Of a DNA stretch of 27,229 nucleotides, positions 1 to 27,229 are shown in pieces (the stretch's first letter is position 1; each line of letters begins with the position of its first letter). Location of the stretch: IMG/VR virus record IMGVR_UViG_3300027917_000030. One strand, 5' to 3'. The position numbers and the translations under genes were made by a program. Origin of the DNA: a virus. Taxonomy: Duplodnaviria; Heunggongvirae; Uroviricota; Caudoviricetes. A model generated the notes under the pieces. That model had not been told where the DNA came from. It made no database searches and saw only the letters and a program-made list of their open reading frames with translations.

Positions 1-383
1 ATATCGTCAACTTCCATTTTACCCTTACTACCATCGCATTCCATATAAGAAATAAGTGCACCCCTCATTTTAAATTTCCTTGGATTGCCTGGAGAGATTT
101 GCCCATGCCCCATTATAGTAAATTCAACTGTACATTTGGACACAGCCATCACTTTACTGGATACCGAGAAAGAAATTCTCTTCCCCTTTCGCTGAACCTT
201 GCCATGAAAAGTTGTATAAAATCGCTTACCATATTTATTAGAAACAACTGTAACAATTTTTAAAGACTTGCCTTGTTCAGCGATTCCTAATTGTAACTCT
301 GGATGTTTTGGTGCCACCCAAAATCCAGATAATGACTGAGGTTGTGTCCCAGCAATAAGCAGGACCGAAAGAATCTTTATCAT
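1..383 (-). CDS. Hypothetical protein, possibly exported (partial, runs off window edge)
   Basis: Translated by hand: ATG directly abutting the ligase stop, open to position 1: MIKILSVLLIAGTQPQSLSGFWVAPKHPEL...; short hydrophobic N-terminus. Not in the supplied ORF track. Confidence 0.75.
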   Translation of the reverse strand, partial: MIKILSVLLIAGTQPQSLSGFWVAPKHPELQLGIAEQGKSLKIVTVVSNKYGKRFYTTFHGKVQRKGKRISFSVSSKVMAVSKCTVEFTIMGHGQISPGNPRKFKMRGALISYMECDGSKGKMEVDD

Positions 384-1457
384 TTAATCCTCATCTTTCA
401 ATAGGAACTCGTTATTTAACACCTTAAATGAAAGCCTTCCGCTGGTAGCCCTGCTGAATGTCGGGTGAACGGCTCTCACAACAATTCCCTCACGCCTATT
501 ATTTGTACCTTCATATAGGCCTTTTGCCCTTTCAAGCCAAGCATCAAGCGAAAGATCAATAGTGCTGGGATCAGAAACAACTTGTTCAATTGGCACGGTT
601 TTGAGATGGCTACCACAGAAATCTCGAAATTTATCAAGGCCCATATATCTGCCCGCTTTGATATCAAACACATCAAAAACGAATAAATCAATCTCTTCCA
701 GACCTAGGCGATTCTTCTGAACACCAGGACCGCAAACCTCTCCCTGAACTGCAAAACCTTCCGGTAGGAACTCTTCCAACTTATACTTCTCTGCGATCTG
801 CCAGTACACATTATCTCCAGGTTTCTTCTTGAGATTCCTGGAGCAAGCCATAAACTCCCCGTTTAATTTGGCAAAAGTACCCGAAGTCCCATCACATTTG
901 ACCGTCCAATAGATGGGAATTCCCTTAATCTCTTCCAGCACAGGGAGAATGGATTGTAGCCGAGTTTCATCGGTTTTAGGAATCATTGCAGGAAATGGAC
1001 CAAGAGCAGCACCGGCACGGAATCCAAATCTGGGTTTGGGTATATATTTATCAACCTTTAAAACATCCGTTACATCGGTGCCAACTTCAAACTCACGAGG
1101 ATTAATCGTTTTCCAGTCTACACTGACCTCATCACCACAGGAATCACAATACTTTACATCTTCTACTCTATAAGTTTCAGGTAGAATTGTAATTGGCAGT
1201 GCTAACCCCTGACTTAATTCCCCACGAAGTTTGCAGGTTTTTACGCGGAAGTTCCGAGGGCGCATGAACTCCGACCAATCAGGGCCATCGGGAAGTACGG
1301 AATCCACCTCAAAAAATACGCATTTAGATCCTACCTCAAATTCTCCCTTTTTAACAACAACACCCCAACCCATCACCTGTGCCTTTTCAATTCTATCGGC
1401 ATTAGGAATGGGGGTCAGAGAATCAATTATCTGAATCGATGCGAGTTTCCTTGCCAT
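384..1457 (-). CDS. ATP-dependent RNA ligase, Rnl2 superfamily (DRB0094-like, with N-terminal OB-like domain)
   Basis: N-terminus RKLASIQ..PIPNADRIE..V.GW.VVVKKGEF; nucleotidyltransferase motifs KCDGTS (I), QGEVCGPGVQKN (III), FVFDV (IIIa), REGIVVR (IV), FKVLNNEFLLK (V). Confidence 0.92.
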   Translation of the reverse strand: MARKLASIQIIDSLTPIPNADRIEKAQVMGWGVVVKKGEFEVGSKCVFFEVDSVLPDGPDWSEFMRPRNFRVKTCKLRGELSQGLALPITILPETYRVEDVKYCDSCGDEVSVDWKTINPREFEVGTDVTDVLKVDKYIPKPRFGFRAGAALGPFPAMIPKTDETRLQSILPVLEEIKGIPIYWTVKCDGTSGTFAKLNGEFMACSRNLKKKPGDNVYWQIAEKYKLEEFLPEGFAVQGEVCGPGVQKNRLGLEEIDLFVFDVFDIKAGRYMGLDKFRDFCGSHLKTVPIEQVVSDPSTIDLSLDAWLERAKGLYEGTNNRREGIVVRAVHPTFSRATSGRLSFKVLNNEFLLKDED

Positions 1458-1460
1458 GGC

Positions 1461-1598
1461 TTAAAACACAACCTTAATCAGAGCAAACAGCGTGGCAACC
1501 CCAACAGCCCACGCAACAATACTACACCAACGATACTTATCCGTTTGCTCTGTTAAAGGCATTCCCATAAATTTCTTGAACCAATTGTGTTCAGACAT
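1461..1598 (-). CDS. Small membrane protein (45 aa)
   Basis: Hand-translated MSEHNWFKKFMGMPLTEQTDKYRWCSIVAWAVGVATLFALIKVVF; GGGGAG SD upstream, fills the gap exactly, one C-terminal TM segment. Confidence 0.7.
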   Translation of the reverse strand: MSEHNWFKKFMGMPLTEQTDKYRWCSIVAWAVGVATLFALIKVVF

Positions 1599-1797
1599 AG
1601 ACTCTCCCCCATTGATTGTGCGGAACGCGTGCTGTAACAATGATAAAACTGGGTCGCCCTTCTGGCATTGTTTCGTTTTCTTTCACCCAAGAAACAGCCT
1701 CTTCCCGCGTATCAAATGTTTTCACCACACACGGCATATCTACAAGAACGGTTTTTATGACAAACCAAATTCTCTTAGGTTTCGTTGTAGACATCAA
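1591..1797 (-). CDS. Hypothetical protein (paralog of partial ORF at 27085-27229)
   Basis: Tiles with neighbours; FDTREEAVSWVKE motif. Confidence 0.75.
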   Translation of the reverse strand: MMSTTKPKRIWFVIKTVLVDMPCVVKTFDTREEAVSWVKENETMPEGRPSFIIVTARVPHNQWGRVYV

Positions 1798-2099
1798 TCT
1801 TCCTTTCTTACCTTCCTAAGTTCCTTCTTTACAGATACAATACGGCGACGCACCTTATCGGCTCGCTTAAAAATTCCATGAACCTCTTGACTATTCTCTT
1901 CACGAGCCTTCTGCCCGCGCTTGTAAAGATCGCCAAGATCTCTTTGTAGAACTCTGAGTTGATGGGTTAATCTATCCTGGTGACGCTTTCTGCGTCTGCT
2001 CTTAGCCTCTTGTGAATTAGAATTAATATCCTGAACATTACCACTGGGATCAACGAAATGATTACGGCAAAAAACCTCGAAGGGACGATGGGTCATCAT
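1794..2099 (-). CDS. Hypothetical basic coiled-coil protein
   Basis: ATGA overlap with the next gene; Lys/Arg-rich helical C-terminal half. Confidence 0.7.
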   Translation of the reverse strand: MMTHRPFEVFCRNHFVDPSGNVQDINSNSQEAKSRRRKRHQDRLTHQLRVLQRDLGDLYKRGQKAREENSQEVHGIFKRADKVRRRIVSVKKELRKVRKED

Positions 2100-2100
2100 G

Positions 2101-2547
2101 TTACTTCTCCTCTTTGATAGTAGGAAGTTGTTTTTGTGAAGATTGCATCGGATTATCGAAATCTACTCGCCAGCCACCTTTTGGCTCCTTGTCCCAGGCC
2201 AAACGATGGCGAACTACTTGCTGAATATCCCACGTCATTTTGGCTTCCTCGGGAGTTTCTTTACAAAAGATTCCTAGAGAAGCATTGGGTGGGTGTAAGG
2301 TTAAATGAAATTTCGCTTTGTTTAAATGTTCTTTAGCCTCGCCATAGCGTAAATCAAAATCTTCGCGTCCTACAATCTTCCTCCAATTAAAAGCATAAAT
2401 AATTTCCTGAAACTGTCCCAGTCCGATCCTTGAATAGAGATCGAGGGCTTTAATCAGAACTTTTGCTTGGTCTTCATCTATGTGTAAAGAATATTTACGC
2501 ATTGCGTAATCCCTGTTTGCGAATCGGTTTAAACATCCAATGATCAT
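2101..2547 (-). CDS. Hypothetical phage protein
   Basis: 148-aa ORF in the tiling strand; true start may be the internal Met (MRKYSL). Confidence 0.75.
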   Translation of the reverse strand: MIIGCLNRFANRDYAMRKYSLHIDEDQAKVLIKALDLYSRIGLGQFQEIIYAFNWRKIVGREDFDLRYGEAKEHLNKAKFHLTLHPPNASLGIFCKETPEEAKMTWDIQQVVRHRLAWDKEPKGGWRVDFDNPMQSSQKQLPTIKEEK

Positions 2548-3241
2548 CTGGCTCTTTCGGGTGGTCGCTACGCACCCATTTAGCCACCGAAAGAGAGAAA
2601 TCTATTTCATTAGTAAACCTTCCCTTCTCAACAAATTCCCTCGCCTGTCTAACAACAACCCCTTCTCTTTCACCCCCGTATGCAGATGGTGCGTGTGCCA
2701 GGTCATTGGTTAATTTCTCAAGCTCTTCCGGACTCCCAACCACCCCTTTCCATAGAATAGGAACTGTAGGGAGGTGCAACTGTCTTGCCCTTATCTCGGT
2801 TAGAATATGTGACCACCAGAAGGGACCTGGTGGATGTGTCATTTTGAATTCAATAGGTACTTTTTTATGATCCCACCGATGGCCAAACACCAGAAAGTAT
2901 CCCGGTAAATCTGTATACTCGATGCTATGAACTGCGTAACACCACTCGCCCCAAATGGATACACCGGGATCCAATTTATCACGGATTTGCGCATGAAGTG
3001 CTTTTGCTAAATCAAAAGACTTATGAGTTGGAGGACCGCTATGAGATCTTGCATAGACCGCATCTCTTGTCATACAGAGATTGGATCCATCCATTTTCTC
3101 CGTGATAACAATCTTCTTTGATATTAAATGCCAAACGGTTTTCAATCTTTTATCATCGTTGGTTCCACCAGGTGACCACGGGAGGTGGGGTATCCTTGGG
3201 TATTTATTAGATGTCAACGTACTCACAGTAAAACTCTTCAC
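2495..3241 (-). CDS. ATP-dependent RNA ligase family protein (single nucleotidyltransferase domain, KYPRxPHLPWSPG type)
   Basis: KYPRIPHLPWSPG..DD, ITEKMDGSN (I), GEWCYAVHSIEY (III), YFLVF (IIIa), EREGVVVR (IV), AKWVR (V). Start codon uncertain. Confidence 0.88.
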   Translation of the reverse strand: MKSFTVSTLTSNKYPRIPHLPWSPGGTNDDKRLKTVWHLISKKIVITEKMDGSNLCMTRDAVYARSHSGPPTHKSFDLAKALHAQIRDKLDPGVSIWGEWCYAVHSIEYTDLPGYFLVFGHRWDHKKVPIEFKMTHPPGPFWWSHILTEIRARQLHLPTVPILWKGVVGSPEELEKLTNDLAHAPSAYGGEREGVVVRQAREFVEKGRFTNEIDFSLSVAKWVRSDHPKEPDDHWMFKPIRKQGLRNA

Positions 3242-3392
3242 CCTTGTACTTTAGGGTAAGCGTGCCAGGCTCCTTATCACCAAACACAGTATCACCAGCC
3301 TCGAACGAGATCTCTAGGTTTTTAATTATTTCACTCGCGATCTCTTCTCTAATAACCTTAAGTAACGTTTCCCAATCTTCCGGATATTGCAT
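3207..3392 (-). CDS. Hypothetical protein
   Basis: Start moved to ATG 3392 (TAATG overlap with upstream stop, GGAG SD): MQYPEDWETLL... Confidence 0.7.
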   Translation of the reverse strand: MQYPEDWETLLKVIREEIASEIIKNLEISFEAGDTVFGDKEPGTLTLKYKGEEFYCEYVDI

Positions 3393-3808
3393 TACTCCTC
3401 CCAGCAATGATAAAAACAGTGGTGAAAGTTCCATGCATTGGTAAAAGCCCTTCTCTTTCCATCATCCCATTTAGGATCATATCCATCCTCGAAATAGCTT
3501 TTCACCATATCACGATCAACCACTCGGCTCGCTGGCTCGTAAAAGCAAACGAGATGGGAATTAAGAAGGGCAAAAGTCAGGTGAACTACCACAGGAAACC
3601 CATGGAATGTCCCAACTTGCAACGACCATATAAGTCCCACCTGTACCCACTCGACAGACCTGCGTTCTAACTGACGGTGCCGATCATTCTGTTCCCAAAA
3701 TGTTTGTACTTCAAAGTCGGTTGCCTCGACAAAGAATTCTACCTTTTGGAGGGCAGACTCAACACTATCATTCATTAATTTAAGAACTTCATCTCTATTC
3801 ATTTTCAT
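3392..3808 (-). CDS. Hypothetical phage protein
   Basis: 138-aa ORF overlapping both neighbours; aromatic C-terminus TNAWNFHHC. Confidence 0.75.
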   Translation of the reverse strand: MKMNRDEVLKLMNDSVESALQKVEFFVEATDFEVQTFWEQNDRHRQLERRSVEWVQVGLIWSLQVGTFHGFPVVVHLTFALLNSHLVCFYEPASRVVDRDMVKSYFEDGYDPKWDDGKRRAFTNAWNFHHCFYHCWEE

Positions 3809-4271
3809 CTCGTGGATAATTGATTATGAACGAAGCATAGTATTGTCCTGGTGTGATGGTAACCGGTCTGTTGTTTTCTTTAAACATCTTGCCCACCACA
3901 TTTGCTCTCTCCTCTGCCTTATAATCCCAGGTTCTACTCTCTATATCTAATGACACAGAAACTTTTTCTACACGAGCCGGGGGATGGTTTTCTTGTATAT
4001 CTACGGCAGAAAACTGAAGGGAATATCCCCCACCAGTGTTTGCTAAAGATCTGGCGATCTCGTCAATGTGTCCTCGATAAATACCAAGATGTTTTACAGT
4101 TCTACCTTCGCAATCTCCCTCAGTTGTTATTTTCCATACACCATACGTCTTATCATATGGAGGGAAAAGCCTATGCTCTGTTATATCACGCATTTTCGTG
4201 CCATGGGCTGGACAGTATGGAAGTTGAGTTGATCCAGCACGACCACATATCGGACAATGTAGCGATTTCAT
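3795..4271 (-). CDS. Hypothetical protein with N-terminal Zn ribbon
   Basis: CPICG...YCPAHG at the N-terminus; conserved-looking WKITTEGDCEGRT..HLGIY.GH.DEIA block. Confidence 0.75.
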   Translation of the reverse strand: MKSLHCPICGRAGSTQLPYCPAHGTKMRDITEHRLFPPYDKTYGVWKITTEGDCEGRTVKHLGIYRGHIDEIARSLANTGGGYSLQFSAVDIQENHPPARVEKVSVSLDIESRTWDYKAEERANVVGKMFKENNRPVTITPGQYYASFIINYPRDENE

Positions 4272-4280
4272 TATGTTCTC

Positions 4281-4601
4281 CTATCGCAGATAAACAGCCC
4301 CATGTTCATTTACCGCCTTCATGGGATTATCATCCAAAATATTGCCCCTCGCGTGTTTCGCAGGAGCCCTCCATGTAGCAGCCTTGAGTATATCTCCATT
4401 TGTCCTATCAACAAAACAATAAACAGCCCGCTGACCGTAATAATCCTTTACAATCTTCCAATACCTTTTGCCGGTTGTAAAAGAAATTGTAGGTTGTGCC
4501 AGATTTGGAAACTTATCCTCATGATATTTGGCAACCATATCGCGCACTTGGTGAATAAAACGCGCAAATGCTTCAGCAATCTTGTCTCCGACTGGTTCCA
4601 T
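4281..4601 (-). CDS. Conserved small phage protein (resembles DUF7717-type family)
   Basis: GKRYWKIV..VYCFVDRTNGDILKAATWRAPAKHARGNI pattern is familiar from large phages; family name is from recollection only. Confidence 0.75.
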   Translation of the reverse strand: MEPVGDKIAEAFARFIHQVRDMVAKYHEDKFPNLAQPTISFTTGKRYWKIVKDYYGQRAVYCFVDRTNGDILKAATWRAPAKHARGNILDDNPMKAVNEHGAVYLR

Positions 4602-4602
4602 T

Positions 4603-5700
4603 TTACACCTTTTCTGGTAGGTTACGAGATTTACAATGTTTTATTGTCTTTTCGATCTTCTCCACATCATCGGATAACACAATAAATCCATGACCCAATA
4701 AATTAAGCCCGAAAAATGTATAGCCGTTAGATTCTTTTAGCCGTATTATTTCATCGGCTTCTTCTGTAGCCCCACATGGTATTACCATAGAGGTATAGGA
4801 AAATCCGTGTAGATAAACATGTCCGTGAAGAATATAGTTTACCTTCGGATAATAGTTAAACAATCGTATCTGGCTTGGTGCGTCAACCGATGGTTTACGA
4901 TTTCCATAGTATACCACTTGCTTTACATCTACTCCAGTAAATGTAGGAGATACTGCAACAAAGCCATTCCTATCAATCACCTTCTTATCTACATTTCTCT
5001 GTGATACATAGATGAACCCATTGCTGCCCCTGAATGATGGAAACCCTCCCTGAGTGCACCTGAATGAGGCATTTCCTAAAAACCTTGAGGGATTAGCAAC
5101 ACTCGGAACCAGGTTATGAAACTTCTTTCCAGCCTCTTTAATTAAAGAAAAGAACTCCTGCTCATCGGGTACTTCTACAAATGGTACTCCCTGTACACTG
5201 CCCATACGAGTGAAGGACCGCAACTCTCTGATTCGCCTTCCGATTTTCTCGCCAACAAACACAAAATCCTCAGTCCAATCTAGAAACAGATTGCCCAAAG
5301 GATCAATCAGCCGTGCTTTAATACGATCCTCTTTCTTGATTTCCAGGAAAAGGTTTGCCTTTACGGCAAGTGCTCGCTGTGTTAAATCTGCCAGCGTATA
5401 TTTATCGTCGTCGTTTCGCTTGGAGATTATCAGCGTACATTTATAATTTCCCTTTTTAATCTCACCCACGAATTTCGTTTCCACATCATTGGATATATTC
5501 GGGAGCCACAAAACTGCATCGGCAGTCTTGGTGAGGTTTATTAATGCTGGTAGAGACTCAATTGGTCCACCATTAAAGGTTTGGACGGCATGTTCTCCAT
5601 TAAAATAACTGTCCAATCCATTATGGATGTGATCACCCACCTTGGAGAATTTACCACCATCTTCGTCAAAGGTTCCGCAAACAGTAATGATTTTCATCAA
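4603..5700 (-). CDS. Two-domain protein with C-terminal class II aldolase/adducin-like domain
   Basis: GNASFR, KPSVDAPSQIRLFNYYPKVNYILHGH (class II aldolase PS..; HxH metal site), NLLGHG; N-terminal alpha/beta domain unassigned. Confidence 0.72.
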   Translation of the reverse strand: MMKIITVCGTFDEDGGKFSKVGDHIHNGLDSYFNGEHAVQTFNGGPIESLPALINLTKTADAVLWLPNISNDVETKFVGEIKKGNYKCTLIISKRNDDDKYTLADLTQRALAVKANLFLEIKKEDRIKARLIDPLGNLFLDWTEDFVFVGEKIGRRIRELRSFTRMGSVQGVPFVEVPDEQEFFSLIKEAGKKFHNLVPSVANPSRFLGNASFRCTQGGFPSFRGSNGFIYVSQRNVDKKVIDRNGFVAVSPTFTGVDVKQVVYYGNRKPSVDAPSQIRLFNYYPKVNYILHGHVYLHGFSYTSMVIPCGATEEADEIIRLKESNGYTFFGLNLLGHGFIVLSDDVEKIEKTIKHCKSRNLPEKV

Positions 5701-6533
5701 AACAACACCGATGCCCTACTATTCCAGGAAGTGTACAGATGACCATCCTCCAGGAACACCAATGACCGCAAGTCACCACCACAATCACGCTCTTGAATAC
5801 AATAGTCTGATCGCGATACGGAGACCCCTTCCATATCCCATATAGTCACGCCAGAATTAAGAGATCGAATCAACTTGCCCTTACCAGCCAAAAGGCCACT
5901 TAATTTATCACTGAACCTTAAAAACTCCCGACTTGTTGGCGTATTCTGTTCAACCCACTTAGCGACTTTTATATCCTGTGGCCTTTCGGGAGCAATCACT
6001 CGCCGAAAAGTCAGATGCCTGATCCCAAGTGCCTTACATACAGCGATAAGATCATCTATAGGCTCTGGCATTTTCTCCATGACCTTGTTGGTAAGATTAA
6101 GCGTAACACGCGAAATCATTCCAACATAATTAATCATACGAAACACTTCATCAAATTTTCCCAATTGGCTCAATCCATCAATTGAGATGGCTACTACATT
6201 GATTCCAAAACCATCGAGTTTGTGTAGCAGCGACGGATTATTGCAGAGGCTAATGCCATTTGTCTGAATCTCTAAAGGAAAATCTCTAAAGATTTTACAG
6301 AAACACTCCAGTTCCTTAAGAGATAATAGTGGCTCACCTTTACCAGTAAACAGGATCGAGGTAACTTCCGCTGCCCTTGCTACGCTTTTAACCTTTTCAG
6401 CGTTCTCAATCATCCGCTCGTAGTTATTCTCTACATAGCCAGTCATCTTTGAGATACAGTAAGGGCAGTTCTTATTACACCCATTATTCGGGAGTGAAAT
6501 CGTTAAATTTTCTGCCTTTAGATCTTTACCCAT
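5697..6533 (-). CDS. Radical SAM superfamily enzyme
   Basis: CNKNCPYC (CxxxCxxC), FTGKGEPLL, IQTNG, VAISID. Confidence 0.92.
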   Translation of the reverse strand: MGKDLKAENLTISLPNNGCNKNCPYCISKMTGYVENNYERMIENAEKVKSVARAAEVTSILFTGKGEPLLSLKELECFCKIFRDFPLEIQTNGISLCNNPSLLHKLDGFGINVVAISIDGLSQLGKFDEVFRMINYVGMISRVTLNLTNKVMEKMPEPIDDLIAVCKALGIRHLTFRRVIAPERPQDIKVAKWVEQNTPTSREFLRFSDKLSGLLAGKGKLIRSLNSGVTIWDMEGVSVSRSDYCIQERDCGGDLRSLVFLEDGHLYTSWNSRASVLF

Positions 6534-6536
6534 AAC

Positions 6537-6920
6537 TCACCTATTTGGAAGCGAAAGTCTTAACATGCCGTCTTTTCTATATGATTTCCTAACACACCGG
6601 CAGTAGTAGCCTTTCTCATCATCCATATAACTTACTCGTGCCTTGCCCTTAGCACAGTGAAAACTTTTACAAAAATTATAAGCAGTTGCTTTTCTAATGC
6701 TGTTGGACCACATTTTTGCAGTGGATAAAGAAATAAGACAAATTGATAAAAAGGCAATAGAAATAGCGAAGTACGCAGACTTTCTATCCGTTATCCTTTT
6801 TCCGAAAAATGCCATCAACATTTTCCAGACAGGAACCTTTTTTCTTCGCGCTTTCTTGAGTTTCTCTTCTAAAACTGCTATCCTGGCATGCGCCGCTTCC
6901 AGATCACTTTTATATGGCAT
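6537..6920 (-). CDS. Single-pass membrane protein with Cys-rich external part
   Basis: N-terminal MPYKSDLEAAHARIAVLE coil, TM AYFAISIAFLSICLISL, then FCKSFHC...YYCRC. Confidence 0.75.
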   Translation of the reverse strand: MPYKSDLEAAHARIAVLEEKLKKARRKKVPVWKMLMAFFGKRITDRKSAYFAISIAFLSICLISLSTAKMWSNSIRKATAYNFCKSFHCAKGKARVSYMDDEKGYYCRCVRKSYRKDGMLRLSLPNR

Positions 6921-6921
6921 T

Positions 6922-7278
6922 TTAATCTTCCATGAATGTTACAGTTATCCGAGTAACTGGAGTGTCATCTTTCATCGCTAAATGGACGTTGCCACCTTTT
7001 TCTATGGACATACACGCTGCATGGCTATGTTTGATCCAAATCTTATCCGCGTATTCTTTTGAATAATTTGGAACATGAAGTCTAAAGGGTTCTCCGACCT
7101 TAAGGTCGTCAAAAATAACACCGTTCAACTGATCAACTTTTTTAAGAACTTCCTGGTATGTGTCCTTGCAGATGGGCTTTACGGTTTCATCGTATGCAGT
7201 ACCATGACCACTTGGCAAATCACAAACCTCAATTTGCTGTTTCAACCACCGCCTAAACTCTTCTAATCTAAAAGCCAT
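6922..7278 (-). CDS. FxDLxVGE paralog family member 1
   Basis: LEEFRRWL...VIFDDLKVGEPF...PVTRI. Confidence 0.8.
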   Translation of the reverse strand: MAFRLEEFRRWLKQQIEVCDLPSGHGTAYDETVKPICKDTYQEVLKKVDQLNGVIFDDLKVGEPFRLHVPNYSKEYADKIWIKHSHAACMSIEKGGNVHLAMKDDTPVTRITVTFMED

Positions 7279-7288
7279 TTAGCGACTC

Positions 7289-7438
7289 CTACCACACTGT
7301 AACATGGAAACGCCACTTTCTTTTACACTTTCCGCAGAAAAGAGTAAGTAGCGTTTTACCTGAATTCAGAGTTGCAGCATATACGACATTGCCACAAGTA
7401 CATTTGAAATTTGGGTCTGTAGAAATCTGCTTGGCCAT
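7289..7438 (-). CDS. Small Zn-ribbon protein (49 aa)
   Basis: Hand-translated MAKQISTDPNFKCTCGNVVYAATLNSGKTLLTLFCGKCKRKWRFHVTVW; CxC and CxxC; fills the gap. Confidence 0.7.
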   Translation of the reverse strand: MAKQISTDPNFKCTCGNVVYAATLNSGKTLLTLFCGKCKRKWRFHVTVW

Positions 7439-7439
7439 A

Positions 7440-7616
7440 CTACCTAGCCATCGTCATTGCAATATAAACAATCGGAGTTACAAGCACGCCAGCCGCAGCA
7501 CACACACCCATTATTCTTTCTCCGAAACTGCTACTATGATCATTTATCACAACTGCAGAGAAAGTTAAAAAAGCAAAGCCTAATAGAATGATGCAAATGA
7601 TAGCAAATGCTAACAT
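7440..7616 (-). CDS. Small two-TM membrane protein (58 aa)
   Basis: Hand-translated MLAFAIICIILLGFAFLTFSAVVINDHSSSFGERIMGVCAAAGVLVTPIVYIAMTMAR; GAGGAA SD, overlaps upstream stop. Confidence 0.7.
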   Translation of the reverse strand: MLAFAIICIILLGFAFLTFSAVVINDHSSSFGERIMGVCAAAGVLVTPIVYIAMTMAR

Positions 7617-7984
7617 TTCCCTTCCTCCTCAAATTTTGCTATAAGTCTTATGACAATATTGTCTAGTTGAAACTGGAGCGGTGCCTCGTAAACCAGCCCA
7701 ACACAATCGGCAAATTTGTCCGTTTGTGTAATACAAACGCAGGTATTTTCTCCAGTTTTGAAACGCACACTGCCTGGCGCACCCTTCCATTGGAAAAATT
7801 CTCCTACTTCCAGATCATGAAAAGAAAGGGGAAGCAAGGAATTAATTTCCTCAAGAACCTCTTCTAAAACCTGCTCTTCAGCCTCAAGTCTCAATTCTGC
7901 TTCGGCATCAGCATTGGCAGCAAAACCTTTAACATCCTCTAATTTATCTAACACCCATCGTTTTAGTTCTAGTAACTCACTCAT
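7610..7984 (-). CDS. FxDLxVGE paralog family member 2
   Basis: LLELKRWV...INSLLPLSFHDLEVGEFF...RFK...IVIRL. Confidence 0.82.
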   Translation of the reverse strand: MSELLELKRWVLDKLEDVKGFAANADAEAELRLEAEEQVLEEVLEEINSLLPLSFHDLEVGEFFQWKGAPGSVRFKTGENTCVCITQTDKFADCVGLVYEAPLQFQLDNIVIRLIAKFEEEGKC

Positions 7985-8372
7985 CCTCGCCCTCTATTTT
8001 AAAAGTAGCAACAACCCTTTTCACTGGCAAATCCAATTCTTTTTTTAGGACCTGACGAGTGGAACCTGGATTCAATGAAAGATCGAGCATCGCATGATTC
8101 GAAAGTTTTATATAGATCTCACGACCATGACCAAATTCAGAGGAATCAAGATTTTCATCTTTCTTTACTACTGGATCTGGTTTAACAAATACAAAATACT
8201 CATTAATTTCCAAATCCCTAAAAGTAAGGAGATCTACAATTTCTAGATATTTAATAGCATCTTCAAGGGCTTCGGCTCGCCCTTTAAGATAAGGGAAAGT
8301 ACTAGCATCCGCACACTTGGCAATCTTCATTTCGCTATACAACCACTCTTTATATCTATCTAAATCGATCAT
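7977..8372 (-). CDS. FxDLxVGE paralog family member 3
   Basis: LDRYKEWL...LLTFRDLEINEYF...IYIKLS...LPVKRV. Confidence 0.8.
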   Translation of the reverse strand: MIDLDRYKEWLYSEMKIAKCADASTFPYLKGRAEALEDAIKYLEIVDLLTFRDLEINEYFVFVKPDPVVKKDENLDSSEFGHGREIYIKLSNHAMLDLSLNPGSTRQVLKKELDLPVKRVVATFKIEGEDE

Positions 8373-8376
8373 CTCT

Positions 8377-8601
8377 TCACCTATAAAGAGTTCCCATGCT
8401 TCCTACTATAATACCCAAACCATTTGAGCATTCACAGAAATAAGAATATCTATTCCTGTAAAATAGTGTATGTTGCGAAGGTCTGCAGAAATCTCGACAT
8501 GCCTTTACAACCTCTGGATTAATTTTAGGTGGTCTGTACACAACAGCCACTGCACAGGATGATAAAATAACAAGCACCAAAAGCAAAAAGAAACGTTTCA
8601 T
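8377..8601 (-). CDS. Putative lipoprotein, Cys-rich
   Basis: MKRFFLLLVLVILSS-C lipobox-like signal; ACRDFC...YFCEC. Confidence 0.7.
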   Translation of the reverse strand: MKRFFLLLVLVILSSCAVAVVYRPPKINPEVVKACRDFCRPSQHTLFYRNRYSYFCECSNGLGIIVGSMGTLYR

Positions 8602-9227
8602 AACTTTTCCTCCAATGCCTTTCTAAGGGCCTCTATATCATTCTTTGTGATTACAAGGTTTTCCAAACCAAGTGTAGGATACATTACATCTTTTGGATTA
8701 TCTGAATGATAATCGCCTATAATAACATGACCAATCTCATGGATTATAATGGTCTTAAATAATGGGGCATGTTTGTTTAGAATAAAGACATCTCCTGTAT
8801 AAATCATTGTCATTCCGAGATGACTATGATGATTGCCCAAAACTACCATAACATGTGCTGGCCAATGCGAGAAAGATGATGCATCATAGATGGTGGGGAC
8901 TCCATCGATACGCCAAGTAAACATCTCAGAGAACTGGACATCCACAACAACGCCCTCCAGTTTAACCAACCCCTGAGATTCTGATTCCCAGTCTTTCATC
9001 GCTTCCCTAATAGAAACGATCTCTTCTTGCGAGAATCTGGAATCGATCCTAAAATGTACGATACTTCTGGTCGAAAGCCCAGGCACATAATCAGATACGC
9101 CCGCATCGGGACCTAAATCCCTTATCTGTTTCTCGATTGAATGTTCAACGAAAACGACATAACTCGCTGCAATTACGAGAAGAATGCCTAAAAAAAGTAG
9201 AACTGATTTAATCTTTATTCTCATCAA
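8598..9227 (-). CDS. Membrane-anchored matrixin-like (metzincin) metalloprotease
   Basis: N-terminal TM; IREAMKDWE; IIIHEIGHVIIGDYH zinc motif; Met-turn DVMYP. Confidence 0.85.
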   Translation of the reverse strand: MMRIKIKSVLLFLGILLVIAASYVVFVEHSIEKQIRDLGPDAGVSDYVPGLSTRSIVHFRIDSRFSQEEIVSIREAMKDWESESQGLVKLEGVVVDVQFSEMFTWRIDGVPTIYDASSFSHWPAHVMVVLGNHHSHLGMTMIYTGDVFILNKHAPLFKTIIIHEIGHVIIGDYHSDNPKDVMYPTLGLENLVITKNDIEALRKALEEKL

Positions 9228-10534
9228 CTCTCCTTTAAGAATTGCTTAGCAATATTTTTCCAGATCTTTTCCAAAGCATCCACATGTCCCTTATGCCCAT
9301 CGCTTCCGTAAAAGTGAGCCGCTTCGTGAGCAATGACACCAATAGCACTGGAACATGAGTGGAGAGTCTTGCGGCTAATGTAAATCCTTTCCTGCTTAAA
9401 CTGTCCTAACATTTTATCAGAGTTGAATTTAACTATCGAGATAATATCCCTGAAAGTGGATCCTTGGTCACCAACAGCATTGCTTACAATGTTTGTTGCT
9501 TTAAGATAGTTGATCCGTTCCAATGGAGAGAGTTCAGAAAGTTCATATGTCTTCACAATGTTACCCATCAACTTTTGTTTAACATCGGTCAGACCGCCAA
9601 ACTTCTGCCACAAAACTCCAACCAATGGCTTGCTGGGAACAACAATCCCCGTCGCCCCTAAGTGCCCAAGTTCTTGTGCCTCACCATCATTAGTTACAGG
9701 ATATGCTTCTCCACACTCTTCTTTCCACCTATTTGCAAAATGATTTAACAAGTCATCAGTAAGATAATTATGATATTCAAAAGACCTGATATCTTTGGTA
9801 TTTGCTACCAACAGATCATATAGGGGATCCCTGAGTTGCTCATCTGCAAGGGCGGCTTCCTTCCAGATATTCATCACAGTATACTCAACGTCAAATCCTC
9901 TTACAACACGGCGGTCCCTGTCAACATCAACTCCCTTAAGATCATATCCGTGCTGTAGACCTTCTTCTACCTGAACAAAGATGCCCTTTACAAAGATCTT
10001 CCCAGCATATTCCTCATCCATTATAAGAGTACCATAATAGTTTTCGTAGAACTTTTTAGGAGAGTGAAGGAATAAGAAGTTTTTCTTCTGCTCCTCCCAC
10101 TCATCAACATTAAATTCAACATCAATTCTCAACACATCCTTTGGTGTTGTCGAGCGAGAAATCTTAAAGCACAACACATCCTCGTCAAAAGTTCTACTAC
10201 GATCGATTACGGGGGTCCATATCTCATCACCCGAATAAACCTTAACTTTACGGCCAGCCCGAATCAGGGCGAGAACCCCAAGTTTGAACCCCTCACCAAA
10301 CTGCCCAATCTGATCCTCCCTGCCCTCCTTTGTGGTGTGCCCGAATAATAGTACCTTATGTGACAGGCTAACACCTTCGTTTTCAATTCTTAGAATTTTC
10401 TTCCTGGGGGAACTGATGGTCATGGGGAATCCATCTACTTCAGCATCCCTAGCATTTTGGACCAATTCCCGTATCCCCTCAAGTACGCCCCAGTCAGAAA
10501 GGTAGGTTGCTTTAATCGAAAGTTCTACTTTCAT
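9224..10534 (-). CDS. GHKL-fold ATPase with C-terminal HExxH motif
   Basis: WGVLEGIRELVQNARDA (N-box), IENEG (G1-like), IGQFGEGFKLG (G2); C-terminal VIAHEAAH...H. Confidence 0.85.
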   Translation of the reverse strand: MKVELSIKATYLSDWGVLEGIRELVQNARDAEVDGFPMTISSPRKKILRIENEGVSLSHKVLLFGHTTKEGREDQIGQFGEGFKLGVLALIRAGRKVKVYSGDEIWTPVIDRSRTFDEDVLCFKISRSTTPKDVLRIDVEFNVDEWEEQKKNFLFLHSPKKFYENYYGTLIMDEEYAGKIFVKGIFVQVEEGLQHGYDLKGVDVDRDRRVVRGFDVEYTVMNIWKEAALADEQLRDPLYDLLVANTKDIRSFEYHNYLTDDLLNHFANRWKEECGEAYPVTNDGEAQELGHLGATGIVVPSKPLVGVLWQKFGGLTDVKQKLMGNIVKTYELSELSPLERINYLKATNIVSNAVGDQGSTFRDIISIVKFNSDKMLGQFKQERIYISRKTLHSCSSAIGVIAHEAAHFYGSDGHKGHVDALEKIWKNIAKQFLKES

Positions 10535-10576
10535 TTTAACTCCATTTTAGCCTTGTCGATTGATACCATCAATGCT

Positions 10577-10604
10577 TTATACCCCTAGTTTCCCAGGGGT
10601 ATAA
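10577..10604 (-). other. Stable RNA hairpin with GAAA tetraloop (terminator, processing or stability element)
   Basis: Minus strand TTATACCCCT-GG-GAAA-CT-AGGGGTATAA: 12-bp stem including one G.U pair; no U-tract follows. Confidence 0.6.
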
Positions 10605-10609
10605 GGAGT

Positions 10610-10909
10610 TTACAGACCAAGCTCCTTGCGGAGGTCGGCAGCCTTATCCCTCTTCACAGCGGGCTTCCGCTCAGCCACCTCGACCAGTTCACAACTTTCG
10701 CTTTGAAACACGATCCGAGAGGTGAGAGAACCACTCTGTGACTCATAGAGTTTGCCCTCCAGCACAACTTCCTTGCCATTGGCGTCCACGAAAGTTAGAC
10801 GCACGACCTTAACATTACCATCCGAAGCCTGCATCGCACGCTTCTTCTCGTCATCTGAAAGAGTCTTGGAGCCGATAATAGTAGCATTGCCAGTGATTTG
10901 AACGACCAT
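10610..10909 (-). CDS. Small beta-rich protein, tandem paralog B
   Basis: AGGAG SD; shares GN.TI..SKTL, G.EVVLEG.LYES..GSLT.R and terminal ELGL with 10978-11289. Confidence 0.9.
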   Translation of the reverse strand: MVVQITGNATIIGSKTLSDDEKKRAMQASDGNVKVVRLTFVDANGKEVVLEGKLYESQSGSLTSRIVFQSESCELVEVAERKPAVKRDKAADLRKELGL

Positions 10910-10921
10910 TTTGTTTCTCCT

Positions 10922-10967
10922 AAAGAAATAAAAGGAAAGCCCTGGAATTTCCTACGCCCCAGGGCTT
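10922..10967 (-). terminator. Putative intrinsic terminator or attenuator between the paralogs
   Basis: AAGCCCTGG-N13-CCAGGGCTT 9-bp inverted repeat followed by TCCTTTTATTTCTTT on the minus strand. Confidence 0.6.
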
Positions 10968-10977
10968 AGGCGTGCGA

Positions 10978-11289
10978 TTAGAGACCCAACTCGACAGCAA
11001 GAGTCTGTGCAGTCTGCTGCTTGTCTTCCTTAACCTGAGATTGCTTCGCCTCTACCTCCACAACCTCAAACCTCTCAACCTTGGTGTTGAAACGAGCAGT
11101 GAGACTGCCCGCCTTGGACTCGTAGAGGCGACCCTCCAGAACCACCTCGTTACCGTCGACATCCAGAAGAGTAACGCGCAGAGCCTTATTCTTCCCTTCC
11201 GGAGCCTCGAGAACCTTCGCCTTATCGGCGTCGGTCAGAGTCTTAGAGTTAGCAATAGTGATGTTTCCGTTCAGTTGCAACTTAGCCAT
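10978..11289 (-). CDS. Small beta-rich protein, tandem paralog A (strong high-expression codon bias)
   Basis: AAGGAG SD; all 11 Lys codons are AAG; paralog of 10610-10909. Confidence 0.9.
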   Translation of the reverse strand: MAKLQLNGNITIANSKTLTDADKAKVLEAPEGKNKALRVTLLDVDGNEVVLEGRLYESKAGSLTARFNTKVERFEVVEVEAKQSQVKEDKQQTAQTLAVELGL

Positions 11290-11439
11290 GTCAATTCTCC
11301 TTTTCTGGCTTCGTCCCTATCGACCCTAATCTCCATGATCAGGTAGGTTCAGGACTAGTTTTTCCTATTTGGAGATTTTTGGTTTCGTCGAATTTGAATC
11401 GGCGGAAAAAAATTTTCGAAAATCACGCGCACGATATTT

Positions 11440-11467
11440 TTTATAACTTTTTTCTTGATTGTAACAA
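11440..11467 (-). promoter_or_regulatory. Putative sigma70-type promoter
   Basis: TTGTTA-N16-TATAAA on the minus strand in the only large AT-rich intergenic region (11290-11503). Confidence 0.5.
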
Positions 11468-11503
11468 CCCTATTTAACACCTCCTCTAGACCGTTATTGT
11501 GCG

Positions 11504-11800
11504 TTACATAAATGCGTGAAAGATTGCTCCAAAAATCAAATAGAAAAGGGGGCGGAGAAGCATACTTAAAAAAGCAGATACAGCACTCTCATTTTTATTG
11601 CTATGAGTGCGGGCTGTAAACATACCAATTAGCACGCCAACACCAAGCGCATGGGCTGCTCCAATGGGCTGCAATCCAAGCGGAACCATAAACCAGCCCC
11701 ACATGATTTTCAAAAGAATGCCATGAATAATAATTGATACGGGCAAAAGAAGCAGGGTAAGCAGAGCAAAGACCCCCTCAGTTTCATCACTGCGACTCAT
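11504..11800 (-). CDS. Membrane protein (about 3 TM)
   Basis: Hydrophobic segments; MWGWFMVPLGLQPIG..HALG pattern. Confidence 0.8.
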   Translation of the reverse strand: MSRSDETEGVFALLTLLLLPVSIIIHGILLKIMWGWFMVPLGLQPIGAAHALGVGVLIGMFTARTHSNKNESAVSAFLSMLLRPLFYLIFGAIFHAFM

Positions 11801-12023
11801 GAAACCCAGTCCCTTTCAGTTCCTTCAAAAGTTGTTGTTCTGTCTGCTGAGGGCTATCGGAATCAGTATACCAATGTGCAAATACAATCAACCCAACCAA
11901 TAGAAGCAATAATAGAATAAATCTACCATGTACTCCCTGGTTATCGTCAATGCAGTAGGGGCATCTACCAGCAAATAACGGGATCTTTCTCATACAACTT
12001 AAGCAGAGTTTTTTCGCTCCCAT
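11787..12023 (-). CDS. Zn-ribbon plus TM protein
   Basis: CLSC...CPYC followed by FILLLLLLVGLIVF. Confidence 0.75.
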   Translation of the reverse strand: MGAKKLCLSCMRKIPLFAGRCPYCIDDNQGVHGRFILLLLLLVGLIVFAHWYTDSDSPQQTEQQLLKELKGTGFHESQ

Positions 12024-12229
12024 CTTGATCTCTCCATCTTAGCCCTTACATTATTTATCAGTTCATCTGTTGCCTTGATGACAGCCAACAAATTGCTACA
12101 GATGGACTCAATATCATTTCTTACCTTCTTATATGGCTTTGCTCGTGGCTTACCATATAATTCTTTAAGGTGTGCTATGGTCTGGTTTTTCTTAACTTTA
12201 TAGCACACCACAAATTTCGACTTAGTCAT
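11999..12229 (-). CDS. Hypothetical basic protein
   Basis: Tiles with neighbours. Confidence 0.65.
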   Translation of the reverse strand: MTKSKFVVCYKVKKNQTIAHLKELYGKPRAKPYKKVRNDIESICSNLLAVIKATDELINNVRAKMERSRWERKNSA

Positions 12230-12431
12230 CTAATGTTTCATTCTCAGTTTCCTCCCACTCCGATAACTCCTCAATGTTGTCGAGATCATTCCCACCACGA
12301 CGAACATAATCTAAGCCACCATCAACAAAAATTTCACCGCACGGACATGCCTGAAAATCGTGCCTGAACCGACTTTCAATAATAGTATCACACAGCTTGC
12401 ACCGTGCCGCATTTTTGATCAGTCGCTTCAT
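12222..12431 (-). CDS. Conserved phage Zn-binding protein (DUF7695-like)
   Basis: NAARCKLCDTIIESRFRHDFQACPCGEIFVDGGLDYVRRG; family name is from recollection. Confidence 0.8.
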   Translation of the reverse strand: MKRLIKNAARCKLCDTIIESRFRHDFQACPCGEIFVDGGLDYVRRGGNDLDNIEELSEWEETENETLDD

Positions 12432-12667
12432 GTTTGAATTACCCCGCCACGATATGCTACAGGCTTCTTGGGTTTATTATCACTATGTTCGATCCATCGG
12501 ATCACAACTTCACAATCAGCTTCACGCAGATTGCAAATTGTTTTTTCGTCCGCAACAGTTTCGAGGTTGATAGTAGCATCGACTGGCCAGTCGCCGGTCT
12601 GCATCCTAAGTATCTCCAGCAACTCTTCCTTGGATATCCGAATTGTTTTATTCAACAATACCTTCAC
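12428..12667 (-). CDS. Hypothetical protein
   Basis: GTG start overlapping the upstream TGA; ends PVAYRGGVIQT. Confidence 0.7.
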   Translation of the reverse strand: MKVLLNKTIRISKEELLEILRMQTGDWPVDATINLETVADEKTICNLREADCEVVIRWIEHSDNKPKKPVAYRGGVIQT

Positions 12668-12822
12668 TTTTTGTTCCTCCTGAGTTCTTTCTTAGCGGCA
12701 TCATATGCTCGCTCGATCTTATCCTTGGCTTCCTTAATTTCCTTTTCATCGCTATTCAGGAGAGTATAAATTCCTATAGCAGCCATGAAACACAGAAAAA
12801 GAAATCCTATTAACTTAAGCAT
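12664..12822 (-). CDS. Small membrane-anchored coiled-coil protein (52 aa; paralog of 24213-24401)
   Basis: Hand-translated MLKLIGFLFLCFMAAIGIYTLLNSDEKEIKEAKDKIERAYDAAKKELRRNKK; AAGGAG SD. Confidence 0.75.
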   Translation of the reverse strand: MLKLIGFLFLCFMAAIGIYTLLNSDEKEIKEAKDKIERAYDAAKKELRRNKK

Positions 12823-12831
12823 GTTGTCTCC

Positions 12832-13236
12832 TTAAAATGGTATTTCTTCCTCCTCTGGCACAACGCGAGGGTCATAGTTCTGACACAATTCGTTACTGCA
12901 CCAAAATTGACTACACATCAGTTCCCCATCGCTACCACAAATTGGGCAACCAGCACCCTCTGTTAAGAATACTGGAGGTCCATTGAGCAGAGCATGAAAA
13001 GCACCAGTTTCTTTATAGACACCCCATTCTCTATCAGAGATCTTGACGAAACATAAATCAGAATCATAACGAGAAGGTGTGCAAGAATCAACCTCTAAAG
13101 TAGTACGAATATTTGATGCCGCCCAAATAAACCAGTCGGCAAGAGGATCATAAAAGGGGCTGCCGCTGTTGTTCCAGGCGTTAAGAAACGCTTCGTTTAT
13201 TCTAACTTTATCTCCGGGCTTTGGAATTTTCCACAT
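12832..13236 (-). CDS. Hypothetical protein with C-terminal Zn ribbon and SSB-like acidic tail
   Basis: CPICG...WCSNELC; ends EEEEIPF. Confidence 0.8.
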   Translation of the reverse strand: MWKIPKPGDKVRINEAFLNAWNNSGSPFYDPLADWFIWAASNIRTTLEVDSCTPSRYDSDLCFVKISDREWGVYKETGAFHALLNGPPVFLTEGAGCPICGSDGELMCSQFWCSNELCQNYDPRVVPEEEEIPF

Positions 13237-13245
13237 ATCTTCCCC

Positions 13246-13515
13246 TCAAAAATCATTACCGGTACAAGAATCCCCCTTTCTGATGTAGGGGTATCCAATC
13301 TGCGCTTGTAGGTCAGCAACAGCCTGCTCTTCGGTTTGTCCATGACCCTCAATGCCAACTACCTGATTGCAAGTGGCAATAAACAATTTATCTTTTTCTT
13401 TTACTGTAGCCTGGCATAGAATAATCATTTCGCCAGTCTTGGCATAGAACTCCCAATAACTCGTCGGAGTGTGAATATGCCCACACTTTTCACACACAAA
13501 GTTCATTATTCTCAC
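13246..13515 (-). CDS. Zn-ribbon plus HicB-like domain protein
   Basis: CEKCGH at the N-terminus; FIATCNQVVGIEGHGQTEEQAVADL matches the HicB N-domain pattern (G.T.EEA). Likely true start is ATG 13506. Confidence 0.65.
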   Translation of the reverse strand: MRIMNFVCEKCGHIHTPTSYWEFYAKTGEMIILCQATVKEKDKLFIATCNQVVGIEGHGQTEEQAVADLQAQIGYPYIRKGDSCTGNDF

Positions 13516-13924
13516 TCAGGTATTTTGCTACCATCTCGGAATCTTTGTTGAACTCTTCTGACCAACTACTCCATCCAGCCTTATAAAGTTCATCAAGAGA
13601 TGATAACTCGTTACCGTTTTTCTTGGGTTGCCAATAACCTGTTTGGTTTCCAATCTGTTTTGTTATCCAAACACGATCTGTTTTCCCAAACTGTGTGGCA
13701 GTAATATCAATGATGTGTCCATCGTATACATTATATACATGTCCATCAGCCGCCACAAGTCGCACATCATATCCAAGTCTCTGAGCCTCTATGAAAAATT
13801 GCACAGACGCGCGTTTACAAAACCCTCCAAGTGTCGGATTACTACTTGGATTCTTAAACTGATGTCTATAAATCTCTTCAAACGCATCACGGATTTTATG
13901 TGCTAATCTTTTAACCTCAACCAT
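13490..13924 (-). CDS. Papain/transglutaminase-like fold protein (YunG-like)
   Basis: GGFCKRAS (Cys), GHVYN (His), IIDITATQF (Asp). Start reassigned to ATG 13924. Confidence 0.65.
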   Translation of the reverse strand: MVEVKRLAHKIRDAFEEIYRHQFKNPSSNPTLGGFCKRASVQFFIEAQRLGYDVRLVAADGHVYNVYDGHIIDITATQFGKTDRVWITKQIGNQTGYWQPKKNGNELSSLDELYKAGWSSWSEEFNKDSEMVAKYLSENNELCV

Positions 13925-14090
13925 CTTTGCTCGACTTTCTGGTCCAGATGTAGCGAAGGAGATAATACCACCCACAACCTGCTGCTCCACTAAGAACGAT
14001 TCCCTGCCAGCCTGGTCCAGTACTATTCCCGATAAAACCACCGAGCGCAAAGGCTCCAACAATTAATAAAACCAAAAACATCATTCCCAT
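13917..14090 (-). CDS. Small two-TM membrane protein
   Basis: Start reassigned to ATG 14090 (GGGAG SD); two hydrophobic segments. Confidence 0.7.
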   Translation of the reverse strand: MGMMFLVLLIVGAFALGGFIGNSTGPGWQGIVLSGAAGCGWYYLLRYIWTRKSSKDG

Positions 14091-14098
14091 TCTCCCTT

Positions 14099-14674
14099 CT
14101 AATCTGCTACAACGCACCACTCATTGCTATAGCCAATGATTTCTTTTGCCATCCCTCTGATCTCGTCTGCCGTCCATTCCTTCGCTTCGTTGTTTCCGCC
14201 TGCCAGATTATGAACAAAACGATAAGGAGTTAGCGGACTTCTAGGACCAGCCGATGCCAATATCGCAACCAACATATGAGTATATCCTCGATCTTTGACC
14301 CATCCTGCCCCCGCCTCATTCACATCTGGATCGTTCAGATAGGCATCGACCGTGTACACTACTACAGCGACCTTGTCCACCTCAGAAGCAAATTGCCTCT
14401 TGAGATACAATCCAACCTTGTCACGATATAGACGCGAAACATAGTCGTCAGGATTAGTTGTCCTTCTGCCAACTCCAGCGGATACATAGTGACAAAAATG
14501 ACATGGCAGTTCAATATAAGCCTGACCAGGTACTCGACAAGAAGCAAAGTTCGCCTTTGCGATCTCATCCTTAATGTCGGTCATGAAACGCTTTTTACTG
14601 ATTACCTTGGATCCGATAGTCGAATCATTAAAGGCAGTTAGTACATCGGAGATTCCTACTCTAATGTCATCCAT
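14099..14674 (-). CDS. Conserved hypothetical protein
   Basis: AGGAGG SD; conserved-looking VSAGVGRR, VVVYT..AYL.DPD, PLTP.RFV.NLAGGN. Confidence 0.8.
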   Translation of the reverse strand: MDDIRVGISDVLTAFNDSTIGSKVISKKRFMTDIKDEIAKANFASCRVPGQAYIELPCHFCHYVSAGVGRRTTNPDDYVSRLYRDKVGLYLKRQFASEVDKVAVVVYTVDAYLNDPDVNEAGAGWVKDRGYTHMLVAILASAGPRSPLTPYRFVHNLAGGNNEAKEWTADEIRGMAKEIIGYSNEWCVVAD

Positions 14675-14682
14675 AATTCCTC

Positions 14683-15204
14683 CTAATCACTGGAGTCCCA
14701 AGTGGTAGTGAAACGATATGCTCCATCAGGAAGGCAGCGGCACTGGATACCTGTCCAACCAGGACATTTATCCCTTTGAAGGAACTCTTTAAAATCATTC
14801 ATTTCATCGGAAGTTAGGTCGCGCTCAAATACAATAACTCGATGATAATCTCGTATGCCTCGTGAAAGAATGCTAGTTCTTTCATCAAGATTCCATCCAG
14901 TATCAGATTTTATACTAAGTTTACTCACAGCGCCTTTTAGCTCTTTGAGGCGCTGTTCGCAGTTACATGGGTGTGATGGTGGGGCATTATCAAAGTTACG
15001 AATGGTCGAATGGCCAAACTGGACCAAAGCAATCTTGTATGCAAGTTCTGGATCCTTGTGAACGCCACCATTATAACAAATCCCAGAATACCCTCCACAA
15101 CCTGAACACCCGCAAATAGTTGGAAAAGTCACCCGCCTCTCGTGAATCTTTGGATCATATTCCCTCTTAACAACATCATCAAACTTTAGTTTCATAACTA
15201 CCAC
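14683..15204 (-). CDS. Hypothetical protein, Cys-containing
   Basis: CGCSGC cluster; tiles with neighbours. Confidence 0.7.
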   Translation of the reverse strand: MVVMKLKFDDVVKREYDPKIHERRVTFPTICGCSGCGGYSGICYNGGVHKDPELAYKIALVQFGHSTIRNFDNAPPSHPCNCEQRLKELKGAVSKLSIKSDTGWNLDERTSILSRGIRDYHRVIVFERDLTSDEMNDFKEFLQRDKCPGWTGIQCRCLPDGAYRFTTTWDSSD

Positions 15205-15536
15205 CTATCTGGTTCCCAAAAAACTGTAGGCAATCCATCCTTTATCCCCTCATCCAACTCATCGTGGATATCATTTTTTATTATTTCCCGCAGCCTCTTA
15301 CTCTTTGTATTATGAAACTCCTTGATTAATTCGATAGCATTTTCGTGCCAGGTTTTCCCTGAGTGGGGACACGTAAATCTATCATGCTTATACTTATTTC
15401 CACTCATTGCGGATGCCATGCTAATCGGACCCTCACAATCCCTCTCAACACTGCATTCGCTACCACATACCTGGCAATGCATGGTTTCATACTTTCCAGG
15501 AGGAGGGAAGAATACATCATACCCATTGTGAGGCAT
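15198..15536 (-). CDS. Hypothetical Zn-binding protein
   Basis: Start reassigned to ATG 15536 (GAGGAG SD); CQVCGSEC...HDRFTCPH..WH. Confidence 0.75.
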   Translation of the reverse strand: MPHNGYDVFFPPPGKYETMHCQVCGSECSVERDCEGPISMASAMSGNKYKHDRFTCPHSGKTWHENAIELIKEFHNTKSKRLREIIKNDIHDELDEGIKDGLPTVFWEPDRW

Positions 15537-15537
15537 A

Positions 15538-15795
15538 TTAGATCTCCTCTGGCGTCTTTTCAAGATCGCTGGTGTACATGGCGTAATCAACACAATTACG
15601 CATTCCAATATAGTTAATGAAATCGACGATGGCTGCGTCAACTAGCAATTTATCAACCTCGCGGTCTGCTGGAAAATTATTCATATGACCGTTTCGTTTA
15701 ATAGATTCGCCAGCCACTTCACTATAATCTTTGGCATAAATGGAAAGCGTCTTTAGTAGTTGCCCGACTGTCATCTCTACTCCATTGGATTCCAA
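15538..15795 (-). CDS. Hypothetical protein
   Basis: Probable start at the internal Met (MTVGQ); DFINY.G..NCVDYAMY block. Confidence 0.7.
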   Translation of the reverse strand: MESNGVEMTVGQLLKTLSIYAKDYSEVAGESIKRNGHMNNFPADREVDKLLVDAAIVDFINYIGMRNCVDYAMYTSDLEKTPEEI

Positions 15796-16034
15796 ATAGT
15801 TAAATGCCTCTTGCGCTTACCTACGAAGAACTCGCTAAAACCAGGAGGAGTTTCTTTCCCATGTTTCCAATTCTTCCTGGCCTGGCTTTTGGACTGGAAG
15901 GCACCAAGAGTAATCAATAAATCAAAAATAGATGTGGTAGTAGAAACTAAAACAACCTCCTCATCTCCAAACAGATCCTCTTTATCCTCTTCTCTGACAT
16001 TTCCATTATCTACAATTACATTCAGAAAGTTCAT
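15777..16034 (-). CDS. Small S4-like (TyrRS C-terminal-like) putative RNA-binding protein
   Basis: IFDLLITLGAFQSKSQARKN resembles the S4 helix pattern l.dlL...gl..Sk.eARr. Confidence 0.6.
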   Translation of the reverse strand: MNFLNVIVDNGNVREEDKEDLFGDEEVVLVSTTTSIFDLLITLGAFQSKSQARKNWKHGKETPPGFSEFFVGKRKRHLTIWNPME

Positions 16035-16378
16035 GTCATTTCATCAACTTTGTTATTTAGTTCTTGTAAGATCTTCGTTTTGCCCTTTAGTAAACAAAAA
16101 TCTAAGGATAGAATTGCCATCATGCCGCTATGTTTTTTACACTCGCTTGACAACTCGCAATCGTCTGTCACTGAAAAGAAACAAAGACAAACGCCATCAC
16201 AGAAGCAAGCGTAGTTTGACAGTCGTACAACCCCATCTTCAACACACCGAATAGAATCCACACACACCTTCTCATGCTCGATGGTTTCGAAATTTGGGTT
16301 TGGGCTACAACCGTCTGGCTCCACAAGATGCGGTGAATTACATCCCACTAATAAAACACAAATAATGACTCTAATCAT
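16031..16378 (-). CDS. Cys-rich putative lipoprotein
   Basis: MIRVIICVLLVG-C lipobox; many further Cys. Confidence 0.7.
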   Translation of the reverse strand: MIRVIICVLLVGCNSPHLVEPDGCSPNPNFETIEHEKVCVDSIRCVEDGVVRLSNYACFCDGVCLCFFSVTDDCELSSECKKHSGMMAILSLDFCLLKGKTKILQELNNKVDEMT

Positions 16379-16757
16379 ATCTGAGATCTTTCTTTATATG
16401 ACCGTCAGCGACTGAGTGTACAACACAATAAATTCCAGCCGTTATCAATAAATCTTTACAGAATTTACATGGCTCTGCGTTACCAAAACTGCCATCAGCC
16501 AACAGCCTAACAACATATATCTGACTGCCCTTTCGTTTGGCTGGATGCACTTTCAACAGAGCGTCCAATTCAGCATGTATTGATCCACCAGAATCATTTG
16601 TATGATGGTTCTTTTGCAACGGGTGGGTCTTGTATTTATTGACGCCCATCGAAATGATTCTGGAACCACGGGCAACGATTGCACCTATCTGAAACCTATG
16701 AGCACTAAGTTCTGCAATCTTTGCGGTAAGTTGTATTAACCTTGCCTCTCTACTCAT
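16371..16757 (-). CDS. Zn-dependent cytidine/dCMP deaminase family protein
   Basis: IGAIVARG..IISMGVN, IHAELDAL, EPCKFC (HAE...PCxxC). Confidence 0.9.
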   Translation of the reverse strand: MSREARLIQLTAKIAELSAHRFQIGAIVARGSRIISMGVNKYKTHPLQKNHHTNDSGGSIHAELDALLKVHPAKRKGSQIYVVRLLADGSFGNAEPCKFCKDLLITAGIYCVVHSVADGHIKKDLRYD

Positions 16758-17119
16758 GACCCATCATTTTGATCCTTCCAATTCAAAAACTCTGCAAAAT
16801 TGCAAGCCAATTCCCATCCAGCATGGGTCGGCACGATTCGAGCAACTGGAGATAAATGATCCTTCTCACAGAAATGAGGATCAAGGAAATCCAATTTCCT
16901 CAGTTGGACGGCGTAGATATCTTTGAAGATCATAATCTTATTTCCTTCATAATTCTTACAGTCAGGATAATTTACCCAGGCAACAAGATATCTTCCAAAA
17001 GATAAGGCTGTTAAAACCTTAAAATTTCTAGGATCTGGATTCGGAAGCCCCTTCTTTCTAAGATCGGAGCAGTTGCAATCGTCGCAACCGCAGCCGCTAC
17101 CAAAAAAATTAAGACCCAT
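16754..17119 (-). CDS. Conserved phage hypothetical protein
   Basis: PNPDP.NF, VNYPDCKNYEGNKI, LDPHFC, SPVARIVPT..GW. Confidence 0.8.
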   Translation of the reverse strand: MGLNFFGSGCGCDDCNCSDLRKKGLPNPDPRNFKVLTALSFGRYLVAWVNYPDCKNYEGNKIMIFKDIYAVQLRKLDFLDPHFCEKDHLSPVARIVPTHAGWELACNFAEFLNWKDQNDGS

Positions 17120-17122
17120 ATA

Positions 17123-17161
17123 TCACCTCCAAGGACCAACTTCTCTCCAAGAATTGTACAT
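17123..17161 (-). CDS. Possible 12-aa micro-ORF (MYNSWREVGPWR)
   Basis: GAGGTG SD 6 nt upstream of ATG; fills the 17120-17171 gap; its end contains the SD of the next gene. Confidence 0.35.
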   Translation of the reverse strand: MYNSWREVGPWR

Positions 17162-17171
17162 TACTTGCACC

Positions 17172-17543
17172 TCATGCTACCACTGGATTATAGAACAGCA
17201 CTTTAATCCTATTCCAGATTTCATTAACCGCTTCTTCTCTCTCCCCAACCTTTCGCAACTTAGCGAGAATTCCACCATGACGCCTGCCAGCATATCTCCC
17301 GTGATATACAAGATTCCCGAATAAAATCTTATGTACGCTGGTTTGAGAAATGCCGAGAATTCTGCCCACATCTTCTTGGGTAAATCCAGCAAGGATCAAA
17401 CCCAGGACCTCTTTTTGTCGCTGCGTAAGATTAAGAGTCCTTGATATGCGCAACATACTTTTCACAAGATCGCTGGTCTCCATGCGGCGGAGTTTGGCCT
17501 GTGGGCTATAAAGAGCTTGCGTTTCCTTAATTCGAGATGTCAT
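17172..17543 (-). CDS. LuxR/sigma-region-4-type helix-turn-helix protein
   Basis: LTQRQKEVLGLILAGFTQEDVGRILGISQTSVHKIL. Confidence 0.85.
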   Translation of the reverse strand: MTSRIKETQALYSPQAKLRRMETSDLVKSMLRISRTLNLTQRQKEVLGLILAGFTQEDVGRILGISQTSVHKILFGNLVYHGRYAGRRHGGILAKLRKVGEREEAVNEIWNRIKVLFYNPVVA

Positions 17544-18129
17544 AGATTTTCACTGTCCTTTTGGGTGATAAGCAACCCATATCTTTATATTCCACGCAAG
17601 AATAGTCGGGTAGTTCTAAAGGTTTACAGCACGGCATCGCAACTATTATCATCCTTTTAGCCTGAACTTTTTCCAGGATGCTGGATAGTTTTACGTGAGC
17701 ATGAACCGCAGTAACTACAGCCGTGGTACAAAAGAAGGGTTCAATATCTTCTACGCAACGATCTATTAGCGTTAATCGTCTGGTTTTAAGAAACCTTGCT
17801 TTCTGTTTTAGCACTGGATCAATTGCATAACAATCCCAGCGCGTTATGTGAGCCAACAGGGCTGCGGTCCTTGGAGCATGACCACACCCAACATCAAAAA
17901 GAGTCCATGTTTTTGCAAAGTTACTTGCTCCTACGTGACGACGCAAAGCGTTAAGTGCCGTCATGGATTCCGTGATCTCTTTGATGTTTGGGAACATCTC
18001 GCTTTCTAAAAGTGTCGGGGCACACTTCAGGCGAATAAATTCATTTAAGTAATGTAGTTGTGGATACTTGAGAGTGATTACAATTTCCTTGCTCGACTCT
18101 TTAACGACACTTAACCGGCGCTCGTCCAT
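17527..18129 (-). CDS. Class I SAM-dependent methyltransferase-like protein
   Basis: LFDVGCG motif I, AIDP motif II, TAVHAH, VAMPCC. Confidence 0.75.
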   Translation of the reverse strand: MDERRLSVVKESSKEIVITLKYPQLHYLNEFIRLKCAPTLLESEMFPNIKEITESMTALNALRRHVGASNFAKTWTLFDVGCGHAPRTAALLAHITRWDCYAIDPVLKQKARFLKTRRLTLIDRCVEDIEPFFCTTAVVTAVHAHVKLSSILEKVQAKRMIIVAMPCCKPLELPDYSCVEYKDMGCLSPKRTVKIYDISN

Positions 18130-18736
18130 TGCTTTTCACATAACCGAATGAAGGGATGGTAACTTTTGGTAGCGGTCTTGCGGCTACTACATCATGAATC
18201 ACAAGACTCTTTCCTCTCATGCCAGTATTCGATGGTCTAATATCCCATAAATAGATATCATTTTCTGCAAGTCTGAGAATAGTATCTCGTGTACTTCTAT
18301 GTTTGGAGAACACAGACCTTACCATGATTTTGTATTCGCACTTTTCAAATAGGTTCATATTTTGCATATGATGATTAAGAGCCCAAGAGTCAAAATCGTT
18401 ACTTCTGGTGGGCCTCAACAACTCCCTAACAATAATAAAGAAATCTCCCTTATCTCTAGCCCAAAGGGATACACTTTTCCTGGATGTCTGAAAGTGTGCC
18501 AGCAGATGCACATTGATGATTCCAGGTAATCTTAGCCCCTGCTCCCTAAGTTGCTGGACCAGGGCTAAAGTCTTTACTTCATCGCCGTGTGTAGTTACCT
18601 TAATAGCAATCTTTGGATCTGTTGTACTAAATACTGCACCATAAGATCCAGAACCCAACCATCTTTTTACCTTATATCCTGTTAAGGATTGGATCAGATC
18701 TTTATTTAGTAGAAACCACCTATTATCGACGCACAT
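18101..18736 (-). CDS. Ser/Thr protein kinase-like (ePK/atypical kinase fold)
   Basis: LGSGSYGAVF Gly loop, IAIK, alphaC Glu (DEVKT), WDIRPSN catalytic loop, LVIHD. Confidence 0.85.
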   Translation of the reverse strand: MCVDNRWFLLNKDLIQSLTGYKVKRWLGSGSYGAVFSTTDPKIAIKVTTHGDEVKTLALVQQLREQGLRLPGIINVHLLAHFQTSRKSVSLWARDKGDFFIIVRELLRPTRSNDFDSWALNHHMQNMNLFEKCEYKIMVRSVFSKHRSTRDTILRLAENDIYLWDIRPSNTGMRGKSLVIHDVVAARPLPKVTIPSFGYVKSNGRAPVKCR

Positions 18737-19004
18737 CCCTTAGATCTCGTCTCTCGAGTTTAGCAAGTAGATTTCTAAACCCTTCCGTTAACTTACGAAC
18801 AACTCTAATAGCCTCTTGCCTCTCGTCTGCATCACTAACGTCATAAGAGAGTCCTAGGCCCTCACCAACTGATCCGACCTCTAAATCTAGGATCTCTGAG
18901 TTTCCACCCATCACCTCATCTTCCACTATACTAGCAGCGAAGTAAAGAATATCGCCTGGCTCACCCGCAAAAAACTGATCATTATAGAGCGTTTTCTTGC
19001 TCAT
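18723..19004 (-). CDS. Hypothetical acidic protein
   Basis: GGAGG SD; tiles. Confidence 0.7.
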   Translation of the reverse strand: MSKKTLYNDQFFAGEPGDILYFAASIVEDEVMGGNSEILDLEVGSVGEGLGLSYDVSDADERQEAIRVVRKLTEGFRNLLAKLERRDLRDVRR

Positions 19005-19273
19005 AGCATTGCCTCCATTACTTCCCTTAAAAAATCCCTAGATGCCTTACTGCGTGCTTCAGATCCATGAAGCGAACAGAGTTCATCCACAATATATCCG
19101 TCCCCATCCGTTTTTCCGGGGCAAACACACCCTTCCTTAATGGCTTCTTCGGTACCAGGAACAGGTCCTGGACCACCGTAAATTGTCCTAAACCTTACGA
19201 TTTCATGACCGCCAACAAAAGGATCAGAACAATAAAGTATTCCATGCTTCTCTGATTTATAGCCCTTGTACAA
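19001..19273 (-). CDS. Hypothetical Zn-binding phage protein
   Basis: PGTEEAIKEGCVCP...CSLHG; TTG start uncertain. Confidence 0.7.
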   Translation of the reverse strand: MYKGYKSEKHGILYCSDPFVGGHEIVRFRTIYGGPGPVPGTEEAIKEGCVCPGKTDGDGYIVDELCSLHGSEARSKASRDFLREVMEAML

Positions 19274-19277
19274 AACT

Positions 19278-19463
19278 TTACTCCTTAAGTGTAAAGGTAA
19301 TTGTGAACAGCATCAGGCACAAAACAAAAAGACAACTTTGCGGGAAAGTAATCGCACTCCACCCCATCACAGGATGGACAGCATAATTCCATCCAAAAAA
19401 TAAAGATAAGGTTTTAATAACATAGGCAATAGTAAGTGTGAATAGGAATTTCCAACCCATCAT
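19278..19463 (-). CDS. Small two-TM membrane protein
   Basis: Hydrophobic throughout; ATGA overlap. Confidence 0.7.
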   Translation of the reverse strand: MMGWKFLFTLTIAYVIKTLSLFFGWNYAVHPVMGWSAITFPQSCLFVLCLMLFTITFTLKE

Positions 19464-19768
19464 TTTCTCCTTAAAAGTTCACAATAGTCAAGCACGCAAG
19501 CCCTTTTACCAAATTTTTTATTACAAAAGCGAATGGCATTTCGTGTAGCAATCTTCTTTTTTGGATGCCATGCGTATGTACCAACCCCAGAACATGTGTA
19601 AGGTTTGGTACATTTTTTAAGTGCTTTGGGTGTAGGGTTTGCCCAACACACATGGTCACCATACGACGGTTTACTCGCAGGCACCGAAAGCAACGGAGCC
19701 CTGCTTCCCAGCATTGTTGTCCCTACAATTACGATTGCAGTAAATGCGATATACAATGAAACCTTCAT
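19460..19768 (-). CDS. Exported Cys-rich protein
   Basis: N-terminal TM/signal; CWA, CTK..TCSG, AIRFC..ACVLDYC. Confidence 0.7.
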   Translation of the reverse strand: MKVSLYIAFTAIVIVGTTMLGSRAPLLSVPASKPSYGDHVCWANPTPKALKKCTKPYTCSGVGTYAWHPKKKIATRNAIRFCNKKFGKRACVLDYCELLRRK

Positions 19769-19774
19769 TTTCCC

Positions 19775-20152
19775 TCACTCGTAGAGTGGTCTACCCTGAG
19801 GCCACTTTTCAGCAAAATGGTTTTCGGTTGCTACTCTTAGTTCGCCGTTAGATAAAACAGAGTAGATCGGTGGTCTTCCCTTGTTTTCCTCTTGACACTT
19901 CTTTTCCATTTCTTCTCTAACTTTAAGCATTTCCTCATAACTATCGCAGAGCCTACTATCCATAGGCTCTCCACAATCATACCACCAACCACCTTCTTCA
20001 GGTCCGCCATAACATCTTTCCACAAGATAAGTGTTTACATAAAAGGGACCAATAGGTTCAATTTCTCCATTACATTCAAAACACTTATCACGAAAAGCAA
20101 CTTCCGATTCTGTAATGCCACAATTTTTACATCTGTAGTTCATTACGCTCAC
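19775..20152 (-). CDS. Conserved phage protein with YGGPEEGGWWY motif and N-terminal Zn ribbon
   Basis: CKNC..CFEC; YLVERCYGGPEEGGWWYDCGEP; ends PQGRPLYE. Confidence 0.8.
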   Translation of the reverse strand: MSVMNYRCKNCGITESEVAFRDKCFECNGEIEPIGPFYVNTYLVERCYGGPEEGGWWYDCGEPMDSRLCDSYEEMLKVREEMEKKCQEENKGRPPIYSVLSNGELRVATENHFAEKWPQGRPLYE

Positions 20153-20262
20153 TTAAGAATCGTCGCAGCACCCAGGATCAACATGGCGCAAACTACAAAA
20201 GCCAGAATGCGCCAAAAAGTAAAATTTACTATCTTCACATCCTTGCGATATTCTTCGTCCAC
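20149..20262 (-). CDS. Small single-TM protein (37 aa)
   Basis: Hand-translated from GTG with strong GAGGAGG SD: MDEEYRKDVKIVNFTFWRILAFVVCAMLILGAATILK; GTGA overlap with the next gene. Confidence 0.7.
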   Translation of the reverse strand: MDEEYRKDVKIVNFTFWRILAFVVCAMLILGAATILK

Positions 20263-20281
20263 TTATCCCTCCTCTTAAAAT

Positions 20282-20331
20282 GACGGGGTTGTTTTTTGTG
20301 TGCGGGTCAACTCGCCGTCTTAAACCCCGCA
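20282..20331 (-). ncRNA. Predicted H-type pseudoknot in intergenic mRNA
   Basis: S1 UGCGGG:CCCGCA, L1 GUUUAA, S2 GACGGCGAGUUG:CAACCCCGUC, L3 CACAAAAAA; pairing by eye. Confidence 0.45.
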
Positions 20332-20344
20332 TGTTAGGAATTAA

Positions 20345-21724
20345 TTAGTACAAACTTTGACACCCTTCTAGATTACTTTGTAGAAAATTCTTATTGTTAT
20401 TTGCATCATCCAAAGCATTCTTCAATCCCTCCTGAACTGTCCTCTCCGTTCCATCCTGTGTAAAGCCATATAAACCCAATGAAGCATTTGCTTCGTCCAT
20501 TACCTCACTTACAGATGCAAACTGCCCGCCCACATAAATAAGAGCATCCCCATCCACAAGCCCGTTAAGAACATTCAACATCATGGCCGCCAGGTGAGAT
20601 GATAACTTATAGGCCATGTTCACAGCCGTGCTACCAAGCAGCCACTCGCGAAACTCTTCATAACTCGCAGGATCAAAGTGACTTCCATCCGCATTCCGCA
20701 GGTTGAGTCCAACCAGCATTGCCAGATCATCGGCACCAAATAGCGCTTGTCCATTTTGATTAGACCAAAAACCTGGCGTATGTCCACCACCGGCACCAAC
20801 ACAAACATTTCCAAAGTTTAGACCAGAAACAGAACTATCATCAGAGACATTAAGAGAATATCGCTTATCCTCCAACACCACCGAAGCATCCCCACTTACG
20901 ACCGTTTGATCTACAACATTCCCCGTCTGAATCCAAGGGAAAACAGGATTCTGCTCATAGAGGCTATAAGTTCCCTCTATAACTTCCAGAGAAAAAGTTC
21001 CATCACTCCCAGTATAAATGGTCTCATCAACTACACCAGATAGAGTTAGCGGCCAAACCAATCCAACCTCACCCACATCATATTGACCGTTTCCGTTCGC
21101 ATCATAATACTTTCTTCCAGAAATCTGAGGAAATTCAGGTGGAACCTTCTTGCCCTTTACTTTCGCAACTCTAAAAGCATCAAACTTACACTCGGAAGAT
21201 TTCGCTGCCCCCACAACACAAACGGCAAGAATATAAACTCCACCGTTATTGCTCGTGTCGCAGTAGGGCATCAACTGGATAATAAACTTTCCGTTAGGAG
21301 ATGTTCCCGTCTTGTGACTGCCTGCATAGTTTACGATCTCGGCGTTCTCAACCTGAAATGTGCGCTCGGTAATACTATCTCCACAACGGAAATGATCTCC
21401 TCGTGTCTTTCCCTTAGTCTCATCGCTCAGATTTCCATCAGCACCTTCCAGGAACCCACCATTTTGGTAACCTGGTACGAGCACCGCGAAATAATACCAC
21501 CCATCAGATACGGAATGAGAAACAGGTCCTCCATTCATATAGACATCGTTTTTGCTTTCGTAATTATTACAGTCAATTCCGTTGGGACCATCATTGCAAC
21601 CGCCTTGCTTCACATCGAAAGTAGTCCAGCCAGCACCAGCGACTACGCCGTATGTGGAAGAAGAAATGTTTGTGTGAGGGGAACAAGAAGCCAAAAGAAA
21701 CAGAACGCCAATCAGAAATCTCAT
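20345..21724 (-). CDS. Lipoprotein with SdrD-B/Cna-B-like domain
   Basis: LFLLAS-C lipobox; ISGRKYYDANGNGQYDVGEVGL...TGSDGTF..GTYSLYE (SdrD-B with EF-hand-like Ca loop); GGHTPGFWSN. Confidence 0.82.
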   Translation of the reverse strand: MRFLIGVLFLLASCSPHTNISSSTYGVVAGAGWTTFDVKQGGCNDGPNGIDCNNYESKNDVYMNGGPVSHSVSDGWYYFAVLVPGYQNGGFLEGADGNLSDETKGKTRGDHFRCGDSITERTFQVENAEIVNYAGSHKTGTSPNGKFIIQLMPYCDTSNNGGVYILAVCVVGAAKSSECKFDAFRVAKVKGKKVPPEFPQISGRKYYDANGNGQYDVGEVGLVWPLTLSGVVDETIYTGSDGTFSLEVIEGTYSLYEQNPVFPWIQTGNVVDQTVVSGDASVVLEDKRYSLNVSDDSSVSGLNFGNVCVGAGGGHTPGFWSNQNGQALFGADDLAMLVGLNLRNADGSHFDPASYEEFREWLLGSTAVNMAYKLSSHLAAMMLNVLNGLVDGDALIYVGGQFASVSEVMDEANASLGLYGFTQDGTERTVQEGLKNALDDANNNKNFLQSNLEGCQSLY

Positions 21725-21736
21725 TTTTCTCTCCTT

Positions 21737-21979
21737 TTAACCTACAATCTGCACATTTTCGCCGCAGTATTCACGAACTACATGCTTCCCTTTGTCGCGA
21801 CCCCAAAAGGGAGCTGCCCATGTACTGTAAGAAAGTTGGGTTTTACGAATTGTATTATTCCCTCCATAGTTCGGATCAGACCAAATATAGTTCCCATGTT
21901 CCGTTTCCAGAAAAAACTCGTGACCAAAACCCCAAGTAAAACTTGCTACCGAATCAAGCGTCAACATCTTCACCCCCAC
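21737..21979 (-). CDS. Conserved phage hypothetical protein
   Basis: FTWGFGHEFFLETEHGNYIWSDPNYGGNNTI; likely start at the internal Met (MLTL). Confidence 0.75.
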   Translation of the reverse strand: MGVKMLTLDSVASFTWGFGHEFFLETEHGNYIWSDPNYGGNNTIRKTQLSYSTWAAPFWGRDKGKHVVREYCGENVQIVG

Positions 21980-22541
21980 TATACTCAGAAAGAAGTTTGT
22001 TTGAGGTATCTCTTATTGCAGCCTCGGCCATTTTCTCCATGAAAATAGCCCCCAATTCTTCTCGATGCTGTTCTGTAAGCCTGGTAAGAGGTGCCCCGTT
22101 ATATACCAAATCAATAAGCCAACTATGACTGTTGGCTCCACTCTGTGCGAGATCTATTAGTTTAACCACCCCTCTATTAAGTTCTAGAGTAACTAAAGGC
22201 TTAAAACCAATAAAGTTTTTATCGTACTTCTCGCTGTGCGATTCGGCTGTAACCCCAGTGACCTCCATATCCTTTATGCTCTCGATAAGTTTACTAACAC
22301 TTGACTTAGGCTCCATGAGCCGACGCTGCTCTGCTTGTTCTAGCAGGTTTGCTTCACTCACAAATTTCTGAAGTTCTTTTAACTCCTTTTCTGATTCCAG
22401 ATACTTGTTCGCCACGGAAGTTAGTTGGCTATCTACCTTCCGACACTTTTTCTGCTCTCGCTTCAATTCCATGCGACCCATTATATCATGTGCCGTTACT
22501 AAAACAAGAGCAACAGATGTAATAAAAAAGAGCGTCAACAT
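21954..22541 (-). CDS. Membrane-anchored coiled-coil protein
   Basis: N-terminal TM then heptad-like charged helix. Confidence 0.75.
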   Translation of the reverse strand: MLTLFFITSVALVLVTAHDIMGRMELKREQKKCRKVDSQLTSVANKYLESEKELKELQKFVSEANLLEQAEQRRLMEPKSSVSKLIESIKDMEVTGVTAESHSEKYDKNFIGFKPLVTLELNRGVVKLIDLAQSGANSHSWLIDLVYNGAPLTRLTEQHREELGAIFMEKMAEAAIRDTSNKLLSEYSGGEDVDA

Positions 22542-22596
22542 TCCTTTTATCCTAAGGTCTCATAAAACATCCTTTGCGCAAAAGATCTTATATGAA

Positions 22597-23265
22597 TCAA
22601 AGATATCCTTTGTCATACCCATCCTCAATAAGCCGAACTGCACCATTCGGTGGGTTAGGCTCCTTCTCAAACCACTCTGGCGTGAGATGACACCACATCA
22701 TCACGAAAGCGCGTAATGTAACACCATGACAAACAACAACAATGTTATTGATACCATGGCGATCCCGATCGCGGTGAAAAGTGCCGAAAGATTGGTGGAC
22801 TCTTGTGGCAACATCGAAGCGTGACTCTCCTAGAGGCATACGCGCCCAAAATCTACCACCGAACTTTTCACACTTATCATAATAAGCGTGCTCTTGGGGA
22901 AATACTTTCGGAAGTTCGCTCGTAGGTATGCCATCAAACAATCCAAACTGTTGTTCGCAGAGAAGGATATGTTCCTTTCTATCTCTTATCAAATTTCCGA
23001 CTGTCTGCTGAATTTCGTCAGCCGTCTCTCTTGTGCGCCTATATGGGCTAACCCATAGGCGTAGGGAAATTCTTCCTCGTTCCATTCCCATTATTAGTAC
23101 ACGTTTATTGATTGCACTAATGTTTTCAGAAATTACCTTTCCTGCCTGGCGCGCCTGCTCCTTGCCCTTTTCTGATAGACCAATAGCATGATCTGCTTTA
23201 ACTTTATGGACACTGCGATCGACGTTCGATTCCGACTCGCCGTGCCTTACAAGAAAAATTCTCAT
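22597..23265 (-). CDS. Histidine phosphatase (phosphoglycerate mutase family)
   Basis: LVRHGES, VSPYRRTRETA, LCEQQFG, PLGES, VVCHG. Confidence 0.93.
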   Translation of the reverse strand: MRIFLVRHGESESNVDRSVHKVKADHAIGLSEKGKEQARQAGKVISENISAINKRVLIMGMERGRISLRLWVSPYRRTRETADEIQQTVGNLIRDRKEHILLCEQQFGLFDGIPTSELPKVFPQEHAYYDKCEKFGGRFWARMPLGESRFDVATRVHQSFGTFHRDRDRHGINNIVVVCHGVTLRAFVMMWCHLTPEWFEKEPNPPNGAVRLIEDGYDKGYL

Positions 23266-23528
23266 CTCTTTTCGGGCGGCTCGTATCCTACGGGCTCGTA
23301 AAGAGAAAACCCAAAGAAATAAATCGGAGCAACAATTGTTTCAACGAGAAGAATTCCCCAGATCACATTACCAACAATTACACGATACCGCACATCTTTA
23401 CACTTATAGTCGTCCTTATTGACCAACCCATAAGTATCACAATATTTGCCATTAATGGTCTTGGCATTCCCACAGCCAACCAGACTAAGGAACGCAATGA
23501 TCATAAGAATTGATAGTACTTTCTTCAT
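23262..23528 (-). CDS. Putative lipoprotein with C-terminal hydrophobic hairpin
   Basis: FLSLVG-C lipobox; GNVIWGILLVETIVAPIYFFG. Confidence 0.8.
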   Translation of the reverse strand: MKKVLSILMIIAFLSLVGCGNAKTINGKYCDTYGLVNKDDYKCKDVRYRVIVGNVIWGILLVETIVAPIYFFGFSLYEPVGYEPPEKR

Positions 23529-23540
23529 TTCAGTTTCCTT

Positions 23541-23798
23541 TTAGGCAACCGCCCGAAACTCCAAGTAATTCCATTCGCCATCTTTCTGACAATCTCCCTT
23601 GTTATGCGTAACTGTCCAGCCTGCCGTCTCATATAGACTGATCAGCCGCTTGACAATTCTATCAGGAAGATGCTGCGGCAGTGAAACATGAACAAAATTT
23701 TCACCATTCCACTTTTCCTTTAACTTAAGATCAATCAGTGCCTCAAGTTTCACGCCCTCATTGCTCCAGTCTATAATATCCTTAGGTCGAACAACCAT
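23541..23798 (-). CDS. Hypothetical protein
   Basis: TAATG overlap; LYETAGWTV motif. Confidence 0.72.
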   Translation of the reverse strand: MVVRPKDIIDWSNEGVKLEALIDLKLKEKWNGENFVHVSLPQHLPDRIVKRLISLYETAGWTVTHNKGDCQKDGEWNYLEFRAVA

Positions 23799-24001
23799 TA
23801 CATCTCTCCTCTATAAGGTGTGCTGTCTGGCACTTTCCTTTCCAGCGTCCAGACAATTCTGGCGGTACATCGAGTGCTAAAACCGTTCGTAGAGATTACC
23901 TTAAATCCTTCCCTGGCTAAAGCATTAATCTCTTTTTCCACCACATCCGTGATCGAATTACTACTACTATTCTCTGCGACGACTACACGATATTGGAACA
24001 T
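23798..24001 (-). CDS. DUF4177-like small protein
   Basis: QYRVVV...VEKEINALAREGFKVI pattern; ends TPYRGEM. Confidence 0.7.
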   Translation of the reverse strand: MFQYRVVVAENSSSNSITDVVEKEINALAREGFKVISTNGFSTRCTARIVWTLERKVPDSTPYRGEM

Positions 24002-24213
24002 TATTTATATTCTGCCATTTCGCGAAGCCTATCTTCCATTTCCTGTTGAGTAATCTTCGGCGCACGGCGCGCTTTCCCAACCTTAACACAATAGTATGAA
24101 AAGGCAATTGCACATAAGTTAATTGGAATTACAAAGAAAAGTGTTGGCGGGAAAAGATTCCACACCAGCATAAGCGCATTTAAAATTACCAGAAACCAAC
24201 CAAGATATAACAT
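24001..24213 (-). CDS. Two-TM membrane protein
   Basis: Two hydrophobic segments; TAATG overlaps on both sides. Confidence 0.75.
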   Translation of the reverse strand: MLYLGWFLVILNALMLVWNLFPPTLFFVIPINLCAIAFSYYCVKVGKARRAPKITQQEMEDRLREMAEYK

Positions 24214-24401
24214 TACTTCAGTTCTTCATATCCTGCCTTAGCAGCCCTCTTTACCTTCTTCCCTACCTTCTCTACCTTATCCACACCGGCATTTACATCA
24301 TCGCGATGAGAGTCATAAAGCGTATACGCTCCAATCCCAGCCAGTACGAGAACCGACAGAACTACAACTTTACGAAACCAAGACTTCCTTCTACGAGCCA
24401 T
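24213..24401 (-). CDS. Membrane-anchored coiled-coil protein (paralog of 12664-12822)
   Basis: Basic N-terminus, TM, AGIGAYTLYDS, then helical tail. Confidence 0.75.
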   Translation of the reverse strand: MARRRKSWFRKVVVLSVLVLAGIGAYTLYDSHRDDVNAGVDKVEKVGKKVKRAAKAGYEELK

Positions 24402-25038
24402 TTCTTTCCTCTCTTTCTATGAGATATTGAGCAAAAGCGTTTAGTGTTTCCTGTGTATCGATATGGTAACTTTCCACGCCACCATGCCTCTTATCTTCAG
24501 GCAACTCTTCTCTAATAGCACGGATTTTCTCTTCAACTTCGTCGAAGGGCGCCGTACATATCAACTGATTATCATGGCGGATTTCGTATAATCTCTCCGA
24601 TGAATCATCAGGATCTGGAACTTCTTCAACCTCGAACCGATCCGCCAGCCATGGAGGTTCGGGCTTTATACCACCACAATGACCCGCAACCCTGAGTTCG
24701 TCGCCATGCCTTTCCCACAACTCCATGGCATCAGGATTGAAGATCTGCGCTGAAGACTTCTCGCACCTTGCCCGCCAGTAATACCAAGCCCTCTCGAATC
24801 TCCATCCGTGTAACCTACCAACAACCTTAAATATCCTTACATTTATTTTCTTGGCTTTTTGTACGAGTTCAGGGATATACATCCCGCTTCCCGCCAATTG
24901 TGCTGCCTCAGATTCTGGATCCAAGACCTCAATAACCTTGGCGGTTATATTATAATCAAGTATACACGCTTCCAGCAGTTCATCGATCTGCTGAAGAGTA
25001 GCCTCTTTTTTGTAAGGACCATCACCAAGGTTAATCAT
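24391..25038 (-). CDS. Hypothetical phage protein
   Basis: GWRFERAWYYWRA, RVAGHCGG..P, SYHIDTQE.L..F conserved-looking blocks. Confidence 0.8.
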   Translation of the reverse strand: MINLGDGPYKKEATLQQIDELLEACILDYNITAKVIEVLDPESEAAQLAGSGMYIPELVQKAKKINVRIFKVVGRLHGWRFERAWYYWRARCEKSSAQIFNPDAMELWERHGDELRVAGHCGGIKPEPPWLADRFEVEEVPDPDDSSERLYEIRHDNQLICTAPFDEVEEKIRAIREELPEDKRHGGVESYHIDTQETLNAFAQYLIEREERNGS

Positions 25039-25375
25039 CGATTATCTCACATTTCAATTCTGCCCTTTTTACTGGACAACTATCTTCGAACCGACGAAAG
25101 TCGAGCCACTCACTGCTATCATGACTAAATGCGAATCCTTGGCTGGCTACTCCAGCACTGTCTGTTCCTTTTTTGAAAAACCCATCAGCCCAGAATATTT
25201 CTCCGACTTTCAGATCGCCAAAGGTAAGTTGTTCCATTTCCTTGATTTTCTGAACCACTTCTCGAAACGCGGCATATCTACCAGCTTCTGGGATATTACG
25301 CTCAGCAAAATCTACCAGGTTCAGTACCTTGAAATTCAACCACTCTTTCAACTCTTCTATATTAAACTTCGCCAT
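25031..25375 (-). CDS. FxDLxVGE paralog family member 4
   Basis: IEELKEWL...LTFGDLKVGEIF...CPVKRA. Confidence 0.82.
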   Translation of the reverse strand: MAKFNIEELKEWLNFKVLNLVDFAERNIPEAGRYAAFREVVQKIKEMEQLTFGDLKVGEIFWADGFFKKGTDSAGVASQGFAFSHDSSEWLDFRRFEDSCPVKRAELKCEIIDD

Positions 25376-25736
25376 TATCTGTCCCCTTGAAATCTACATC
25401 CAGACGTACAACCCGCACGCTCCCAGAGAAACTAATATTTCTCCTCATCACTTCCCCTATATTATGATTATTAGGGCGAATAATGATGGAAGAATCCGTG
25501 CTATTCTTGAAACGAATACATGAGCGGTCTTTCATAAGTGCATAGAATTCCCCTACACTTAGATCGTCAAAAGTAAGGGGTAACATGGAATTAATCTTCT
25601 CCACTAATCTGCAAAGCGAGTTTCTCTCTCCCGACAGTGTAAACCTATAGCCGCCTGTTGCATGGTAGAGATCTTTCTCAATCTTTTCAATTTTCTCAAA
25701 AGCCCAGTCTTGTAATTCTATTAGATCTCCAGACAT
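25362..25736 (-). CDS. FxDLxVGE paralog family member 5
   Basis: Start reassigned to ATG 25736 (GGAGGAGG SD); LIELQDW...INSMLPLTFDDLSVGEFY...RFK...VVRL. Confidence 0.82.
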   Translation of the reverse strand: MSGDLIELQDWAFEKIEKIEKDLYHATGGYRFTLSGERNSLCRLVEKINSMLPLTFDDLSVGEFYALMKDRSCIRFKNSTDSSIIIRPNNHNIGEVMRRNISFSGSVRVVRLDVDFKGTDNGEV

Positions 25737-25942
25737 TCCTCCTCCTCCGCAGGACACTCTTCCAGCAGACAACTCTCTATATCTATGAGTGCCTCGTCAT
25801 ATTCCTCCACCGCCTCGTCATATCTGGACCAGATATTTAGAGGAACTGCGAACCCTTTGGAATCAAGAACATAGCGACCACGGTCAGTAGACCATTTTAC
25901 ATGAACTGGATCTGGTAACGGCTGGCAATCATTAATATCCAT
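25721..25942 (-). CDS. Hypothetical acidic protein
   Basis: AGGTGA SD; acidic C-terminus. Confidence 0.65.
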   Translation of the reverse strand: MDINDCQPLPDPVHVKWSTDRGRYVLDSKGFAVPLNIWSRYDEAVEEYDEALIDIESCLLEECPAEEEECLEI

Positions 25943-25945
25943 ATC

Positions 25946-26254
25946 TCACCTGTGCGGACCATCCATCGGCTCGTGACATTTAGCACAATGATAGTCGTAT
26001 CTTTTTTCTGGTTTCGGCTTCCAGAGTTTTATAGAAGGGAAATCTGCCAGTGCCCACGCTTTAATAAGCCCCTTTATGATGAAATACAATAAGGCTACAA
26101 CGGCAATTGGAGACGAGCAAATAAACCGAGATCCAAATTTTTGAGCCTTGTCGCGAGAATGGCCTACCTCATCCATACTCACTAGCATACTGACAAGGCC
26201 GATCACCAACCACGCTCCAGAAATAACTATAGGTAAAATAAAATACCAACTCAT
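25946..26254 (-). CDS. Two-TM membrane protein with C-terminal CxxC
   Basis: Two hydrophobic segments; CAKC; ends DGPHR. Confidence 0.75.
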   Translation of the reverse strand: MSWYFILPIVISGAWLVIGLVSMLVSMDEVGHSRDKAQKFGSRFICSSPIAVVALLYFIIKGLIKAWALADFPSIKLWKPKPEKRYDYHCAKCHEPMDGPHR

Positions 26255-26514
26255 TCGTCAACCTCCCAGATAACAGGAATGCTATGGGCAGGATCTTCAA
26301 TACGAGAAAACCTACACTTCTTGCCGAGCCAGTCGCCCGAATTAAGCATAATAACAGCCTGCTCCCAAGTGATTTCTCGCAAAAAAGTTCCCTTAGTTTT
26401 CAGGATCTCATTATACTCCTCAGTACAGGCAAACACTTCTCCTGGCCGATCCGAGCACACGAAGAAACTTTCCCCATCCAAAAGCCGAGGGATGTTCATT
26501 TCCATAGTTTTCAT
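26251..26514 (-). CDS. Hypothetical protein
   Basis: Start reassigned to ATG 26514 (ATGA overlap). Confidence 0.65.
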   Translation of the reverse strand: MKTMEMNIPRLLDGESFFVCSDRPGEVFACTEEYNEILKTKGTFLREITWEQAVIMLNSGDWLGKKCRFSRIEDPAHSIPVIWEVDE

Positions 26515-26762
26515 GAGAACATCTTGCTCCATTCCGCAGGGGTGGTATTGGAGATAAGGAACTCCCTCTGGTCGTCATTCAAATATGGGAAAGCATTCTG
26601 AGCCAACTCACCCATTTGCCATGCCTCCAAATCACCCACCCTCACATCTACACTGTAAGGCTTCTGTGTAATTGTACACTGTCTCCAGATTGACGCGGTT
26701 CCGTCGTCGTGCTTTTTAATAAAACGTCTATTATTTTGTGGTGCTGGTGTAGGAAACATCAT
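26511..26762 (-). CDS. Conserved small phage protein
   Basis: QNAFPYLNDDQREFLIS..TPAEW..MF pattern familiar from many phages. Confidence 0.8.
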   Translation of the reverse strand: MMFPTPAPQNNRRFIKKHDDGTASIWRQCTITQKPYSVDVRVGDLEAWQMGELAQNAFPYLNDDQREFLISNTTPAEWSKMFS

Positions 26763-26768
26763 CCCTCC

Positions 26769-27092
26769 TTATTGAAGAATTCCAGAGTAAACAGAATCAC
26801 ACCTCTCGTCTCCAACCTGGATAGTCTCAATAATCAGAAGTTCAAGACTGTCTGGCATAACATGGAGAGCATGGCGTGCTTGAAAATGTCTGCCAAAATT
26901 TTGTTCGTCAATTCGTTGGAGTTCATGCCAACCAAGATCCAAATTGGCCACCGAGATCTGCATAGGACGCTGCTCGACAGCATGCGAGCAATCGTTTATA
27001 ATAAGTTTAGGCGTGACCGAAAAGGTCATATCACCACCACAGCCAACAAACATTAAAGCCATTAGACAAATTAGATTTCTCACTTTATACAC
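26769..27092 (-). CDS. Putative lipoprotein
   Basis: LICLMALMFVG-C lipobox; GTG start at 27092 or 27083. Confidence 0.7.
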   Translation of the reverse strand: MYKVRNLICLMALMFVGCGGDMTFSVTPKLIINDCSHAVEQRPMQISVANLDLGWHELQRIDEQNFGRHFQARHALHVMPDSLELLIIETIQVGDERCDSVYSGILQ

Positions 27093-27229
27093 CCCACGGA
27101 GCTTCAGGCATTACAAGCGGTTGAATGATGTGTCTTACAATACTGTTGCCGTATTCTTTTGAGATCCATTCTACGGCCTCTTCTTGGGAATCGAATAAAC
27201 ACTGGCGACCATGATCCGGACCATCGTTT
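27085..27229 (-). CDS. Partial CDS (5' end outside window), paralog of 1591-1797
   Basis: Hand-translated ...NDGPDHGRQCLFDSQEEAVEWISKEYGNSIVRHIIQPLVMPEAPWGV-stop. Confidence 0.65.
   Translation of the reverse strand, partial: NDGPDHGRQCLFDSQEEAVEWISKEYGNSIVRHIIQPLVMPEAPWGV

Follow-up and report, generated by a model that had tools for sequence, protein, structure and literature searches.

Many of the genes of huge phages have no assigned role. One such locus is found in a stretch of DNA of 27,229 nucleotides (nt) from a virus of the Caudoviricetes (IMG/VR record IMGVR_UViG_3300027917_000030), which was analyzed at its full length and is referred to here as the window. The locus holds two adjacent genes, A and B, and raises the question of what function the pair may serve and how its expression may be controlled. 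The pair stands out because of an apparently private promoter, recurring codon selection, repeated retention of two copies, and two dedicated covarying RNAs; these independent signals indicate that the phage invests heavily in these genes. An initial annotation, made from the sequence letters, had described the locus as an insulated, highly expressed cassette of two paralogs that would be made in a tuned A>B ratio and might form a hetero-oligomer for nucleic acid coating, DNA shielding, or host takeover early in infection. Our computational follow-up supports the view of an insulated, specially expressed cassette, and the tandem pair proved to be retained in relatives.

Organization of the cassette

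The cassette shares the minus strand with all sizeable open reading frames (ORFs) in the window (Table 1). The coordinates given in the initial annotation proved exact for each feature, and the strong Shine-Dalgarno sequences that it had noted in front of both genes were confirmed. The large intergenic region was borne out as well: the 214-nt gap at positions 11290 to 11503 is the largest in the window without minus-strand ORFs of at least 50 amino acids (aa), the runner-up being 161 nt long. The leader upstream of gene A spans about 140 nt.

Table 1. Features of the two-gene cassette and their positions in the window
Feature	Position	Strand	Description
Promoter-like site	11440-11467	-	TTGTTA at 11462-11467, 16-nt spacing, TATAAA at 11440-11445
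GC box	11423-11433	-	CGTGCGCGTGA; directly 3′ of the A/T-rich stretch; single occurrence in the window
Motif 1 (leader RNA)	11308-11380	-	AAAUAGG, P1, internal loop, P2 hairpin at 11325-11343
Motif 1, P1 helix	11351-11355 with 11313-11317	-	GUCCU with GGGAC
Motif 1, invariant internal loop	11344-11350 and 11318-11324	-	GAACCUA and GUCGAUA; two helices around the loop
Shine-Dalgarno sequence, gene A	11297-11300	-	GGAG, 7 nt before ATG, 12 nt past the end of P1
Gene A (upstream)	10978-11289	-	103 aa
Motif 2	10927-10977	-	Between genes A and B; stem GCCCUGG (10959-10965) with CCAGGGC (10939-10945)
Motif 2, candidate pseudoknot helix	10954-10958 with 10969-10973	-	Loop GGCGU with upstream ACGCC; H-type
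Shine-Dalgarno sequence, gene B	10917-10920	-	GGAG, 7 nt before ATG
Gene B	10610-10909	-	99 aa, paralog of A, ends LRKELGL
3′ hairpin after gene B	10577-10604	-	12-bp stem, GAAA tetraloop, without U tract

The sigma-70-like promoter annotated in front of gene A stands less firmly. Both candidate hexamers are present, but the site was not called by a consensus promoter scanner, and the −35 hexamer is not kept in the relatives compared. What these relatives do keep is an A/T-rich −10-like stretch (TATAAAAA-like) followed by CGTGCGCGTGA. The latter box precedes the cassette in the related loci L001, L002, L004, L005 (twice), L008, and L009; second sites occur at positions 8675 to 8685 of L008, ahead of a ClpP gene, and at positions 7140 to 7150 of L009, ahead of a different gene. 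From this distribution, the box has the look of a promoter or start-site element that is rare and phage specific, unlike a plain sigma-70 promoter, and it may form part of such a promoter or of the transcript start region.

The spacer between genes A and B comprises 68 nt and contains a hairpin with a 9- to 13-nt loop, followed by a tail that is T-rich but interrupted. This hairpin, which has an 11-bp stem, had been annotated as terminator-like; no rho-independent terminator was called by the scanner in the window. The GNRA hairpin reported after gene B was confirmed, with a z score of −3.55 and none of 200 shuffles folding equally well, and L001 carries at the same place a 12-bp stem of other sequence capped by the identical GAAA loop.

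Codon usage and selection

That A and B are tandem paralogs was corroborated by BLASTP (48% identity, E value of 2e-25) and by the motifs common to both, LEG(R/K)LYES..GSLT.R and the C-terminal ELGL. The raised G+C content and the preference for AAG were confirmed as well. Both genes have a G+C content of 0.52 compared with 0.43 for the window, and their GC3 values of 0.621 (A) and 0.576 (B) exceed the mean of the 52 other minus-strand ORFs (0.390; standard deviation, 0.040; maximum, 0.495) by 5.8 and 4.7 standard deviations, respectively. Lysine is encoded by AAG in 11 of 11 cases in A and in 9 of 10 cases in B, compared with 271 AAG and 285 AAA codons elsewhere in the window.

The GC3 excess is found again in the gene pairs of L001 (0.65 and 0.67 versus 0.36 in its other genes), L005 (0.57 and 0.71 versus 0.42), and L008 (0.57 and 0.57 versus 0.27), and this recurrence in diverged relatives of differing genomic G+C content fits codon usage selection better than recent import. 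In L009, which has a G+C content of 27%, the excess is nearly absent (0.13 and 0.19 versus 0.14). The initial annotation had read the codon bias as a sign of a host richer in G+C than the phage; this interpretation was not supported, and the 27% G+C relative is almost devoid of the bias.

Comparison of the window with L001 yielded dN/dS ratios of 0.22 for A and 0.12 for B, and both genes are thus subject to purifying selection. The synonymous difference between the same two loci amounts to 0.54 in A and 0.62 in B compared with 0.83 in the neighboring gene of 436 aa; synonymous sites are thus more constrained within the pair than in that neighbor. The two loci share 83% identity over the 158-nt leader, which, in view of synonymous differences of 0.54 to 0.83, is far more constrained than synonymous sites. 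Judging from their codon bias, proteins A and B are probably made in bulk.

A protein family of uncultured large phages

The initial annotation had allowed for the chance that a database search would place the two proteins in a well-characterized family. None was found in Pfam, PHROG, NCBIfam, or PADLOC, where no match for A or B rose above threshold. The best Pfam matches (E values of 0.04 to 0.09) fell far short of the cutoffs, which were reached by none of 50 aligned family members. PHROG returned a weak tail protein match with an E value of 0.001 over 40 profile positions only, the best NCBIfam match scored 17 bits against a cutoff of 100, and PADLOC gave zero matches.

Relatives were nevertheless present in sequence collections. 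A word-indexed search retrieved four close relatives, and an exhaustive HMMER profile search of 1.84 billion representatives yielded 80 clusters with E values of ≤0.001, 38 of them with E values of ≤1e-10, mostly of about 100 aa. Long repeat proteins among the HMMER matches were rejected as fused relatives, as only a short D..G.EV hairpin motif matched and the domains were unrelated. Neither DNA nor protein searches of INPHARED (50,697 phage records) with the cassette gave a match, and a search of IMG/VR with the family profile found no relative. One metagenome scan added a single locus, L004.

The family-bearing contigs examined are phage-like: small genes stand close together and point the same way, and nucleases of the HNH and GIY-YIG types as well as tRNAs are encoded. 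One family member resides on a contig of 460,921 bp. Genes for a CCA-adding enzyme, RNA ligases, Thg1, Tpt1, and a histidine phosphatase recur in the neighborhood, as do those for CinA, ClpP, an M10 peptidase, and a protein of about 435 aa belonging to PHROG 6077. The ClpP gene lies one to two genes upstream of the cassette in L008, L009, and the P0091 contig; a Pfam scan of window ORFs recognized no ClpP, and none was recognized in L005 and L147. No structural (virion) genes were recognized in the window or in the 10-kb flanks of the relatives.

The family gene almost always belongs to a tandem pair. Such pairs were found in L001 (107 and 99 aa), L004 (108 and 102 aa), L005, L006, and L007 (105 and 102 aa each), L008 (107 and 104 aa), L009 (105 and 104 aa), L147 (114 and 102 aa), and the P0005 (106 and 107 aa) and P0091 (107 and 106 aa) contigs. 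The most distant member examined, P0043 at locus L143, is a single gene with no tandem partner. In a maximum-likelihood tree, A and B of the window fell into one starred clade of 13 rows together with their L001 and L004 orthologs, and the downstream genes of L005, L008, and L009 formed one clade while their upstream genes fell into two different clades. Pairs that mix different clades imply that two diverged copies were kept or regained more than once. Collectively, these data revealed that a lineage of uncultured large phages has conserved the cassette as a self-contained unit of expression.

Predicted structure and oligomeric state

AlphaFold2 modeled protein A from an alignment of 50 sequences with a pLDDT of 89.4, which exceeded 92 over residues 1 to 80. 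The predicted order of elements is a strand (residues 4 to 11), a helix (20 to 27), three strands (36 to 42, 48 to 57, and 63 to 71), a low-confidence linker, and a helix (93 to 100). The model thus depicts a beta-rich core formed by residues 1 to 80, to which a flexible, charged linker attaches a C-terminal helix with LAVELGL at its end. Across the family, the C terminus follows the consensus LAxELLG or ends in ELGL, its Gly is not invariant, and it is preceded by a charged linker of 15 to 25 residues. The core is mildly basic (mean charge of +2.3) and the tail mildly acidic (mean of −1.4); the two window proteins have core net charges of −1 and −2 and whole-protein pI values of 5.5 and 7.8. 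Conserved columns include K3, Q5, G8, T11, and I12.

The predicted fold resembled no known structure significantly. Foldseek searches with two models gave best E values of 0.035 against the PDB and 0.017 against BFVD, VIA-align against 48,161 PDB representatives peaked at a Z score of 3.5, and a structure search of the ESM Atlas reached a TM score of 0.45 at best, with no usable match from its feature search. A PDB profile search was led by ORF34 of the lactococcal phage p2 (2wkd) over residues 11 to 51, which was not significant (E value of 0.87). No nucleic acid-binding family or fold was detected in the sequence and structure searches, and there was no OB protein among the Foldseek or VIA-align matches listed (best Z scores of 2.9 to 3.5). 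A ubiquitin-like tag with a beta-grasp fold, suggested by the many C termini in ELLG, was considered and rejected: it is at odds with the many members that end in ELLA, ELLS, SLL, or ALL without Gly, with the linker of 15 to 25 residues, and with the predicted topology, which opens with a strand and a helix, not with the beta-hairpin of a beta-grasp.

When A and B were modeled as a complex, the prediction scored 0.78, compared with 0.00 for the best of three controls. Of 80 solved complexes, 58 attained the mark applied to such predictions, as did 2 of 110 mismatched pairs, counts that hold only roughly because our own alignments were used. The runs agreed in at least 95% of contacts, partner pLDDT values were at least 83, and the predicted interface was large and symmetric and comprised 165 to 175 contacts, with the tails beyond residue 81 left outside. 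The closest predicted contacts joined residue 11 of chain 1 to residue 4 of chain 2, 5 to 10, and 36 to 75; residue 76 of chain 1 also lay against residue 36 of chain 2.

The model therefore supports an intertwined, strand-swapped dimer, in which strand 1 is predicted to run antiparallel to its counterpart across the 2-fold axis while residues 73 to 81 would join the sheet of the partner next to strand 2. Two flexible charged tails, each with a short amphipathic helix at its end, are predicted to remain free. From the alternation of residues in strand 1, we infer that the hydrophobic residues L4, L6, I10, and I12 face the core and that the conserved, polar residues K3, Q5, and T11 face the solvent on the 2-fold ribbon. 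Strand swapping may explain why the monomer model matched no fold. The hetero-oligomer of the initial annotation was hence upheld as regards the oligomer; A/B and A/A dimers are not separable by complex prediction because A and B are paralogs.

A structured leader upstream of the first gene

The leader carries a conserved RNA element, motif 1. In order, it consists of AAAUAGG, the 5′ strand of P1, (G/A)AACCUA, a P2 hairpin of variable sequence, GUCGAUA, and the 3′ strand of P1, which is formed by the GG after GUCGAUA plus 3 nt. Sixteen nucleotides of the loop are invariant. The element is located upstream of the first gene, and L005 and L147 have one copy per paralog; in the six cases measured (the window, L001, L002, the upstream copy of L005, L008, and L009), P1 ends 21 to 26 nt before the ATG.

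An alignment of 11 distinct instances had 96.4% of its cells paired, and 8 of 10 pairs showed changes on both sides (27 cells). None of 500 shuffles reached the observed values of the pairing and covariation score, and shifted registers gave at most 57% pairing. When 124 kb of related phage DNA was scanned with the covariance model R1, all matches lay upstream of family genes. The element is absent at P0043 (L143).

Rfam 15 has no family for motif 1 or for the second element described below: the sole overlap in the window was freshwater-2, at 19 bits versus a gathering score of 49.9 (E value of 3.9), and 63 kb from seven related loci returned nothing on either element. The pattern AACCTAC-N(8-30)-GGTCGATAGG had 13 matches in IMG/VR, all of them chance matches lacking both the hairpin and a family gene. 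Its matches in prokaryote genomes numbered at least 120; the first 100 were passed to R1, which accepted none (the highest score was 22 bits, with an E value of 0.056).

A conserved, gene-specific structured leader adjoining the ribosome-binding site is thus present, as in autogenously regulated mRNAs. Alternatively, the conserved leader could sense a metabolite (riboswitch) or temperature (thermometer), mark a site of processing, or simply add stability.

A second RNA element after the stop codon

Motif 2 is located 3′ of the stop codons of A-type genes and often of B-type genes too. It has a 7-bp stem and a loop that starts with GGCG and ends with AAAU(A/U), and an upstream CGCC can pair with the GGCG; an A-rich third loop is followed by the T-rich tail. 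By itself, the folding energy of the window hairpin, with its 11-bp stem, is unexceptional (z score of −0.98), and it is covariation in relatives that supports the hairpin. The stem was paired in 96.7% of cells over 13 instances, with changes on both sides in 6 of 7 pairs, and the covariance model R2 matched only downstream of family genes in the 124 kb of related phage DNA. In contrast to motif 1, motif 2 is kept at P0043 (L143). The features that had been listed as a terminator-like hairpin and a 150-nt leader are conserved, gene-specific, covarying RNA structures, which the initial annotation had overlooked.

The stem was assessed by pair counting, and the second helix of the candidate pseudoknot was read by eye from the sequences, which have a variable spacer. 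The CGCC/GGCG helix is intact in 11 of the 13 instances. The copy in L143 has a U.G pair and two extra pairs (CUCGCU with GGCGAG), and a C.A mismatch occurs in the downstream copy in L004. Most of the second helix is invariant, and the only pair that varies is the fifth: it is A-U in three instances, U-A in three (one of them L143), C-G in one, and U.G in one, and it is an unpaired U.U in five, including the downstream copy in L004. On this reading, the pseudoknot is plausible, though less secure than the stem, and the sequences suggest that the motif 2 hairpin is probably a pseudoknot. Stop codon readthrough driven by a 3′ pseudoknot was considered and rejected, since L001 has two consecutive stops.

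Proposed function and alternative explanations

The explanation that we tentatively prefer is that A and B form a dimeric nucleic acid-binding or adaptor protein that is made in bulk from an mRNA carrying its own feedback and stability elements. The codon bias, the strong ribosome-binding sites, and the private promoter would provide for very high output. The leader element would act as an operator that lets the dimer, or some factor to which the dimer responds, limit its own translation, while the 3′ element would stabilize the transcript or set the ratio between A and B. Nucleic acid would probably be contacted by the solvent side of the N-terminal strand pair (K3, Q5, and T11), and the C-terminal peptides would recruit a partner. 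Several points speak against this explanation: no nucleic acid-binding family or fold was detected; the cores of the window proteins are slightly acidic, which is unusual for nucleic acid binders, even though the family averages +2.3; the most distant member examined, P0043, lacks motif 1 but has motif 2; the leader might serve one of the other roles named above; and most of the second helix of the candidate pseudoknot is invariant.

A more specific version, which we consider doubtful, holds that the cassette is a regulatory module of huge phages not seen before, in which the dimer represents a new fold that binds the invariant AACCUA/GUCGAUA loop of its own mRNA, and perhaps the 3′ pseudoknot, and that its tethered C-terminal peptides couple that RNA or others (e.g., tRNAs) to a host or phage machine. 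If true, this would add a new RNA-binding fold and two new classes of cis-regulatory RNA.

It is possible, if hardly probable, that the cassette encodes an abundant virion-associated protein, such as a capsid decoration or cement protein, an internal head protein, or a scaffold-like protein, whose C-terminal helix docks on the capsid; the RNA elements would then merely give a stable, heavily translated late mRNA. Small, beta-rich, oligomeric, and codon-biased proteins with their own promoter would suit virion components, and the weak PHROG tail protein match (E value of 0.001 over 40 positions) points the same way. The only part of the promoter that is kept, the A/T-rich TATAAAAA-like −10 stretch with no conserved −35, resembles T4 late promoters, and the T4 genes soc and ipII/ipIII are likewise found among accessory genes. 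However, no structural genes were recognized nearby, where the neighbors are RNA repair and accessory genes, no match to solved or predicted viral structural proteins was obtained, and the sixteen invariant nucleotides of the motif 1 loop exceed the needs of a stability hairpin.

We regard it as unlikely that the protein is a bivalent adaptor or decoy, with a dimeric core that binds a cargo or target and two LAxELL peptides that dock on a hub such as a Clp unfoldase, a clamp, RNA polymerase, or the ribosome. Such a role would agree with the family-wide combination of a dimer core, a charged linker of 15 to 25 residues, and a conserved terminal amphipathic peptide, as well as with the phage ClpP gene that precedes the cassette at a distance of one to two genes in three relatives (L008, L009, and the P0091 contig). 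Yet the proteins have no likeness in sequence or fold to SspB, SSB, or stalk proteins, ClpP was not recognized among the Pfam-scanned window ORFs or in L005 and L147, the very high levels hinted at by the codon bias are unusual for adaptors, and the gene-specific RNA elements are left unexplained.

The function suggested by the initial annotation, in which a hetero-oligomer would serve early in infection for host takeover or for bulk coating or shielding of DNA or another nucleic acid, has become very improbable. The predicted high output and the predicted oligomer would be compatible with it, and the top PDB sequence match, p2 ORF34, is a single-strand-binding protein, but this match is not significant (E value of 0.87). 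The coating and shielding roles find no support in the charge of the window proteins, which are near neutral or acidic (pI values of 5.5 and 7.8, with cores of −1 and −2); moreover, no OB fold or other DNA-binding fold was found with the model of pLDDT 89, and nothing indicates early timing. Scarcely credible is a recently acquired foreign cassette (moron) whose higher G+C content stems from the donor and not from the expression level: it would account for the promoter-like site, the hairpins, and the G+C content of 0.52 versus 0.43, but relatives with near-saturated synonymous sites retain both the cassette and the gene order around it, the GC3 excess recurs in phages of 37 to 44% G+C, and searches of 100 bacterial genome loci, IMG/VR, and INPHARED revealed no relatives.

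Relation to known systems

Abundant small proteins whose mRNAs have a regulatory leader are already known as a concept. The protein family, the predicted fold, and both RNA motifs are undescribed in the libraries searched. The system is compact, with two proteins of about 100 aa and two RNAs of about 50 to 70 nt, and its study might add to the known protein folds, to the pairs of RNA and protein that recognize each other, and to the examples of posttranscriptional control in phages. Whatever the role of the proteins, both RNA motifs are candidates for new Rfam families.

The closest protein in the PDB profile search, p2 ORF34 (PDB 2wkd), is likewise a small phage protein of about 100 to 120 aa, but beyond its E value of 0.87, it was absent from both structural searches. 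The predicted model matches SspB, SSB, and the ribosomal stalk proteins P1/P2 in architecture, in that a disordered, charged linker joins an oligomeric (here dimeric) core to a conserved, short helix at the terminus, and P1/P2 are also paralogs of about 11 kDa that pair; in contrast to these likenesses, no homology or common fold is detectable. Phages reportedly carry morons and T4-type gene cassettes with promoters and stem-loops, and the present cassette resembles these in its own promoter and stem-loops, in a composition unlike that of its neighbors, and in its location in an accessory gene region. Unlike them, it is old and syntenic within its lineage, and its RNA structures are specific to the family and do not represent a general repeated module.

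T4 gene 32 and ribosomal protein operons are subject to autogenous translational control through a structured leader. The A and B proteins have no relation in sequence or fold to gp32 or ribosomal proteins, and binding of the leader is our proposal here. The likeness lies in the arrangement: as in those systems, a small and, judging from codon usage, abundant protein is encoded behind a long, conserved, structured, and gene-specific leader near the ribosome-binding site, and the transcript bears a probable pseudoknot-type structure, which is placed here after the stop codon instead of in the leader.

Genomic surroundings of the cassette

The paralog cassette lies within an accessory region rich in RNA-repair genes, as indicated by the RNA ligase, radical SAM and histidine phosphatase genes of the window together with the additional genes of related phage-like loci, which encode a CCA-adding enzyme, Thg1, Tpt1, NADAR, CinA and ClpP. 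The insertion in the tRNA match of the related locus L005 is possibly an intron.

The N-terminus of the 436-aa protein is of the sacsin-like GHKL ATP-binding type (NCBIfam NF047352, E value of 2e-8), and a HEAAH zinc-peptidase-like motif is found close to its C-terminus. This protein (PHROG 6077) is also encoded directly 3′ of the cassette in L001, whereas in L005 and in the P0005 contig a few genes separate the two. Homologs of the M10 metallopeptidase are located no more than a few kb from the cassette in L005, L008, L009 and L147.

Features surrounding the cassette in the window and in related loci
Feature	Position	Strand	Remark
Two RNA ligase homologs, radical SAM protein, histidine phosphatase	384-1457, 2495-3241, 5697-6533, 22597-23265	-	
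Metallopeptidase, matrixin-type (Pfam M10)	8598-9227	-	209 aa, hydrophobic N-terminus
436-aa protein	9224-10534	-	directly 3′ of cassette
Promoter-like site (TTGATG, 17 nt, TAAAAT)	10544-10572	-	between 3′ hairpin and 436-aa gene
Box CGTGCGCGTGA	11423-11433		followed by GAAAA...UUUUC stretch
Box, second site	L008:8675-8685		5′ of ClpP
Box, second site	L009:7140-7150		5′ of 71-aa gene
tRNA match	L005:13292-13387		26-nt insertion, anticodon-loop region
tRNA	L009:7949-8021		
tRNA	L147:686-755		

Conserved noncoding elements

The most distant family member among those examined, P0043 (L143:4781-5003), is present as a single copy. Motif 1, the conserved leader RNA, is absent from this locus, and a different hairpin (GGACC UAUAA GGUCC) precedes the ribosome-binding site. 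Motif 2, the hairpin following the stop codon, is retained, and its pseudoknot helix (CUCGCU with GGCGAG) is longer here.

GCATTGATGG, adjoining the promoter-like site, is conserved in L001. The box CGTGCGCGTGA is followed by the GAAAA...UUUUC stretch at the second sites in L008 and L009 as well. It occurs only once across the 27-kb window and may be the signature of a class of phage-specific promoters that is rare.
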